A stretch of 63,849 nt of DNA, the filler included, from an uncultured Methanosarcinales archaeon (GTDB lineage: Archaea > Nanobdellota > Nanobdellia > Woesearchaeales > GW2011-AR9), in assembly GCA_964434885.1 (NCBI GenBank). It is 6 parts of 6 records of this genome, joined end to end, with 100 filler letters (N's around TTAATTAATTAA, not from the genome) between each part and the next. Parts side by side here need not be neighbours in the genome. Positions count along the whole stretch, not along the records: positions 12,530 to 24,936 come from CAYSWQ010000029.1; 5 more parts are not named here. One strand, written 5' to 3'. Shown one piece after another: positions 1 through 63,849 of this stretch. A program made the translations under genes and the position numbers. Within the stretch, counting starts at the first letter, position 1, and each line of letters starts with the position of its first letter. Below the pieces are notes generated by a model that saw only the letters and a list, made by a program, of their open reading frames with translations, did not search any database and was not told the origin of the DNA.

Positions 1-159
1 AAAAAATTAATTGGTACTTTTGGTAATAAAGAAGATACTTACGAGGAAATTATTAAACGAATGTACGATTTAGCAGTAAAAGAACAATTAAGAGAATTAT
101 TATTATCTTCAGAAAAAGCAATGACTCTAGATCAAGCTAGAAGACTAATCAATGATTAA
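1..159 (+). CDS. Putative antitoxin (RelB/RHH-like), 5'-truncated
   Basis: Open frame 1 KKLIGTFGNKEDTYEEIIKRMYDLAVKEQLRELLLSSEKAMTLDQARRLIND* is not in the ORF track. Its stop overlaps the start of the downstream RelE-like gene (AATGATTAA), as in type II TA pairs. Confidence 0.55.
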   Translation, partial: KKLIGTFGNKEDTYEEIIKRMYDLAVKEQLRELLLSSEKAMTLDQARRLIND

Positions 160-493
160 AGTAACAATTCTTAGAAGTTTAGTTCTGGAAATTAAGAAGA
201 AATTTAACAATAGCGAAGCAAATAAGATTATTGATCTTTTGTACAGCTTACAAGAAAACCCAAATAAAGGAAAACTCCTTGGTTCAGTCGGAGGAATCAT
301 GGTTAAAGAAATTAAGTACAAAAATTTTAGGTTCTATTTTGTCACAGACGGATACAAATTGTTATGTTATTCAAAAAAAGAGATTTGTGATGTGTTAATC
401 CAATTTGTTAGAATGTCAGATAAGAAAAAACAACAAAAAACAATTAATGAAATTAAGAATATTCTATTCGCACTTGGTCCTGAAGGCTTGTAA
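152..493 (+). CDS. RelE/ParE-like toxin
   Basis: Basic 113-aa protein with L..L.ENP..GK.L and E.K...FR.YF patterns; coupled to the small upstream ORF. Confidence 0.55.
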   Translation: MIKVTILRSLVLEIKKKFNNSEANKIIDLLYSLQENPNKGKLLGSVGGIMVKEIKYKNFRFYFVTDGYKLLCYSKKEICDVLIQFVRMSDKKKQQKTINEIKNILFALGPEGL

Positions 494-1460
494 TTCCTTC
501 CTCCAAATCATCACTACAAATCTCAAAGTCATATTTAATCTTCTTCAAAGAATGTTCATATAACTCATCATAGTATTTAACCAATAAAATCTTAGCTGCT
601 TCTATATATTTTCCACCATCAATCAATTTAACAATTTCTTCTTTATTCTTCTTAGAAATTACTTTTTGCAAACCCAAAGTAATCTTTTTAATTTTAGAAA
701 TATTTTCAGAAGTAAAATACTCTCTAACGCATTCCTTAGCCCTAATATCTAGGTCTCTTTTCACATAAACATGAATTCCTTTTCCCATTGCTTTCCAAAA
801 ATTCTCTGGAATCATCAAATCTCCAATACGTCGACTCTCACCTTCAACATAAATAAACTTTTCTTGCCCCAAATCATTCAATCTTTTTAACAACAAAGAA
901 TCAAATTTCTTTTGAGAATTAGGAACCAGCCCTAAACTACCATATAAACTTCCCCGATGTTGAGCAAAACCTTCTAAATCAATAGAATTATCTAATTTAT
1001 TAATCAAATCAGTTTTCCCAGAACAAGTTAACCCATGTAAAACTACCAATTTAGGAATCTCAAAGTTATCTAAACTCTTCCTAACATATTCTCTATATTT
1101 CTTGTAACCACCTTCCAACTGAAAAACATTAAACCCCAATTCTTCAAACAACTTACTCATTACTCCAGAACGCATTCCTCCTCTCCAGCAATACACTACT
1201 AACTCTCTACCTTCATATTTCTTAATTTTCTCAGTAATTCGAGGAATCTTTTTTTCGTAAAAAGCACGACCTTTCTCAATTGCTTGCTCAGTAGAAACCT
1301 GTTTATATATAGTACCCACAATTGCCCTTTCTGAATCATCCAGAATTGGAATATTAATTGCCCCAATGATACAATCTTCTGCAAATTCTTTCGGAGATCT
1401 AGTATCTACAAAAACAAAATCTCCATTCAAAGCATCTTTAACTTTAATCTTTTCAACCAT
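453..1460 (-). CDS. selU: tRNA 2-selenouridine(34) synthase SelU/MnmH
   Basis: Rhodanese domain (D.RSP.EF, CWRGGMRS) plus P-loop GLTCSGKT, DLEG.A.HRGS and EGESRRIG motifs. Confidence 0.93.
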   Translation of the reverse strand: MVEKIKVKDALNGDFVFVDTRSPKEFAEDCIIGAINIPILDDSERAIVGTIYKQVSTEQAIEKGRAFYEKKIPRITEKIKKYEGRELVVYCWRGGMRSGVMSKLFEELGFNVFQLEGGYKKYREYVRKSLDNFEIPKLVVLHGLTCSGKTDLINKLDNSIDLEGFAQHRGSLYGSLGLVPNSQKKFDSLLLKRLNDLGQEKFIYVEGESRRIGDLMIPENFWKAMGKGIHVYVKRDLDIRAKECVREYFTSENISKIKKITLGLQKVISKKNKEEIVKLIDGGKYIEAAKILLVKYYDELYEHSLKKIKYDFEICSDDLEEGITSLQDQVRIEYS

Positions 1461-1509
1461 TTTAATTCAAAGAAACAGACCAATAATAAATGTTTTGGGT
1501 AAAAACACA

Positions 1510-2559
1510 TCATGCATCTTTATTCAATACACAATCAAATAAATAATTTTTACATGGATGAAATTTTTTCATCTTATAACCTTTCTTATTCAAATGTTTA
1601 AATAAAAAAGTAGATCCTGGAAATTGTTTATTACAACAACTTGTAAATTGGTAAAGAAATCCTTTATTTTTAGATCCAATGTGATTAACATACTCATTCA
1701 AATCTTCCTTCGAACCAGATATCTCACCATCAGAAACAAAAATCAAATCTACAGGCAGTTTTGAATTAATTTTTATGAATTTGGGCACTTTAGTACCTTC
1801 TCCTTGAAAATAGTTGATACCTTCAATAATTTTTCTCTTATTCTTACCTGGAGAAATATATCTTGATTTATCTGAAAAATTTGTTATTGCTACTTTATAA
1901 CCTCTTCTTAATGCTGCCAAAGCAATTCCTGCTGCACAAGTTTGAACATGGGAATTAGTGGTACTTTGTGAGGTATCTACATATATGTGGGCAATTCTTT
2001 TTTCTAATACATTGAGATGTATTTTTTTATAGGGATTACAAGCTGATTCTCCACTCCCTCCTCCTGGAAGATTTCTTTCTGCCATTCTATTCAATTCACT
2101 TCTACTTTCTACTAATGGTAATTGGTTTACTAGATATCTACTTTTTTTTGCCTTTTTTTTAGTAGAACCAGGCAATTTAGCATCTGGGGTATATAGTTTA
2201 TCTTCTAAAAAAGATGATAATCGGTAAATATTTTTAGGTCTTCCCGGTCTCATCTTAAGAAGTGGATTTGTTTTAACTTGACCTTTTATTTTTCTCTGCT
2301 TAACTACTTGTTTTCTTTTTCTTCTATTAATTGAAAGACTTTTTCTTTTAACTTTTTTATTTTCTTTTAACACTGGTTTTTCCTGTTGTACTATGTTATC
2401 TTTAGTTGTTTTTTTAGGTTCTTTAACTATTTCAAGTTCATATACTGTATTTGGAGGTGGATTAATTTTATCAGGCAAGGCCATACTTAGTCCTGCAGCT
2501 AAACCCAAATGTAAACTAATGGAAACAATAATATTTTCTAAAAGACCTGTTTTCTTCAT
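1510..2559 (-). CDS. Membrane-anchored vWA-domain protein
   Basis: N-terminal TM helix with a TonB-like Ser/His pattern (VSISLH), Lys/Pro-rich linker, MIDAS-like DTSQS...GT...SDG. Confidence 0.65.
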   Translation of the reverse strand: MKKTGLLENIIVSISLHLGLAAGLSMALPDKINPPPNTVYELEIVKEPKKTTKDNIVQQEKPVLKENKKVKRKSLSINRRKRKQVVKQRKIKGQVKTNPLLKMRPGRPKNIYRLSSFLEDKLYTPDAKLPGSTKKKAKKSRYLVNQLPLVESRSELNRMAERNLPGGGSGESACNPYKKIHLNVLEKRIAHIYVDTSQSTTNSHVQTCAAGIALAALRRGYKVAITNFSDKSRYISPGKNKRKIIEGINYFQGEGTKVPKFIKINSKLPVDLIFVSDGEISGSKEDLNEYVNHIGSKNKGFLYQFTSCCNKQFPGSTFLFKHLNKKGYKMKKFHPCKNYLFDCVLNKDA

Positions 2560-2656
2560 AATATATTAGAAAAAACCCATATTTATAAATTTATAGTTTT
2601 TTTATTACTCAAAAGTAGTTGTATAATAATTTTAAAAAGATATTTTTAAAAAATAA

Positions 2657-3721
2657 CTATTGGTTGTAAATCTTCTTCTCAACTTCTCTTACTCTACCTA
2701 AGAAACCTTTTAATTCAGATCGAGAATCAAAACTAACAACCCCCTCAAATGCAGTCAACCATTGAGTCCGATAACTTCTTTTTTTATCAGTCACATCAAC
2801 TTCTTTTTGCATTTCATCATAAAAATCACTAAACTTACTTAAACTATTAACTAAATCTAAAGGATCAACATTAAAATTATCAATGGACTTTCCAGTACTC
2901 ATTATTGTACCTGGATTATTTTCATCCAATATTGTTGCTAATTTTCTCACATAACAATTTGCTTCCATTTGAGCAACAACCTTGCCAGAATTTTCAAAAA
3001 GATCAGGATCCATTGTTCTTATTTCAATTACTGGTCGAAGAGTATTGTCTTTTAATTCAAATCTTTGATTATAAATTCCTATTATTCCTTCACTAATCCC
3101 ATATTTAACAAAAGAAGGATTCGCTATTTGACATTTAAAATCTGGGTGCCCACTAACTACTTCTTTCCATTTTTGTTTATATTCAGAAACAACTGCTGCA
3201 ACTTCTTCAATAGGTTTGCATTCTACTTCTGAATGCCTAGTTGCTTGATTAATGGTTTTTAATCTTTGTTTTAATTGACTTGCAGTATAATTCAATCCAG
3301 GAGATCTAACAAATTCATTTGGCTTTGTTTGATCAAAACCAGCAAATTTTAATAACTCTTCTATTTTTTGTTTATAAGATTGGGTTTTTTCTGGATTTAT
3401 TTCTGGCGAATCTGTATGGATTGTTCGTACAGTTAGTTCAGATTGATTCTCATCAAATACTTGTAAATGCGGGATAAATATTTTGGCTCCTTCATATTCA
3501 ACTATTTCACCTGGTCGAGTTAGATGGAGAGTTCTAGAAACTGAATCAAACCAACCATCTTCTTCTTCACAACCAAAAATAGGAGTATCCCAACCTAAAA
3601 TTCTATTGACTTCTAAGTTTCCTTCTTCAAAACCTTCTTCTCTAATAACATCCATTAAATCAGAATCCAATGATTTCTTATAGCTATCGCCACCACATAC
3701 CATATTTGACTTTACATACAC
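2657..3721 (-). CDS. Hypothetical protein
   Basis: 354-aa ORF, no motif recognised. Confidence 0.6.
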   Translation of the reverse strand: MYVKSNMVCGGDSYKKSLDSDLMDVIREEGFEEGNLEVNRILGWDTPIFGCEEEDGWFDSVSRTLHLTRPGEIVEYEGAKIFIPHLQVFDENQSELTVRTIHTDSPEINPEKTQSYKQKIEELLKFAGFDQTKPNEFVRSPGLNYTASQLKQRLKTINQATRHSEVECKPIEEVAAVVSEYKQKWKEVVSGHPDFKCQIANPSFVKYGISEGIIGIYNQRFELKDNTLRPVIEIRTMDPDLFENSGKVVAQMEANCYVRKLATILDENNPGTIMSTGKSIDNFNVDPLDLVNSLSKFSDFYDEMQKEVDVTDKKRSYRTQWLTAFEGVVSFDSRSELKGFLGRVREVEKKIYNQ

Positions 3722-3763
3722 TTAATTTATAAAACTTATGCAAGAGTACTTAGAAGTAGTTAA

Positions 3764-5557
3764 TCACAACCCTTGCTGCAAATTCCACAATCTTCGATAC
3801 AACCCCCCTTTCTTCTTGGTTAAATCCTGATGACTACCGACTTCCACAATTTTCCCTTCTCTCAAAGCCACAATTACATCTGCTTTCATAATTGTTGATA
3901 ATCGATGAGCTATCATTATAGTTGTACGACCCACCATCAATTTCTCCAAATCCTTCTGAATTTCTTTCTCTGTTTCCGAATCCAAGGCAGAAGTTGCTTC
4001 ATCCAATACTAAAATTTTCTTATCTGCCAAAATTGCTCTAGCTATACTTACTCTTTGTTTCTCTCCACCAGACAATTTAATTCCTCTTTCCCCAACTATT
4101 GTTTTCTCTTTTTTAGGTAATTTCTCAATCAATTTATCTAATTGGGCAAACTTAATGGCTTCCCAAACTTTTTCCTTACTTGCTTTTGGATTAGCATAAG
4201 CTACATTAAAGAAAATTGTATTATCAAATAAGATTGGTTCTTGTGGAACTATGCTCATGCTATTGCGCAAAGACTCTTGATCTACCAGAGAAATATCTTG
4301 GCCATCAATCAAAATTTTTCCTTTATTTAAATCAAACAACCTATACAACAATTTAACCATGGTGCTTTTTCCTCCACCTGAAGGCCCCATAAAAGCAACT
4401 TTAGTATTTGGTTTAATCTTCAAATTTAAACCACCAATCCCAAAAGCTTCACCTCTAGTTTGTGGATAGGCAAAATGAATATTTTTGTACTCTACTTCTC
4501 CTTTCTTAACTTTCAACTTCTTTGCTTCTGGAACATCAACTACCTCGTTCTTTTCTTTAAACATTTCAAACAAAGCAGTAACATCAATATTTGATCTAAT
4601 AAATTGTCTATAACCATGCATCAAACTATGTAAGTAAGGTAATAATTTCCAAATTGAAGCATAGATTAAAGTAATACTTCCTATGGTTAAATTTCCTTCA
4701 GCAAAACCACTAAAACTCAAGTAAACAATAGCTGATATTCCTCCAATTAAAATTACAGTTTGAATGGCCACATACCAACTAAAATAATCCCAAAAAACAA
4801 TCCTGGCTTTTTTTAATTTCTTGGATAATCCCGAAAAATAACCCTGGGTTCTTTTCTCTTTTCCAAAATATTTTACTGTTTCAATATTTAAAAAAACATC
4901 ACTAAGATTTTGCTTCAAGATGTCTTCTTGATAATTGGTATCATTTTGAGGTACTTTTTGTTTACCTGTAACCCAAAAACCAAAAATGATGTAGGCAACC
5001 ACCATAATAAACAAAGCTACCGAAGTTCTAAAATCAAAATATAAAATTACTCCTACCGATAAAACAATTCTAATAATTACTGGAAAAAAATTAAACCAAA
5101 TTGCATCTAGTAGTGATTCAACTTTACCCACTCCTCTAGTAAATTGAGAAATAATAGATCCTGTTTTTTTATTAATGTGGTATCTATAAGACAAATTCAT
5201 CACATGCCAAAAAGAATCTTTTTCTAAATTATTCATGAACTTTCCTTCTAACCTATTAAAAACCCTAATTTTCACATACCATAACAAACTATTAAACACT
5301 CCTCTCAATGAAAAAAAGACAACCACAATCAAAGATAGGAAATGTAAAAATTCTGTTTTAGTTATAATGTTGGCAGTCAAATCTGCCCCTTTATCTATTA
5401 AAAATTTTAATAAAAAGTTATCAAAAAAAGCCAAGATTTCAATAACAATCAAGATTGTAAATAATAATGCTATTCTTTTCTTATCTTTTTTTAAGTACGA
5501 CCAAATTATCTTCAGATTATATTTGGTATCTACTTCATATTTTTTGATGTTATACAT
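3764..5557 (-). CDS. ABC exporter, fused permease/ATPase (ABCB/Atm1-like)
   Basis: TM domain, Walker A GPSGGGKS, signature LSGGEKQR, Walker B ILVLDEATSALD. Confidence 0.92.
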   Translation of the reverse strand: MYNIKKYEVDTKYNLKIIWSYLKKDKKRIALLFTILIVIEILAFFDNFLLKFLIDKGADLTANIITKTEFLHFLSLIVVVFFSLRGVFNSLLWYVKIRVFNRLEGKFMNNLEKDSFWHVMNLSYRYHINKKTGSIISQFTRGVGKVESLLDAIWFNFFPVIIRIVLSVGVILYFDFRTSVALFIMVVAYIIFGFWVTGKQKVPQNDTNYQEDILKQNLSDVFLNIETVKYFGKEKRTQGYFSGLSKKLKKARIVFWDYFSWYVAIQTVILIGGISAIVYLSFSGFAEGNLTIGSITLIYASIWKLLPYLHSLMHGYRQFIRSNIDVTALFEMFKEKNEVVDVPEAKKLKVKKGEVEYKNIHFAYPQTRGEAFGIGGLNLKIKPNTKVAFMGPSGGGKSTMVKLLYRLFDLNKGKILIDGQDISLVDQESLRNSMSIVPQEPILFDNTIFFNVAYANPKASKEKVWEAIKFAQLDKLIEKLPKKEKTIVGERGIKLSGGEKQRVSIARAILADKKILVLDEATSALDSETEKEIQKDLEKLMVGRTTIMIAHRLSTIMKADVIVALREGKIVEVGSHQDLTKKKGGLYRRLWNLQQGL

Positions 5558-5658
5558 TAGTCTATCCTCTATTAAATATAATATATAGAATCCAGAAGTA
5601 ATATTTAAAACTATGTTTTTTGCAAAAACTTAAAAACATTGCTATACTACATTATCAA

Positions 5659-6417
5659 ATGCCAACTTCAAAAAAATCAATAAAAGAATACAACAATAAT
5701 TATCGAGAATGGTTAGAAAATAAAGGATTGGGCCACTCTCATCTAGAAAAACCTGCAATGTATTCTATGTTGGGGGACATCAAAAACAAAAAAATTCTTT
5801 GTTTGGGTTGTGGTGCTGGTGAAGAATGTGAATATTTATTGTCACAAGGTGCTAAACAAGTTGTAGGGATTGATATTTCTAAAAGTTTAATTAAAATAGC
5901 TCAGAAATCTTACCCCCATATTAAATTTAGTGTTATGGATATGGAAAAAATTGATTATTCGGATTCTTCTTTTGATTTTGTATATTCTAGTTTAGTTTTA
6001 CATTATGTAAAAGATTGGACCCAAGTACTTCAAGAGATCAATCGAGTTCTCAAATCAAATGGAATTTTTCTCTTCTCTACACATAATCCAGTGTATTGGG
6101 GTTTTACTAAAGAAATAAACAATAATGAAAAAGTACGCCGATTAGGCTATCGTAAGAATTTAGTAACGAAACAAATTGAAGTCTTCGGAGATTATCTTAA
6201 AGTTAAAAAAATCAGAGACATTTGGTATAATAATTTTAAAGTTACTTACTATCACAAACCTTTTTCTTTTATGATTAAGGAGATTATCTCCTCTGGATTT
6301 AAGATTATCGAATGCCAAGAACCTAAACCAACTATCGAAACTAAAAAAATAGCTCCTGAATTCTGGAAGAAAGCCAGCAGAATTCCTCTTTTTATAATTT
6401 TTAAATTAAAGAAGTGA
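5659..6417 (+). CDS. Class I SAM-dependent methyltransferase
   Basis: ILCLGCGAG, GIDIS, FDFVYSSLVLHY, RVLK..G; ATG 5659 preferred over TTG 5620. Confidence 0.88.
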   Translation: MPTSKKSIKEYNNNYREWLENKGLGHSHLEKPAMYSMLGDIKNKKILCLGCGAGEECEYLLSQGAKQVVGIDISKSLIKIAQKSYPHIKFSVMDMEKIDYSDSSFDFVYSSLVLHYVKDWTQVLQEINRVLKSNGIFLFSTHNPVYWGFTKEINNNEKVRRLGYRKNLVTKQIEVFGDYLKVKKIRDIWYNNFKVTYYHKPFSFMIKEIISSGFKIIECQEPKPTIETKKIAPEFWKKASRIPLFIIFKLKK

Positions 6418-6756
6418 TTTATAATAAATCCATATTCCCGAAAAACCAGCAAAGATTCCAGTAATTACCCATACTAATGAGGGAGCACCCTGATACAAGG
6501 CCAACAACAATCCCAAAATCGCACTTAATGACCACAAAATCTTCAAAGTTAACATTATTGAAAAATCTTTTTTCTTAGTAAAATACGAAGCCCCTCCAAT
6601 TCCAATCAAAGCAGCTCCCACTAAGCGAGGAGTAACAGTTTCCACTGTTTTCAACCCAAATAATCCCAAATTCCATTCTGGAAACAACAATAAGGGAATC
6701 GCAAAAATAATATCAACAACAAAATGAATCAAAAACCACACTCGCAAAGATTTCAT
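6406..6756 (-). CDS. Small multi-pass membrane protein
   Basis: About four hydrophobic segments in 116 aa. Confidence 0.65.
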   Translation of the reverse strand: MKSLRVWFLIHFVVDIIFAIPLLLFPEWNLGLFGLKTVETVTPRLVGAALIGIGGASYFTKKKDFSIMLTLKILWSLSAILGLLLALYQGAPSLVWVITGIFAGFSGIWIYYKSLL

Positions 6757-6800
6757 ACATTTAGTAATTGTTTAAAGTATATAAAATTATGCTCAACTTA

Positions 6801-6978
6801 GGCTTCATCCAGAATAGAGGAAATCTGTATACTGCGTGCCGGCGCGAGGATTTTGAGGGTAGCGCCAAAGGAGGCCCATTTTTCCGTCGTTTTGAGGAAA
6901 AATCACTGGGCCGTGCCCTACCCACAAAATGCGCCTATTGCAGGCAGTATACAGAAATGTATTATTCTGGATGAAGTC
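6801..6978. mobile_element. MITE-like fold-back element (178 bp)
   Basis: TIR GGCTTCATCCAGAATA / TATTCTGGATGAAGTC (15/16 match), flanked by direct repeat TCAACTTA (6793-6800, 6979-6986). The GC-rich interior is a series of nested inverted repeats. Confidence 0.8.
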
Positions 6979-7034
6979 TCAACTTATTTATTATTAAACG
7001 TAACTTTATAACTGAGAGTCATTTTAACACAGTG

Positions 7035-8273
7035 ATGACAGAAATAACTTCATTTAAAGATCTAAAATTGATTCCACCTTTACAAAAAGCAATTGATAAA
7101 AAAGGTTACAAAGTACCAACTCCCATCCAAGTAGAATCTATTCCTGGATTACTAAAAGGTAAAGATTTAATTGGAATTGCACAAACTGGAACAGGTAAAA
7201 CTGCTGCTTTTATCTTACCACTTTTACAAAGAATGAAAGAGCAATATCCAAGGAAAATCAAAACTTTAATTTTAACTCCAACAAGAGAATTAGCTGCTCA
7301 AATTGGAACTAGTATTTCTACGTATGGTAAATTTCTAAATTACAAACACACAGTTATTTTTGGTGGTGTTGGCCAAGGTAGACAAGTCTCAGATTTAAGA
7401 AAAGGAGTAGATATTGTAGTCGCAACCCCAGGTAGATTATTAGATTTATTGAATCAAAAAAAATTAACTCTCAATAATATAGAATTTTTTGTCTTAGATG
7501 AAGCTGATCGAATGTTAGATATGGGTTTTATTCATGATATCAAAAAAATAATTGCGAAATTACCATCTAAACGACAATCTTTATTTTTCTCAGCTACAAT
7601 GGGACCTAAAATTAACCAATTAGCCAAAAGTCTTCTTAAAAATCCAATTCATGTTGAAATCACTCCTTCAGCTACAACAGTAGAAAGAATCAAACAACGT
7701 CTTTTTTTCGTTGATTCCCACAAAAAACAAAAATTGTTATTAGAATTACTAAAAGAAAAACATTTAACTAGTGTTTTAGTTTTTACCAGAACAAAACACC
7801 GAGCTAACAAATTATCTACTTTTCTAAATAAAAACAATATCAAGTCTGATGCTATCCATGGCAATAAATCCCAAAAAGCGAGAACTCGCGCAATTAGAAA
7901 TTTTAGAAAAAGTAAAATCAAAGTCTTGGTCGCTACCGATATTGCTGCGAGAGGAATTGATATAGATAATATCTCTCATGTTATTAATTTTGAATTACCA
8001 AATGAACCAGAAAGTTATGTTCATCGGATTGGTAGAACTGCTCGGGCCGGAACTGATGGTACTGCTTACTCTTTTTGTGCTGCGGATGAAAGAAACTACT
8101 TAAGAGATATTGAAAAATTAATCAAGCAAAAAATTGAAGTTATTAAGCATGATTTTCATTCTGAAACTGCTAAAAATGCTACTGGGGCTGCAGCACGACC
8201 TCCACCTCGAAGACAATTTTCTAAAAAACGTAAACCGAAATACAAGCGTACTTTTCGAGCAAGAAATAAATAA
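7035..8273 (+). CDS. DEAD-box RNA helicase (RhlE-like)
   Basis: PTPIQ, AQTGTGKT, PTRELA, TPGRL, DEAD, SAT, ARGID, HRIGRTAR. Confidence 0.95.
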   Translation: MTEITSFKDLKLIPPLQKAIDKKGYKVPTPIQVESIPGLLKGKDLIGIAQTGTGKTAAFILPLLQRMKEQYPRKIKTLILTPTRELAAQIGTSISTYGKFLNYKHTVIFGGVGQGRQVSDLRKGVDIVVATPGRLLDLLNQKKLTLNNIEFFVLDEADRMLDMGFIHDIKKIIAKLPSKRQSLFFSATMGPKINQLAKSLLKNPIHVEITPSATTVERIKQRLFFVDSHKKQKLLLELLKEKHLTSVLVFTRTKHRANKLSTFLNKNNIKSDAIHGNKSQKARTRAIRNFRKSKIKVLVATDIAARGIDIDNISHVINFELPNEPESYVHRIGRTARAGTDGTAYSFCAADERNYLRDIEKLIKQKIEVIKHDFHSETAKNATGAAARPPPRRQFSKKRKPKYKRTFRARNK

Positions 8274-8336
8274 GAGCAAAATATTTATAATTAGGGTTAA
8301 TTTTCAATCAAAAGTGGTTTTCTGAGAGTTGATAAA

Positions 8337-9044
8337 ATGTCATTAGAAAAAACAATTGTACATATTGGACCTGCTATTGCTTCTCTTCCAGAAGAAGTTA
8401 AACCTGGAGAAAAACATTATTGCTTTGATCCAGGTTATGCCAACAATCCAACTACACTAAATTATGATTTTCTCTTATCTCCAGGTTGTTCTTATGAAGA
8501 AATGGTTGAAAGGTTTATGCAAAAAACTAACACTTATCTCTTATCTGACCCATCAATTGAAAAATTAAAAAAACAAGGGGTTGAATTTTTTGGTCAACCT
8601 GCTGTTAAAACACCCCTATCTGCAAATTCTGTAGATGAAATTTATGCTTTTAATGTTTTTAGTGCCCCAAGAAGAACACACACTTGGAAAACTTTTTGTG
8701 AAGCAGAAAGAATTCTGAAACCTTCTGGTTCTTTTTATATTGGTGCGTTTTGCACTCCAGAATATTTTTCTTTGAATAATCTCCAACAAGTTGCCGAAAT
8801 TACTGGTTTTGATACAGAGGTTTTAGTTGATTGTGTTGTAGAAAGAGAAATAACTTCTGAAGAAGCAGCAATCATTACCAATTCATTTAGACCACGTCTC
8901 TATTGTGTAGAAGGAAACAAAATGAACAACATTTATCTAACTAAATTAAATAAAAACTTACATAAAACAAACCATTATGATCTTTTAATTGAAGAAGTAT
9001 TAAATGAACCAGGAAATTCCAAATTAAAAGAAATTTTATTTTAA
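8337..9044 (+). CDS. Divergent methyltransferase-fold protein
   Basis: VHIGP motif-I-like start, SVDEIY, EAERILKPSG. Confidence 0.5.
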   Translation: MSLEKTIVHIGPAIASLPEEVKPGEKHYCFDPGYANNPTTLNYDFLLSPGCSYEEMVERFMQKTNTYLLSDPSIEKLKKQGVEFFGQPAVKTPLSANSVDEIYAFNVFSAPRRTHTWKTFCEAERILKPSGSFYIGAFCTPEYFSLNNLQQVAEITGFDTEVLVDCVVEREITSEEAAIITNSFRPRLYCVEGNKMNNIYLTKLNKNLHKTNHYDLLIEEVLNEPGNSKLKEILF

Positions 9045-9080
9045 ACAGATTCATAATAAAACTAAAATTTGACAGATAAA

Positions 9081-9416
9081 ATGGATGATCTTGAAATAGA
9101 ATTAATGAAAATTATTATGGAAGGAAGAAAAGCACGTACGGTTTGTCATGAACTTGGTTTCTCTCCGGAAAAAACCCAAATACAAGTCTATGTTCATACC
9201 ATGATGAATGGTTATCTTTTTGATGATGTAGATGAGGTAACTGAAGTTATTCAACAAGTTGGAGAAGCTTCACCTCACTTAAATGAAGCTGCTAAAATAA
9301 TGGGTGGAGCAATACAAAAATTTAATCAAGATCCAGTTTATCGGAAAGAAGTTCTAGAAGAATATCTTAAATTTGTTAAACCCAGAATTAATGATTGTCA
9401 ATTAGCCGAGAGTTAA
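9081..9416 (+). CDS. Hypothetical protein
   Basis: ORF; ATG 9081 preferred over TTG 9069. Confidence 0.5.
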   Translation: MDDLEIELMKIIMEGRKARTVCHELGFSPEKTQIQVYVHTMMNGYLFDDVDEVTEVIQQVGEASPHLNEAAKIMGGAIQKFNQDPVYRKEVLEEYLKFVKPRINDCQLAES

Positions 9417-9467
9417 ATTACTTTCTTTTGCAGTTAACTTTATAAGTCCTTTTTATTTAATAAGTAT

Positions 9468-11924
9468 ATGCAAAAAAAGAGGACGATAGTTTTTCCTAGT
9501 AGTAGAGCTCAAATCACTATTTTTATCATTCTCGGAATTGTTATTTTTGCAGTAGCTTTATTCATGATTTCTCTATTCCAAGATGTTCAAAAGAAAGAAA
9601 TCGCTGGAGAAAAAGAAAAGATTTTCAGCAAATTAGCTTCTAAAGAACCTTGGAGATTGTATATTGATGATTGCTTAACAGATGAACTAGCCAAAGGTCT
9701 AGTCTTAATTGGTCAGCAAGGAGGTTTATGGAAAGGTCAACCTGGAGGAATTTTTGATTTTTCTTCTACTTCTGGTGTTTCTTATCTGAATACTCAATTG
9801 GCTTATGGTATTACTAATAAACAACATCTCCCTTCTAATCAATATCCTTGTCAGAAAGGTTTACCTGAAGAATTTTGTGAATATCAATATCCCAATAGTT
9901 CTTTCTCCCCTTCTCATGGAGTCAAATTTGGTGTTCCCAAATTAAGTCAAAGAGCAATAGAAGGGATGCTTGGAGATTATCTAAAAAATAAAACCATTAA
10001 ATGTATTTCTGATTTTGTCCAAAACAATTATTCTGTTTATGTTACGGTTAACATTGATAAGATGGATTTGACATTAGATGTTTTGGATGAAGGAATAAAA
10101 ATTGCTGCTGAAGTTCCTTTACAAGTTGGAACTAGAGAGTCTTTTACTCAAAGTTCAGAATTTGATTTATTCTATCCAACTTACTTTAAAAGATTCTTAG
10201 ATACCTCTATCTCCAGACCGTTGGGTTTTGATACTTCTTACTTAGATTTTAATTACACTTCTTCAAATTTAAAACAAAATAAATTCAAACATGGTTGTTT
10301 TAAAGAAGGCAAAATAACAGAATGTACCAAATCATTAAACCAACCAGTTGGTTTCACAGTTAAGACTGCGATTAAGAAAGACGCCTTGCCTACTGGAGAT
10401 GATATTTATCGTTTTGTTGCTAGTGGAATTTTGAAAAATCAAGATTATATTTTTCAATTCGCTAGACAAAATCGACCACCTGCTTTAGATTATGTTTCTC
10501 GTTATTCTTGTTTGAAAGAAGGTTATGATTATTTAGTTATTCCTCAAGGGAAAGACAAAGAAGACCAGTTGATTAATATTTCTTTATCTGCTATTGATCC
10601 AGACGAAGAAAATGTTACTTATGAATTCAAAAGTTCTTTAGTACCTGCTAAATTTGATGCTGCGGGAGAAGCATATGCTACTAATCGTTTTGTTGTTGAT
10701 AGTAAGTCTATTTCTCCTAATTGGTATAATATTTCTGCTGTCGCTAAAGATGATTTTGGCAAACAAGACAATCAAACAGTTAGGGTATTAATAGATCGAC
10801 CAATCAAAGTTCATATCAATGTAACTCTTCCTTATGATATTAATAATGAAATTAGTAAAGGGGTTTTTGTAATTTCTAAAGAAGACCCTTTCTTTGTTAA
10901 AGTTGATTTACCTCAGAAAAGTTTAATTGCTAAGAAACCAGAGATCGTTTTGAGTTACAAAAGTTTGTCTAACTCTCTAGATGGGTTCCAATATAAATAT
11001 GAACAACCAGGTTTACAACCTTGCTTTGCTTTCCCTGGTATCAATCAAATCTCTAATTGCTTATTAAGTAGTTATAATCTAGATAAATGGCAAGTTAAAT
11101 TGAAATCTCCTTTCTATAACATGACTAAAGCAAGAGGTAAACTCAAAGTAGATTATGGCATTACTTACTGTGATAAGAATACTCAAGAATCAGCTGCAGA
11201 AGTTACATTGAATGTGGTACAATGTATTCCTTATCAAAATAAATTACATCCTTATCCTTATATAGAAGACACTGAGTATTACAAAACAAAACTAGGAGAT
11301 AAAGATCCAACTACAGGTAAACATTCAAAATCCAAAGAAGACATTAATACTTTTTTAGCTAACCACTCTTGCTGTGAAGGCCCTCTTGATAACCCTGGAT
11401 TATGGGCTCCTAAAAAGAAAGGAACAGTTTGTTATGAACAAGAAACTGGAGAAAGTTGTTTGAGTAATAGTCCATTCTTAACTAAAATAAAACTAATTGG
11501 AAAATGTGATGGCCTTCGTGGAAATGTTTGTGGTGAACTAAAGAAAATCCCAGTTAAAACAACTGGCCCACAGAAATGTGGAGATCCTGACAAAGGTTGT
11601 GCCGTGGACAAAGCCTGCAAGGACCAAGAACCATATTCCTACTCCAAAGATGCTTGGTGCAATGAAGGTCTTGGATGTAGAAGTACTTGCACTACTGAGA
11701 TTGTCGCCACTGCTGGAATAGCCAACACCGTCAAACTACAAGGCTTCAGCCCAACCCTAGTCAAATCCAAACACCAACAATTTAAATGTGGCTGTAGTAA
11801 GAAAATTGGTGGTAAATATGTTTATATTGATCTACCTTGTTGGAATTTGGATAAAATGAGAACAGGACAATGTAAAGAAGCTAAAAAAGGATGGGGGTCA
11901 AAACCATCTTGTGTAACACCTTAA
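9468..11924 (+). CDS. Large Cys-rich surface protein with class III (pilin-like) signal peptide
   Basis: SSRA|QITIFIILG N-terminus, an NRPP...A.DPD Ig/cadherin-like segment and a Cys-rich C-terminus. Confidence 0.7.
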   Translation: MQKKRTIVFPSSRAQITIFIILGIVIFAVALFMISLFQDVQKKEIAGEKEKIFSKLASKEPWRLYIDDCLTDELAKGLVLIGQQGGLWKGQPGGIFDFSSTSGVSYLNTQLAYGITNKQHLPSNQYPCQKGLPEEFCEYQYPNSSFSPSHGVKFGVPKLSQRAIEGMLGDYLKNKTIKCISDFVQNNYSVYVTVNIDKMDLTLDVLDEGIKIAAEVPLQVGTRESFTQSSEFDLFYPTYFKRFLDTSISRPLGFDTSYLDFNYTSSNLKQNKFKHGCFKEGKITECTKSLNQPVGFTVKTAIKKDALPTGDDIYRFVASGILKNQDYIFQFARQNRPPALDYVSRYSCLKEGYDYLVIPQGKDKEDQLINISLSAIDPDEENVTYEFKSSLVPAKFDAAGEAYATNRFVVDSKSISPNWYNISAVAKDDFGKQDNQTVRVLIDRPIKVHINVTLPYDINNEISKGVFVISKEDPFFVKVDLPQKSLIAKKPEIVLSYKSLSNSLDGFQYKYEQPGLQPCFAFPGINQISNCLLSSYNLDKWQVKLKSPFYNMTKARGKLKVDYGITYCDKNTQESAAEVTLNVVQCIPYQNKLHPYPYIEDTEYYKTKLGDKDPTTGKHSKSKEDINTFLANHSCCEGPLDNPGLWAPKKKGTVCYEQETGESCLSNSPFLTKIKLIGKCDGLRGNVCGELKKIPVKTTGPQKCGDPDKGCAVDKACKDQEPYSYSKDAWCNEGLGCRSTCTTEIVATAGIANTVKLQGFSPTLVKSKHQQFKCGCSKKIGGKYVYIDLPCWNLDKMRTGQCKEAKKGWGSKPSCVTP

Positions 11925-11929
11925 TTAAA

Positions 11930-12427
11930 TTATTTTTTTGATATTTTAATATAATCTAAAAAACCCTGGTGTGAATTATTATCTGTCCCTTGAAAGTTGA
12001 CATGAACTTTTAATGAATTATTTGCAAGTGCGCATTTATTTATGCTACCTTTCTTAATTCCATCAACATAAAAATCAACCTGATTTTTTGTAGCTTCAAA
12101 TTTATATATTTGAAATTTGGTAATTTCATTGCCAATAATACCCGAATCTTGGCAACTGCTGTCACCTAAACCATAAGTAAATGTACTATTATCTCCATCG
12201 TGTATAAAACCAATTCCGCTTTGCGCATTTGATAATTTCAAAAATAGATCAATTCCTTTTCTACTACCTAATTTGGCTCTGGCCTCGAAAACATAAGTAT
12301 TATCTCCGATGATATATGTTTGATTACTTTCAAAAATAGCTGCATTATTCGTAGTAACTTCCAAAACACCATTATTCAAAACAACTTTATCATCAGAAGC
12401 AGTTACATTCCACTTACTAGTATCAAT
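11930..12427 (-). CDS. ConA/LamG (GH16-like) beta-sandwich protein, 5'-truncated
   Basis: Frame is open to the contig end; IDTSKW, FEARAKL, VDFYVDG motifs. Confidence 0.55.
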   Translation of the reverse strand: MDTSKWNVTASDDKVVLNNGVLEVTTNNAAIFESNQTYIIGDNTYVFEARAKLGSRKGIDLFLKLSNAQSGIGFIHDGDNSTFTYGLGDSSCQDSGIIGNEITKFQIYKFEATKNQVDFYVDGIKKGSINKCALANNSLKVHVNFQGTDNNSHQGFLDYIKISKK

Positions 12428-12429
12428 AC

Positions 12430-12529
12430 NNNNNNNNNNNNNNNNNNNNNNNNNNNNNNNNNNNNNNNNNNNNTTAATTAATTAANNNNNNNNNNNNNNN
12501 NNNNNNNNNNNNNNNNNNNNNNNNNNNNN
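12430..12529. other. Artificial contig linker
   Basis: N44-TTAATTAATTAA-N44 (stop codons in all frames). Confidence 0.97.
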
Positions 12530-12666
12530 TCTGTATTATAAACCTCCTAAAGAAGTATGGGATGATCTAATTGTGCCTTAGTTTCGGGATGTGCCCCAGT
12601 TTCGGGATAATAGACCTATTCTTAACAAACAAAAACCTTATAAAGCAAATAATTTTTCAAAAAAAG

Positions 12667-13011
12667 ATGGAAAAACGGGAAGTCTTAGGTTTAGTGGAAG
12701 AAGTTGTTATTTTTGGAAATAATCATTTTAAAAAGAAAGTTTTAGCAAGAATAGATACTGGTGCTACTAATAGTTCTGTTGATATGGGAATAGCTGGAGA
12801 ATTACAACTAGGTCCAATTAAAAGAACTAAGTTGGTTAAATCTGCTAGTGGAAAAGGTAGAAGAGCAATTGTTCCAGTAAAAATAAAATTAGATGGTAAG
12901 ATTATGGACGATGATTTTACAATTGCAGAAAGAGGCCACATGACTTATCCTGTTTTAATTGGACAAAATATTTTGAAAAAAGGCAATTTTTTGATTGATC
13001 CGAATAAATGA
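12667..13011 (+). CDS. RimK-associated putative protease (retropepsin-like)
   Basis: ARIDTGA..SS, R..M.YPVLIG; overlaps the rimK-like gene (ATGA-type overlap). Confidence 0.85.
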   Translation: MEKREVLGLVEEVVIFGNNHFKKKVLARIDTGATNSSVDMGIAGELQLGPIKRTKLVKSASGKGRRAIVPVKIKLDGKIMDDDFTIAERGHMTYPVLIGQNILKKGNFLIDPNK

Positions 13012-14117
13012 TAGAAGAAGGGCCAAAGTTGAGGGGAGGAATAATTTCTTTAGGTAGTAAGAGCTCTTTGATGGTTATTGAAGCCATGAAAAAATATTTC
13101 TATCAAGTTGATGATATTCAAGTTAAAGATATTGAAGTTAGTTTAGGTAAAGAAGGGGGAGTTTTTTACCAGGGAGAACCTTTACCAAAATATGATTGTT
13201 TATTACTAAAAGGTTCTTTTCGTTATGCACATTTGTTAAGATCTGTGGCAAGTTTATTGGAAGATAAAACACCATATATGCCTTTAGCTTCTTCTGCTTT
13301 TACAATAGTCCATAATAAACTATTGACTCATTTGACATTACAACAACATAATATTGCCATGCCGAAAACTTACGTCTCTTCTACTATTGATGCAGCTAAA
13401 GATGTGTTGAAAAAAGTTAATTATCCAATTGTGATGAAGTTTCCAGAAGGAACACAAGGTAAAGGAGTGATGTTTGCTGATTCATTAAGTTCTGCTTCTT
13501 CAATGTTAGATGCTTTAGTTGCCTTAAGACAGCCCTTTATTATTCAGGAATTTATTGAAACTGGGGGCAAAGATATCCGGGCATTAGTAGTAGGAGATAA
13601 AGTAGTTTCTTCAATGGTTAGAACTGCTCAAAAAGATGAAAATCGTGCTAATATTCATGCCGGTGGTTCAGGAGAATATATTGAGTTAGATAGAAATGCT
13701 AGAAAATTAGCAATTAATACTGCCAAAGCATTAGGAACAGATATTTGTGGAGTTGATATTTTAGAAAGTCATATTGGTCCAATGGTTTTGGAAGCCAATA
13801 TTTCTCCAGGATTGCAAGGGTTAAGTAAAGTTTCTAGAGTAGATGTTGCTGATGAGATTGCTAAGTATTTGTATAAAAGAACTGCTGAAGTAGTAGGGGT
13901 ACATCAAGAAGTAAAGAAAAAAGAAACAATGAAAGATATTTTGGGAGAAACTAGTATTACTGGTTGTGAAGAAATTATTACTTCTTTAAGTTTTAGAGGA
14001 GAAAGAATTCTTTTACCTGAATTAGTTACTAAAATGACTAAGTTTGATGATGATAAAGAGTATATCATCAAAGCATGTAAAGGGAAGTTAGAAGTTTTAG
14101 AGTTTAAGATTGGATAA
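13008..14117 (+). CDS. RimK/LysX-family ATP-grasp ligase
   Basis: GTQGKGV, IIQEFI, DIRALVVG, RANIHAGG, GVDIL, LEAN.SPG. Confidence 0.9.
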   Translation: MIEEGPKLRGGIISLGSKSSLMVIEAMKKYFYQVDDIQVKDIEVSLGKEGGVFYQGEPLPKYDCLLLKGSFRYAHLLRSVASLLEDKTPYMPLASSAFTIVHNKLLTHLTLQQHNIAMPKTYVSSTIDAAKDVLKKVNYPIVMKFPEGTQGKGVMFADSLSSASSMLDALVALRQPFIIQEFIETGGKDIRALVVGDKVVSSMVRTAQKDENRANIHAGGSGEYIELDRNARKLAINTAKALGTDICGVDILESHIGPMVLEANISPGLQGLSKVSRVDVADEIAKYLYKRTAEVVGVHQEVKKKETMKDILGETSITGCEEIITSLSFRGERILLPELVTKMTKFDDDKEYIIKACKGKLEVLEFKIG

Positions 14118-14159
14118 TTTTTGGAAAATCTTATAATAAATTGCTATTTTTTTAATTAA

Positions 14160-14510
14160 ATGAGTATTATTTCACAGGATTTGGAAGTAGAACTAAAACA
14201 AGTATATTCAAGAATGTCTAAATTAGATGATTTTCCAAAAAGTTATTGTTCGGAAGTTAGCAGAGAATTAGAAGAATTAGGTTTGGAACCTCAATGGGGT
14301 TGGTTTGTTTTGGATTTTCCTATGCCTGACTGGCCATATGATTTTGAAAGCCATACTTGGTCAAAAACTGAAGAAGGAATTTATATTGATTTAACTGCCC
14401 ACCAATTCAATTCAGGTCTTGAAAAACCCCTTTCTCCTGGGGTGTTAATTGTTGCTCCTGATTCAGCACTTAGAAAGAGATATGATACTTCTGTGAGATT
14501 TTCTCATTGA
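14160..14510 (+). CDS. Hypothetical protein (possible Cys-His-Asp transglutaminase-like)
   Basis: YC..VS, H.W, IDLTAHQF pattern. Confidence 0.45.
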   Translation: MSIISQDLEVELKQVYSRMSKLDDFPKSYCSEVSRELEELGLEPQWGWFVLDFPMPDWPYDFESHTWSKTEEGIYIDLTAHQFNSGLEKPLSPGVLIVAPDSALRKRYDTSVRFSH

Positions 14511-14542
14511 AACAACTTCATTTAAAATAAAAGAATAAAAAA

Positions 14543-14821
14543 TTATTTTTTCTTTTTCTTAGTTGTTTTCTTTTTAGTTACTTTGGTTTGAACTTTTCTT
14601 TTTGCTGCTGCTTTTGGTTGGAAGAATAACAAATACACAATTGGTAATATTCCTGCAGTGTTGAAAATCAAGATAACCACAAACCAAGCTAATTGATTGT
14701 TTCGGCCACATTTCCATAAAGCAATTCCTTTCCAGACTAAACTCCAAAGAGAAATTATTATTATGAAACCAATAAAACCACTAGTTAAAGCAGCACTTCC
14801 CATCATTAATTCTGCAAACAT
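14543..14821 (-). CDS. DUF5652-like small membrane protein
   Basis: WSLVWKGIALWK...WFV....NTAGILPI.Y; RBS GAGGTG upstream. Confidence 0.75.
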   Translation of the reverse strand: MFAELMMGSAALTSGFIGFIIIISLWSLVWKGIALWKCGRNNQLAWFVVILIFNTAGILPIVYLLFFQPKAAAKRKVQTKVTKKKTTKKKKK

Positions 14822-14913
14822 TTTTTCACCTCTTTATTTTTATTTTGTTTTAGTTTTTAATATTTTTGTTTTAAAAACATTTATTAACAATAAAATATTC
14901 TTTTTTTAAAAAG

Positions 14914-17085
14914 ATGGTTGATTGGAAAAAGTTTTGGAAGTATATGATTACTGATCCGAAGAAAGTTAAGAAGCAAGAAGCAGTTGTTAGTAAACCACTT
15001 TCTTCAACTATTGATTCTAAACCAAGTTTTTTTTCAAAATTATTTTCTAGTAAACCTAAAGAAGTCCACTCAACTAATTTGGCAAAAACAGATTCAAAAC
15101 CTGTTTCTTTAATCCAAACTACTACGGAACATACTGGTAAACACAAATTAAGTTATTTTGTAGTTGTATTTGTATTAATAAACTCTATTTTAGGAAGTAG
15201 TTTATTTTATTTGCCAAGTTTAGGAATGAAGAGTTCAGGACCGGCAGCGATTTTAGCATGGATTTTTTTATTCATTGTAGCAACATTTACAATGCTTTAT
15301 GTAGGGGAATTGATTTCATTACATCCTACTTCAGGAGGAACCTATGAATTTTGTAAAAGAGCATATGGTAGATTTGTGTCTTTTATTGCTGGGTGGTTGA
15401 TTTGGTTAGCAGGAAATTTAGGAATGGCTTTAGCAGTAGTAGCGGCAGCTGAATATTTTATTCCAAGTACGGTTGCTAACTTTTTTGTTTTAAGAATTGT
15501 TTTTAGTATATTGTGGATTTTAGTGCTGAATTATATTGCTTTTAGAGGAATTGATGCAGGGGCAACTATGTTGGTGGTTTTTGGAATACTTTCAATTTTA
15601 GTGGTTTTGGCAATAGTGATCCCTTCTTTTATTCATATTCCAAGTTTAGCTTCAGGAGACTTAGTGAGTAAGTTTGATACAAGTATAATTGGTAAATTTT
15701 TTACACAAGATGGTTTTGGAATATTCATGTATTTGGGATTAAGTTTATTTTTGATTTGCGAAGCTTTTTTTGGATTTGAAGCATTAAGTTATATGGCTAA
15801 TGAAATTGAAGATAAAAAGAAGATTACTAAAGCGTTAACCACAGCAATGATCATTTGTGGGGTAGTTATCACAATTTTTTTAGTTAGTTCTTATGGAACT
15901 GTTAGTTACAAAGATTATGTTCAAGATGCTAGGCCGTGGGCAGTACAGGCGTTGAATAATTTAGGACAAACTGGCCAGACAATTGTGGTTTTTGGAATGT
16001 ATTTAGTGATTATTGGGGCAGCAGCAGCTTGGCCAATTACAGGTTCTAGGTTGATTAGGGCATTAGCTAAAGATGGGTTGTTTTTAAAGAAATTTTCAAA
16101 ACTTCATCCAGTTCATAATTCTCCTTACCGGGCAGTTTTTTTCCAGACGATTGTAGTTGGTTTATTTACTTGGTTGATTTTTAGGGGATATACTAAAGGT
16201 TGGGGAGACCCTTACCGGACAATGTATTTGATTTTTGTTTTGTTTAGTTTAATAGTATTAGCTTTGGTTTTATTTGCAGTACCAGTATTAAGAAAGAAAG
16301 AAGCAAATTTAGAAAGAATTTACAAAGCCCCTTTACCTTGGCTAGGTCCGATTTTAATTGTGGGGTTGTTTGTTTTTTTGATTGGTAATTGGATTTGGTT
16401 AGAGTATCTAACTGCTCTTTCTATCTTAAAATTAGCAGGCTCTTTAGTTTTATTGGGATTGCCATTGTATTTCTTAATAGAGATGTATTATGATCCGAAG
16501 GCAATAAGTGGAACCAACAAATATCTTAGTTATTTGGTGTTGGCAACAGAAAAATATTTTTTCCCATTTAGTTTAAAGAAAAAATTACTTGATAGTTTAG
16601 GTGGGTTGAAAGGAAAAACAATTTTGGAATATGGTTGTGGAGTAGGAACTTTAACTAGAAAATTAGCAGCTCGAGTAGGGGAGAAAGGAAGAATATTTTC
16701 TACTGGATTAAGTTTTCATAACGTTAAGATTGTGTATAAAAGAATAAAACAATATGGACATGCTTCAGTACACCACCACCCTTATGTTAAGTCTTTTAAA
16801 TTGAAATTACCTCGTCAAGTTGATATAGTTTTGTCTGTAGGGATGCTTTCGAATATGCAAAATCCTCAACAAGTTCTTAAACATCTTTCGGCTAAAGTGA
16901 AGAAAGGAGGAAGAATTGTATTTTTAGATTATGATAAATTCTTTTATTTAATACCTAATGTACCTTGGATTGAAAACGAAGAGATGTTAAAGAAAACATT
17001 TGAGCAGGCAGGATTTCATGTGATTATCAAGAAAGTTAGGGGTTTGTTGTGGACATATGTTTTGATTACTGGGATTAAGAAGTAA
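14914..17085 (+). CDS. APC-family amino-acid permease fused to a C-terminal class I methyltransferase domain
   Basis: INSILGS (TM1), P.SGG.Y, FFGFE (TM6), about 12 TMs; C-terminal ILEYGCGVG SAM-binding motif. Confidence 0.85.
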   Translation: MVDWKKFWKYMITDPKKVKKQEAVVSKPLSSTIDSKPSFFSKLFSSKPKEVHSTNLAKTDSKPVSLIQTTTEHTGKHKLSYFVVVFVLINSILGSSLFYLPSLGMKSSGPAAILAWIFLFIVATFTMLYVGELISLHPTSGGTYEFCKRAYGRFVSFIAGWLIWLAGNLGMALAVVAAAEYFIPSTVANFFVLRIVFSILWILVLNYIAFRGIDAGATMLVVFGILSILVVLAIVIPSFIHIPSLASGDLVSKFDTSIIGKFFTQDGFGIFMYLGLSLFLICEAFFGFEALSYMANEIEDKKKITKALTTAMIICGVVITIFLVSSYGTVSYKDYVQDARPWAVQALNNLGQTGQTIVVFGMYLVIIGAAAAWPITGSRLIRALAKDGLFLKKFSKLHPVHNSPYRAVFFQTIVVGLFTWLIFRGYTKGWGDPYRTMYLIFVLFSLIVLALVLFAVPVLRKKEANLERIYKAPLPWLGPILIVGLFVFLIGNWIWLEYLTALSILKLAGSLVLLGLPLYFLIEMYYDPKAISGTNKYLSYLVLATEKYFFPFSLKKKLLDSLGGLKGKTILEYGCGVGTLTRKLAARVGEKGRIFSTGLSFHNVKIVYKRIKQYGHASVHHHPYVKSFKLKLPRQVDIVLSVGMLSNMQNPQQVLKHLSAKVKKGGRIVFLDYDKFFYLIPNVPWIENEEMLKKTFEQAGFHVIIKKVRGLLWTYVLITGIKK

Positions 17086-18111
17086 TTATTTTAATTTAAA
17101 CATTTCTTTCCATTCAACAAAGTTTTTTAGTATTGCGGGTATGATGCCAGTCCAAGTAAAATTTTTGTAAGTTAGAATTCCTTTATGTTTTCCTAAACTG
17201 ATTAACATCATTCTTGGTTTGGAAGTATAGTTGGTTAAGGGTTTGTTTTTTTCGAGGTTGATAATATTTTGATAAACTATTTCTGCTTGTTTCTCAGCGT
17301 TTTGAGCAGTTTTCTCTTCTTTAATTGCAGTAACATCGCCGGCAACAAAAATATTTTTATTGAGTTGTAGATTTGAATTGGTAATAATAAATTTTCTTGA
17401 ATCTAGATATTTTGGAAAGTTTTTTGTTAAGAATTCTGAATTAGGAGTTATTCCAGTACAAAAGAAAGCCAAATCTGCATTTATTTTTGTTTGTTTATCA
17501 GTAAAAAAAGTGTTCTGTTTATTATTTATTACTTTTTCTCCAAAAATGATTTCTATTTTTTTCTTATTTAGATATTCGTGAGTGTAGTTAATTGCTTTTT
17601 GGTTACATCTTGGAATGCAGGTTTTTTGAGACTGGACTATGATTATTTCTTTATCCGAATGTTTTTCTTTTATTTCAGCAGCCAATTCTATCCCTACTAA
17701 ACCTCCACCAATAATTAATATTTTTTTGGAAGAAGAAACTTTTTCTGAATATTTTTTTAATGTTTCTCCTCGATAAGCTAGAACTACGTTTTCTTGTTTA
17801 ATTAATGAGTTATAACGAGAACCAGAACAAATTACTAAATAATCAAAACTTATTTTTTGTTTACTCATAATAACTTCTTTTTTAGTTACAGTTTTTACTT
17901 TATCTTTGAGAATTGTTGTTTTTTTGAGATAATTTTGATGTAATGATTGAATTTTGTTTAGATGGTTTGGTTCAACAATAGTTCTTAAGATAGAAGGAGT
18001 AAATTCAAAATAATCCTTAGTATCAATTAAAGTAACTTGAAATTTTTTTTCTAATTTTCTAGCTAACCAAGACCCAGAAAATCCTCCACCAATAATTATA
18101 ATTTTTTTCAT
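17086..18111 (-). CDS. FAD/NAD(P)-dependent oxidoreductase (NDH-2/AIFM2-like)
   Basis: Two GxGxxG motifs (IIGGGFSG, IIGGGLVG), IFVAGD. Confidence 0.85.
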   Translation of the reverse strand: MKKIIIIGGGFSGSWLARKLEKKFQVTLIDTKDYFEFTPSILRTIVEPNHLNKIQSLHQNYLKKTTILKDKVKTVTKKEVIMSKQKISFDYLVICSGSRYNSLIKQENVVLAYRGETLKKYSEKVSSSKKILIIGGGLVGIELAAEIKEKHSDKEIIIVQSQKTCIPRCNQKAINYTHEYLNKKKIEIIFGEKVINNKQNTFFTDKQTKINADLAFFCTGITPNSEFLTKNFPKYLDSRKFIITNSNLQLNKNIFVAGDVTAIKEEKTAQNAEKQAEIVYQNIINLEKNKPLTNYTSKPRMMLISLGKHKGILTYKNFTWTGIIPAILKNFVEWKEMFKLK

Positions 18112-18143
18112 TATGTAAAGAAAAACAAAAAGAAAATAAAAAG

Positions 18144-18539
18144 TTATTGTTTTACAGCCATGTTACCTGGACCTGTTAGGTATAAACTGATATAGCCGGC
18201 TACTGCTGTTAAATGGAATAACAGAATTATGTAGGCCATCGGATTAGTACCAAACGAAGGTATTGTAACTAAAATTGTGGCAACAGCAATAATCGCTATT
18301 GGTGGCCAGACAGTGTATCTAAGTTTCCATCCGAGGATTAAGGCAGCTCCAAATCCAATTTCAGATAAGATTACTACCCATCCAAAAAAAGTAGATGCAG
18401 GAAAACCTAGATTTCCTAACATTCCAATTATTCCCGAAGGATTGGCAATTTTAGCTAATCCTGGAATTAACATTAACAAACCTAAAGCTATTCTTAAGAC
18501 AGTAGGTCCATATTTTTCACATTTACATTTTGATTTCAT
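18144..18539 (-). CDS. DoxX-family membrane protein
   Basis: LRIALG, GLAK, E...G..LILG, GPG end motif. Confidence 0.8.
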   Translation of the reverse strand: MKSKCKCEKYGPTVLRIALGLLMLIPGLAKIANPSGIIGMLGNLGFPASTFFGWVVILSEIGFGAALILGWKLRYTVWPPIAIIAVATILVTIPSFGTNPMAYIILLFHLTAVAGYISLYLTGPGNMAVKQ

Positions 18540-18551
18540 TTTTTTAACCTC

Positions 18552-19364
18552 CTATTTATGTAGGTGTACATCCATTTGCGGGTAAGGGATGCTTATTTTT
18601 TCTTTATCAAATTCTAATTTTACTTGTTCAGTTAAATCAAAGTGAACATCCCAGTAATCTTTGCCTTCAGCCCATGCTCGAACAGTGAAGTTAACTGTAC
18701 TGTCTCCTAGTTCTGCTACTCGAACAAACGGAGCTGGATCTTTCAATATTTTATTGTGTTTATTTACTATTTTATTTAGAATTTGTTGTGCTTTTTTCAA
18801 ATCATCATCATAACCAATGCCAAAAGTTAAATCAACTCTTCTGGTTTTTTCTGTAGAAAGATTATTGATAATTCCATTACTTAAAATTCCATTGGGAACA
18901 ATTACTGTTTGGTTGTCGGGAGTTTTGATGATGGTGTTAAAAATTTCTATTTGAGAAACTTTTCCTTTTTGGCCTTGCGCTTCAATTACATCTCCGACCT
19001 TAAATGGCTTGAACAAAAGGATTAAAACTCCACCTGCAAAATTACCTAAACTACCTTGTAAAGCCATTCCAATAGCAAAACCGGCTGCTGCTAATACTGC
19101 AACAAAACTAGTAGTTTCTACTCCGACCATGGAAATTACAGTTACTACTAAGATTACTTTCAGGAAGATACTAATCAGACTGACTAAAAAGTGTTTTAGT
19201 GATTCCTCCATATTCTTTTTATCCATTGCTTTTCTAGTTAATTTTCCCATATATTTGATTAACCGCAGACCTACTAACAATACAATTACTGCTAACAAAA
19301 CTTTTGGTGCATAGAAAACTGCAGCATCAATTGCTTTATTTATATAAATATTATAATCAACCAT
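18552..19364 (-). CDS. mscS: Small-conductance mechanosensitive channel
   Basis: GFAIGMALQGSLGNFAGG, KPFKVGD, IPYPQMDV; start at ATG 19364 after RBS GGGTGA. Confidence 0.92.
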   Translation of the reverse strand: MVDYNIYINKAIDAAVFYAPKVLLAVIVLLVGLRLIKYMGKLTRKAMDKKNMEESLKHFLVSLISIFLKVILVVTVISMVGVETTSFVAVLAAAGFAIGMALQGSLGNFAGGVLILLFKPFKVGDVIEAQGQKGKVSQIEIFNTIIKTPDNQTVIVPNGILSNGIINNLSTEKTRRVDLTFGIGYDDDLKKAQQILNKIVNKHNKILKDPAPFVRVAELGDSTVNFTVRAWAEGKDYWDVHFDLTEQVKLEFDKEKISIPYPQMDVHLHK

Positions 19365-19374
19365 TTCAATCACC

Positions 19375-19815
19375 CTAATAGATGCCTTTTTCGTTTTTAA
19401 AGAATTCAATTACTCCTTCTTTTCCTTCACTAGGACATTTCATCTTTTCAAATTTTCCATCTTGCTTATGTACCATTACACAAACTTTGTTTTCTTTTGC
19501 TTTTTGATAAGCATAAGCTTTGGCTTTTCTTTTGTTGTCAAAAAATTCTTCTTTCATTCTATTTTTGGCATCAATAACTATCCAACCTTCTTCATCTGGT
19601 ACGACGTGTTGATTGGTGTGTTCCAAATTACACTCTCTGTTTTCAAATTTTCCTTGGTCGTCATGTATTACCATACAGGCTTGATGTTTTGTGGCTATAT
19701 GGTGGGCATAATCTAATGCTTCTCCACGGTTTGAGAATACGCGAGAAGCCTTTTTTTTACCTGCGGTTTTTACGGCCCAACCATTTTCTCTGGGCACAAC
19801 ATGTTTGTCTTTCAT
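19375..19815 (-). CDS. Tandem DUF2188-domain protein
   Basis: Two repeats of HVVP...GW.V...A...A......H..DG.F. Confidence 0.8.
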   Translation of the reverse strand: MKDKHVVPRENGWAVKTAGKKKASRVFSNRGEALDYAHHIATKHQACMVIHDDQGKFENRECNLEHTNQHVVPDEEGWIVIDAKNRMKEEFFDNKRKAKAYAYQKAKENKVCVMVHKQDGKFEKMKCPSEGKEGVIEFFKNEKGIY

Positions 19816-19923
19816 TTTTGTTACCTCCGTTTTTTTTTACAAAAACTTAGAATTTTATAGTTATGGAGGTAATAATAATTATAATAATATTGTTTAATGA
19901 TTAAATAACTTGTTTAATCAGAA

Positions 19924-20454
19924 TTATTTTTTTCTTTTATCTTTTCTGAATTTCTTATGGATGTGGGGATGTCTGTCATGGTGGTGTTTAAATTTTTTAA
20001 ATAATCTCGATTTGGTAACTATTCGTACACTTCGAGCAGCAATCCGAATATATTTAGCTACTTTTTGTGTTCTTCCTATAGCACTAATTCCTTTTCTAGC
20101 TTCTAATGTTTCATGTAAGATTGCTTGACCAATACCTAATTGACCAGCAGCTGAAGCTGCTCTCCAAATTTTACTGGCAATAGTAAAAGCAATAGCTAAA
20201 GGGATAACTGCCAATAGATCTAACCAATAACTTTTGAAGAAAAATTTAACACTTTTAGCTTTAATTCCGAGGAAAATTAAATCAATGACGAATACTGCTA
20301 TAACACAATAATCTAAAATAACAATTGGGGTGTGATAGTGATGGGCAAAATCTTGAAAGAATAATTCTACGATAATTACAAACAATAATGCTACAATAGC
20401 ATAAGGAATTAGTTTGGCGTTGTAGTGTTCTACTTTTTTCCAAAATTTATTCAT
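19924..20454 (-). CDS. Stand-alone voltage-sensor-like (S1-S4) protein without a pore
   Basis: S2 LDY.VIAVF.ID, S3 YWLDLLAVIP, basic S4-like KYIRIAARSVR; no pore loop. Confidence 0.7.
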   Translation of the reverse strand: MNKFWKKVEHYNAKLIPYAIVALLFVIIVELFFQDFAHHYHTPIVILDYCVIAVFVIDLIFLGIKAKSVKFFFKSYWLDLLAVIPLAIAFTIASKIWRAASAAGQLGIGQAILHETLEARKGISAIGRTQKVAKYIRIAARSVRIVTKSRLFKKFKHHHDRHPHIHKKFRKDKRKK

Positions 20455-20552
20455 GGTAGAAAGAATATTTTTTTTGTTTTTAAAAGTTTGTTTTTTTGTG
20501 AAACCGCAACATTTATAATTTAAATTAATTTACTTCTTACAAAAAGAGGAAA

Positions 20553-22877
20553 ATGGCTAAAAGTAAACTAGATAATTTAATACAATTATTGATTCCACCT
20601 TCTTTAGTTTTGTTATTAGTAGTTACAATTGTTGAGCTTTTTTATGGAGTTAGTATTTTTTGGAGTTATGTGATTGATGTTTTTGATGTTTATGTAGTTG
20701 TTATTTTTGCTATTGATTTGTATTATCGATGGTTTGAAACACCTAAATTTTTCCCCTACGTGAAGAAACATATTTTAGATATTATTGCCACGATACCATT
20801 TAACTTGATTTTTTGGGGAATTCAAGGTTTAACTTTGATCAGGGCCTTACGGGGAGTGAGATTTATTGCTCAACTGGCCCGAATGGCTAGATTTGCTAGA
20901 TATGCTCGATTTTTTAGATTGATTAGATTCGGAGCAAGGGCTCCGAGGTTTTTGCGATTTCGTAAACATGTAAAGAAAGCTAAGATTAGAAAAGTTCAAC
21001 CTCACGAGAAAGAGATGAAGAAAACTTTGAGTTTTAAGGTTATTTTGTTAATTACAATCAACTCGATTATGGGGACTGGAATTTGGTTTTTGACTTCGGC
21101 TGGAGCTAAACATGCTGGACCTGCTTCTTTAGTTTCGTGGGGAATTTTGTCATTAATTTCTATTTATATTGCGATGTGTTTTGGAGAATTAGTATCGATG
21201 TTTCCAAAAGCAGGAGGCGTTTATGAGTTTGCTAAACAAGCTTATGGTCGTTTTTGGTCTTTTGTAATTGGATGGACAACTTCAATTGCAGGAAGTGTGA
21301 CAATAGCAATGTTGTTATTGGGAGCGTTACAATATTTAATCCCTATAAAATATTCTTACACATACATTCCGATTGCAATTTTTTTGATAATAGCATTTAG
21401 TTATGTTGCTTTTAGGGGAATGCAAACATCTACTTTTGTTTTAGTAACTTTTGCGTTGATTACATTAACTGCAGTAACAGCAATTATCATTCCTGGATTT
21501 ATTAATTTTGATCCTGCTAATTTAAAGCCATTTTTTGTCTTTCCGACTATGGCTATTGTGTTAGCAATCTTTTTCATCGCAGAAACTTTTTTTGGCTGGG
21601 AAAGTGCTATTTTCCTTGCAGCAGAGACAAAAAATCCAAGTAAGATCATGCCAAAAGCTTTGATCTACGGAACTTTGGTTATTGCCATTCTTTCTTTCTT
21701 CTTAGCTTTCACAGCAATGGGAACAATTCCTTGGGCAGAATTTGCAAAATCAGTTGCGCCATTAAGAGATTTGGGAAGTGTTCATTTTGGAAATATAGGA
21801 GGAATTATTTTTGCAGTGTTAATTTTTGTTTCAGTAATTGGAGCAACTGCGGGGTGGATTGTTACTGCCCCTAGACTGTTGATGAGTATTGCCGAGGATA
21901 AATTATTTTTCACTCAATTTGCTAAAATTCACCCCAAACACAAGAGCCCTTATGTTTCAATAATGTTTCAAATTGTTGTTGTCTCTACTTTGGTTTTTGT
22001 GGGGGCCGGTTCTTATGAAACTCTGCTTCACCTTTTAATACCTTTAATTTTAATTGTTTATAGTGCAGTTCTATTAAGTGTGGTTATCCTAAGATTTAAA
22101 AGACCAGATCAACCTCGACCATATAAGGTTGTTTTCGGAAAAGTTGGGCCTTTTATCACTATTTTATTTATGATTTTCTTATTGATTATGTTTATTAAAG
22201 AAACACATAGTGCATGGGATATATTAAGAATTTCCGGAGGGTTAATTGCATTTGGTATTCCTGCTTATTTTGCGATAGAATTGTTTTATGATCAGAAATA
22301 TGTTACTTTGAGAAGGAATATATCTGCTAAATTTGCCCATTCTTTTAATCGTTTACCTTTAACTAAGATTACTTTTAATAGAATTATGTCATTAGTGGGA
22401 CCTACTAATAACAAAACTAAGTTGTTAATTCAAAATGCCCCATTGGGTTCTTTTACTCATGCTATTGTAAAATCTAAAAAACCGTTTAATAAGATATCTT
22501 TGGCTAATCAATCCAAAGAAGAGTTGAAAGTTTTCCGGGAAAAATTAGGGAAAAATGAAAGGAAAAAAGTTGAAACTATTTTATTGAGAGCATTAAAATT
22601 ACCTAATGTAAAAGTAGATAAATTTATTTCTTTTAATGATTTAGGTTATGTAAAAAATATTCCTAGATTTATTCGTGATACAAAAAATATTTTGAAACCA
22701 AAAGGTAAGTTTTGCTTTTATGTTAAAAGTTCTTTCTTTAATGTAGCTCCAAATGCTATTGAAATAGAGAATAGAAAGGAATTGATTAAACTATTTGAAA
22801 AAGAAAAATTAAAAGTTAGTTATACTAAAAGAAAGAGATTGTATAAAACTGAGATTTTTATTTCTGGAAGTAAGTGA
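20553..22877 (+). CDS. Voltage-sensor domain - APC permease - degenerate methyltransferase fusion
   Basis: aa 1-140: FDVYVVVIFAID, ILDIIATIP, (R-x-x)n S4. From about aa 155: APC (INSIMGTG, PKAGGVY, FFGWE). C-terminal Rossmann-like tail ending ILKPKGKF. Confidence 0.85.
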   Translation: MAKSKLDNLIQLLIPPSLVLLLVVTIVELFYGVSIFWSYVIDVFDVYVVVIFAIDLYYRWFETPKFFPYVKKHILDIIATIPFNLIFWGIQGLTLIRALRGVRFIAQLARMARFARYARFFRLIRFGARAPRFLRFRKHVKKAKIRKVQPHEKEMKKTLSFKVILLITINSIMGTGIWFLTSAGAKHAGPASLVSWGILSLISIYIAMCFGELVSMFPKAGGVYEFAKQAYGRFWSFVIGWTTSIAGSVTIAMLLLGALQYLIPIKYSYTYIPIAIFLIIAFSYVAFRGMQTSTFVLVTFALITLTAVTAIIIPGFINFDPANLKPFFVFPTMAIVLAIFFIAETFFGWESAIFLAAETKNPSKIMPKALIYGTLVIAILSFFLAFTAMGTIPWAEFAKSVAPLRDLGSVHFGNIGGIIFAVLIFVSVIGATAGWIVTAPRLLMSIAEDKLFFTQFAKIHPKHKSPYVSIMFQIVVVSTLVFVGAGSYETLLHLLIPLILIVYSAVLLSVVILRFKRPDQPRPYKVVFGKVGPFITILFMIFLLIMFIKETHSAWDILRISGGLIAFGIPAYFAIELFYDQKYVTLRRNISAKFAHSFNRLPLTKITFNRIMSLVGPTNNKTKLLIQNAPLGSFTHAIVKSKKPFNKISLANQSKEELKVFREKLGKNERKKVETILLRALKLPNVKVDKFISFNDLGYVKNIPRFIRDTKNILKPKGKFCFYVKSSFFNVAPNAIEIENRKELIKLFEKEKLKVSYTKRKRLYKTEIFISGSK

Positions 22878-22901
22878 TTTTATTAAGAAAGAGGTGTGTA
22901 A

Positions 22902-23141
22902 ATGAAAAAAACAATATTGGGATTTTTTGTATTGACTATTTTTTTGTTGAGTGTTACTTTTGTATTGGCAGGAGATAGTTATAACAAAACAACTAAAGAT
23001 TGTAAGACATATAAATCTGGCGTTTACAAAGTTAAATAGTATGCTGTGAAATTAATTGGATTTATTTTTGCTAGTTTTGTATTTTCCTACATTTTTTGGT
23101 GGACTAAAAAATTAGTAAAAAAAAGAAAGAAGAAAAAATAA
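22902..23141 (+). pseudogene. Small two-TM membrane protein interrupted by an in-frame TAG (23037-23039)
   Basis: RBS GAGGTG + ATG; MKKTILGFFVLTIFLLSVTFVLAG...KVK*YAVKLIGFIFASFVFSYIFWWTKKLVKKRKKKK*. The post-TAG part is a clean TM helix with a basic tail. Confidence 0.55.
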
Positions 23142-23145
23142 TTTT

Positions 23146-24087
23146 TTAATTTTCAAAATTTTCTTCAGTTTTCTTTTTCTTTTTCAATTTTGTTCCACAA
23201 ATCCGACAATGATTAGAATCTTGATCATGGTCTTCTAAACCACATTTCTTACAGCTCATTTTAGTCTTGGTTGTTTCTAAGAATATAACTTTTAGTAATT
23301 TCCCTAGTTGCCAAGGGATTAAAGCTATTCCAGATAGAATCATAGCAATAGTTATTGCTCTACCTTGCCAAGATACAGGAGTAATATCTCCATAACCTAC
23401 TGTAGTGATGGTAACAATCGCAAAATACATGGCTTCCCAGATGTTACTGAATTGTCCTGGGTTAACTTTGTTTTCTACAGTCCAGATTAATCCAGAAGCT
23501 ATTAAGATAATGGTGAAGATAGTTAAAACAATTCTGATGATGATTAACTGAGAGTCATTTAGTTGACCAAATAATGTGTTTTTTGATTTAAACATTCTTT
23601 GGAATCTTAAAACCCGTAACATTCTAAAAACCCTTAAGATTCTGAAAGCTCTTAAAAATCCAAAGTTTCCAAAGTGAGTTAAAATTGGTAAAATTACAAT
23701 CAAATCAATTATACTATAGATGTTGAAGAAGTGTTTGATCTTTTTTTCTGCTACCCACATTCTGACTAAATATTCAACAATGAAGATACCAACGATGGCA
23801 ATTTCTGCAGTGGTTAAAATAGCCTTATATAATCCAGTAGGATTATGTGTTTCTAGAATAAAAATCAAAATTACTAGGAAATTAAGAATAAATAAAGAAC
23901 CTTCTATCCGAATACCATGTTTAGAAGCATAATTATCTATATGAATATGTAAGAATTTTTTTGTTTTACTAATGATTGTATCTTCTAATTTCTCTTCTTT
24001 TTGACGAAATTTTAGTTCTGCCTTATCTTCATCAGATAATTTAGAAGTTTTCTTTTTACTAGTTGTTTTTTTCCTCTTTTTGGCCAT
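23146..24087 (-). CDS. Voltage-gated potassium channel (6TM) with C-terminal Zn ribbon
   Basis: S4 RAFRILRVFRMLRVLRFQR, filter TTVGYGD, CKKC...CRICG. Confidence 0.93.
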   Translation of the reverse strand: MAKKRKKTTSKKKTSKLSDEDKAELKFRQKEEKLEDTIISKTKKFLHIHIDNYASKHGIRIEGSLFILNFLVILIFILETHNPTGLYKAILTTAEIAIVGIFIVEYLVRMWVAEKKIKHFFNIYSIIDLIVILPILTHFGNFGFLRAFRILRVFRMLRVLRFQRMFKSKNTLFGQLNDSQLIIIRIVLTIFTIILIASGLIWTVENKVNPGQFSNIWEAMYFAIVTITTVGYGDITPVSWQGRAITIAMILSGIALIPWQLGKLLKVIFLETTKTKMSCKKCGLEDHDQDSNHCRICGTKLKKKKKTEENFEN

Positions 24088-24183
24088 CTTATTTTAGAAT
24101 TATTTTTTTGTTTTTAAAAGTTTGTTTTTTGAAATAGAAAGATATATAATTTGAAATAAAATAGTTATAAAAAAGAGGTTGAG

Positions 24184-24936
24184 ATGGCTAAACTAAAAAA
24201 AGTATTAAGTTTTCGAGTAATTTTATTGATTACTATAAATTCAATTATGGGAACAGGAATATTTTTCTTACCGGCAGTGGGGGCTAAAGCTTCTGGACCA
24301 GCTTCTTTACTTGCGTGGATAATTCTTTCTTTTATTTCAATCTATATTGCAATGTGTTTTGCAGAATTAACAAGTATGTTTCCTAAATCTGGAGGGATTT
24401 ATGAGTTTTGTAAACAAGCTTACGGGAGATTCACTTCTTTTTTGATTGGTTGGACTACAGTGATTGCAGGTAATGTAACAATTGCTATGTTGGTAGTAGG
24501 AGCAATTCAATATCTTATGCCGGTAGGTTCCACGTTTATGAAGATTATTTTTTCTTTGATATTTATTTTTGCTTTTAACTTCATTGCTTACAAAGGAATG
24601 AAAACTTCTGCTGTAATGTTGATCGCTTTTGCTTTTATTACTTTATTTACTATTCTTAGTTTAGCTATTCCTGGTTTGTGGAAGTTTCAATTAAGTAATT
24701 TTTCTCCTTTTTTTGTGCTTCCTTTTTCTTCGTTAATGTTAACTATTTTTTTGATTGCAGAAACTTTTTTTGGTTGGGAAACAGCCACTTTTTTAGCAGA
24801 GGAAACTAAAAATGGAGAAAAAGTAATGCCTAAGGCTTTAGTATATGGAACGATTATTATTGCAGTTATTTGTATTTTATCTGTAATTACTTCATTGGGA
24901 GTTATTCCTTGGCAAGTATATGGTCAATCATCAGCA
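24184..24936 (+). CDS. APC-family amino-acid permease, 3'-truncated
   Basis: LSFRVILLITINSIMGTG, PKSGGIYEF, FFGWE; close paralogue of the APC part of 20553..22877. Confidence 0.88.
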
Positions 24937-25036
24937 NNNNNNNNNNNNNNNNNNNNNNNNNNNNNNNNNNNNNNNNNNNNTTAATTAATTAANNNNNNNN
25001 NNNNNNNNNNNNNNNNNNNNNNNNNNNNNNNNNNNN
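24937..25036. other. Artificial contig linker
   Basis: N44-TTAATTAATTAA-N44. Confidence 0.97.
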
Positions 25037-25486
25037 AAAGAAATTGATGGATTGTTAGATGATGAACGTTTGAAGAGAGAGCAGATTAAAATTAGATTTG
25101 CTGGTCGGATTCATTTGTTTCCGGAAGACATGCAGCAGAAAATGCATGAATTGATGGAGAAGACTAAAGAATATAATAAGTTCATAGTTAATTTTGCGAT
25201 GGCCTATGGTGGTCGGGAAGAAATTGTTGATACTGTTAATAAGATGATTAAGGAAGGTCGAGAGATTACAGAAGAAAGTTTGCAGGCTAATATGTGGGTA
25301 CCTGAGAATCTAGATATTGTGATTAGAACAGGTAATGAAAACCGTACTAGTAATTTCTTTGTGTGGCAAGCTTCATATGCGGAGTTGTTTTTCTTGGAGA
25401 AAATGTGGCCGGAATTTGAGAAGGAAGATTTAGTTAATGTTTTGGAAGAGTTTGAGAAGAAAAGACAAAGAAGGTTTGGGAAGTAA
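25037..25486 (+). CDS. uppS: cis-prenyltransferase (UppS family), 5'-truncated
   Basis: AYGGREEI, DIVIRTG.E.RTSNF..WQ..YAEL, WPEF, RRFGK. Confidence 0.92.
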   Translation, partial: KEIDGLLDDERLKREQIKIRFAGRIHLFPEDMQQKMHELMEKTKEYNKFIVNFAMAYGGREEIVDTVNKMIKEGREITEESLQANMWVPENLDIVIRTGNENRTSNFFVWQASYAELFFLEKMWPEFEKEDLVNVLEEFEKKRQRRFGK

Positions 25487-25514
25487 TTTAAAGTAAGTAA
25501 TTATTGATATTCTA

Positions 25515-26141
25515 ATGGAATTACGAATGGATCTAGGTTTGAATATGGAATACTTGCCAATGGAGTTGGTTTATCGTTCTATAAAAGAGACAGATCCTTT
25601 GCATGGGTTGAGAGTTAATGAAAAAAATATTTTAGGTTATTTGAAAAGAGTTAATGGAATGTTAGTTAAACCAGAAGTGACTTTAGAAGAGCTACAAAGT
25701 AATTATATTACGGCTGCAAGCATCTATGCTTTTGTGCATCCAGTTTTGGGATTAGGTTTAGATGAAGTAAAAGAAAAATTTATGCAAATTTTAAGAAAAG
25801 GACCTTATGATGAAAGTAAACCTTTGGATTTATACTTTCAGAGAGCAGGGGAAGAATCACAAAAACGTTTTTTAGAAATTCATAAAAGTAATATTGAAGA
25901 AGAAGTATCTTTTAAAAAATCTAAATCATTGGGAAAAAGAGTTAATGAAGAAATTACTATTTTGATTGGCCAGTTGAGAAAAAAATATTTTGAGAGAGGC
26001 CATTTTTCTTTTACTAGTTATAATGATGTTTGTACTCCTTTGTTTAATTTAGAAGAAAGAGATGATGCTGGTGAATTAGATATTTATTTGAGAGAAAAGT
26101 TTGGTACTTTTTTGATTAATATACCTGAATGTTTTCGATAA
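25515..26141 (+). CDS. Hypothetical protein
   Basis: 208-aa ORF. Confidence 0.55.
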   Translation: MELRMDLGLNMEYLPMELVYRSIKETDPLHGLRVNEKNILGYLKRVNGMLVKPEVTLEELQSNYITAASIYAFVHPVLGLGLDEVKEKFMQILRKGPYDESKPLDLYFQRAGEESQKRFLEIHKSNIEEEVSFKKSKSLGKRVNEEITILIGQLRKKYFERGHFSFTSYNDVCTPLFNLEERDDAGELDIYLREKFGTFLINIPECFR

Positions 26142-26208
26142 GACAATAACCTTTTTATAAATAAAGATATTTCTTATTTTATTATAATTATTTAAAGAGG
26201 GGATGTAG

Positions 26209-28869
26209 ATGTATAATAAGAAGATAGATGATGTTTTTCAAGAATTAAAGAGTTCTCCAAAAGGGTTGAGTGGTGATGAAGCAGCTACAAGATTACATAG
26301 ATATGGTTTAAATGAATTAAAAGCTGAAAAGAAAATTCATCCGTGGCAGATCTTTTTTGGACAATTTAAAAGTCCTCTTATCTGGTTGTTGATTGTAGCT
26401 TTAATTATTTCTATTTTTATGAAGGAAGAAGTTGATGCGATTGTAATTGGAATAATTATTATTGCTAATGCGATATTAGGTTTTGTTCAAGAATTTAGGG
26501 CAGAAAAAGCAATTGAAGCTTTGAAAAAGATGGCTTCATTGAAAGCTAAAGTGTTTAGAAATGGGAAAGAAACAGCCATTGATGCCACTAAATTAGTTCC
26601 AGGAGATATTATTATTTTAGAAACTGGAGATAAAGTTCCCGCAGATGCAAGGATGTTTGAAGTTCATGATTTGCGAACACAAGAAGCAGCTTTAACTGGG
26701 GAATCTTTGCCAGTGAAAAAAGAATTAGATGTGTTGCCAGATAAAACAATGGTGGCAGATAGAAAGAACATGGTTTATTCTGGAACAATTGTTGCAGAAG
26801 GAAGAGGAATGGCAGTAATTGCAAGTACAGGAATGCAGACTGAATTTGGAAAAATTGCTAGATTGATTGAAGAAGCTCATGAAAAAGAAACTCCTTTACA
26901 AAAGAAATTACATACTTTGGGTAAATTTTTAACTGTCGCAGTAGTGGCGATTGCAATTATTGTTTTTATCGCTGGAATTATTGCTGGAAAGCCAATTTCT
27001 TTGATGTTTTTGACGGCGATTGCTTTAGCTGTAGCAGCGATTCCGGAAGGGTTACCAGCAGTGGTAACTATTGCTTTGGCAATTGGTGTCCAAAGAATGA
27101 TTAAAAGGAATGCGTTGATTAGGAAGTTACCCTCAGTAGAAACATTAGGAGTAGTAAATGTTATTTGTACAGATAAAACAGGTACCTTAACACACAATCA
27201 AATGACAGTAACTAATATTTGGGCGAATGATAAAGTTTACCAAGTTACTGGTTCTGGATATAAAACTCAAGGTACATTTGTGTTAGATAATAAATTAGTT
27301 GATGCAGCTCCATTAGATATGTTATTGAGATGTGGTTCATTATGCAATGATGCAAAATTATCTCAAAAGAAAAAGAAAATTGAAGTTTTTGGTGATCCTA
27401 CAGAAGCAGCATTGATAGTTTCAGCAGGAAAAGCAGGTTATGCTAATTCTAATTTGAATAAGAAATTTCCTCGAGTAGATGAAATTCCTTTTAGTTCTGC
27501 TCGGAAGATGATGACTACTGTTCACAAAGATAAAAGTAAAAAAGTTTCTTTTACTAAAGGGGCACCAGATATTGTTATTAAATTATGTGACCGGATTTTA
27601 GTTAACGGGAAAGTAGAAAGATTAACTTTACAGAAAAAGAAAGAAATTCTAAAACAGAATGAAAAATTTGCAGAGCAAGCATTAAGGGTGTTGGGTTTTG
27701 CTTATAATGATAAAACTAGTAGTCCAGAGAAGAATATGGTTTTTGTTGGATTACAAGCAATGATTGATCCTCCTCGGCAAGAAGTTAAAGAAGCAATTGC
27801 CCGTTGTAAAAAAGCAGGAATTAGAGTTATTATGATTACTGGTGATCACGCAACTACAGCGCAAGCGATTGCCAAAGAATTAGGGATTGAAGGAGGAGCA
27901 TTAACTGGTCATGATTTGGAAAAAGTGGATTTGAAAAAAGCCATCAAAAAGACTTCAATTTTTGCTAGAGTTAATCCAGAACATAAATTGAAGATTGTTG
28001 AGATTTTGAAAAGACAAAAATTTGTGGTAGCAATGACTGGAGACGGAGTTAATGATGCTCCGGCTTTGAAAAAAGCAGATATTGGGGTGGCAATGGGGAT
28101 TTCTGGAACGGATGTTGCCAAAGAAGCTTCAGATATGATTTTAACTGATGATAATTTTACCAGTATTGTTAATGCAGTGGAAGAAGGAAGGAATATTTTT
28201 GATAACATCAAAAAGTTTGTAATTTATTTGTTATCTAGTAATTCGGGAGAAGTATTAACTATTTTTACAGCGATGTTACTTGGATTGCCTTTACCTTTAA
28301 TTGCAGTACAAATTTTATGGATTAATTTAGTTACAGATGGAGCTCCGGCAACAGCTTTAGGAGTTGAACCAGCTGAACCAAAGATAATGGAAAGGGCCCC
28401 GCGTAAAAGTAGAGGGGGAATTTTAAGTAAATATAATACAATTTGGACTTTAGCAGTCGGTTTGATTATGATGTTGGGAACATTAGGGGTATTTTATTAT
28501 GCTTTGAAAACTAGTGGTTGGACAGGAGGAATAATTGATTTGAAGAATCCACCACATCATTACTTATATGCAACTACTTTAGCATTTACCACTTTGATGA
28601 TGTTTCAAATGTTTAACGTAATTAATTGTAAGACTTTGAAAGCTTCTGTATTTAAGGAAGGATTGTTTAGTAATAAATGGTTGATTTGGGCAATACTTTT
28701 ATCTGTTGTTTTGCAGTTGGTTGTAGTTTATGTGCCTTTTTTCAACAAGATTTTTAGTACTACAGCGATGTCTGGAATGGATTGGGTATTAGTGATTGTA
28801 GTTTCTTCATCTGTGTTTTGGCTTGGGGAAATTATTAAGTTGTTTAGAAGAGAGAAAGAGCACGAGTGA
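26209..28869 (+). CDS. P-type cation (Ca2+) ATPase, P2A
   Basis: TGES, IPEGLP, DKTGTLT, KGAP, GDGVNDAP, NLVTDG. Confidence 0.95.
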   Translation: MYNKKIDDVFQELKSSPKGLSGDEAATRLHRYGLNELKAEKKIHPWQIFFGQFKSPLIWLLIVALIISIFMKEEVDAIVIGIIIIANAILGFVQEFRAEKAIEALKKMASLKAKVFRNGKETAIDATKLVPGDIIILETGDKVPADARMFEVHDLRTQEAALTGESLPVKKELDVLPDKTMVADRKNMVYSGTIVAEGRGMAVIASTGMQTEFGKIARLIEEAHEKETPLQKKLHTLGKFLTVAVVAIAIIVFIAGIIAGKPISLMFLTAIALAVAAIPEGLPAVVTIALAIGVQRMIKRNALIRKLPSVETLGVVNVICTDKTGTLTHNQMTVTNIWANDKVYQVTGSGYKTQGTFVLDNKLVDAAPLDMLLRCGSLCNDAKLSQKKKKIEVFGDPTEAALIVSAGKAGYANSNLNKKFPRVDEIPFSSARKMMTTVHKDKSKKVSFTKGAPDIVIKLCDRILVNGKVERLTLQKKKEILKQNEKFAEQALRVLGFAYNDKTSSPEKNMVFVGLQAMIDPPRQEVKEAIARCKKAGIRVIMITGDHATTAQAIAKELGIEGGALTGHDLEKVDLKKAIKKTSIFARVNPEHKLKIVEILKRQKFVVAMTGDGVNDAPALKKADIGVAMGISGTDVAKEASDMILTDDNFTSIVNAVEEGRNIFDNIKKFVIYLLSSNSGEVLTIFTAMLLGLPLPLIAVQILWINLVTDGAPATALGVEPAEPKIMERAPRKSRGGILSKYNTIWTLAVGLIMMLGTLGVFYYALKTSGWTGGIIDLKNPPHHYLYATTLAFTTLMMFQMFNVINCKTLKASVFKEGLFSNKWLIWAILLSVVLQLVVVYVPFFNKIFSTTAMSGMDWVLVIVVSSSVFWLGEIIKLFRREKEHE

Positions 28870-28918
28870 TTTTTTTAATTTTTTTCTTTTTTATTGATTA
28901 AGAGTAAAAATAAAAAAA

Positions 28919-30397
28919 TTAATACCTATAATGTTTAGATTTATATGGTCCTTCTACTTTTACTCCTAGATAGGCAGATTGTTCTGGAGTCATCTTGGTT
29001 AATTTTGCCCCTAGTTGATCTAAATGTAAACGAGCCACCTCTTCATCTAATTCTTTAGGTAGCATATAAACTCCAACTTCGTAATCTTTTTTCCAGAGAT
29101 CTAATTGGGCTAAAACTTGGTTAGTAAAAGAATTACTCATTACAAAACTAGGGTGGCCAGTAGCACAACCTAAATTGATTAATCTTCCTTCAGCTAATAA
29201 AAAGATGGAATGGCCATCTGGGAAGGTATATCTATGTACAGGGCATTCACTACCTTTGATTTCTTCTTTAACAATTCCTGGCCAGTTTTCTAATTCAGCT
29301 ACTTGAATTTCATTATCAAAATGGCCGATGTTACAAACAATGGCTTGGTCTTTCATTTTGCTCATGTGTTCAGCAGTAATAATATCTTTGTTTCCAGTAG
29401 TAGTTACATAGATGTCTGCTTTTGGTAAAGCATCTTCAATAGTAGTTACTTTGAATCCAGCCATACAGGCTTGTAAAGCACAAATAGGGTCTATTTCAGA
29501 AACTAATACTCTGGCTTTTTCATTGGCTAATGATTCAGCACTACCTTTACCAACATCTCCATAACCACAAACCATGGCTACTTTTCCAGACATTAAAACA
29601 TCCATTGCTCTTTTGATTCCATCAACTAAAGAATGACGGCAACCATAAACATTATCAAATTTAGATTTAGTAACTGAATCATTAACATTAATAGCAGGAA
29701 ATAAAAGTTGATTTTTTTCCATCATTTGATATAAGCGATGAACCCCCGTAGTAGTTTCTTCAGAAACACCTTTAACTTCTTGAGCTACTTTAGTCCATTT
29801 ATTTTGGTTTTGTTGGTAAGTTTCTTTTAATGAGAGAATGAGTTCTTTGAAGTCTTCTCCTTCTTGAGAATAATCTTTTTCTAAGATAGAGGGGTCTTTT
29901 TCAGCTTCTACTCCTTTGTGAATCATCATGGTGGCATCTCCACCATCATCAACAATTAAATTTGGTCCTTGGCCGTTGAAATCTAAAGCTTTCTTGGTGC
30001 ACCACCAATATTCTTTTAGGGTTTCACCTTTCCAAGCAAAAACAGGAATTCCTGCTTTGGCAATTGCAGCTGCCGCATGATCTTGAGTTGAGAAAATATT
30101 ACAAGAAGCCCATCTTACTTCTGCCCCCAATTTAGCTAGAGTTTCAATCAATACTGCCGTTTGAATAGTCATATGTAAGGAACCCATAATCCTGGCTCCT
30201 TGTAATGGTTTTTGATCTTGGTATTTTTTTCTAACAGCCATTAAACCCGGCATTTCTTTTTCAGCAATTTCGATTTCTTTTCTACCGAAATCTGCTAAGT
30301 TGATATCTTTGACTTTGTAATCGGTGTTTGGTTGATTGGTTTGATTTAATTCGGAATTATTTCCTTCAGTATTTTGATTTCCTTCATAATTTTCCAT
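28919..30397 (-). CDS. ahcY: Adenosylhomocysteinase
   Basis: [44 protein letters not shown]. Confidence 0.97.
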
Positions 30398-30469
30398 TTT
30401 ATTTTCCTCTAATTTGTTTTTTAGAAGTTTTTTCTTAACATATTTAAATAAATTGTGGAGTAAATAAAA

Positions 30470-31777
30470 CTATTCTCCTTCAAATTCAATTAGACTAAAA
30501 ACATTTAGGCCTTGGTTTTGTAGTTTGGTTCTACCACCGACTTCTGGAAGATCAATAATGACTGCAGCTTCATGGATATGGCCACCTAATTTTTGAACTA
30601 GTTGACAGGCAGCAGAAAGAGTTCCTCCAGTAGCTAATAAATCGTCAAGAACTAAAACTCTGTCTGTAGGGGCGATGGAATCTTGGTGCATTTCAATTTT
30701 ATCTGTTCCATATTCTAGTTGGTATTCTTGGGAGACTACTTCGGGGGGAAGTTTGCCTTTTTTTCTGATTAAAACCAAAGGGAGATTTAATTCTTGAGCT
30801 AAGATTCCACCGAAGATAAAACCTCTTGAGTCGATGGCAGCAATTTTAGTAATGTTTTGATCTTGGTATCTTTCTTTTAATTTTTTAGTAGCGTGTTTGA
30901 AAGCTTGAGGATTTCTTAGTAAGGTTGAAACATCTCTAAACATAATTCCTGGTTTTGGCCAATTAGGTGTAGTTTTGATACTAGCTTTTAGATCAATTTC
31001 TTCTTCCTCTTCTTCCAGTGGTTTGTTTTGGTTAATTTTAGGGATTGTAGTAGATAATAAATTGGTTACTTTTTCGACATTGGCAGTAAAAACTTTAAGA
31101 ACTTCTTCCCAAGAAACAGGAGTTTCATCTTCTTTCCAACAATCATAATCAGTTGACATAGCAATAGCAGCATAAGGGATTTTTGCCTCATTAGCTAAAG
31201 CTGCCTCTGGAGCAATAGACATGTTAATAACATCTGCTCCCCAAGAACGAAACATGTGCGATTCTGCTTTAGTTGAGAAACGTGGACCTTCAATAGTTAC
31301 TACTGTGCCTTTTTCATGGTGTTTGAGATTTAGTTCTTGACAAGTTTTGATTAGTAATTGATTTAGTTCTGTATCAAATGGTTCAGCCATGGGGGTGTGA
31401 ATTGGTTTATGGGGTTCAAAATTTTCAGTGAAAGATAATTTTCTTAATCTGGTAAAATCAATAAATTGGTCGAGAATTACTAAATCTCCTCTGTTGATAT
31501 TTTCTCTTAAAGAACCTACTGCAGTGGTTGCAAGAATATGGGTGCAGCCTTGAGCTTTGAGGGCATGAATGTTTGCTCTGAAGTTTACTTGAGTGGGAGG
31601 AACAGTATGTGCTCTTCCGTGTCTAGCAATGATAATTACGTCAATGTTGTTGATTTTCCCAATTTTTAATGGAGAAGAAGGATCTCCGTAGGGAGTATCT
31701 ACTTCTAAGTCTTGTGCTTCTTTTAATATTTCTGGATTATCTAGTCCTGATCCGCCGATGATTCCGATTTTTGTCAT
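30470..31777 (-). CDS. mtnP-apt: Methylthioadenosine phosphorylase - adenine phosphoribosyltransferase fusion
   Basis: N-terminal IGIIGGSG, RHG, EGPRFST.AES, STDYD; poly-E linker; C-terminal PKPGIMFRD, SRGF, RKKGKLP, LEYG, DDLLATGGT. Confidence 0.92.
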   Translation of the reverse strand: MTKIGIIGGSGLDNPEILKEAQDLEVDTPYGDPSSPLKIGKINNIDVIIIARHGRAHTVPPTQVNFRANIHALKAQGCTHILATTAVGSLRENINRGDLVILDQFIDFTRLRKLSFTENFEPHKPIHTPMAEPFDTELNQLLIKTCQELNLKHHEKGTVVTIEGPRFSTKAESHMFRSWGADVINMSIAPEAALANEAKIPYAAIAMSTDYDCWKEDETPVSWEEVLKVFTANVEKVTNLLSTTIPKINQNKPLEEEEEEIDLKASIKTTPNWPKPGIMFRDVSTLLRNPQAFKHATKKLKERYQDQNITKIAAIDSRGFIFGGILAQELNLPLVLIRKKGKLPPEVVSQEYQLEYGTDKIEMHQDSIAPTDRVLVLDDLLATGGTLSAACQLVQKLGGHIHEAAVIIDLPEVGGRTKLQNQGLNVFSLIEFEGE

Positions 31778-31872
31778 TTTGATTTGTTTAATTGAGTAAG
31801 GTATAAAAGATTTGTTGTATTGGATTCTATTTAATAGGAAATATTATAAATCTAAACATTTTCTTGTTAGCT

Positions 31873-33147
31873 ATGGCAGAGGTTGGAGATAAAGTAAAGA
31901 TTGTAACGAAGAAAAGAAGTGAAGAAGGTATTTTGATGCCTAGTCATGAGAAAGGAGTTGTGATTTTGAAGTTGAGTAATGGATATAATATTGGTTTTGA
32001 GAAGAAAGAGATTTCTGAAATCAAATTAATTAAAAAGAAAAAAGAAGTTTCTGTGAAAACTAAAAAGGTTGTTGGAAAGAAAAGTTTGCCAACAATTGCA
32101 ATATTAAATTGTGGGGGAACAATTGCTTCTAAAGTTGATTATGAAACTGGTGGAGTAGTAGCTAAGTTTTCGGCAGAAGATTTGATGGAAATGTTTCCGG
32201 AAATTAGAAAGATTGCTAATATTGAAGCAGTAACGGTAGCACAAATGATGTCGGAAGATATGGGTTTTGCTGATTATCAAAAAATTGCGGTGGCGATTAA
32301 GAGATTGGATCGAGTGGATGGAGTTATTGTGGCTCAAGGGACAGACACTTTAGGATATACAGCTGCAGCTTTATCTTTTGTTTTGGAAAAAGTAAATGTT
32401 CCTGTTTTGTTGGTTGGTTCTCAAAGATCGACTGACAGGGGTAGTTCGGATGCATTTCAAAATTTAATTTGTGCCGCGCAATTTATTGTTAAAACTGATT
32501 TTGCTGGAGTAGGAGTGTGTATGCATTCTGCAAGTGGAGATGGGAAATGTGCAATTTTACCTGGAACTAAAACAAGAAAAATGCATACTACTCGAAGAGA
32601 TGCGTTTAAGGCAGTTAATGGTTCGCCAATTGCTTTAGTTGATTTGAAATCCGGGAAAGTTGATTATTTAGCAAAAAAATATTCTAAGAGAAATGAAGAA
32701 GGAATTTTAGTTAAGGATAAATTTTCAGATAAAGTTGGGTTGTTGAAAACACATACCAACATGAATCCAAAGTTGTTTGAATTTTATGCTAATAATTACA
32801 AAGGGATTATTATTGAAGGGACTGGTTTAGGTCATGCTCCAACTAATTTAGGAAAAGATAATTTAAAAAATTATGAAATCTTGAAGAAATTTATTGCTAA
32901 AGGAGGAGTAGTGGGAATTACTTCTCAGTGTTTGTTTGGAGCAGTTAATCCTAATGTTTATTCTAATCTTCGTCGGTTATCCGAGATAGGATGTGTTTTT
33001 TGTGAAGATATGATTCCGGAAACAGCGTTTGTTAAGTTGGCTTGGTTGTTGGGAAATTATCCTGAGGAAGCTAAAGATTTGTTAGGGAAGAATTTGCGTG
33101 GAGAGATTAGTAAAAGATTAGTTTATGAAAAAGATTATTTAAAATGA
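31873..33147 (+). CDS. gatD: Glu-tRNA(Gln) amidotransferase subunit D
   Basis: KLSNGYNIG, GGTIASKVDY.TG, GTDT, SQRS.DRGSSD, KMHT.RRDAF. Confidence 0.95.
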   Translation: MAEVGDKVKIVTKKRSEEGILMPSHEKGVVILKLSNGYNIGFEKKEISEIKLIKKKKEVSVKTKKVVGKKSLPTIAILNCGGTIASKVDYETGGVVAKFSAEDLMEMFPEIRKIANIEAVTVAQMMSEDMGFADYQKIAVAIKRLDRVDGVIVAQGTDTLGYTAAALSFVLEKVNVPVLLVGSQRSTDRGSSDAFQNLICAAQFIVKTDFAGVGVCMHSASGDGKCAILPGTKTRKMHTTRRDAFKAVNGSPIALVDLKSGKVDYLAKKYSKRNEEGILVKDKFSDKVGLLKTHTNMNPKLFEFYANNYKGIIIEGTGLGHAPTNLGKDNLKNYEILKKFIAKGGVVGITSQCLFGAVNPNVYSNLRRLSEIGCVFCEDMIPETAFVKLAWLLGNYPEEAKDLLGKNLRGEISKRLVYEKDYLK

Positions 33148-33401
33148 AACTTGCTAGTTTATTATTAATTGTGGTGTTTTTGTTTTTGGTAGCTTGTGTA
33201 CCGGTAGAGAAGAAATGTTCAGTTGATAGTGATTGTGTGAAAAAGACTTGTTGTCATGCAAGAGAGGCAGTGAATAAGAAATATGGTCCAAATTGTGCAA
33301 ATAGATTATGTACAATGGAATGTGTTGCTGGGACAATTGATTGCGGACAAGGCAAGATTCAATGTGTTAGTGGTGAGTGTAAGGCTGTTTTGAAGAGTTA
33401 A
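33144..33401 (+). CDS. Small Cys-rich lipoprotein
   Basis: LVAC lipobox-like signal; C..DSDC....CC...C...C...C pattern. Confidence 0.7.
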   Translation: MKLASLLLIVVFLFLVACVPVEKKCSVDSDCVKKTCCHAREAVNKKYGPNCANRLCTMECVAGTIDCGQGKIQCVSGECKAVLKS

Positions 33402-33432
33402 CTTTTTATTGTTATTAATATTTTGAAGATAA

Positions 33433-33618
33433 ATGTATCCAGTATATTATGGAATTATGAAAGAGGAAGGTTTAGTAGGTAAGCTTAAGGAACAAGTGAT
33501 TGGTGGTTTGACTGCTTTGACTATGAAAGGAGTTTATTGGTTAGCAGACAAAGATTGTCCAGAAGTAGTAAGTAAAACTTATCGTAAGTTTGAAGATACT
33601 TATTTTGGTTTTAAATAA
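33433..33618 (+). CDS. Small hypothetical protein
   Basis: 61-aa ORF filling the gap between neighbours. Confidence 0.35.
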   Translation: MYPVYYGIMKEEGLVGKLKEQVIGGLTALTMKGVYWLADKDCPEVVSKTYRKFEDTYFGFK

Positions 33619-34044
33619 TTATAGTATGTTGTTGCCAATTGGTTGATAGATGATTTGTCTAGTGGCATCCATGGTTTGGTGGAAGTATTCGACTTTGGCT
33701 TCTTGTTGAGTGAAAGAGAAAATTCGATGATGTGGTCCGAGAACATCCATTTTTATTTTAGTGTATTTTGAATCTAATAAATTCATTAAGATATCTTCAA
33801 CAAATTCTTCAGATTTATTAACCATTCCACCAACAACATAACACTGGCTATCTCTGGGAGTAACTTGGGTGAACCATTTAAAGAAATCTGTTAATTGCGT
33901 TAATTGAGTTAAATGGGCAAAAGGAGCATGGTTTTTGTGATGGCTAGCTATTGCTACACAGGACTCTAGGTAGTTTGTTCTACCAATGGCTTGATTTATG
34001 TCAATTACTCCTTTACTGTTTTCAGGAAAAGTTATGATACTCAT
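33619..34044 (-). CDS. CheD-like deamidase fold protein
   Basis: LESCVAI...AH (compare CheD LGSCVA...AH), VVGG, DVLG..HR. Confidence 0.5.
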   Translation of the reverse strand: MSIITFPENSKGVIDINQAIGRTNYLESCVAIASHHKNHAPFAHLTQLTQLTDFFKWFTQVTPRDSQCYVVGGMVNKSEEFVEDILMNLLDSKYTKIKMDVLGPHHRIFSFTQQEAKVEYFHQTMDATRQIIYQPIGNNIL

Positions 34045-34156
34045 GTATGGTTTTTAGAATGTTTTTTTATAAAGTTTTCTATTTTTTACTATTATTTGGT
34101 AGTTATATATCTGAGATAATAAGATTTTTAAAGAGAAGAAGATAATGTTTTTTTAT

Positions 34157-34301
34157 GCGGGGGTGTCGGAGTGGTCAACTGAAATCAGATTTTTTTGATT
34201 TCAGACCTAACGAGCTAGGTTGAGGAGAATTAGAGTTTAACTCTTTTTTACAAACGCCTAGTGCCTTAGTGGCTGCGCGAGTTCGAACCTCGTCCCTCGC
34301 A
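34157..34301 (+). tRNA. tRNA-Leu(GAG) with two introns (34179-34209 at 21/22; 34226-34255 at 37/38)
   Basis: Acceptor GCGGGGG/CCCTCGC, discriminator A, anticodon stem CTAGG/CCTAG with TT-GAG-G, long variable arm, TTCGAAC T-loop; BHB-type motifs at both introns. Confidence 0.9.
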
Positions 34302-34342
34302 TTTAAGATACCTTTTTAAACCAAACTAAATTAGTAACAAAA

Positions 34343-35146
34343 ATGACAACTGATTGGGAGATTGTTAAGACTGGAAAAGAAGTTAAATTAAAAAATCCTG
34401 TTTTTATAGAAGGTTTACCAGGTATTGGAAATGTAGGTAAGATTGCAGTTGATTTTCTGATCGAAGAGTTGAAAGCAAAGAAATTGTTTTCTTTTTTTTC
34501 ATATAAATTTCCTCATTCTGTTTTTGTTAATGAAGACAATATGGTAGAGATGCCAAAGATTGAAGTTTATTATAAAAAATTTAAAAATAAAGATAAAAGA
34601 GATTTACTATTATTGACTGGAGATATTCAACCAATTGACGAAGAAAGCTGCTATAGTTTTTGTGATGAAGTTTTGAAATTGATTAAGAAATTTGGTGGTG
34701 CAGAAGTAGTTACTACTGGAGGAATTGGTTTACAACAAGTTCCAGAAAAACCACGAGTATATTGTACAGGTAATGATGAAGAATTGATGCAGAAATATAT
34801 CAAAAAAGGAATTTTAGTAGAAAGAGATATTTTTGGGGTAGTGGGACCAATTATTGGTGCTTCTGGATTGTTAGTGGGCCTTGGTAAAAAAAGAGGAGTT
34901 AAAGGGGTTGCTTTGTTAGCAGAAACGTTTGGTCATCCGATGTATTTAGGAATTAAAGGAGCCAAAGAATTGTTAAAAGTCTTAGATGATCGTTTTAATT
35001 TGGGAATGGATTTGAAAAAATTAAGTAAAGAAATTGTCAAATTAGAGAAAGAAGTGATGAAAAGAACTAAAGAATGGGCGGAAGTAAGTAAGAAGAAAAC
35101 TGCTGGTGCTCATGGTCGAAATAAAGAAGCTAGTTATATTGGATGA
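34343..35146 (+). CDS. PAC2-family proteasome assembly chaperone
   Basis: IEGLPGIGNVGKIA, GDIQP, I.GASGLL, LLAET. Confidence 0.9.
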   Translation: MTTDWEIVKTGKEVKLKNPVFIEGLPGIGNVGKIAVDFLIEELKAKKLFSFFSYKFPHSVFVNEDNMVEMPKIEVYYKKFKNKDKRDLLLLTGDIQPIDEESCYSFCDEVLKLIKKFGGAEVVTTGGIGLQQVPEKPRVYCTGNDEELMQKYIKKGILVERDIFGVVGPIIGASGLLVGLGKKRGVKGVALLAETFGHPMYLGIKGAKELLKVLDDRFNLGMDLKKLSKEIVKLEKEVMKRTKEWAEVSKKKTAGAHGRNKEASYIG

Positions 35147-35220
35147 TTTTTTTTAAATTCTTATTTTTTAGACGAGAGTGAATAAAAACATTTATAAATG
35201 AAAAGGGAATGGTTTAGACT

Positions 35221-36627
35221 ATGTTGAAAAAGAGGTTAAGTGTAGATAGATGTAGGTGTAATTCTAATTATTTTAAGAGTAGAAAAGGACAAATTACGAT
35301 TTATATTATATTGGGAATATTGATTCTTTTTGCAGCCATTTTAGTTATTTTGATGCAAAGAGAAATTGTGGTTTTTAAACCAGGAGAACTAATTCCCACT
35401 AAAAAAGGACAGGTGGAGAATTTTTTAACAAGTTGTATTAAAGAAAAAGGAGAAGAAGCTATTTTTTTGATTGGTTTACAAGGTGGTTATCTTAATGTTT
35501 CTAATCAGATTCAAAAAGATGCTTCTCAACATTTGAAATTATCTCCATTTACTTTTGTGCCTTATTGGGCTAAAGGAGAATCAACTAGGATTCCACCTTT
35601 GAAAGATATTAAGAAAAGAATTGATACCTATATTGAATCAGAATTGAGAGATTGTTTAATTCTTAATCAACAATTCAATAAAACATATGACATAATTGAG
35701 AAAAGCAGTATAGTTTCTAATACTGAGATTGTGGATAAAAAAGTTATTTTTAATGTACGTTGGGAATTGGATGTTAAGGATAAAGCTGGAGAGGTCATTT
35801 CTCAATTACTAGATCATGTGGCAGAATCAAATATAAAATTAAAAAGAGCTTATGAAACTGCAGTATCAATAATAAAAACAGAGATGAATCAATTGATGTT
35901 TGAAGATTTAACTATTGATTTGTTGTCAGTAGGTCATCCTAAAGTTCCAATCACAGGGGTAGAATTAAGTTGTTCTCGGAAGAAGTGGTCAGTTAGCGAA
36001 ACGAGAAAAACTTTTCAAGATATGTTGAGAGTAAACATTGCCCAATTAAAAGTTAAAGGAACAAATTATGTAGATTTTCCAAAAACTCAACCTTATTTTC
36101 AAAATCATTATGTGTGGGATACTGGGGTAAAATACAAAGATGTTGATGTTGCATTTTCATTTAGTAATAATTTTCCTTTTTATTTTGAAGTTACTCCTCA
36201 AGAAGGAGGGGTAATGAAAAGTGGAATGACTGCTGGTTCAGAGATGATTTCTTATGTTTGTTTACAATTGTGGAAATTTACTTATGATGTTAATTATCCT
36301 GTTTTAGTGCAAGTTAAAGATGATAAATCAAAATTTGTTTTTAATTTGGCGTTAACAGTTCATGTTAAGAGAAATAGAGGAAATAGAAAAAGTCAAGGAG
36401 TTTTAACTCCGTCTGGAGTATCTATCGAATACGCTACTGCTGATGATTACTGTAATAAAAGGAAAATTCCAATCACAGTTAATACTTATGAGTTAATCGA
36501 AAATAATGAAACTGGAGTTTACTGGAGAGAGCCGTTATCTGGAGTTAATTTGACTTATACTTGTTTGAAATACAAATGTGATATTGGAGAAACAAATTAT
36601 AATTTTGCACAAAAAGGTCATGTGGCA
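35221..36627 (+). CDS. Surface protein with class III signal peptide, 3'-truncated (paralogue of 9468..11924)
   Basis: RKG|QITIYIILG; shares C.......LIG.QGG with the 9468 protein. Confidence 0.7.
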
Positions 36628-36727
36628 NNNNNNNNNNNNNNNNNNNNNNNNNNNNNNNNNNNNNNNNNNNNTTAATTAATTAANNNNNNNNNNNNNNNNN
36701 NNNNNNNNNNNNNNNNNNNNNNNNNNN
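36628..36727. other. Artificial contig linker
   Basis: N44-TTAATTAATTAA-N44. Confidence 0.97.
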
Positions 36728-36729
36728 GC

Positions 36730-37431
36730 TGTAATTTTATAATAGGGGATCAAAAAATAATTGGCGAATTTCAACTACATGTTCATACTTATAAAACCAT
36801 TGCCGTCTTAGCTAATTTAGATAAAGAAGAAATTGAAAAAAATATAGTATGTACTCCTTCCAAGGCACTAGATGCTGGTTCATATGTGTTAAATTATTCT
36901 GTCCAAATCGAAAACTTACAATCAAAATCTCGGTTAACTCGAGCATTTATTGGAGCTAAAACTGGGAAAGAAAGAAAGGATTTAATCACTAAATTAAAAA
37001 GCAGTTACCCAAATCTAAAACCTGGTTCTCAATCTGCCCAAGATCCTGTACGTATCAACTTCGCTCTAGGTGAACCTCCTAACGACCCAATCATTGAAAA
37101 AGATGATTATCTTTTACTTAGAGCCGATATTCAGAAAACTTCTCTCGGAGATATTCAAAAAATAAGAAAATATCAAGTTGATCTTAACCCCATTTCCAAA
37201 CAAAATTGTTTTGAAGAAACTACTCTTAATAAATTAAGTACTTTAATTCCCAAACCAGGTCAATTTTTTGGCAACACCATTCCTTTAGTTTCTTGTTTTA
37301 TCAAAAGTGGATCAATTCCCTTAACTCTTAACGACCCAAAAGATTTTGTCATCAAAGAATTTGAAGCCAGTATCGTCTATGACTATCAAATTGAAAAGAA
37401 AGATACTATTAAAATTGAATTAATAAAATGA
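36730..37431 (+). CDS. Hypothetical surface protein, 5'-truncated
   Basis: Frame open from the contig start; C-terminal YDY.IEK...I.I resembles the downstream lipoproteins. Confidence 0.55.
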   Translation, partial: CNFIIGDQKIIGEFQLHVHTYKTIAVLANLDKEEIEKNIVCTPSKALDAGSYVLNYSVQIENLQSKSRLTRAFIGAKTGKERKDLITKLKSSYPNLKPGSQSAQDPVRINFALGEPPNDPIIEKDDYLLLRADIQKTSLGDIQKIRKYQVDLNPISKQNCFEETTLNKLSTLIPKPGQFFGNTIPLVSCFIKSGSIPLTLNDPKDFVIKEFEASIVYDYQIEKKDTIKIELIK

Positions 37432-38324
37432 AATCAAAATTTAGAAAAATAGCCATCTGTATCTCAATAATTTTAGCTTTATTACTTTCTAGTTGTGGAA
37501 GCCAAAATTCATCTAATCTATTAACTAAAAATTATAAAACTGGATATAATGGGTTAACAATTACTACTTTAGAAAATTATCCTCCCACCACAGTTTATCC
37601 TTCTTCTAATTTTGGAATGGTAATTAAATTAGATAATCAAGGTGCCTACCAACTATCTAATGGAAAAGTAGAAATTGTTGGTTTTGATAATAAATATATG
37701 ATTTTAGATCAGTATCTTCAAGAAATTAGGTCTTTATCTGGAAACAATTATCTAGAAGGGAAAAGCCACACTAATCCGAAAGGAGAATTTAGTTATTTAG
37801 AATTTAAAGCCACTTCCAAAAAACTCTTTAATGGTTCTCAAATGTATCATGCTCCTTATTTTATCAAAGCAGAATATGATTATCAAAATGAATTAACCCA
37901 TACAGTTTGTATCAATCCAAATTTGTACGCAGTCAATGATGCAGGTTGTAAAGTAACTTTCCAAAAATCATTCAGTGGTCAAGGTTCACCTGTGGCAATT
38001 ACAGATATGGAAGAAGTTATTCATCCTGGTTCTATCCCTCAAGCTGAATTCAGATTCAAAATAAAAAATAATGGACGTGGAAAAGTAAAAAAAATAAATT
38101 TAAAAACAGCCAAATTAGGCAAGGATAATTTAATTTGTGAATTTAGAAATAATCCTGGAAAAAATAAAAAAGAAATAACTTTTAAAAATAAACAGGAAAC
38201 AACTTTAATCTGCAAAAAAGCAATTAGTTCTGGTAAATCTTATTATACTACATTATACATCGATTTTAGTTTCCATTACAATTTAGAAGAACAAAAAAGA
38301 ATTATGATTAAGGATGAACCATAA
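37428..38324 (+). CDS. Ig-like lipoprotein (paralogue 1)
   Basis: LLSSC lipobox; G..GL.I....NYPP, N.GAY, VCI...Y, SGQGSPV. Confidence 0.7.
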   Translation: MKSKFRKIAICISIILALLLSSCGSQNSSNLLTKNYKTGYNGLTITTLENYPPTTVYPSSNFGMVIKLDNQGAYQLSNGKVEIVGFDNKYMILDQYLQEIRSLSGNNYLEGKSHTNPKGEFSYLEFKATSKKLFNGSQMYHAPYFIKAEYDYQNELTHTVCINPNLYAVNDAGCKVTFQKSFSGQGSPVAITDMEEVIHPGSIPQAEFRFKIKNNGRGKVKKINLKTAKLGKDNLICEFRNNPGKNKKEITFKNKQETTLICKKAISSGKSYYTTLYIDFSFHYNLEEQKRIMIKDEP

Positions 38325-38366
38325 CCAAAAAACTTATAAGAGTCAAAAAAAGCACTATAATTTAAG

Positions 38367-39311
38367 ATGAAAAAAGTAGTTTTAGGAGTATTATTAATCT
38401 CTTTATTATTTATTAGTTCTTGTGCTTTCAAACCAGCTGCTGGTGAAAAACCATTAGACACAATTTCTGCTTTGAGACAAGTTCAATCTGGGACGCAAGG
38501 AGTAGATATAAAATTTGTTAATAATTATCCACCCACCACTTTATATGATACTACCGACTTAACCATTCTAGCTGAAGTTTGGAACAAAGGAGCTTACGAT
38601 CTAAAAAGAGGAGATTGTTTTGTTCACTTATTAGGTTATGACAAAAATATTATTAGGAATATTCAAACATTTCGTGCTTGTAATTCTGCCGGAACTTTAG
38701 AAGGTAAAAAAGTTTACAACCTTAAAGGTAGTTCTAATCAAATCGAATTTAGTTCAAAAAATTTAAAATTACCCTATAAAGTAAACGAATACAGTCCAAA
38801 TTTAAACTTAGTTACTTGTTATAAATACCACACTGTAGCTAATCCATTAGTTTGTGTTGAAAACTCTTTATATCAAACCAGTTCACAACAAAAATCTTGT
38901 ATTGTTAAAGATGTGAGAATGAGTGGACAAGGAGGTCCTGTAGGTGTAAGTTATGTTGATGTAGAAATGGCTGGAGATAAAGCAATTTTCGCTATCACCA
39001 TCAAAAATTACAATAGTGCTGGTCGAATTATTAGTCCAGCAACTAGTTTGTCCTATTGTCCAACTAATTTAAAATATACAGATTTCGACCAAGTGTATTA
39101 TAATGTTGTTTTAAGTGGAGGGAGTAAAATAGATTGTAAACCCAACAACAATTATGTAAGATTAAATAATAACGTCGGTAAAATTATTTGTTCTTTCCGA
39201 ATCGGAAACACTCAAGCTTATGAAACTCCGTTAATGATTGATTTAGATTATAATTATATGCAAGGTTTAAGAAAACCAATAAAAATCATTGCTACTCCTG
39301 GATATTCTTAA
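38367..39311 (+). CDS. Ig-like lipoprotein (paralogue 2)
   Basis: FISSC lipobox; GTQGV...NYPP, NKGAY, VCV, SGQGGPV. Confidence 0.7.
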   Translation: MKKVVLGVLLISLLFISSCAFKPAAGEKPLDTISALRQVQSGTQGVDIKFVNNYPPTTLYDTTDLTILAEVWNKGAYDLKRGDCFVHLLGYDKNIIRNIQTFRACNSAGTLEGKKVYNLKGSSNQIEFSSKNLKLPYKVNEYSPNLNLVTCYKYHTVANPLVCVENSLYQTSSQQKSCIVKDVRMSGQGGPVGVSYVDVEMAGDKAIFAITIKNYNSAGRIISPATSLSYCPTNLKYTDFDQVYYNVVLSGGSKIDCKPNNNYVRLNNNVGKIICSFRIGNTQAYETPLMIDLDYNYMQGLRKPIKIIATPGYS

Positions 39312-40065
39312 TTAAAGGACTTACAAAAAGACTATTTTCATTAAAATGACCATAATTTTTATTTTCTCTATTATAAGAACCATATAAAAAATGTAATTTC
39401 AAACCATTATTCTTTATCACCAACTCAATCTCTTCTCGTGTAAAAAAACGATTCGTGGCTGTAGCTACAATCTTCTTAACTTCTTCACCTTTTTCTTTAA
39501 TCAAATAAACATATGCTACATCCACTAAATTCTTTATTTCGGTCTCTTCAAAAAATCTAACTCTTGCTACATCTAAATTTTTCCCACTATGTTTTTGTGT
39601 TTTCAATTTTTCCGATTCGAATAAATTCAAAGTACCAGTTTCCAAAAAAGCTATCCCTTCAGGATTTAAACTCTTCTTAACACAACTCATCACTTTTCCC
39701 AAATCCTCAACATCTTTACAAGCAAAAGTTAAAACAGAAAATAAAGAAATAACTGCATCGAATTTACCAAAATAAAAATTTTTAATATCTGCTTTATGAA
39801 AATTTATCTGAACTTCTTCCTTTTCAGCTTTTTTCCGAGCTAAATCAACTTGATTAACATTATAATCAAAAGCTGTAACGTGATAACCTCTTTTTGCTAA
39901 CATAATTGCATGGGTTCCTGTTCCACACCCACAATCCAAAATAGTCTTTACTCCTTCTTTTTTAAACATCTCATCCAAATAATCAACCTGAGATGAAAAA
40001 TCTCTATTTGCCCCAATTAAATAATCATAATTCGCCCTATACAATTCATTTAATTTTATATTCAT
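39292..40065 (-). CDS. Class I SAM-dependent methyltransferase
   Basis: ILDCGCGTG.H, FDAVIS, LNPEG. Confidence 0.88.
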   Translation of the reverse strand: MNIKLNELYRANYDYLIGANRDFSSQVDYLDEMFKKEGVKTILDCGCGTGTHAIMLAKRGYHVTAFDYNVNQVDLARKKAEKEEVQINFHKADIKNFYFGKFDAVISLFSVLTFACKDVEDLGKVMSCVKKSLNPEGIAFLETGTLNLFESEKLKTQKHSGKNLDVARVRFFEETEIKNLVDVAYVYLIKEKGEEVKKIVATATNRFFTREEIELVIKNNGLKLHFLYGSYNRENKNYGHFNENSLFVSPLIKNIQE

Positions 40066-40237
40066 TTTCTACCTCAACTAAATTTTCTAATTCTGAAGGA
40101 TTAATTATTAGATCTGTCTTTCTAGAAAGTTGATAATAAGCATCAACCAACAACCCCGTTGCTAAAAAATTAGTTCCTACTGAAACAAAATTAGCAATAT
40201 ATTCTAGAACATAATAAGTTTCAAATGTTCCCCCCAT
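40046..40237 (-). CDS. Small hypothetical protein
   Basis: 63-aa ORF overlapping the methyltransferase start; TATA-like sequence upstream. Confidence 0.35.
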   Translation of the reverse strand: MGGTFETYYVLEYIANFVSVGTNFLATGLLVDAYYQLSRKTDLIINPSELENLVEVENEYKIK

Positions 40238-40367
40238 AAAATATCAATAACTCACTTATATATTAAATTTCTGGTTCAAATCAACATATATTACTTACTA
40301 GCCCCCGTTAAATTTATATACATTAAAGTTTTTATTTCTTTATTAATACTTAAAAGAGGTACCTAAA

Positions 40368-41270
40368 ATGAATATAAAACATTTAATATTGTTCTTAGTC
40401 TTAATTAGTAGTTTATTTTTAGTTAGTTGTACAGATACTAAAAAAACTACCACTACAAGTAAAGTTTTTATTGGTGGAACTCAAGGAGCAGTAACTAAAT
40501 TTGAAGCTTTCGGAGTAACCGAAAACAACATCTATACTGTTTTTGATACTGAAGAATTTCCTTTAGAAGTTACTTTAACAAACAAAGGAGAATATGATTT
40601 AAAAGCAGGTGATGTAGAAGTAACTTTACTTGGTCCTTCTCAAAAAGAATTTACTGGAATTTCTTCTTGGAAATTAAAAAACACTGGTAAAATTGACAAA
40701 ATATCTAAATTATTAACTACAGGGGGAGAAGAAACTATTTCTTTTGCCAAAAACGCAAAATACAAAGGTGATGTTACTGGACTACAACAAAGAACTTGGT
40801 TTGCTAATGCTGATTATAATTATGAAACTTATTTAATTGTACCTGAAGTATGTCTTAAAGAAGATTTAACAGACAAAAGAGTATGTAAAGTTAGTGAAAA
40901 AAAGACCTTCCACGTTTCCGGAGCACCTGTAACAGTTACTAGTGTTGAACAAAGCACTGCCGGTAAAGGAATTATGGCTTTAAAAATTAAAATTTCTGAC
41001 AAAGCTACTGGAAAAGTTACCAAACAAGGTAAAGACTTTGGAACTCGAGAAGAACTTACTTTCTCTATTGATGACTCCGAATGGGAGTGTAAATCTGGTG
41101 GCCGTGTAAATGAAGCTAAATTAATCAAAGATGAAGCAGAAATTCTATGTAAGTTGAAAAAAGCCCTAACTAAAAACACTTTGTCAACAAGACAATTAAA
41201 AGTAACTTTCAAATACAAATACAGATCTTTGATCCAAGAAAAGTTAGGCATTAAAGAAACAACTAAGTAA
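40368..41270 (+). CDS. Ig-like lipoprotein (paralogue 3)
   Basis: FLVSC lipobox; GGTQG, NKGEY, VCL, SGAPV; RBS GAGGT. Confidence 0.7.
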   Translation: MNIKHLILFLVLISSLFLVSCTDTKKTTTTSKVFIGGTQGAVTKFEAFGVTENNIYTVFDTEEFPLEVTLTNKGEYDLKAGDVEVTLLGPSQKEFTGISSWKLKNTGKIDKISKLLTTGGEETISFAKNAKYKGDVTGLQQRTWFANADYNYETYLIVPEVCLKEDLTDKRVCKVSEKKTFHVSGAPVTVTSVEQSTAGKGIMALKIKISDKATGKVTKQGKDFGTREELTFSIDDSEWECKSGGRVNEAKLIKDEAEILCKLKKALTKNTLSTRQLKVTFKYKYRSLIQEKLGIKETTK

Positions 41271-41300
41271 TTTTATTTATTTTCTTTTATTAAATTATTT

Positions 41301-42260
41301 CTATCTACTACCAACCATAACCACAAAAGCTAAAAAGCTCTCTAATTGAATAAATTCGTCTGAACCTTCTGACATTCTAAACTCTGTTTCTCCACATTTC
41401 TCAACAATTTCTACTTTCTTTCGATCATCAGTTTCCAAATTCCAAATCTCCTTTTGAATTTGTCTAATTACATCCATTCCCGATAAACCATATTCCAACA
41501 TCAAATCCAATAGTTTGCCTCTAGCGGTAACAAAATTGTTCCCCAGGGATAACTCCAAAATCTCCTTAACTTCTTTAGGTTTGGCCACAGAAGCCATAGA
41601 ATAAACTAATTCTTTGTCTATCGTTTTATTAATCACTGAACAACTTTGCATCACATTCTCTAATTTTCGACAATCTCCTTCACAAATCTCAAACAACACT
41701 TCTTTTGCCTCAGAAGATATTTGTAATTCTTCTTTTAATGCAATTTTATCAACCATAGAAAAAATATTTTCTTTACTTAATGGTTTAAATCTGAATACTG
41801 CACATCTACTTTGAATTGGGTCAATAATCTTGCTACTATAATTACAACTTAAAATAAAACGACAAGTCTTAGTATAATTCTCCATCGTCCGTCTCAAAGC
41901 CTGCTGAGCTTCCTTGGTCAAAGCATCACTCTCATCTAAATAAATAATCTTAAAAGGCACATTTCCAATCGCTTTAGTTCTAGCAAAATCTTTTACTTTA
42001 ACTCTAACAACATCAATTCCTCTTTCGTCAGAAGCATTTAACTCTAAAACATTCTGTCTCCAACTCTCTCCAAATAATTCTTTCGCAATAACCAAAGAAA
42101 GTGTTGTCTTTCCCACTCCAGCTGGACCAGAAAACAACAAATGTGGCATATTCTGCTGCTCTACAAAAGCTTTTATTTTAGTTAAAATCTCTTCTTGTCC
42201 TTTAACTTCCTCAAAAGTACTCGGACGATATTTCTCAGTCCAAATAGTTGAATTAGCCAT
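41301..42260 (-). CDS. rfcS: Replication factor C small subunit
   Basis: WTEKYRP, GPAGVGKT, ELNASDERGID, AQQALRRTME, IQSRC; no intein. Confidence 0.96.
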   Translation of the reverse strand: MANSTIWTEKYRPSTFEEVKGQEEILTKIKAFVEQQNMPHLLFSGPAGVGKTTLSLVIAKELFGESWRQNVLELNASDERGIDVVRVKVKDFARTKAIGNVPFKIIYLDESDALTKEAQQALRRTMENYTKTCRFILSCNYSSKIIDPIQSRCAVFRFKPLSKENIFSMVDKIALKEELQISSEAKEVLFEICEGDCRKLENVMQSCSVINKTIDKELVYSMASVAKPKEVKEILELSLGNNFVTARGKLLDLMLEYGLSGMDVIRQIQKEIWNLETDDRKKVEIVEKCGETEFRMSEGSDEFIQLESFLAFVVMVGSR

Positions 42261-42327
42261 ACTCTTTCACAAACACCAATCTTTATAAGTTTTATCTATC
42301 TGCAGAATAATTAAGAAAAATTATCAA

Positions 42328-42639
42328 TTAAAAACGCCGAAATAATTTTCTCCCTTGATGTAAAAGAGCATCATATTGGTCTTTTAATCGTTCATAAGCT
42401 CTTTCTCCACGTGGAAGTAATTGACAATGCACTTCTTTTTTAGTTTCGTCTTTGGGATTATAACCTGCACCAAGAACTTTTAAATAACCATTATCTACAA
42501 AAGGATCTAAAAAAGACAATTCTCCTCTAAAATATTGTACAGTTACAGGCGTAGATAATTTTTCTTCCTTATTTGCTAAATCGCCGACGTTCAATAAAAA
42601 TTTAATTCTTGCTTCTAACAACTCCTCTGCTTCCGTCAT
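42328..42639 (-). CDS. Hypothetical protein (possible winged helix)
   Basis: 103-aa ORF with L...GYL and LLPRG wing-like pattern. Confidence 0.45.
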   Translation of the reverse strand: MTEAEELLEARIKFLLNVGDLANKEEKLSTPVTVQYFRGELSFLDPFVDNGYLKVLGAGYNPKDETKKEVHCQLLPRGERAYERLKDQYDALLHQGRKLFRRF

Positions 42640-42694
42640 AATCCAATTATCTAAAATAGAACTATATAAAGATTGTTAACTTAAAAAATAGATT

Positions 42695-43768
42695 TCACTC
42701 TTCCTTCTTCATATAAATAGTCCTTGTCGGATAAGGAATCCCAATACCTTCTTTATTCAAGGCATCATAAATTCGCTGAGTAGCTTCTAATTTTCTCTTA
42801 TGGGAATCTTTCCAATTATCAATCCAAAATAATGCTCTAAAATTCAAAGCCGAATCAGCCATTTCTAAAAACTGAACTTGTGGGTCTGGATCATCTAAAA
42901 TAATATTCTTCATCTCACGCACAGTTCCTAAAACCACTTTCTTAACTTTTTCTATATCACTACCATATTCTACTCCAAAATCAACTTTAACTCTAATGGT
43001 AGCTGAAGGATGAGTATAATTCAAAATTCGACTATTAGCCAAATATCCATTAGGAACATGAATAATTTCATTATCATAAGTTCTAATCTTAGTGCTTCTT
43101 AAACTAATATCTCTTATTTCTCCTAATTCTCCACTCTCTAATTTAATTTTATCTCCCACTTCAAAATTTTTATCTAATAATAAAGTAATTCCACCAAAAA
43201 TATTTTTCAATGAATCTTGTAAAGCAAAACCAATCACTATACCTCCTACTCCAGCTCCTGCTAAATATGGAGTGATATTTACTCCCCAAATTTTCAACAA
43301 CCATAATACAGCAATAATTGTCATTATCACTTTGACAATCTTATGAAACAAAGGCAACAACACATCATCAATTTTACTTTTTGTTCGATGAGCCATAGTT
43401 TTACTCCAACCTTCAATAATTACATCAATTGCTGCCCCAATAATAAAAATGAAAACAATTGCCATAATAGAATTCATTAATTGTGCTATCCAACCAGTAG
43501 CTCCTAAGTTAACTAACGCCAATTTAACCCCGTAAGCTAAAATCAAATAAAAGAATGGTTTTTTGGTTTTTGCAAAAATTAAATCATCTAATTCTGTTTT
43601 GGTTTTCGCAGCAAATTTTTGTAAAAACTTCTCAAAAATAAACAATAATAACCAAGCACCAATTATGGCCAAGACTACAATTACCAAAGAAATAATATAT
43701 TTATTACCTAAAAGAGGAACACTAGTTACTAAATTATTCCATTGATTTACAATAATTTGCTGAACCAT
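42695..43768 (-). CDS. MscS-family mechanosensitive channel
   Basis: IGFALQDSLKNIFGG, F.VGD, LRSTKIRT.D, IPYPT. Confidence 0.92.
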   Translation of the reverse strand: MVQQIIVNQWNNLVTSVPLLGNKYIISLVIVVLAIIGAWLLLFIFEKFLQKFAAKTKTELDDLIFAKTKKPFFYLILAYGVKLALVNLGATGWIAQLMNSIMAIVFIFIIGAAIDVIIEGWSKTMAHRTKSKIDDVLLPLFHKIVKVIMTIIAVLWLLKIWGVNITPYLAGAGVGGIVIGFALQDSLKNIFGGITLLLDKNFEVGDKIKLESGELGEIRDISLRSTKIRTYDNEIIHVPNGYLANSRILNYTHPSATIRVKVDFGVEYGSDIEKVKKVVLGTVREMKNIILDDPDPQVQFLEMADSALNFRALFWIDNWKDSHKRKLEATQRIYDALNKEGIGIPYPTRTIYMKKEE

Positions 43769-43800
43769 CTTATAATGTTTCCAATAGACCTATTTAAATA

Positions 43801-45168
43801 TTATGTTTTTTTATTTACTTTAAGACCTAATTCTCCTAACTGTTCACCAGACACACCACTTGGAGCGTCCAACATGACATCTTTAGCATCTTTATTTTTT
43901 GGAAAAGCAATTACTTCTCGAATAGATTCTTCTCCAGCCATTAACATAGCCCAACGATCTAAACCAAATGCAATTCCTCCATGAGGTGGTGCAAACTGCA
44001 AGGCATCTAATAAAAATCCAAATTTTTCTTTTTGTTCTTTTTCATCAATTCCCAAAGCATCAAATACTTGCTGTTGAACTTTTTCATCAGAAATACGAAT
44101 TGATCCTCCTCCGATTTCTACTCCATTCAAAACCAAATCATATGCTCGAGATTTAACTTTCTCTTTATCATCATTCAAATACTTAAGATCTTCTAAATTT
44201 GGAGAAGTAAAAGGATGATGCATACTAATCATCCTATTCTCTTCTTCACTAAATTCAAACATTGGGAATTCGGTTACCCATAAAAAGGCAAATTTCTCTT
44301 TTTCCTTTCGAATATCCGGCTTATCTGATTTATATTTTTTCATCGCTTCTTCATAAGTCATTCGCGGAAAAGGAAGTTTAATTTTTTCTCCAATAACTTT
44401 ATCAAAAACAAATTGCATCAGCTTCTCAAGTAAATTGTAAATATCTTCTTCTTCCACAAAACTCAATTCCATATCTAACTGTGTAAATTCTGGTTGTCGA
44501 TCTGACCTTAAATCCTCATCCCGAAAACATCTAACAATTTGAAAATATTTATCAAAACCAGAAACCATCAATAATTGTTTAAATAATTGAGGAGATTGAG
44601 GTAAAGCATAAAAATTCTTAGGAAATTTCCTAGACGGAACCAAATAATCTCTAGAACCTTCTGGAGTAGATTTTCCCAAACAAGGAGTTTCTATTTCTAG
44701 AAAATTCTCCTGGTCTAAAAAATCCCGAATCGCTTTAGCTAATTTATGACGCAAAATAATATTTTTTTGCATTCTTTCTTTACGTAAATCAATATATCTA
44801 TACTTGAACCTAGTTTCTTCCGAAGATTCTATTTCTTCACTTAAATCTAAAGGCAAAGTTGGAATTTTTTTCAAAACTTCAACACTAGAAGCACTTAATT
44901 CTACTTCTCCAGTTCCTTTTTCCTTAACTTGATTAGCTGGACGAGCTTTCACTTCCCCTTTAATCTGTAAAATATCTTCTTTGTTTAAATTTCGAAAATC
45001 TCGAGCCAAATCTTTATTTAAAAAAACTTGAATCTTACCATATCGATCTCTTAAATCAAGAAAACCAATTTTTCCGCCAATTCTAATTGAATCAACCCAA
45101 CCAGCCAAAACTACTTTTTGACCAGCTTCTTTCTTACTTAATTCTCCACAAGTATGTGTTCTTAACAT
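43801..45168 (-). CDS. aspS: Aspartate-tRNA ligase, bacterial-type, short (no GAD insertion)
   Basis: MLRTHTCGEL, YRYIDLR, STPEG.RDY, LPQSPQLFKQ, FRDEDLR.DRQPEF, HHPFT, PPHGGIAFGLDR; 455 aa. Confidence 0.92.
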   Translation of the reverse strand: MLRTHTCGELSKKEAGQKVVLAGWVDSIRIGGKIGFLDLRDRYGKIQVFLNKDLARDFRNLNKEDILQIKGEVKARPANQVKEKGTGEVELSASSVEVLKKIPTLPLDLSEEIESSEETRFKYRYIDLRKERMQKNIILRHKLAKAIRDFLDQENFLEIETPCLGKSTPEGSRDYLVPSRKFPKNFYALPQSPQLFKQLLMVSGFDKYFQIVRCFRDEDLRSDRQPEFTQLDMELSFVEEEDIYNLLEKLMQFVFDKVIGEKIKLPFPRMTYEEAMKKYKSDKPDIRKEKEKFAFLWVTEFPMFEFSEEENRMISMHHPFTSPNLEDLKYLNDDKEKVKSRAYDLVLNGVEIGGGSIRISDEKVQQQVFDALGIDEKEQKEKFGFLLDALQFAPPHGGIAFGLDRWAMLMAGEESIREVIAFPKNKDAKDVMLDAPSGVSGEQLGELGLKVNKKT

Positions 45169-45264
45169 ATCTTTAACGAAATACTATTTTTATATAAAGT
45201 TTACTATGTAATAAAACAACAAAACTTCCACAAATATTAAATACTAAAACATTTCCCAAATAAT

Positions 45265-45456
45265 ATGGAATTAATGACTTTAGTTATTGTCTTAGGAATA
45301 GCAATTTTTGTAGTTTTTTTCGGAAAAATTTTGAGTCATGCTTTAAAATTCTTCTTCTACATCTTATTAATAGTCTTGGCATTAGTATTTGTTTTTGGGG
45401 TTTCCCTCAGTGATGTCATAAATTTTGTTCAAGAATTAGTTTTTATGACTTTTTAA
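45265..45456 (+). CDS. Small membrane protein
   Basis: Two hydrophobic helices in 63 aa. Confidence 0.55.
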   Translation: MELMTLVIVLGIAIFVVFFGKILSHALKFFFYILLIVLALVFVFGVSLSDVINFVQELVFMTF

Positions 45457-45459
45457 AAT

Positions 45460-45540
45460 TATTTAGTTAGTTTTGCCAAATGAGCCGCATTTTTTACTAA
45501 AATGTAAAAAATCACTGCGGCGTGCAAACTTAACTAAATA
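45460..45540. repeat. Intergenic bulged palindrome related to the core of the 6801 MITE
   Basis: TATTTAGTTA/TAACTAAATA, GCCGCA/TGCGGC, TTTTTTAC/GTAAAAAA; shares GCCAAA-n-GA, TCAC and GTGC with 6864-6916. Confidence 0.7.
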
Positions 45541-45589
45541 TGTAATTTAAAACAAAAGATTTAAAACCAAAAAAATATTTCTAAAAGTT

Positions 45590-45991
45590 ATGGGATTTTT
45601 AAAAAGACTATTTGGAAAAAAAGATGATTTTGATTTAGATGCCCCTTTACCTGGTGAAGGGTTACCTGGTGAAAAACCAATACAAGGCCTAAATGATTTT
45701 TCGAAAGACACTTCTCTTCCTACAGACAATTTAGGTTTAGATGAAAAACCAGTTATTCCTGATGAACCACAAAGTTCTGGTTTACCTTCCCATTTAGAAG
45801 ATCCTCTAGCTCCAAGTCAACCTGCTTTAACAAAAACGGCACCAACTCCTCCTGGAACTCCTCAAAGAGATTTAGAATTAATCAATAGTAAATTAGATAC
45901 TTTAAAAGCAATTCTTACTTCAATGGATCAAAGAATTGCTAATTTAGAAAAAGTTGCCGGTGTTGAAAAAAACAAAAAGATGCCTTGGTAA
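45590..45991 (+). CDS. Hypothetical protein, Pro/Asp-rich with C-terminal coiled coil
   Basis: RDLELINSKLDTLKAIL.SMDQRIANLE. Confidence 0.65.
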   Translation: MGFLKRLFGKKDDFDLDAPLPGEGLPGEKPIQGLNDFSKDTSLPTDNLGLDEKPVIPDEPQSSGLPSHLEDPLAPSQPALTKTAPTPPGTPQRDLELINSKLDTLKAILTSMDQRIANLEKVAGVEKNKKMPW

Positions 45992-47248
45992 TCAAAGAAA
46001 TTTTTCTTCCAATTTTTTTCGATATTGCTCCAAATTAAAATCAGTTACTCGAGCAACTCCACTTTCAATTGCTGCTTTAGCTACTGCCAAACTTACTTCT
46101 ACTGCTGCCCTTTTATCAAATGGTTTTGGAATAATGTAATCTTTTCCAAAAGAAAGTTCTTTTAATCCATAAATATCCAAAATATCTTGTGTTACTGGCA
46201 ATTTAGCTACTTTAGCTAAAGCAATAGCTGCTGCTTTTTTCATTGATTCATTTATTTTCTTCGCTCGAATATCTAAAGCCCCTCGAAAAATAAATGGAAA
46301 TCCTAAAACATTATTAATTTGATTAGGATAATCACTTCTTCCCAAAGCCATAACTACATCAGATCTTGTTTTTCTCGCTAATTCATATCCTATTTCTGGA
46401 TCTGGACTAGATAAAGCAAAAACTATTGGATTTGAACCCATACTTAACAACATTTTTGGTGTAACTAAATCTTTGGTAGCTAAACCTACAAAAACATCTG
46501 CCCCCACAATGGCTTCACTTAATGTTCGTAATTCAGTGTTAACTACAAATTTTTGTTTATATTCGTTCATTCCTTCTGTTCTACCTTCGTAAATAACTCC
46601 TTTACTATCACAAACAATAAGTTGATTTTTTTTCAAACCCAAATCAAGATAAAATTGAGCACAAGCCAAACCTGCTGCTCCTGCTCCCAAAATAACTACT
46701 TTAACTTCTTCTATTTTCTTATCTACAATTTCTAAAGCATTTAACAATCCTGCACCAGAAACGATAGCAGTTCCATGTTGATCATCATGAAAAACAGGAA
46801 TTCCTAAATTCTGTAATTTTTTTTCAACTTCAAAACATTCTGGGGCCTTAATATCTTCTAAATTGATTCCCCCATAAGTAGAAGCAACTAATTTAACTAC
46901 ATTAATCATTTCCTCACTTTCCAAAGAATCAATCAATAAATCAACTGCATCAATATCTGCAAATTTCTTAAATAACAAAGCTTTTCCTTCCATTACAGGT
47001 TTACTAGCTAAAGCTCCAATATTCCCCAAACCCAAAACTGCAGTGCCATTAGAAACCACTGCCACCAAATTAGATTTATTAGTATATTCGTAAGACATTT
47101 CAGAATTTTTTTCAATTTCCAAACAAGGATACGCTACCCCTGGAGAATAAGCTAAAGCCAAATCTTTTTGTGTTTCAGTTTGAGTCTTGACAAATGTAGC
47201 AATCTTTCCTTTCTTTTCCGCATGATAATCAAGAGCCTCTTTTTCCAT
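45992..47248 (-). CDS. Malic enzyme (MaeB-type, without the PTA domain)
   Basis: LAYSPGVA, NGTAVLGLG, PVMEGKA, NLEDIKAP, FHDDQHGT, GRSDYPNQ.NN. Confidence 0.93.
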   Translation of the reverse strand: MEKEALDYHAEKKGKIATFVKTQTETQKDLALAYSPGVAYPCLEIEKNSEMSYEYTNKSNLVAVVSNGTAVLGLGNIGALASKPVMEGKALLFKKFADIDAVDLLIDSLESEEMINVVKLVASTYGGINLEDIKAPECFEVEKKLQNLGIPVFHDDQHGTAIVSGAGLLNALEIVDKKIEEVKVVILGAGAAGLACAQFYLDLGLKKNQLIVCDSKGVIYEGRTEGMNEYKQKFVVNTELRTLSEAIVGADVFVGLATKDLVTPKMLLSMGSNPIVFALSSPDPEIGYELARKTRSDVVMALGRSDYPNQINNVLGFPFIFRGALDIRAKKINESMKKAAAIALAKVAKLPVTQDILDIYGLKELSFGKDYIIPKPFDKRAAVEVSLAVAKAAIESGVARVTDFNLEQYRKKLEEKFL

Positions 47249-47351
47249 GAGAATTATATATCCTTAATCAATCATTTATAGATTTTACGGAAATAAAACA
47301 TTAATCAAAACAAATTTAAAGTCAACTATATTTTAATATTAAATAACTAAA

Positions 47352-47786
47352 ATGAATAAACACAAAAATAAAATATTACTTTTTTCATCACTATCTATCA
47401 TTATTATTCTATTGGATCAATTAACTAAATGGTTAATCATAGAATTCCAACCAACTTTTAATTTAAAAATATTGACTATACACTTAATAAAAAATACAGG
47501 AGCTGGTTTTGGAATACTAAAAAATCAAACTTGGTTGTTAGCACTAATCTCTTTACTAGTTACTTTACTGATTATTTATTATTATCCAAAAATACCCAAA
47601 GAAAATTTCCCTCAAATAATGACTGCTTTATTCTTAGCTGGAACTATTGGTAATTTAATTGACAGAATATTTAGAAAATTTGTCATCGATTTCTTAGATT
47701 TCCACTTCTGGCCAGCTTTCAACATCGCAGACGCTGCAATAACAATTGGAGCTATTGGATTAGTAATTTACTTTTGGAAGAAATAA
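47352..47786 (+). CDS. lspA: Lipoprotein signal peptidase II
   Basis: LDQLTK, NTGAGFG, GNLIDR, VIDF, FNIADA.I. Confidence 0.92.
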   Translation: MNKHKNKILLFSSLSIIIILLDQLTKWLIIEFQPTFNLKILTIHLIKNTGAGFGILKNQTWLLALISLLVTLLIIYYYPKIPKENFPQIMTALFLAGTIGNLIDRIFRKFVIDFLDFHFWPAFNIADAAITIGAIGLVIYFWKK

Positions 47787-47788
47787 AA

Positions 47789-48022
47789 TTAATTAACACA
47801 ACTATGTCCACGATAGCCTTTCTTATTAGCTGATCTTTTATCATTAAACCAAACCATTCTTTTCTTAACTATTCTTTTCGCCCAATCACATTTCGGTTCA
47901 TGATAAACACTACCTCCTGTACTAGCCACATATTTTCCAGGAGAATGAACTGTTTTTTTCTTTACTGACTTAACAACAGATTTAGTATCACTATTAACAG
48001 GAGCAGCAATTCTAACTTTAAC
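47789..48022 (-). CDS. Ada-like metal-binding domain protein, 5'-truncated
   Basis: Not in the ORF track; ...GKYVASTGGSVYHEPKCDWAKRI...GYRGHSCVN*. Confidence 0.65.
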   Translation of the reverse strand, partial: VKVRIAAPVNSDTKSVVKSVKKKTVHSPGKYVASTGGSVYHEPKCDWAKRIVKKRMVWFNDKRSANKKGYRGHSCVN

Positions 48023-48122
48023 NNNNNNNNNNNNNNNNNNNNNNNNNNNNNNNNNNNNNNNNNNNNTTAATTAATTAANNNNNNNNNNNNNNNNNNNNNN
48101 NNNNNNNNNNNNNNNNNNNNNN
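48023..48122. other. Artificial contig linker
   Basis: N44-TTAATTAATTAA-N44. Confidence 0.97.
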
Positions 48123-48169
48123 CCGAAAAGTTAGCGTCTTTACCGACGACAAGGCAAATAAAAAATTAC

Positions 48170-48240
48170 GCATAACATCTTTTATCTGTAGTTTGTTCGT
48201 GATAACGAGTAAAAAAAATAAAAGATAAAAGATGTTATTT
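48170..48240 (-). repeat. attC-like inverted repeat
   Basis: Perfect 16-bp IR ATAACATCTTTTATCT (48172-48187) / AGATAAAAGATGTTAT (48223-48238). On the minus strand it reads AAATAAC...GTTATGC, and the TAA is the stop of the upstream ORF. Confidence 0.55.
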
Positions 48241-48435
48241 GGAGTTGTTTAGGAACTCTTCAAGTAATTCATGGTTTTTGCACATTAAATCCATCAATTC
48301 ATCGAGATTCTTGTTTAGCATTGCAAACTGAAAGCCTTTGCTTTTGTTGTATCTGTTGTAAATAATTCCTTTCATTCGATTGTAGAACTCTAATAAGATG
48401 AGTTCATTTGTTCTTTCAAAATCTTTTATTTGCAT
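48235..48435 (-). CDS. Small hypothetical protein (cassette-like)
   Basis: RBS GAGGTG before ATG 48435 gives 66 aa (MQIKDFERTNEL...). Confidence 0.55.
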   Translation of the reverse strand: MQIKDFERTNELILLEFYNRMKGIIYNRYNKSKGFQFAMLNKNLDELMDLMCKNHELLEEFLNNSK

Positions 48436-48610
48436 TTTACACCTCTTGATTTTTTCCCAATCCTGCGCCAGGTGCTTATGTGGTTTTAAGAAAACAACAA
48501 TATTGTTCCTCAGCACCAAAAATCGATCAAGAGGTTTCCAAAAAAAAAGAGTAGTGGACAAGTGGACAAGCTCAGGTAGAGTTTATATAGAATTAGATTA
48601 TTGATAAAAT

Positions 48611-49402
48611 ATGACATTCGCAAGATTAACACAAGAATTAAAGATTAGAAGATGTAGTCCTAAAACCCTTAAAGCTTATTTACACTACAATCAGAAATTT
48701 TTATTATTCTGTAAAAAAGATACATCTCAAATTACTACTCAAGATATCAGAAATTATCTAGAATATTTAATCGACCAGAAGTTATCTGGTAACACTATCA
48801 GATTAGCTTACAATTCTTTATTATTTTATTATCATCAAGTATTATGTAAACAGTTGATGAGAAATATTAAAATTCCAAAAAAAGACCATCAAATGACTAT
48901 TGGATTAACTAAAACAGAAGTGAATCAATTACTTGCTGCTATCAAAAACCCCAAACATCGTTTACTTATTGAATTAATCTATGGTTCTGGTTTAAGAGCT
49001 TCGGAAGCAGTGAAAATAAAATTTAAAGATATTTTCATTAAAGAAAAAATGCTAATAATCAAATCAGGTAAAGGGAGAAAAGATCGTAGAACAATCTTGT
49101 CTCAGAAATTTATATCGGATTTTAAAACGCATCTAAATAAAGACAATTATTTATTTCCCGGAAGAAAAAATCATTTAACTTTACGCAGTGTGCAACAAAT
49201 CATCAAGCAGGCCGCCACTAGAGCAAAAATAAAAAAACGTGTTTATCCCCATTTGTTAAGACATGCTTTTGCTACGCATTTACTACAAGACAACGTCGAT
49301 ACTTATTACATACAAAAATTGCTCGGACATCAATCTCAAAAAACTACTGAAAATTATATCCAAGTAAATAATGTCTCTAATATTAAATCTCCATTAGATT
49401 AA
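48611..49402 (+). CDS. Tyrosine recombinase (XerC/D or integron-integrase-like)
   Basis: SPKT..AY N-terminal domain; catalytic set in GLR.SE, KGRKDR, HLLRH.FATH, LLGH, TENY. Confidence 0.93.
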   Translation: MTFARLTQELKIRRCSPKTLKAYLHYNQKFLLFCKKDTSQITTQDIRNYLEYLIDQKLSGNTIRLAYNSLLFYYHQVLCKQLMRNIKIPKKDHQMTIGLTKTEVNQLLAAIKNPKHRLLIELIYGSGLRASEAVKIKFKDIFIKEKMLIIKSGKGRKDRRTILSQKFISDFKTHLNKDNYLFPGRKNHLTLRSVQQIIKQAATRAKIKKRVYPHLLRHAFATHLLQDNVDTYYIQKLLGHQSQKTTENYIQVNNVSNIKSPLD

Positions 49403-49519
49403 GTTAATTTTTTCTAAATAAATTGGGTTTAATAGGTATGTCTTCAAAAACTAAAAATTTATAAATGAACTCAATATTCTAATCAAAAAAAGAAGATAAA
49501 AATATTCTGGGTGTGTAAT

Positions 49520-50149
49520 ATGGAAAATCAATTAAAAACTGGAACTACTACTGTAGGAATTGTGTGTAAAGATGGGATTGTGATTGGAGCAGATAAAAGA
49601 GCTACAGCTGGCAATCTAATTGTGGATAAAAGAGCAGACAAAGTACATTTAATCAATGATAATGTAGCAGTAACTATTGCTGGAACTGTTAGCGATGCTC
49701 AACTATTGATTAAGTTAATTAGAGCAGAATTAAAATTAAAAGAAATTAGAACTAATAAAATCCCTTCAATGAAAGAATCAGCTAACTTATTAGGTGGATT
49801 ATTATATTCAAATATTAGAAGACCAAGTATGTTACCTGGAATTGCTCATTTTTTGATGGCAGGAAGAGATAAATTAGGTGCGCACTTGTATGATTTATTT
49901 CCAGATGGAAGTGTTACTAAAGTAAAAGATTTTATCAGCTCTGGATCTGGTTCAGTTTTTGCTTATGGGGTTTTAGAAAGCCAATACACTCCAGAAATTA
50001 CTATTGCTGAAGGAGTTGAATTGATTACCAAAGCAATCAATACTGCTTTGCAAAGAGATTCCTGTTCAGGAAATGGTCTTGATGTAGTAACAGTTACTAA
50101 TCAAGAAATAAAAAAAGCTCGTCATCGAGAAATAACTACTGAATTATAA
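49520..50149 (+). CDS. psmB: Proteasome beta subunit
   Basis: KTG|TTTVG processing site, ADKRAT, SGSGS, RD..SG.G. Confidence 0.95.
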   Translation: MENQLKTGTTTVGIVCKDGIVIGADKRATAGNLIVDKRADKVHLINDNVAVTIAGTVSDAQLLIKLIRAELKLKEIRTNKIPSMKESANLLGGLLYSNIRRPSMLPGIAHFLMAGRDKLGAHLYDLFPDGSVTKVKDFISSGSGSVFAYGVLESQYTPEITIAEGVELITKAINTALQRDSCSGNGLDVVTVTNQEIKKARHREITTEL

Positions 50150-50264
50150 ATTTAGTTTTAAAGGGAAATTAAATATTTTCCTATTTGTAAAAAGTAAGGG
50201 GAGAGATTAAAATAACTGAGAAAAATTCTTTTCGAATTTTTGGAAGACTACGGAGGTTTTGAAT

Positions 50265-52154
50265 ATGCCAGATATACTAAAAGAAATTATCAAAAAATTA
50301 CCAGCAGGAAAAATATCAGATGGTGCTTTTGAAGCAGCTAATATTGTACTTTATACTAAAGATAAAGATTACTTCTTAGATAACAAAGGAACAATTAAAG
50401 AAGCAGTGAAGGAATTTAAGAAAAGGATAGAATTGAGACCTGACCCCTCGATGTGTATGACTTTGGAAGACGCAGAGAAACAGATTAGGAAAATTCTACC
50501 AAAAGAATGTGAAGTGAAAGAAGTAATTTTTGACCCTCCGAGATCAATGGTTATTGTTCATGTGGAAAAACCAGGTTTAGCTATTGGAAAACAAGGAGAA
50601 TTGTTAAGGGAAATCAAAGCCAAAACGATGTGGGTCCCATTTATCAAAAGAATTCCCCCTTTAAGATCAAAATTAACTGAAAGTATTAGGTCAGTATTAT
50701 ATGAAAATGCTGATTACCGAAAGAAATTTCTAAATAAAACAGGCCATCGTATTTATGATGGTTGGTTAAGAGAGAAAAAACATGAATGGGTAAGAACTTC
50801 TTTTTTGGGGGCTGCTCGACAAGTAGGTCGTTCATGTATTTTATTACAAACTCCAGAATCAAGAATTATTTTAGATTGTGGAATTGATGTTAGTCAAGAT
50901 GGTTCGGAAATGTATCCTTTTTTAGATGCTCCTGAATTTAATGTGAGTGAAATTGATGCAGTAGTTATAAGTCATTCTCACTTAGACCATACTGGATTAT
51001 TACCTTATTTGTTTAAATTTGGTTACAAAGGGCCAGTTTATTGTACTTTACCAACTAGAGACATAATGTCCCTATTGCAATTAGATATGGTTAAGATTCA
51101 AAGAAGTGAAGGAAAAGAACCAATCTATACTAGTGAAGAAGTAAAAGACTCTGTGTTGCATACTATCCCGATTGATTATGATTCAGTAACAGATATCACG
51201 CCTGATGTTCGTCTTACTTTTTATAACGCAGGCCATATGTTAGGAAGTTCTGTAGTTCATTTAAATATTGGAAATGGATTACATAATTTAGTTTATACTG
51301 GAGACATCAAATATAGTCGAACTAATTTGTTAGAATCAGCTAACACTCAATTTCCAAGAGTAGAAACAATGATTATTGAATCTACTTATGGTGGAAAAGA
51401 TAATACTTTAGATGAAACAGAAGCAGATAACTATATGATCCAAGTAGTTAAAGATACTATTGCACGTAAAGGTAAAATCTTAATGCCAGTATTAGGTAGT
51501 GGTCGGGCACAAGAAGTAATGATTATTATTGAAAGATTAGTTCGGGAAAAGAAAATTCCAGAAGTTCCAGTTTACATTGATGGAATGTTATGGGATATTA
51601 CAGCCATTCATACTGCCTATCCAGAATTTTTGAATAGAAATATTAGGCAACAGATTTTCCATAAAGATAATAACCCTTTCTTATCACCAATCTTTAAGAA
51701 AGTTGGTTCAGCCAAAGAAAGAAAACAAGTAATTGAAAGTGATGGACCTTGTTTAATTTTAGCTACTTCAGGAATGCTTACTGGAGGACCTTCAGTAGAA
51801 TATTTTAAGAAACTGGCAGAAAATAAAAATCATTGTTTGGTATTTTCTTGTTATCAACCCCCAGGAAGTATGGGACATAGAGTTAGAGAAGGAGAAAGAG
51901 AAATTCACACTAAAGAAGGTAATAAAATGCAAGTTCTAAATGTTAAAATGGAAGTGCATAAGATTGAAATTACTGGACATTCTGATCGAAGACAATTAAT
52001 GAATTATGTGAAGAGATGTAATCCTTCTCCTCGGAAAGTGATTGTGATTCACGGAGAAAGTTCTAGGTGTTTGGATCTAGCTTCTTCTATCCATAAACAA
52101 AATCGGATTGAGACAGTTGCACCCAAGAATCTGGAAGTTGTGCGGATAAGGTAA
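50265..52154 (+). CDS. fttA: aCPSF1 / FttA (KH - metallo-beta-lactamase - beta-CASP)
   Basis: KPGLAIGK KH motif, QVGRSC, SHSHLDH, AGH.LGS, GRAQE, GHSDR, HGE; follows psmB as is usual in archaea. Confidence 0.95.
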   Translation: MPDILKEIIKKLPAGKISDGAFEAANIVLYTKDKDYFLDNKGTIKEAVKEFKKRIELRPDPSMCMTLEDAEKQIRKILPKECEVKEVIFDPPRSMVIVHVEKPGLAIGKQGELLREIKAKTMWVPFIKRIPPLRSKLTESIRSVLYENADYRKKFLNKTGHRIYDGWLREKKHEWVRTSFLGAARQVGRSCILLQTPESRIILDCGIDVSQDGSEMYPFLDAPEFNVSEIDAVVISHSHLDHTGLLPYLFKFGYKGPVYCTLPTRDIMSLLQLDMVKIQRSEGKEPIYTSEEVKDSVLHTIPIDYDSVTDITPDVRLTFYNAGHMLGSSVVHLNIGNGLHNLVYTGDIKYSRTNLLESANTQFPRVETMIIESTYGGKDNTLDETEADNYMIQVVKDTIARKGKILMPVLGSGRAQEVMIIIERLVREKKIPEVPVYIDGMLWDITAIHTAYPEFLNRNIRQQIFHKDNNPFLSPIFKKVGSAKERKQVIESDGPCLILATSGMLTGGPSVEYFKKLAENKNHCLVFSCYQPPGSMGHRVREGEREIHTKEGNKMQVLNVKMEVHKIEITGHSDRRQLMNYVKRCNPSPRKVIVIHGESSRCLDLASSIHKQNRIETVAPKNLEVVRIR

Positions 52155-52319
52155 TTATTTTTCTATTTTTTATTCTTATATATTAGTAGTATGGAATTTA
52201 TCAGCAAAGGCAGTATAATTTTCTCATTTCTAAAAGCTAGTGAAACAGAGTGTTTGTATTTAGCCTTCTCATGAAAACGAAAGATTTATATATTACTTAA
52301 AGTAATAACATTATTACTA

Positions 52320-52919
52320 ATGGTAATAACTAAAACGAGGGCTAAAATTCTTGGCTTTCTCCTAGAAGATCCTCTGTTAGAACATAGTATCCGGGAAATC
52401 TCATTACATACTAATATTAACTATCGTTTAGTTTATCAAGAAATTATGAATCTTAAAAATGAAGAATTAATAGTAATTCAAAAAAAAGGTTCAGGTAGTT
52501 TCTGTAAAGTCAATTTATCTAAAAATCCCTCCCTGTATGGTTGTATTGAAGACTTTCGTAAACAAGAATTTCAAAAAAAACATCCTAGAATAAAAGTTAT
52601 TGTTCACGAATTAAAAAAAATATCAACTGTTTATTATTCAGTTATTCTTTTTGGTAGTTATGTAAAAGGGGAGATAAATAAAAACAGCGATCTGGATTTG
52701 TTATTTATTATTCCCAATAATATTAATGTAGAAAAGTTTGAAAAAGAAGTTAATTCTGTTTTAAGATTACTTAGTTATCCTTTGGATATTAATGTCATTT
52801 CAGAAGTCAGTTTTTTAGAAATGAAAAAAGAATCTGAATTAAACTTAGTTAATGAACTAAGGGGAAACCACATTATCTTAAAAGGAGGAGAGCTTTATTA
52901 TCAATTATTATCAAAATGA
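52320..52919 (+). CDS. wHTH-minimal nucleotidyltransferase (MNT antitoxin)
   Basis: N-terminal HTH (SIREIS), then LFGSYVKG....SDLDL. Confidence 0.85.
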   Translation: MVITKTRAKILGFLLEDPLLEHSIREISLHTNINYRLVYQEIMNLKNEELIVIQKKGSGSFCKVNLSKNPSLYGCIEDFRKQEFQKKHPRIKVIVHELKKISTVYYSVILFGSYVKGEINKNSDLDLLFIIPNNINVEKFEKEVNSVLRLLSYPLDINVISEVSFLEMKKESELNLVNELRGNHIILKGGELYYQLLSK

Positions 52920-53509
52920 TTACTGAACAAGATATCAAAGAATCAAGAAGCGCCATCCAAAAACTGATTCAAGAAGGGTTGATTATTCATTCAGATCAAA
53001 AATATGTTGACTTTTTCTTAAAGAAAGCAGAACAATCATTACAAACTGCCCAAGGTATTTTCAAAATATCTCAAGAACCAAGTTTGAAAGAAAGTTTACA
53101 CTTATCTTTGTCTTATGAAGGTTATATGTAGACCATTAACGCTGCCTATTACACTATGTTTTATGCTGGTACTGCTTTATTAGCAAAATATAATCATCGT
53201 CTCAAAATAGACCAAGGGGTTCATCCTCTTACTTACCACGCATTAGTTTATTATTTTCTAGACAATGACAAGAAATTATCCAAACATATTTTAGAACAGT
53301 ACCAACAGGCAGAAAATGAAGCAGCAGAATTATTACAAGCTGCTGAACAAGAAGCTAGAGAACAAATTGAAACCATTAAATTTGAACTATCAAAACGAAG
53401 AGAATTTACTTATGAAATGGGTAAGATAGCGGAAAGAAATAAAGCTGAGACTTCAATTAAAAGAGCAGAAAGTTTCCTAATGTTGATTAAGGAGTTGATA
53501 CTCTCTTAG
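52916..53509 (+). pseudogene. HEPN-domain protein split by an in-frame TAG (53129-53131)
   Basis: The two track ORFs are in one frame: ...GYM*TINAAYYTMFY...KRREFTY...AESF; coupled to MNT by an ATGA overlap. Confidence 0.8.
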
Positions 53510-53594
53510 TTTTTCTTAGAGAAACCAATGATTGATAGAATTAGATAAACAACAGGTAAATTTTATAAAGAAACTTCTTATTTTATTTTTTATT

Positions 53595-53608
53595 GCCAAC
53601 GTCGCATA
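53595..53608 (+). repeat. Exact copy of the first 14 nt of tRNA-Ser
   Basis: GCCAACGTCGCATA at 53595-53608 and 53653-53666. Confidence 0.9.
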
Positions 53609-53652
53609 CATCAAGGGATATTCTTCCCTTTAGTCGCGCCATTGTCATAAAT

Positions 53653-53736
53653 GCCAACGTCGCATAACCTGGTATTGCGCTGGCCTTGAGAGCCAGTTTC
53701 CTCACGGATATCCCAGTTCAAATCTGGGCGTTGGCG
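53653..53736 (+). tRNA. tRNA-Ser(TGA)
   Basis: Acceptor GCCAACG/CGTTGGC, discriminator G, anticodon arm CTGGC-CTTGAGA-GCCAG, long variable arm, CCCAG-TTCAAAT-CTGGG. Confidence 0.92.
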
Positions 53737-53766
53737 TGTTTTTATTAAACAGAAGGTGATTGTTAA

Positions 53767-53994
53767 ATGATAGAGTTTGTAGGTAAAATAAAAGGAGATA
53801 CACACACAAGATGGTTTTCTTTGAAATTGTCCAATCCAGCAGTAGTTGGCAAAGGTGGTAATTCTAAAACAGAAGAAGGAGAAATAACTCTTTCGTTTGA
53901 TGATAAGATTACAGAAAGTTTGAAAAAAAGATTAGGTTTAGAATTTCCTGGTAATTATTTGAATAAGAAAAGAATTATTATTAAAATTGAATAG
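53767..53994 (+). CDS. Small hypothetical protein
   Basis: 75 aa; RBS-like GGTGA upstream. Confidence 0.5.
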   Translation: MIEFVGKIKGDTHTRWFSLKLSNPAVVGKGGNSKTEEGEITLSFDDKITESLKKRLGLEFPGNYLNKKRIIIKIE

Positions 53995-54042
53995 ATTGTT
54001 GTTAACAAAAGATTTATAAAATAATTTAATCTATCTAATATT

Positions 54043-55242
54043 ATGGTGATAGGTAAAAAAGTAAGTGTTGTTTTTTTAGTTTTGATTTTATCTGCGTTAG
54101 TTTTTGCTGCAGAGAATGAAACAAAGGAATTAACTAATAATTCTAAAGTGATTGATGGTGTAAATAAAAGTACAAAATTAGGGAAAATAGTTGTTTCACA
54201 AAAAACAGTTGATGATTCTTGTCTATATTATTTCTATGGGATGGGTTGTTTGTTATGTAAAGAAACTGATTCTTTTATTGCGGGGTTAACTGGAAAATAT
54301 CCAGAATTAAAGATTAAAAAATATGAAATCTACTATAATAAAACTAATCGGCAATTATTAAATAATTATTTTGATGTGTATGGAATTACACAAAGCCAAC
54401 AAGGGTTGCCAGTTGTATTTATGTCAAAAAGTTATTTTTTGGGTGCTAAAGCAATAACAAATTTTTTAGAAGGAACAATAAAAAGTAGCTCTGATTCTTC
54501 CTGTCCAGATTTAAGTAACAAAGAAGTTGTTGGGATAGTGAGTAAACAAAAATCTCCTAAGAACTTAATTGAAACTATTTCCTTTTCAATGATAGTTAGT
54601 GGTGCTTTTGAAAATAATCTTACTCCAGCAGCATTATCTATTTTGATGGTGTTAATGATTTTATTTTTGGGATTTAAATTAAGAAGAAAATTGATTGTTG
54701 GTGGTTTATTATTTGTAGTGGCTGTTTTTGTAACTAAATTATTAATTGGTGTGCAAGTTATTTTACCCATAAAATATGATATTTTTTCCTGGTTAGGATG
54801 GTTAGGTATTTTAGTAGGCTTGTATGGTTTCAAAAGAAAATATTGGGCTAGAAAATTATTTGTGATTCCAGAAAAAATAAAAAAAGTAGTTGTTAAAGTT
54901 GTAACTAATCTTGGAGCAATTTTTATTTTTGGAGTGTTGGTGAGTTTGTTTGAATTAACAAACAAAGGAATCTATAAAACTTTATTAGAATTAACTGCAG
55001 ATCAAGTTACTAAAAATGCAGCCTTGCCTTTGTTATTATTCCATAATTTCTTCTTTATCTTGTATTTGATAGTGGTTGTTTTGATATTTGGGTATAGTCT
55101 AAAAAGAAAAGCTGCTAAAAAAGGGAAATTGGACATTCCTGATGGGATTGAGAATAGAGTTAAGACCAATATTAGTTCCTTGCATTTTATGGTAAGTTTA
55201 GTTATTTTTATTTTGGGAATTGTATTGGCTTTTGTGATTTGA
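54043..55242 (+). CDS. Thioredoxin-fold domain + CcdA/DsbD-like membrane domain protein
   Basis: Signal peptide, FYG.GCLLC, GLP.VF, then about six TMs. Confidence 0.65.
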   Translation: MVIGKKVSVVFLVLILSALVFAAENETKELTNNSKVIDGVNKSTKLGKIVVSQKTVDDSCLYYFYGMGCLLCKETDSFIAGLTGKYPELKIKKYEIYYNKTNRQLLNNYFDVYGITQSQQGLPVVFMSKSYFLGAKAITNFLEGTIKSSSDSSCPDLSNKEVVGIVSKQKSPKNLIETISFSMIVSGAFENNLTPAALSILMVLMILFLGFKLRRKLIVGGLLFVVAVFVTKLLIGVQVILPIKYDIFSWLGWLGILVGLYGFKRKYWARKLFVIPEKIKKVVVKVVTNLGAIFIFGVLVSLFELTNKGIYKTLLELTADQVTKNAALPLLLFHNFFFILYLIVVVLIFGYSLKRKAAKKGKLDIPDGIENRVKTNISSLHFMVSLVIFILGIVLAFVI

Positions 55243-55271
55243 TTTTTTATCATTTTTGAATGAAACTAAAA

Positions 55272-55281
55272 TTATTTAAAT
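55272..55281 (+). promoter_or_regulatory. Putative archaeal TATA box for the downstream ncRNA
   Basis: TTATTTAAAT preceded by A-rich AAACTAAAA, about 22-30 nt before the structured region. Confidence 0.45.
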
Positions 55282-55302
55282 GTAGATTGAATTGTTAAAA
55301 AC

Positions 55303-55450
55303 CTGTTCGCGGGAGAATTGAACTTGTTGATTCCTTCGGGTTGATTCAAGTGATGCTTCGGACGCGAATAGAACTGCTGTTTGCAGAAGAATTGGTCTTT
55401 GCTTTTGATCTTCGGATCTTTTGCTTTGATTGGCTTCGGATGTGGACAGC
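55303..55450 (+). ncRNA. Putative novel structured RNA: two tandem UUCG-capped rods, each with a BHB-like motif
   Basis: CTGTTCGCG/CGCGAATAG and GCTGTTTGCA/TGTGGACAGC closing stems; GRAG-AAT / CTTC-GGA in both rods; cTTCGg loops; G-U pairs favour the + strand. Confidence 0.65.
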
Positions 55451-56043
55451 TATATTTTCTTATTTTTGTTCATCTTTTTTGTTAGAGAAACAAATTCTTT
55501 TCCAATCAATTTTAACATCTTCTTTTGTTTTCGAGAAACTAATAAAAGTGAACTAATGTGATTTTTATGAGGGGAATCCATAAAAGAAATAGAATGTTCT
55601 AAAGGAAGATTTCTTAATAATAAACGATTGACTTTGTTGTACATTAAATTTAAGTTTTGTAAGTTAAAATCTAATTGTTTTACTTCATCTACTAAGTTAT
55701 TTAGTTTCAAATAATCATCATTAATGAATTTGTTAATTAACATCTTAGGTTTATTTTCATCTCCGTTTAAACTCGTTAATTTTAATTCGATTAAATATTG
55801 AGCTAAGGAAGAAAGTTTTTCTTGAGTATATTGGGCGTATTTTAGTTCTTGAAATAATTTTGGATAAATTGAAAGATGGCTATTAATTCTTTTTTTGGTA
55901 TCTGATTCTAAATCTTTAAGAAAAGGGAAATGGGAATTAGTATTTGGTTTTATTTGTTTTAACCAAGAATTTCTAAATTGGTGTAAGGTTTTATGGATGT
56001 GGTTTAACCCATCAATCTCTTTTTTTAATTCTCGTAATTGCAT
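55450..56043 (-). CDS. Hypothetical helical protein
   Basis: 197-aa ORF with a TATA-like site upstream. Confidence 0.6.
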   Translation of the reverse strand: MQLRELKKEIDGLNHIHKTLHQFRNSWLKQIKPNTNSHFPFLKDLESDTKKRINSHLSIYPKLFQELKYAQYTQEKLSSLAQYLIELKLTSLNGDENKPKMLINKFINDDYLKLNNLVDEVKQLDFNLQNLNLMYNKVNRLLLRNLPLEHSISFMDSPHKNHISSLLLVSRKQKKMLKLIGKEFVSLTKKMNKNKKI

Positions 56044-56122
56044 AATTATTTTATTTTTGTTAGTTATATAAATCTTACTAATTCTACTAAAAATTTATAA
56101 ACTCTTAAAATTTACTTTTTTT

Positions 56123-56533
56123 ATGGCAAAGAAGCATATTCTTCATCATAAACACCACCCAGTTTTACGAGAAAGGTTAACTTTGGGACAAAGAGCTTCC
56201 GATGGAATTGCTAAATTTGGTGGAAGTTGGACTTTTATTATTTTTTTTGGGGTCTTTTTATTGATTTGGATGTTAATTAATACTTGGTTATTAACAAGAA
56301 CTCCTTTCGACCCTTATCCTTTTATTTTGTTAAATTTAGTACTATCTTGTTTAGCTTCGATCCAAGCACCAATTATTCTGATGGCCCAAAATAGACAAGC
56401 GGAAAGAGATCGAATTGATGCTAAATATGATCATGTAGTTAATAGAAAAGCAGAAAGAGAAATCCAAGCCATTTTAAAAGAAATTGAAAAGATTCATGCT
56501 AAGTTGAATGAGATTAGAAGGAATGGGAAATAA
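56123..56533 (+). CDS. DUF1003 membrane protein
   Basis: FGGSW.FI, FDPYPFILLNL.LS, QAP.I.M.QNRQ. Confidence 0.9.
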   Translation: MAKKHILHHKHHPVLRERLTLGQRASDGIAKFGGSWTFIIFFGVFLLIWMLINTWLLTRTPFDPYPFILLNLVLSCLASIQAPIILMAQNRQAERDRIDAKYDHVVNRKAEREIQAILKEIEKIHAKLNEIRRNGK

Positions 56534-56552
56534 AAAAAATTCTTAAAAAAAA

Positions 56553-58553
56553 TTAAAAAAACTTTAGGCCATAAGCCACGAATAAAGGTGCAAAGACTAT
56601 GGCGAAAGTATTGATAACTTTGATTAAAGCGTTCAACGCAGGTCCAGCAGTATCTTTAAATGGATCCCCTACTGTGTCTCCAACTACTGCAGCTTTGTGA
56701 GCTTCTGAACCTTTCCCACCATGTTTACCATCTTCAATGTGTTTCTTAGCATTATCCCAAGCAGCCCCACTATTAGCCATGAATAAAGCAACTAGTAAAC
56801 CAGAGACAATAACTCCAATTAATAATCCACCTAACGCTTTAATTCCCAATAGTAAACCAACCAATAAAGGGGATAAAACTGCTAAAACTGCTGGCCAAAT
56901 CATACTTCTCAAAGCTGATTTAGTTACAATATCTACACATCTACTATACTCAGGTTTAGCTTTGCCTTCCATAATTCCTTTAATTTCTTTGAATTGTCTT
57001 CTTACTTCCACTACAATTTCATGAGCACTATTTCCAACTGCAGTCATACATAAAGCTGAAAAAAGGAAAGGCAACAATCCACCAATAAACAAACCAACCA
57101 ATACGGTTGGATCAGTTAAAGCGAAATTAATAGCTTGGCCTTTAATTTCATGAATAAAAGCGGCGAATAAAGCAAGAGCAGCTAAAGCAGCAGAACCAAT
57201 AGCATAACCTTTAGTTACTGCTTTAGTAGTATTCCCAACAGCATCTAAGGCATCAGTATTGTTTCTTACTTTTTTAGGTAAGCCACTCATTTCAGCAATT
57301 CCACCAGCATTATCTGTAATTGGTCCATAGCTATCTAAAGCAATAATGATTCCAGTTAAAGAAAGCATAGCAATAGCAGCAATAGCAATTCCATAAATAC
57401 CTGCTAAAAAATATGCTCCCAAAATACCTGCACAAATAATCAATACTGGCCACAAGGTGCTTCTTAATCCAAAAGCTAGTCCAGTGATAAGATTTGTCCC
57501 CGCACCAGTTTCTGAAGCTTCAGCAATCTTTCTAACTGGTTTGTAACTAGTGGAAGTATAGTATTCAGTAATAATATTAATTAATACTGTAATAACTAGT
57601 CCGATTAGACTTGCTAGGAAGAGATTTAATGGGTTTCCAGTTAGATAGGTAACTACATAAAAACCACCTGCAGAAAACAATCCAGCAGCAATTAAACCCT
57701 TGTATAAAGCGCCCATGATATTTTTCTTTTTTCCTAAACGAACGAATAAGGTTCCAATAATAGAACCAATAATAGCTACTGAACCAAGCATTAATGGATA
57801 TTCAACAGCCATATTATAACTGTTAGCTACAGAAGGAATCATTGCTAAAAGCATTCCTGCTAATAAAGTAACAACATATGTTTCGTAGAGATCTGCTCCC
57901 ATTCCAGCACAATCTCCCACATTATCTCCAACATTATCCGCAATAGTAGCTGGGTTTCTCGGATCGTCTTCTGGAATTCCTGCTTCTACTTTACCAACTA
58001 AATCAGCTCCAACATCTGCTGCTTTAGTATAGATTCCTCCTCCCACTCTAGCTAATAAAGAAACAAGAGAAGCTCGAAAACCGAAACCTACCAACAAAGC
58101 AGGACTTTTGAAAATAGTGTAAAAAACACTAACAACGAACAAAGCCAATCCAACTACTGCCATTCCAGTTACAGAACCACCTTTGAAAGCAACACTTAAT
58201 GCTTCTTTAAGTCCTTTCTTAGCAGTTGCGGCAGTTCGAACATTAGCTCGCACGGAAATAGTCATTCCAATATATCCAGAAACGGCAGAGAGAATTGCCC
58301 CAAATAAGAATCCTAAAGCCACTGGATATTTGAATAAAATGGCCAAGATTATCGTAATTATTATGGCAAAAATACCAATAGTTTTGTATTGTCTAGCCAT
58401 ATAAGCCATCGCCCCTTCTTTGATAGCATCAGCAATTTCCTGCATCTTTTCAGTTCCAGGTTTAACTTTCATAATTCTAGAACTCAAGAAAGCAGCATAT
58501 GCCAATGCAATTAAACTAACAATTATTGCAATTATTCCAACTAAACTCATCAT
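56553..58553 (-). CDS. hppA: Membrane pyrophosphatase, predicted K+-independent H+-PPase
   Basis: [31 protein letters not shown] (Lys at the K+-dependence site), [10 protein letters not shown]. Confidence 0.95.
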
Positions 58554-58701
58554 TATTAACCACCCTAAAGTATTTATTTGTTATTTTTAAGTAGATACTA
58601 ACTAGAAAAATAACTTATTTATATAGATTGTGGTGCTTAAGCAGACTTGTACTATCACGTTTTTAGTTCCGGTTAGTATTATGACTTTTGGTGGTCATAA
58701 T

Positions 58702-58801
58702 NNNNNNNNNNNNNNNNNNNNNNNNNNNNNNNNNNNNNNNNNNNNTTAATTAATTAANNNNNNNNNNNNNNNNNNNNNNNNNNNNNNNNNNNNNNNNNNN
58801 N
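58702..58801. other. Artificial contig linker
   Basis: N44-TTAATTAATTAA-N44. Confidence 0.97.
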
Positions 58802-58802
58802 A

Positions 58803-59798
58803 GAGGCTAAAAGACCAAGTGATTTACCTAAATTAATTGAAGTTTTAAGGCAGGTACAAAAAGAAGACCCAACCATTAAGATTGAGATTAATGAAGAAAC
58901 AGGAGAACATTTGATGCATGGAATGGGAGAATTACATCTAGAAGTTATTGAAAACCGGATTAAAAGTGATAAAGGTGTAGAAGTACAGACTTCACCACCT
59001 ATTGTTGTTTATCGGGAAGCAATCCAGAAAGAGAGTCCAGAAGTAGAAGGAAAATCTCCGAACAAACACAATAAGTTTTACATTAAGGTTGAACCTTTAG
59101 ATCCAGAGATTGCAGCTGCAATTAAAGAAAACAAGATTCCAGAAGGTAGATTTAAGAAGAAAAATGAATCTGTTATTGCTGGTTTAAGAGAAATTGGATG
59201 GGATGCTAAAAGTGCAGGCAATGTTAAAGCGATTGTTAATGGGAACATGTTTTTGGATGAAACTAGAGGAATTGTTCATATGAATGAAATTATTGAGATG
59301 GTTTTAGACATGTTTGCAGATGTAATGAAAGCAGGACCTTTAGCTAAAGAACCATGTATAAATGTATCTGTTAGTTTAATGGATGTTAAATTGCACGAAG
59401 ATACAATTCACCGTGGACCTGCTCAGGTTTATCCAGCGGTTCGAGAATCATTACGAGGAGCATTAATGCAAGCTGGACCAATCTTGTATGAACCATTACA
59501 AACTTTACGGATTGAAGCCCCTAATGAGTATATGGGTGAATTATCGAAGTTGGTTAGTTCTAAACGAGGACAACTTTTGAGCATGGATCAAGAAGGAGAA
59601 ATCACTGTGATCTTAGCAAAAATGCCTGTAGCAGAATTGATGGGTTGGAGTAATGATTTACGTTCAGCTACTGCTGGTCGAGGGAATAGTTCATTAGTTG
59701 ATCAAGTCTTTGAGAAACTACCTAATGAATTACAAGATAAGATTCGTCAGCAGATTGTTTCTAGGAAAGGTTTGAGTGAAGGAGCTCTTGGAGCTTAA
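58803..59798 (+). CDS. fusA: Elongation factor EF-2, 5'-truncated
   Basis: DLPKLIE.L...KEDP, GMGELHLE, SPNKHN, diphthamide loop HEDTIHRGPAQ. Confidence 0.96.
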   Translation, partial: EAKRPSDLPKLIEVLRQVQKEDPTIKIEINEETGEHLMHGMGELHLEVIENRIKSDKGVEVQTSPPIVVYREAIQKESPEVEGKSPNKHNKFYIKVEPLDPEIAAAIKENKIPEGRFKKKNESVIAGLREIGWDAKSAGNVKAIVNGNMFLDETRGIVHMNEIIEMVLDMFADVMKAGPLAKEPCINVSVSLMDVKLHEDTIHRGPAQVYPAVRESLRGALMQAGPILYEPLQTLRIEAPNEYMGELSKLVSSKRGQLLSMDQEGEITVILAKMPVAELMGWSNDLRSATAGRGNSSLVDQVFEKLPNELQDKIRQQIVSRKGLSEGALGA

Positions 59799-59863
59799 TT
59801 TTTTTGTTTTTTATTTATTTTTTAGTAGTTAATTTTTTAAATGGTTCTAAATTTTTTGTTTGA

Positions 59864-60808
59864 ATGAGTGTAGAAATTTATGGGATGTCGGAATTTAATG
59901 ATTTAATTAAGGATCAATGTGAGTCATTAATTAGTCATTATGTACGAGAAGACCCGGTGAAATTTTGTTCAGGAGCATTTGTTATTCAACCCAATGGAAG
60001 TATTAGAATGTTGCCAAAATTCAAAAAAGATAAGAAAAAAGTAAGGAAAGAATTGGCTTTTTTTGAAGCAACTAAAGATGATTTATCTAGGATAGGGTTA
60101 GAAGATCAAGCATTTTATCATTTAAAGAGAATTGAAAAAATTGGGCGACCTTATTCTTTTGAGAATAAAGGTTTTGGAAAGATTAAGGCAGCAAATTTGC
60201 GTGGACATGATGTGATTATCCTGGATTTTAATGAGATGATTAGGACTTATGTGTCATCTCTAAGGCCAGATACATATAATAAAAATATGCAAGAATTTAG
60301 GCAGATTCTAGCTCATGAAATAACTCATCGAGAATTGGAAAATTGTACATATTTTCAAAATGAAAAAAAATTACGAAGAATAAAAGCGGTATTTTCTAAT
60401 CAGATTTTTAGTCATAGAACGAGAGACGTGAAAACAGGAAAGGGAATAGATTTATCTGAAGTGGTGGAAATTATGGAATCAGGAAAGATTCAAGACAGTC
60501 CATTGGAAGAATTTAGTGTAGAGGAAAGAGAATTCTTATATTTCAAAGGAGTACATAATCCAATACATTATTTGATATTGGATGAATCTTTAGCTTATGC
60601 AGTGCAGAATTCATTAACTGGAAGAGATGAAATATTTTTTGATCATTATGTAAATGATGCACAATTATTTGAAGACACCTATTTCGAGTTGGAAAGAAGA
60701 ATTGATTCAAAAGATAAAGTTAAACCAATAATTAAAGAAGTTATGGGCAGTATAGATTTAGCTTATAATGAGAAAAGAAGCCCGTTAGAAGTGTTGGGAA
60801 TTATATGA
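59864..60808 (+). CDS. Putative zincin metallopeptidase-like protein
   Basis: LAHEITH plus a downstream DESLA third-ligand-like motif. Confidence 0.5.
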   Translation: MSVEIYGMSEFNDLIKDQCESLISHYVREDPVKFCSGAFVIQPNGSIRMLPKFKKDKKKVRKELAFFEATKDDLSRIGLEDQAFYHLKRIEKIGRPYSFENKGFGKIKAANLRGHDVIILDFNEMIRTYVSSLRPDTYNKNMQEFRQILAHEITHRELENCTYFQNEKKLRRIKAVFSNQIFSHRTRDVKTGKGIDLSEVVEIMESGKIQDSPLEEFSVEEREFLYFKGVHNPIHYLILDESLAYAVQNSLTGRDEIFFDHYVNDAQLFEDTYFELERRIDSKDKVKPIIKEVMGSIDLAYNEKRSPLEVLGII

Positions 60809-60905
60809 TTCTTCTTGTTAAAACTAACCAAAATCTTTATAAATAACTCTTAAAACTAGAAGTTAAAACAAACTCAAATTAAACAGAGAGGTAAAACAAT
60901 ATAAA

Positions 60906-62195
60906 ATGGCAAAAGAAAAACCACATATTAACTTGGTAGTAATTGGTCATGTAGATCATGGTAAATCAACTACTGTAGGTAGATTGCTTTTCGATTCAGG
61001 AAATATTGATGAGCAAACTATGAGAAAATTGAAAGAAAAAGCTCAAGAACTAGGAAAAGGCGGCTTCGAATTCGCTTTCGTAATGGATAACTTGAAAGAA
61101 GAACAAGAAAGAGGAGTTACCATTGACTTAGCTCACAAGAGATTTGATACTGAGAAATACTATTTCACTATTATCGATGCTCCTGGGCACAGAGACTTTG
61201 TTAAGAACATGATTACTGGAGCTAGTCAAGCTGATGCAGGAATTGTTACTGTAGCTGCTAATGATGGAGTTATGGCTCAGACTAAAGAACATATTTTCTT
61301 GTCTAAAACATTAGGTGTTGGTCAAATCATCATCGCTGTTAACAAGATGGATATGGTTGATTATGCTGAAGACAAATTTGAAGAAGTTAAAAAGCAAGTT
61401 TCTGCTTTATTAACAAGTGTTGGTTACAAATTGGATGAAATTACATTTATTCCAATTGCTTCTTTGAAAGGAGATAACGTAGCTAAAGCTTCTGAAAACA
61501 TGCCTTGGTACAAAGGAAATACTTTGTTGAAACAATTAGATGAATTCAAAGTTCCTGAAAAACCAACTGAATTACCTTTGAGATTACCTTTACAGGATGT
61601 TTATAACATTACAGGTATTGGAGTAGTTCCAGTAGGAAGAGTTGAAACTGGAATTATGAAAGTAGGAGACAAAGTAACTATTGTTCCTGGTCGAGAAGGA
61701 AAAGGTGTTCCTGGAGAAGTTAAATCTATGGAGATGCACCACGAGCAGATGCAACAAGCTGAACCTGGAGATAACATCGGATTTAACGTTCGAGGTCTAG
61801 GTAAGAAAGATGCTGCACGAGGAGATGTTTTAGGACACTCAGACAAAAAACCTACTGTGGTAACTGAATTTACTGCCCAGGTTGTTGTTTTGAATCATCC
61901 AAGTGTGATTACTATTGGATATACACCTGTATTCCACATCCACACTGCGCAAGTTGCTTGTCAAGTAACTAAGATCATTAAGAAGCTTAATCCAGCTACT
62001 GGTGAAACTTTGGAAGAAAACCCAGACTTCATCAAGAATGGAGACGTAGCTATCTGTCAGATTAAACCTGTACAGCCTTTAGTGATTGAGAAGCAGGGTG
62101 AAATTCCACAGATGAGTAGATTTGCTATCAGAGATAGTGGAACAACTGTGGCAGCTGGAATGTGTACTGATTCTGTTGCAAAAGCAATGGAATAA
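60906..62195 (+). CDS. tuf: Elongation factor EF-1alpha
   Basis: [30 protein letters not shown]. Confidence 0.98.
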
Positions 62196-62221
62196 TTTTA
62201 ATTTTTTTCTTTTAATTTTAT

Positions 62222-63547
62222 ATGTTTTCTAAAAAAAAAGTATTACTTATTTATCCTCCATTTTGTACGCCAGCTAGTCCACCTTATTCATTGACTAACT
62301 TACATTCTTTTTTACAAGCAAATTCTAACCACCAGATTGAAATATTAGATTTAAATTTGGAATTTCATAAAATAAAGTTTTTTGATTACAAACAATATTA
62401 TCAACAAAATAAATGGGGAGATTATGATCAAATCACCAAAGAATATCGTAAAGAAACGGCCAAAGTATATTCTGAAAATAATAAAAAAGTAAGGTTGGGT
62501 GAACAACCTGAATTATTTGACATTCTTTTGAAAAAAATTAAAGATCAAAAGCCAGAGGTTATTGCTTTTAGTGTTGTTTACTCCAGCCAAGTATTTTACA
62601 CTTATGCATTGATTAAGCAGCTGAATAAATCAATTAAATGTGTAGTTGGGGGACCAGCAGTTAATGATAAATTAAAAGAAGTGGCTGAAGTAATGTTTAA
62701 CGAAGTTGAGTTTCTGGAATTCTTATCTGGGAAAGTCAATCATAATGATTTGAATACGAATTATTATTTGGATTATTCTCAATTAAAAGATTATTTTGTA
62801 CCTAAACTAGTTATTCCATTAAAAACCACTTCTACTTGTTTTTATAGGGGTTGTACTTTTTGTAATCATTATAAGGATGTGTCTTATCAAGAATATTCTT
62901 TGAAAATAATTAGGGAAACAGTAGTTAATTCTAATGAAAAGTTTTTCTTTTTAGTAGATGATATGATTTCAGTTAAAAGATTGTTACAGCTTGCAGAAAT
63001 ATTTGGTTCATTGGGAGTTGAATGGGCTTGTCAATTAAGGCCCACTAGAGATTTAACTTTAGAAATTTTAAAAAAATTGAAGGGTTTAAAATTTGTAATA
63101 TGGGGAGTAGAATCTGGAAGTGATAGAATTTTGAAATTGATGAACAAAGGAACTATAAGAAAAGATGTTGAAACTGTTTTGAGGGATGCCCATCAAATTG
63201 GGATTAAGAATGTATTGTATATGATGATTGGTTTTCCTACAGAAACTAAAATTGAACTTAAGGAGACTATTGACTTTTTAGAGAACAATCAAGAAAATAT
63301 TGATTTAGTTTCCACTTCTGTTTTTGGTTTGCAGAAAGATACTTTTGTTTATTGCAATCCTCGTCGATTTGGAATTAAGAAAATAATTGAAGAAAAAAGA
63401 ACAATTTTAGAACCCAAAATTTTATATGAGGTGGAGAATCCTGTTGATACAATAGTCTTGAGGAAGAAATATTATCAAATTGTTGGGCAGATAAACAAGT
63501 ATCCGAAAGGAATGAATTTCTTCAGAGAACATATGTTTTTTGTTTAA
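62222..63547 (+). CDS. B12-binding-type radical SAM protein
   Basis: LIYPPF...PP.SL N-terminus, CFYRGCTFC, GVESGS, GFPTET. Confidence 0.85.
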   Translation: MFSKKKVLLIYPPFCTPASPPYSLTNLHSFLQANSNHQIEILDLNLEFHKIKFFDYKQYYQQNKWGDYDQITKEYRKETAKVYSENNKKVRLGEQPELFDILLKKIKDQKPEVIAFSVVYSSQVFYTYALIKQLNKSIKCVVGGPAVNDKLKEVAEVMFNEVEFLEFLSGKVNHNDLNTNYYLDYSQLKDYFVPKLVIPLKTTSTCFYRGCTFCNHYKDVSYQEYSLKIIRETVVNSNEKFFFLVDDMISVKRLLQLAEIFGSLGVEWACQLRPTRDLTLEILKKLKGLKFVIWGVESGSDRILKLMNKGTIRKDVETVLRDAHQIGIKNVLYMMIGFPTETKIELKETIDFLENNQENIDLVSTSVFGLQKDTFVYCNPRRFGIKKIIEEKRTILEPKILYEVENPVDTIVLRKKYYQIVGQINKYPKGMNFFREHMFFV

Positions 63548-63672
63548 TAGAATGACACTAAATAAAAAACTAAGAATCTAACAATAAACTTTATAAATAA
63601 CCACCAGTATTAACAATAAACTACAGCAAATCAGGTTTGTTGTGGTGGCTAAACAAAACAAATGTGAAAGAA

Positions 63673-63849
63673 ATGGCACAAAGAGCAAGAATAAAATTAG
63701 CAAGTACGGAAATCGGAAAGATTAATGGTATCTGTAGTAGTATTAAGGACATCGCTGATAAAACAGGCGTTGACTTCAGAGGACCTATTCCTTTACCTAC
63801 TAAGAAATTAAAATTAACAACTAGAAAAAGTCCATGTGGTGATGGAAAA
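63673..63849 (+). CDS. rpsJ: 30S ribosomal protein S10, 3'-truncated
   Basis: Not in the ORF track; [11 protein letters not shown]...[20 protein letters not shown]. Confidence 0.95.

Follow-up and report, generated by a model that had tools for sequence, protein, structure and literature searches.

Gene content of the locus

The window, a stretch of 63,849 nucleotides, consists of six contigs joined by N spacers, and the cluster considered here lies entirely within one of them, G000:C29 (positions 12530–24936; Table 1). The original prediction described eight genes on this contig (three amino acid carriers of the APC type, an oxidoreductase, DoxX, MscS, a stand-alone voltage-sensor domain [VSD], and a voltage-gated K+ [Kv] channel), and that description stands: Pfam upholds all eight labels, and all eight genes map to the one contig. 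"NDH-2-like" is a fair, if provisional, label for the oxidoreductase, which reached none of the NCBIfam cut-offs. The channel has the TVGYG filter and RxxR S4 expected of a six-transmembrane (6TM) Kv protein. Residues 1–250 of the third APC protein, APC3, lie at the end of the contig, and residues 265–626 open the reverse strand of another (G000:C19:13496-14584, −), so that APC3 is probably a complete APC-methyltransferase (APC-MTase) protein split across the two.

Table 1. Features of the cluster and its left flank, in window coordinates.
Feature	Position	Strand	Remarks
Left flank: RimB-like retropepsin protease, RimK-family ligase, DUF5652	12667–14821		Conserved; synteny control
APC1, divergent APC-MTase paralogue	14914–17085	+	Pfam; TM1 GSS; motif I intact
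Passenger block: oxidoreductase, DoxX, MscS, DUF2188	17086–19815	−	Outside conserved cluster
FAD/NAD oxidoreductase	17086–18111	−	Pfam
DoxX	18144–18539	−	Pfam
MscS	18552–19364	−	Pfam
DUF2188	19375–19815	−	Not in original prediction
Stand-alone pore-less VSD, 176 aa	19924–20454	−	Ion_trans 24.8 bits, cut-off 25
28-bp A/T-rich block, about 15–42 bp upstream of VSD start	20469–20496	−	Identical to 24103–24130
VSD-APC-(degenerate methyltransferase-like) fusion, 774 aa	20553–22877	+	Core of finding
Fused S1–S4 voltage-sensor domain, aa 1–137	20553–20963	+	E28, D45, F52, D55, R59, D76; long S4, R97 to R137
Basic conserved S4-to-TM1 linker, aa 138–156	20964–21020	+	Fixed spacing; P150, H151 invariant
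APC (LeuT-fold) carrier domain	21021–22289	+	TM1 GTG kept; TM6 Glu344 replaces aromatic of BasC/GkApcT
Class I methyltransferase-like tail	22290–22877	+	Lacks first motif I glycine; weak Pfam matches
45-codon ORF	22902–23039		Not in original prediction
6TM Kv channel	23146–24087	−	TVGYG filter, seven-Arg S4, C-terminal double CxxC
28-bp block, second copy, upstream of Kv	24103–24130	−	Identical to 20469–20496
APC3, VSD-less APC-MTase, N-terminal 251 aa	24184–24936	+	Cut off by contig end

The cluster holds all three of the APC-MTase paralogues in the 1.07 Mb assembly, together with each VSD-bearing ORF that was found there, a degree of clustering that exceeds chance. PF00924 has three matches in the genome, so the MscS of the cluster is not the sole copy. 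The two identical 28-bp blocks ahead of the VSD and Kv genes have the look of a BRE/TATA-like promoter, and the genome holds no further copy at up to 4 mismatches.

A voltage-sensor domain fused to a carrier

The protein encoded at 20553–22877 joins three domains in one chain, and this architecture is stable: among the 120 homologues listed, 117 span at least 92% of the query (identity 59%–83%). Pfam gives no VSD match at the N-terminus of the protein itself, and Ion_trans matches 22 of 47 homologous N-termini. A profile built from these N-termini matches KvAP best in the PDB (E 4.7e-5), followed by HCN1 (E 5.6e-4), with at least 36 of the 37 matches at E ≤ 1 being named K+ or HCN channels. 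The fused domain also shows homology with the family of stand-alone VSDs (hhalign 99.6%, E 1e-23). Across 88 aligned fusions, the acidic and aromatic positions are close to constant (E28 in 83, D45 in 87, F52 in 87, D55 in all 88; position 76 is Asp in 80 and Glu in 7), and we take E28, D45, D55, and D76 to be S4 countercharges and F52 to be the S2 Phe of voltage sensors. Basic residues of S4, a median of 13 over residues 95–137, follow one another at a spacing of 3 in 633 of 805 cases and of 4 in 158, and changes in S4 length are multiples of 3 in 39 of 49 instances. The distance from R132 to N170 is 37 residues in 87 of the 88 homologues, with P150 and H151 of the linker invariant. On profile homology, countercharges, and S4 register, the fused N-terminus is identified as an S1–S4 voltage-sensor domain, and the fusion is predicted to be a voltage-gated carrier, somewhat more probably so than otherwise. 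Our literature search found no paper on a VSD-APC fusion.

It is also conceivable, if unlikely, that the fused domain, though descended from voltage sensors, does not gate by voltage and instead gives an ordinary carrier a module for lipid binding, pH sensing, oligomerisation, or ion leak. The S4 is very long and variable in length, S4 and linker are modelled at low confidence, and the domain derives from an abundant family of pore-less proteins without a known effector. Against this, the three-residue register and the linker length are strictly kept, as are the countercharges and the S2 Phe; a mere anchor would need none of these.

The carrier domain itself is readily recognised as a 12-TM LeuT fold (Pfam AA_permease_2, 150 bits against a cut-off of 27; Foldseek to BasC, E 2e-14). 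TM1 of the fused proteins carries the G-[ST]-G motif, which serves the substrate backbone, as GTG in 53 of 53 rows, and the APC1-type rows have GSS (4 of 4). The aromatic residue sought at the TM6 position aligned to Glu344, presumably the lid over the substrate, is absent, with Glu in 93 of 94 aligned rows. The APC carriers reached no substrate-specific NCBIfam cut-off; an amino acid or an amine is the probable substrate. The tails differ between the two kinds of protein: those of APC1 and APC3 show UbiG-like PDB matches (E 1.6e-7) and the first Gly of motif I in 38 of 41 VSD-less rows, whereas at the corresponding position 628 the 53 fusion tails have Asn (31), Asp (18), Ser (2), or a gap (2), and never Gly. 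In these alignments the SAM-motif glycine is lost in the fusion and retained by its VSD-less sisters.

Phylogenetically, the fusion rows form one clade (support 100) on a long stem, with the family's own APC3 as sister group. The VSD is present in every row of this clade with a complete N-terminus; the three rows without one begin at contig edges. Of the 401 genomes examined from the order, 22 encode the fusion, spread over 13 families (20 genomes and 12 families when two unpublished genomes are excluded).

Conservation of the neighbourhood

To ask which neighbours recur, we scored genes within 5 kb of an APC-MTase in 113 same-family relatives, with RimK as the control. Kv was this close in 13 of 26 genomes, and the figure for the stand-alone VSD was 16 of 26, compared with roughly 3% expected by chance (our own arithmetic); the RimK control was comparable (22 of 41). 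Kv and VSD nearly always lie on the strand opposite to the nearest APC gene (12 of 13 and 15 of 16, respectively). The passenger block behaves otherwise: the oxidoreductase was near an APC-MTase in 0 of 5 genomes; no match to the oxidoreductase, DoxX, or DUF2188 was found in 53 VSD-APC loci; and MscS had one match in those 53 loci, about 9 kb away, and one in 27 further cluster maps. The MscS of the cluster is at most 34% identical to those of 24 same-family genomes and 56%–67% identical to scattered proteins named from several phyla. In the closest relative by EF-1alpha (locus L259), RimK, DUF5652, VSD, and APC3 are present and the block is absent. All four genes of the block, DUF2188 included, are therefore passengers and not members of the conserved cluster.

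These data bear directly on the original prediction, in which the whole eight-gene island would let potential and tension jointly switch on amino acid uptake, for example on host contact. All eight genes are indeed adjacent in this genome, and the three APCs, the VSD, and Kv are not scattered in relatives; MscS, the oxidoreductase, and DoxX are. As a conserved unit the island is largely refuted by the neighbourhood test, and as a joint switch it is highly improbable. Since MscS does not recur with the cluster, the tension arm in particular fails.

The voltage arm divides: it survives inside one protein, the fusion, and falters as a multi-gene system. The multi-gene version would have Kv set or reset the membrane potential and would divide gating between two sensors: the fused VSD in cis for one carrier, the stand-alone VSD in trans for the VSD-less APC1 and APC3. 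Beyond the proximity of Kv and VSD to APC genes, which is well above chance, Kv is confined to genomes with an APC-MTase (26 of 26); in a 49-genome, mostly APC-less branch it occurs in 3 of 4 APC-positive genomes and in none of 45 APC-less ones. Two different slots hold mixed combinations of VSD, Kv, and VSD-APC, and the same 28-bp putative promoter stands ahead of VSD or Kv opposite VSD-APC at loci L033, L051, and L266. However, RimK co-localises equally, Kv and VSD are mostly on the strand opposite to the nearest APC, and these same slots can also hold VSD or Kv by itself. Of the 113 relatives, 84 have the stand-alone VSD, and in 58 of these no APC-MTase was found. Independent pairs on well-supported branches number only 4–5 (sign test p 0.5). 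The APC/VSD/Kv link was not seen outside this one Woesearchaeota family, and of 18 fusion-bearing genomes outside it only 2 carry this Kv, on other contigs. Most fusion loci lack such neighbours: of 53, 9 have a VSD nearby, 3 a Kv, and 5 another APC. Recurrence of the APCs, VSD, and Kv is explained by descent about as well as by function, and we regard the five-gene module as unlikely. The relation of Kv and the stand-alone VSD to the carriers is probably that of neighbours under loose co-regulation, neither being an obligatory part.

The RimK data also raise the possibility of a K+/glutamate homeostasis locus, in which glutamate taken up by the APCs would feed the RimB/RimK poly-alpha-glutamate pair and Kv would supply the counter-ion. 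RimK lies close to APC-MTase genes and always on the strand of the nearest one; RimB of Pseudomonas stimulates polyglutamate synthesis by RimK (PMC11957791), and a B. subtilis biofilm model ties a K+ channel, membrane potential, and glutamate uptake together (10.1101/553305). Yet DUF5652, on the opposite strand, mostly sits between RimK and the APC gene; RimK is present in 91 of the 113 relatives, mostly without an APC-MTase; and no RimK lies near 23 VSD-less APC3-type loci. Nor would the invariant Glu at the TM6 lid position suggest an anionic substrate. We consider such a locus very doubtful.

Proposed origin and mechanism

The reading that we favour, at a probability of roughly 55%, is that these 10 kb are an inherited, much reshuffled slot of one Woesearchaeota family together with four recent passengers, and that the novelty lies in one protein, a voltage-gated carrier. 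A duplicate of a VSD-less APC-MTase of the APC3 type would have acquired a pore-less VSD from the family adjoining it, and would have lost the SAM-motif glycine of its tail. The presumed donor family is pore-less and short (147 of the best 150 profile matches are at most 300 aa), large, without a name, and mainly from Woesearchaeota among named members; clustering at 50% identity (E ≤ 1e-10) gives 297 clusters, fused forms included.

In LeuT-fold carriers the inner half of TM1 is the inner gate. S4 of the fusion would end at the cytoplasmic face, some 20 residues ahead of TM1, and its movement could pull on or release this gate, so that cycling of the carrier would require a polarised membrane. 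A search of the 92% complete genome found no ATP synthase; a Na+-pumping pyrophosphatase is present. In such a cell the fusion may act as a check valve, importing when the membrane is energised and preventing back-leak upon depolarisation. A far-reaching version, which we hold to be distinctly unlikely, is that Woesearchaeota, independently of animals, replaced a SAM-sensing tail with an S4 sensor coupled to TM1 and so arrived at a voltage-gated APC carrier, to which one family added a co-regulated Kv and a free VSD gating the VSD-less paralogues in trans, making an electrical nutrient-uptake circuit in a cell that lacks ATP synthase.

If the favoured reading is true, the fusion would be a second, independent VSD-regulated transporter, on the LeuT fold, and would imply voltage gating of nutrient uptake in minimal symbiotic archaea. 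Being small, prokaryotic, and encoded as a single chain, with over 100 natural variants, it would make S4 control of alternating access directly testable. The sensor's parent family is uncharacterised; the wider island claim matters less, and its tension part is unsupported.

Comparison with known systems

Pore-less VSDs are familiar from the voltage-sensing phosphatase, where a short basic linker leads to the effector, and from the Hv1 proton channel, which has an S1 selectivity Asp and an S4 RxW motif. The fusion resembles the phosphatase in its pore-less VSD and short basic linker, with a carrier as effector. In alignments of the stand-alone VSD neither an S1 Asp nor an S4 Trp is conserved, and the protein is therefore not Hv1-like. 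The VSDs of KvAP and HCN channels are the best sequence matches of the fused N-terminus and share its S2/S3 acidic residues and RxxR S4; they differ in that no pore domain follows the fused VSD and in the number of S4 basic residues given above. The carrier domain shares its fold (TM 0.76–0.78 to target), the TM1 GTG, and 21%–25% identity with BasC, GkApcT, LAT, and AdiC. It differs in the Glu at the TM6 aromatic (BasC F199, GkApcT F231), in the Ala and Thr at the positions of GkApcT E115 and K191, and in carrying extra N- and C-terminal domains.

The closest parallel is the sperm Na+/H+ exchanger SLC9C1, described in PMC10620092 as the only known VSD-regulated transporter and as having an unusually long S4; a VSD on a carrier was previously described only for this one animal transporter. 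SLC9C1 likewise combines a secondary carrier, a pore-less S1–S4 domain, and a cytoplasmic ligand-type domain. Its carrier is of the NHE (CPA) type, however, and that of the fusion APC/LeuT-fold; its VSD lies downstream and acts through intracellular helices, whereas the fused VSD is N-terminal and about 20 residues from TM1; and its tail is a CNBD, in place of which the fusion has a methyltransferase-like tail. Transport by SLC9C1 is activated by hyperpolarisation, and the fusion may behave likewise. The host of the fusion is an archaeon. An independent origin appears likely, and the fusion is analogous to SLC9C1, not a member of its family.

Gene content and genomic setting

The eight genes that the original prediction had grouped as a membrane-excitability island are real, their labels were all confirmed by Pfam, and they lie on a single contig (C29, positions 12530-24936), to which the feature is confined within a window of six contigs and N spacers. 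The source assembly (1.07 Mb, 92% complete) has relatives that, where named, are for the most part Woesearchaeota or Nanoarchaeota. All three APC-methyltransferase (APC-MTase) paralogues and every VSD-bearing ORF found in this genome fall in these 10 kb, and the Kv gene is its only ORF with a TVGYG-type filter; the MscS family has two further matches elsewhere. The contig end truncates the third APC, leaving residues 1-250, and a fragment of this same type, residues 265-626, opens the reverse of another contig (C19), so that the two are probably one whole APC-MTase.

Features of the cluster and other window features considered here
Feature	Position	Strand	Remarks
818-aa ORF	9468-11924	+	neighbouring contig; no Pfam match
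RimB-like retropepsin protease and RimK-family ligase	12667-14117	+	
APC1	14914-17085	+	no VSD
Stand-alone VSD	19924-20454	-	pore-less
28-bp block	20469-20496		upstream of VSD
Fusion (VSD-APC-MTase-like)	20553-22877	+	774 aa
45-codon ORF	22902-23039	+	between fusion and Kv; ribosome-binding site, signal-peptide-like start; no Pfam match (searched from codon 4)
Kv	23146-24087	-	
Kv C-terminus	23146-23260	-	double CxxC tail, zinc-ribbon-like
28-bp block	24103-24130		upstream of Kv
APC3	24184-24936	+	no VSD
Na+-translocating pyrophosphatase	56553-58553	-	above NCBIfam cut-off

Conservation of the neighbourhood

Using the fusion, Kv, stand-alone VSD, RimK (a synteny control) and the oxidoreductase as queries, we searched 113 relatives of the same family and counted distances to APC-MTase genes, with four short generic APC matches excluded and paralogue types set by score band. 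The APC-MTase family occurs in 43 of the 113 genomes (the fused type in 35), RimK in 91, and the stand-alone VSD in 84, of which 58 have no APC-MTase match. Proximity within 5 kb of any APC-MTase was found for Kv in 13/26, for the stand-alone VSD in 16/26, for RimK in 22/41 and for the oxidoreductase in 0/5, counts that are lower bounds because the assemblies are fragmented, and that compare with a chance expectation of about 3% by our own arithmetic. For the fusion itself, Kv was near in 4/22 and the stand-alone VSD in 8/18. Flanks of up to 10 kb at 53 fusion loci (24 of them extending 5 kb or more to both sides) held a VSD at 9, another APC at 5, RimK at 5, Kv at 3 and MscS at 1, and the oxidoreductase, DoxX or DUF2188 at none. 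The MscS protein looks like a passenger, since it shares no more than 34% identity with matches in 24 genomes of the family and 56-67% with scattered proteins assigned by name to several phyla.

The proposal that all eight genes link membrane potential or tension to amino-acid uptake, for example on host contact, is partly supported: APC, VSD and Kv recur together within the family, the remaining genes do not, and the RimK control recurs equally; we consider the full island very improbable. We regard a K+/glutamate locus with RimB and RimK (PMC11957791, 10.1101/553305) as unlikely.

Gene maps of the family reveal a pair of slots, the first flanked by RimB-RimK-DUF5652 and NAD(P)H-hydrate dehydratase and the second by the CCA-adding enzyme and a small Cys-rich protein, which APC1, APC3, the fusion, VSD and Kv occupy in varying combinations and orientations alongside many unrelated passengers. 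VSD or Kv can occupy a slot alone, and one genome (locus L284) has the two slots ~10 kb apart. Another locus (L277, G049:C1:266000-284000) carries an apparent tandem repeat of the block APC1 / 353-aa ORF / Nnr. Of the 18 sampled genomes outside the family that carry the fusion, only 2 have island-type Kv, and there the two genes lie on different contigs; at 11 Kv loci outside the family, neither an APC nor a VSD was seen within 1.5 kb. Given the RimK rate, the solo VSD and Kv genes and the lack of a link in the genomes sampled outside the family, descent with shuffling is about as good an explanation of the cluster as function is.

Three results nevertheless point to function over descent alone. 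Island-type Kv is found only in genomes with an APC-MTase (26/26); on a mostly APC-less branch of the EF-1alpha tree, Kv is present in 3/4 APC-positive genomes and 0/45 others, with too few supported independent pairs for the association (p 0.5); and an identical 28-bp block precedes VSD and Kv, with no further copy in the genome at up to 4 mismatches. In three other loci this block, which may be a duplicated core promoter, precedes whichever of VSD or Kv faces away from the fusion. A five-gene module seems rather doubtful.

The stand-alone VSD is one of a large family without a name, which comprises 731 clusters at E<=0.001 and 297 at <=1e-10 and conserves a Gln/His/Glu motif in the stretch from S3 to S4. 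APC-MTases are missing from most genomes in which it occurs, and several such genomes have the VSD gene in tandem pairs (L126:1432-2441; G075, G076, G078).

Anatomy and origin of the fusion

Among the matches listed, 117 of 120 fusion homologues align over 92% or more of the 774 residues and are 59-83% identical. The fusion is present in 22/401 genomes of the order, across 13 families; leaving out G319 and G244, which are unpublished, gives 20 genomes and 12 families. A FastTree phylogeny of carrier and tail, in which a handful of genes are entered twice, unites all fused rows in one clade (support 100), with APC3 of the source genome's family as sister at moderate support (89); the only VSD-less rows within the clade start at contig edges.

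The fused sensor shares homology with the stand-alone VSD family (E 1e-23); among solved structures, KvAP and HCN match it best. Across 88 homologues E28, D45, F52, D55, R59 and D76 show little or no variation, and the distance from R132 to N170 (TM1) comes to 37 residues in 87 of them. Of the 805 spacings between basic residues in S4, 633 are 3, and 39/49 S4 length changes come in steps of three. The carrier retains the TM1 GTG motif and has an invariant Glu at the position of BasC F199 / GkApcT F231. The tail has a class I methyltransferase fold, in which 38/41 VSD-less rows and 0/53 fused rows retain the first motif I glycine. These comparisons establish the anatomy of the fusion, its single origin, the purifying retention of its sensor features and the loss of the SAM-motif glycine.

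Two variants were seen elsewhere: a VSD-less APC-MTase homologue of 853 aa (L016:1498), ~220 residues above the usual length, and a divergent VSD protein (295-332 aa, His- and Lys-rich ends) whose gene immediately precedes the fusion in the same orientation (L045:9764-10753, L049:9794-10789, L052:235-1119).

Possible mechanism

From sequence, we infer that the fusion is a carrier gated by membrane voltage through S4 and the linker (probability about 0.55). That the domain is a VSD used for something other than gating is considerably less probable, and the S4 periodicity and the fixed linker stand against it. In structure prediction, S4 and linker have pLDDT < 50 in the full-length model, and the domain-only model matches KvAP no better than a generic bundle. 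These readings, like those of the locus, can hold together.

In LeuT-fold carriers, the inner gate lies at TM1. Under voltage gating, S4 movement would act on this gate via the fixed-length linker, so that transport would run only with a polarised membrane. Neither ATP synthase nor TrkH was found in the source genome; with no ATP synthase seen, its Na+-translocating pyrophosphatase may be the chief source of membrane potential. A carrier that closes when the potential collapses would benefit a cell that is energised only weakly or at intervals.

Comparison with known systems

The significance of the region rests on the fusion, not on the island, and none of the papers listed by our literature searches seems to describe it. 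The length of S4 and the similarity to HCN give only a hint that the fusion may be activated by hyperpolarisation, as SLC9C1 is (PMC10620092). Although the fusion differs from SLC9C1 in fold, domain order and tail, and is not a member of that group, the two would work alike if the proposed mechanism holds.

Follow-up and report, generated by a model that had tools for sequence, protein, structure and literature searches.

A pore-less channel-type voltage sensor fused to an APC-superfamily permease in a DPANN archaeon: a candidate voltage-controlled transporter

A single gene of a DPANN (Woesearchaeota-type) archaeon was found to encode a protein in which a pore-less, channel-type S1-S4 voltage sensor is joined to a 12-helix APC (SLC7-like) permease and a cytoplasmic methyltransferase-like domain. 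Voltage control of transport is what we infer from residues and homology, as well as the movement of S4, its coupling to transport and the polarity of the response. On balance, we lean towards the view that S4 moves with voltage across the charge-transfer centre and that this turns amino-acid transport on or off.

The window, i.e., the whole stretch of DNA that was analysed (63,849 nucleotides), is composed of six contigs with N spacers between them, and the fusion ORF (20553..22877, + strand) lies entirely within contig C29, which spans window positions 12530-24936. The uninterrupted 774-aa ORF reported in the preliminary description was confirmed as a single open frame, which starts with ATG and is preceded by GAGG 4 nt upstream of this codon; the codon at 21015 is Met155 of the ORF.

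The N-terminal voltage-sensor domain

Hydropathy analysis revealed four segments ahead of the permease, at residues 12-31, 37-57, 69-92 and 93-112, a number that would let sensor and permease both keep the N-in orientation that is usual for Kv sensors and APC carriers. In a single-sequence phmmer search against the PDB, residues 11-117 matched the KvAP sensor (1ors_C) with an E-value of 9.6e-6, and 23 of the 24 listed PDB matches of the N-terminal domain were voltage-gated K+ channels. A profile built from the query and free-standing relatives again found KvAP first (E 1.5e-6) and then Shaker, Kv1-3, Nav and HCN. With the N-terminal structural model as query, Foldseek gave the top ranks to two structures of the KvAP sensor, 2kyh (E 5.6e-3) and 1ors, and VIA-align returned Kv4.2 (Z 9.5, rmsd 3.6, 117 aligned residues) and KvAP (Z 8.7); these structural matches of the predicted model are modest, and designed four-helix bundles reach Z 7.5-8.5, which is near the sensor matches.

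Residue conservation was counted over 71 aligned sequences, comprising the query and 70 relatives. S1 (20586..20645, + strand; approximately residues 12-31) coincides with a hydropathy peak, is contained in a helix spanning residues 5-31 in both AF2 models and bears the conserved acid E28 (68/71). S2 (20661..20723, +; approximately residues 37-57) contains D45, F52 and D55 and is followed by R59; D45, D55 and R59 are present in all 71 sequences and F52, located three residues ahead of D55, in 70. In the phmmer alignment, these four positions stand opposite D, L, D and R of KvAP S2. S3 (20757..20828, +; approximately residues 69-92) carries D76, which is conserved in 67 of the 71 sequences and replaced by Glu in 3 more, and a kink at P82, which is present in 71/71 and also invariant in all 129 rows of a second alignment; the two residues align with the E and P of KvAP S3. 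The charge-transfer centre, made up of F52-x-x-D55, D76 and D45, is thus found in 67-71 of 71 sequences. An aromatic or hydrophobic S2 plug with an acid, an S3 acid and an outer S2 acid are the sensor hallmarks given in excerpts of PMC13095418.

S4 together with its Arg-rich extension (20829..20957, +; residues 93-135) was delimited via column counts and alignment to KvAP S4. Basic residues are located at positions 97, 100, 103, 110, 113, 116, 119, 122, 125, 129, 132 and 135, so that R97, R100 and R103 are followed by an Arg at every third residue from R110 to R125 and then by R129, R132 and R135. The register of the array shifts by one after R103, position 106 being Ala and the next series starting from 110, and indels occur, with residues 109-110 missing in 27/71 sequences. 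Between residues 93 and 140, there are 14 basic and 0 acidic residues, compared with a family median of 14 basic residues (range, 10-19) and at most 1 acidic residue.

Both the conserved signature residues and the homology to KvAP bear out the S1-S4 anatomy that had been proposed for the N-terminus. The AlphaFold check suggested at that stage gave a divided result: S1-S3 were predicted as helices with pLDDT values of 77-91, while S4 was of low confidence (pLDDT 43-63), with values below 50 at residues 89-117 of the full-length model and of 57-63 in the N-terminal model, where residues 83-110 form one helix.

Pfam gave no match for the N-terminal 155 aa even at an E-value of 10, and Ion_trans flagged the sensor in 0/120 listed clusters and, at E <= 1e-4, in 0/60 relatives, these being the 60 of the 70 aligned relatives that were scanned with Pfam. 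Of the Ion_trans plus AA_permease_2 pair proposed earlier for a search, PF13520 accompanied the N-terminal domain in all 120 listed clusters (of 122 sharing this domain), and the sensor half was never flagged by Pfam. Among the proteins matched with the N-terminal domain, 14 of 22 scanned carry Ion_trans (E <= 0.01), two of them being full channels and one an HPP fusion. A BLASTP comparison of the N-terminal domain with the neighbouring Kv channel yielded nothing significant (E 8.3). Because Pfam Ion_trans misses its sensor, the fusion family is invisible to domain-architecture searches, and this may be why it has remained undescribed. When a tree was built from the sensor domains, those of the fusions grouped in one clade (support only 0.69) that encloses the short proteins P0121, P0122 and P0123, which may be fragments.

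Permease core, linker and methyltransferase-like tail

The APC-superfamily permease core (21027..22346, +; residues 159-598) begins close to Met155 (21015), as had been described: AA_permease_2 (PF13520) matched residues 159-549 with an E-value of 1.1e-43 and a score of 150.1 bits (cut-off, 27). The AF2 model has 12 helices in the stretch from residue 161 to residue 579, and Foldseek retrieved GkApcT (6f34, E 4.6e-16) as well as BasC, AdiC and LAT1. In APC permeases, helix 1 (G-x-G) and helix 6 are each interrupted by a conserved unwound stretch. Here, G174-T175-G176 and F347-G348-W349-E350 are conserved in 71/71 sequences, and the surrounding residues 168-180 of helix 1 and 340-352 of helix 6 hardly vary over the same set. 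Judged by these residues and by the fold matches, the transporter module looks functional. No NCBIfam equivalog for the permease scored over its cut-off, the best being TIGR00909 with 181 bits against 556.8.

S4 is connected to transporter helix 1 by a basic linker (20958..21026, +; residues 136-158) with the conserved motif K-I-R-K-V-Q-P-H-E-K, in which Q149 is found in 69, P150 in 70, H151 in 71 and E152 in 68 of the 71 sequences. The linker is absent from VSD-less paralogues, and the one at 24184 begins opposite fusion residue 152/154. From its sequence, the linker is the putative coupling element between S4 and the transporter. In a predicted complex of residues 1-142 with residues 155-600, a docking score of 0.37 was obtained (best of three controls, 0.00), to be read against a benchmark in which 116 of 157 solved complexes and 2 of 215 mismatched pairs attained the mark; at scores of 0.60 or below, only 18 of the 157 did so, along with both passing mismatches. 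At least 69% of the contacts were shared between docking runs, and the pLDDT of the partner was at least 59. Docking of the sensor on the permease is thus weakly suggested by the model.

In the proposed mechanism, a change in membrane potential would shift S4 across the charge-transfer centre (F52, D55, D76). The extension of S4, followed by the linker, would transmit this motion to helix 1 and to the permease's cytoplasmic side, and voltage would then decide whether amino-acid transport is on or off. Helix 1 opens the cytoplasmic gate in the APC/LeuT fold. As S4 is joined almost directly to this gate-opening helix, the electromechanical coupling would, if true, be of a simpler kind than any described so far.

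It is unlikely, though worth weighing seriously, that the N-terminal bundle is instead a voltage-blind former sensor, which the permease would retain for structure, contact with lipids, oligomerisation or targeting. Sensor-like domains play such parts in some channels that lack voltage gating, and this fate would agree with the low-confidence prediction of S4, the register shift and indels in the Arg array, the lack of a Pfam Ion_trans match and the weak docking prediction. Against it stand a complete set of gating and counter-charge residues under strong purifying selection (D45, D55 and R59 in 71/71, F52 in 70/71) and a stretch of residues 93-140 that holds 10-19 basic and at most one acidic residue across the family, since conservation of this kind is not obviously needed for a purely structural role.

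Rather improbable is conduction of protons or another cation by the sensor itself, through an Hv1-like or omega pore, by which the coupling ion would be supplied or dissipated next to the permease, in place of mechanical gating. The closest relatives of the sensor are indeed pore-less, free-standing sensor proteins (96/123 representative matches), and S1 carries the conserved acid E28; yet the query combines a bulky F52 plug with a dense Arg array, and, according to excerpts of PMC13095418, such features normally seal the gating pore. Hv1-specific likeness did not stand out either, the best sequence and fold matches being the sensors of Kv, Nav, HCN and CatSper.

The C-terminal part (22347..22877, +; residues 599-774) is methyltransferase-like, an alpha/beta domain on the cytoplasmic side whose cofactor loop is degenerate. 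In agreement with the earlier description of a degenerate methyltransferase-like tail, AF2 predicted a Rossmann-like alpha/beta fold with alternating strands and helices at residues 623-773 (pLDDT 80-95), and the glycine loop is lost. Methyltransf_11 matched residues 647-722 with 19.5 bits in the whole protein, under the cut-off of 21.2, and with 22.6 bits against the same cut-off when the tail was scanned alone. Class I methyltransferases bind SAM by a glycine-rich motif I and an acid after strand 2; in the tail, the glycine loop reads N628-A-P-L-G632 and the acid is replaced by N652. With Asn in place of the post-strand-2 acid and an N-A-P-L-G loop, control of this copy by a SAM-like ligand, as suggested earlier, is disfavoured and, judging from these residues, unlikely. 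The G-x-G loop and the post-I D/E are kept in 20/71 aligned sequences, and the tails of these loop-keeping members give full methyltransferase Pfam matches.

These 20 members, with their acidic post-I residue and full Pfam matches, and the occurrence of the same tail on VSD-less paralogues would be in line with a sensor that controls the tail as an enzyme or ligand module, in the style of a voltage-sensing phosphatase, and uses the permease as a scaffold. We consider this very improbable, given that 12 helices lie between S4 and the tail, that paralogues bear the tail without any sensor and that, besides the query, 50 of the other 70 sequences in the alignment have a degenerate tail.

Integrity, distribution and surroundings of the fusion gene

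The junction between sensor and permease was checked against contigs from two other samples of two studies. Those from X3, spanning 20938-21246, and from X4, spanning 20938-21175, bridge the VSD/APC boundary with 0 differences each, and the mis-assembly named earlier as a possible refutation was not found; X3 and X4 are both without cover at bins 20892-20932 and past 21507. Run X2 yielded no contig despite an index share of 0.96. In X6, the stretch was partially covered, and one 46-kb contig overlapped it by approximately 20 bases and then diverged. These gaps in coverage have no bearing on the gene.

The N-terminal domain is common to 122 homologous protein clusters of the same length class (E <= 1e-3, 47-85% identity), and the order VSD-APC-tail was collinear and in a single frame in 12/12 loci fetched from other genomes. 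Among 401 sampled genomes of the phylum, the sensor was found inside an open frame of at least 600 aa in 23, with a single domain order in all of them. At position 155, 43 of the 71 aligned sequences have Met, 25 have Leu and 3 have Phe. An artefactual joining of a small sensor gene and a permease gene, via mis-assembly or a missed stop/start, could be imagined from the free-standing sensor genes and VSD-less permease paralogues at the same locus and from the Met at residue 155, but is already contradicted by the contigs of two other samples crossing the junction, the open frame in 23 genomes and 12/12 loci, the architecture in 122 clusters, the variable residue 155 and the almost invariant linker upstream of it, and retains next to no probability.

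Divergently transcribed from the fusion gene is a free-standing, VSD-only paralogue of 176 aa (19924..20454, − strand; Ion_trans E 1.4e-5, profile positions 8-125 of 241), which shares 28% identity with the fused sensor (E 3e-10). The gene at 23146..24087 (−) encodes a 6-helix voltage-gated K+ channel with a Cys-rich C-terminal tail (Ion_trans 1.1e-24, Ion_trans_2 2e-17); the NCBIfam model of a hyperpolarization-activated K+ channel scored 101.9 bits, under its cut-off of 300. A VSD-less APC paralogue at 24184..24936 (+) shows 59% identity over 249 aa to fusion residues 154-402. Consistent with the earlier statement that it starts where the APC part of the fusion begins, its residue 3 stands opposite fusion residue 154; it ends at the contig end with no genuine stop, the N spacer following from 24937. 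A second VSD-less paralogue (14914..17085, +; 723 aa) combines APC and methyltransferase domains (AA_permease_2 3.2e-45, Methyltransf_23 2.2e-12), has an intact G-x-G-x-G loop and is 29% identical to the fusion over 654 aa. Synteny was too irregular to serve as evidence of a fixed sensor-transporter operon, the fetched flanks holding a free-standing sensor in 3/12 loci and a Kv channel in 2/12.

The free-standing sensor relatives mentioned above are proteins of 121-250 aa and must work without a channel pore. They contain a hydrophilic insert in place of the short S3-S4 loop that would be expected, which implies that part of the archaeal sensor clade is atypical.

Comparison with known sensors and transporters

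Textbooks present voltage sensors as components of ion channels. Our literature search turned up no report of a voltage sensor attached to an APC/LeuT-fold carrier or to a secondary transporter of a prokaryote, in agreement with the preliminary description. The KvAP sensor (1ors, 2kyh, 6uwm) is the best sequence and Foldseek match of the fused sensor, and its S2 acidic pair, S3 acid, S3 proline and first three S4 arginines are aligned in the fusion. Unlike KvAP, the fusion lacks an S5-S6 pore, has an S3b-S4 loop that is 3 residues shorter, does not keep the fourth Arg position and carries an Arg array approximately twice as long. The permease core resembles GkApcT, BasC, AdiC and LAT1, which are of the SLC7 type (Foldseek E 4.6e-16 to 1e-13, target TM-scores 0.75-0.83), whereas none of these carriers has a sensor or a methyltransferase-like tail.

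Ci-VSP shares with the fusion a pore-less sensor and a non-channel effector in one chain (4g7v, Z 7.6 in VIA-align, a value that designed four-helix bundles also reach). Its pore-less sensor controls its effector, which is a soluble enzyme right after S4, whereas in the fusion S4 is followed by a membrane carrier.

Among transporters, SLC9C1 is the sole accepted exception according to excerpts of PMC10620092 and PMC13095418, and in the excerpted text of Yeo et al. 2023 (Nature), S4 sensor-transporter coupling "appears to be unique to SLC9C1" (PMC10620092). Both SLC9C1 and the fusion have a pore-less S1-S4 sensor in one chain with a secondary transporter and a cytoplasmic regulatory domain. In SLC9C1, S4 is a long basic cytoplasmic helix of ~60 Å, as stated in excerpts of PMC10620092, and that of the fusion, as read from its residues, runs from R97 to R135; the SLC9C1 sensor (8pcz) aligned with the N-terminal model over 102 residues (VIA-align Z 8.5, rmsd 2.9), again within the range of designed bundles. 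Transport by SLC9C1, an exchanger of animal sperm, is activated by hyperpolarisation. The two proteins differ in the transporter, which is an NhaA-fold Na+/H+ exchanger in SLC9C1 and of the APC/LeuT fold in the fusion, and in the place of the sensor, which is C-terminal in SLC9C1 and N-terminal in the fusion, leading straight into transporter helix 1. Furthermore, the extra domain is cyclic-nucleotide-binding in SLC9C1 and methyltransferase-like in the fusion, where Pfam gave no CNBD match, and the host is an animal in the one case and an archaeon in the other. Nothing points to a shared origin of the two fusions as such.

Tentatively, and with slightly less assurance than for voltage switching itself, the protein may be regarded as a prokaryotic voltage-gated secondary transporter that represents only the second class of sensor-bearing transporters, SLC9C1 being the other, and the first class with the LeuT/APC fold, with inputs via the tail and in trans being possible. 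If this is true, SAM/SAH could be a second input through the tail in the 20/71 members with an intact loop, by analogy with cAMP, the second input of SLC9C1, and the widespread free-standing sensors might act in trans on sensor-less paralogues. For DPANN biology, the architecture suggests amino-acid uptake or retention that is tied to membrane energisation. The fusion would also offer a small, prokaryotic single-chain model for the coupling of S4 motion to alternating access, and, as a second independent fusion that involves another transporter fold and occurs in 1-Mb archaeal genomes, it would make voltage control of carriers, with SLC9C1 as its animal counterpart, a general solution.

The fusion gene and its distribution

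The source genome (1.07 Mb, 66 contigs, 92% complete; six of its contigs, with N spacers between them, make up the window) encodes on contig C29 (12530-24936) a single-frame protein of 774 aa at 20553-22877 (+), confirming the uninterrupted ORF of the preliminary description. The start codon is ATG with GAGG 4 nt upstream. The protein comprises an S1-S4 voltage-sensor domain (VSD), a linker, an APC permease and a methyltransferase-like tail. Pfam revealed AA_permease_2 at residues 159-549 (E 1.1e-43) and zero matches for residues 1-155, even at E 10. The permease had been proposed to start near Met155, encoded at 21015, where a VSD-less APC paralogue at 24184-24936 (+) begins, and this paralogue does align from that position onward (249 aa, 59% identical); the paralogue is truncated by the contig end, and its other half may lie on contig C19. 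A conserved internal start is not evident at residue 155, because Met is present in just 43 of the 71 sequences of the fusion-family alignment (Leu in 25, Phe in 3).

A read check across 20950-21050 had been proposed to expose a possible mis-assembly. Short contigs from two other samples of two studies span 20938-21246 and 20938-21175 with 0 differences and, therefore, bridge the sensor-permease boundary. Of the Ion_trans + AA_permease_2 architecture search, also proposed, the recurring fusion stood and the Ion_trans match did not: querying 5.8 billion proteins with residues 1-155 (subject length 425-1355 aa, E ≤ 1e-3) yielded 122 clusters, and the 120 listed showed 47-85% identity to these residues, PF13520 being present in all 120 and PF00520 in 0. 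The cluster sources were labelled Woesearchaeota or Nanoarchaeota. Of the 401 genomes sampled from the phylum, 133 had a sensor match at E ≤ 1e-5, a tally that includes the unpublished genome G395, whose match is free-standing only. The match lay inside an open frame of at least 600 aa in 23 genomes, query genome included, 16 from the same family and 7 from other families of the same order; among the 401 genomes, 0 carried a long-frame fusion outside the order. Sensor, permease and tail segments were collinear and contiguous in 12/12 loci fetched from other fusion-bearing genomes. The fusion is real and not an artefact, its architecture is conserved and apparently undescribed, and we are highly confident that architecture and homologies are correctly assigned.

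The N-terminal domain and its free-standing relatives

Homology of the N-terminal domain to voltage sensors, as initially claimed, is well supported, because sequence, signature residues and top-ranked folds combine. A phmmer search of residues 1-155 against all PDB chains placed the isolated KvAP sensor on top (1ors_C, E 9.6e-6, residues 11-117), with voltage-gated K+ channels making up 23 of the 24 sequences listed. A profile built from the query and 58 free-standing relatives likewise retrieved KvAP (E 1.5e-6), followed by Shaker, Kv1.2, Kv1.3, Nav and HCN1. All 71 sequences of the fusion family have D45, D55, R59 and P82, and F52 (70/71), E28 (68/71) and D76 (67/71, with Glu in 3) are nearly invariant. 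Alignment with KvAP matched conserved positions to the pair of acidic residues in S2, to an acidic residue and the proline in S3 and to the three leading arginines of S4, and the F52-x-x-D55 spacing is that of the charge-transfer centre, a feature described in the accessible text of a review (PMC13095418). Basic S4 positions are 97, 100 and 103, then every third from 110 to 125, then 129, 132 and 135; the Arg register moves by one past R103, and residues 109-110 are absent in 27/71 members. Residues 93-140 contain 14 basic and 0 acidic residues (family median of basic residues 14, range 10-19).

AlphaFold modelling, advised in the preliminary description, bore out the S1-S3 helices (pLDDT 77-91; mean 77.4 for residues 1-160, 129-row alignment) but not S4, the lowest-confidence part of both AF2 models (pLDDT < 50 at 89-117 in the full-length model, 57-63 in the N-terminal model). 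Foldseek with the N-terminal model ranked two KvAP sensor structures on top (E 5.6e-3 and 3e-2). VIA-align against 48,161 chains was headed by Kv4.2 (Z 9.5), Nav1.7, KvAP (Z 8.7), Cav, Kv2.1, CatSper and SLC9C1 (Z 8.5), and the same ranking put designed four-helix bundles at Z 7.5-8.5.

An exhaustive HMMER search with the sensor domain, covering 1.84 billion representatives, gave 123 relatives: 96 free-standing proteins of 121-250 aa, 15 of 251-400 aa, 2 copies of the fusion itself, 1 long channel and 9 of at most 120 aa, likely fragments. Ion_trans matched 14 of the 22 relatives scanned (E ≤ 0.01), two of them full channels, and most of these matches were restricted to the S1-S4 portion of the profile. 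Three of the 22 (P0159, P0189 and P0191; ~305-313 aa, outside the window) carry an HPP-family membrane domain (PF04982) N-terminal to a same-type sensor and are a second case in which a sensor is fused to a membrane protein other than a channel. Several relatives of 260-370 aa have an N-terminal half without domain assignment ahead of the sensor. A pore-less free-standing sensor-like gene at 19924-20454 (-) belongs to the same large family as the relatives P0122-P0241. Such proteins of ~121-250 aa have matches in ~110 of the 401 genomes; in many of them, hydrophilic residues are inserted after S3, ahead of the Arg-rich helix, and an R-x-P-R motif is conserved. Hv-type sensor-only channels are stated as absent from bacteria and archaea in the accessible text of PMC13095418.

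Permease core, tail and neighbouring genes

The full-length AF2 model (71 rows, pLDDT 76.8, pTM 0.75) places 12 helices in the stretch 161-579, and Foldseek matched the permease core to GkApcT (6f34, E 4.6e-16), BasC, AdiC, SLC7A10, LAT1 and ApcT. Segments 168-180 of helix 1 and 340-352 of helix 6 are invariant or near-invariant in the 71 sequences, which fits a functioning carrier. No NCBIfam equivalog reached its cut-off with the fusion (best TIGR00909, 181 bits vs 556.8).

The tail forms an alternating strand-helix domain at 623-773 in the same model. Its Pfam methyltransferase match (647-722) is marginal, with 19.5 bits for the whole protein and 22.6 bits for the tail alone at a cut-off of 21.2. 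The G-x-G motif and the acidic residue after strand 2 are retained in 20/71 members; the query, like most close relatives, has an N-A-P-L-G loop and Asn after strand 2. The tail is thus degenerate, as described; judging from these motifs, the ancestral tail probably bound SAM and that of the query probably does not, which speaks against the SAM-like ligand input proposed earlier.

A second VSD-less paralogue, at 14914-17085 (+), aligns over 654 aa at 29% identity; its N-terminus is different and not a sensor, and its methyltransferase loop is intact. Both sensor-free paralogues, 14914-17085 (+) and 24184-24936 (+), combine an APC permease with a class I methyltransferase domain; to our knowledge, no role has been described for a SAM-type domain attached to an amino-acid carrier. 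The gene at 23146-24087 (-) encodes a voltage-gated K+ channel of six helices, with an N-terminus rich in lysine and a C-terminal tail of the form Cys-x2-Cys ... Cys-x2-Cys (weak Zn_ribbon_15 match, E 0.03); the channel is nearest a hyperpolarization-activated archaeal K+ channel model, well under its cut-off, and a homologue adjoins the fusion in 2/12 other genomes. Upstream of the sensor genes, a membrane/ion-homeostasis run at 17086-19815 (-) encodes a pyridine-nucleotide-disulphide oxidoreductase (NDH-2-like), DoxX, an MscS mechanosensitive channel and a tandem DUF2188 protein; the 146-aa DUF2188 ORF and the MscS ORF start overlap by 35 nt in the ORF list. A RimK-type ATP-grasp ligase and a preceding retropepsin-like 'putative ATP-dependent zinc protease' gene lie at 12571-14117 (+), and the ligase also adjoins the carrier cluster in genome G121 (locus L022).

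Proposed coupling and comparison with known systems

Kv-type sensors have their N-terminus and S4 end inside, as APC carriers have their N-terminus, and both modules would keep their usual topology in the fusion. In the full-length model the Arg array extends beyond the membrane part of S4 as a helix predicted with confidence at 115-139 (pLDDT 72-75), and a basic linker of 23 residues leads from the S4 extension directly into carrier helix 1; its Q149-P150-H151-E152 is kept in 68-71 of 71 sequences, and the linker is missing from the VSD-less paralogues. Since helix 1 and the preceding segment belong to the cytoplasmic gate of LeuT-fold carriers, S4 displacement could shift the inward-/outward-facing equilibrium by tugging on helix 1; alternatively, the basic helix, docked on the cytoplasmic face, could bias the same equilibrium. 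Two-chain docking of sensor (1-142) and carrier (155-600) scored 0.37 (best control 0.00), runs sharing at least 69% of contacts with partner pLDDT of at least 59. The docking mark was attained by 116/157 solved complexes and 2/215 mismatches and, at scores ≤ 0.60, by just 18/157 solved complexes plus both passing mismatches; the prediction weakly suggests that the sensor packs against the carrier.

On these sequence features, we lean very slightly towards voltage regulating transport by the fusion. It is unlikely, without being negligible, that the N-terminal domain is a sensor relic in a structural role; ion conduction by the sensor appears improbable, and control of the tail by the sensor more improbable still. 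A spurious joining of separate sensor and permease genes, contradicted by the bridging contigs, the 122 clusters, the open frame in 23 genomes and the 12/12 collinear loci, can practically be dismissed.

Consistent with the statement that no VSD on an APC/LeuT-fold carrier was known to have been described, full-text searches of the literature open without subscription found no paper on a voltage sensor fused to an amino acid permease or APC carrier, archaea included. A 2024 review names channels, SLC9C1, phosphatases, Hv1 and TMEM266 and no others (PMC13095418, accessible text), and in the accessible text of Yeo et al. 2023, S4 sensor-transporter coupling 'appears to be unique to SLC9C1' (PMC10620092). 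The closest relative of the fusion's sensor is KvAP, and those of its carrier part are SLC7-type APC carriers. SLC9C1 is the closest functional analogue; because transporter fold and domain set differ, the fusion falls outside the SLC9C1 family. Its long basic S4 resembles that of SLC9C1, which is ~60 Å long and bears inhibitory helices (PMC10620092, accessible text). By analogy, the fusion would act in the manner of SLC9C1, as a voltage-sensor-coupled secondary transporter.
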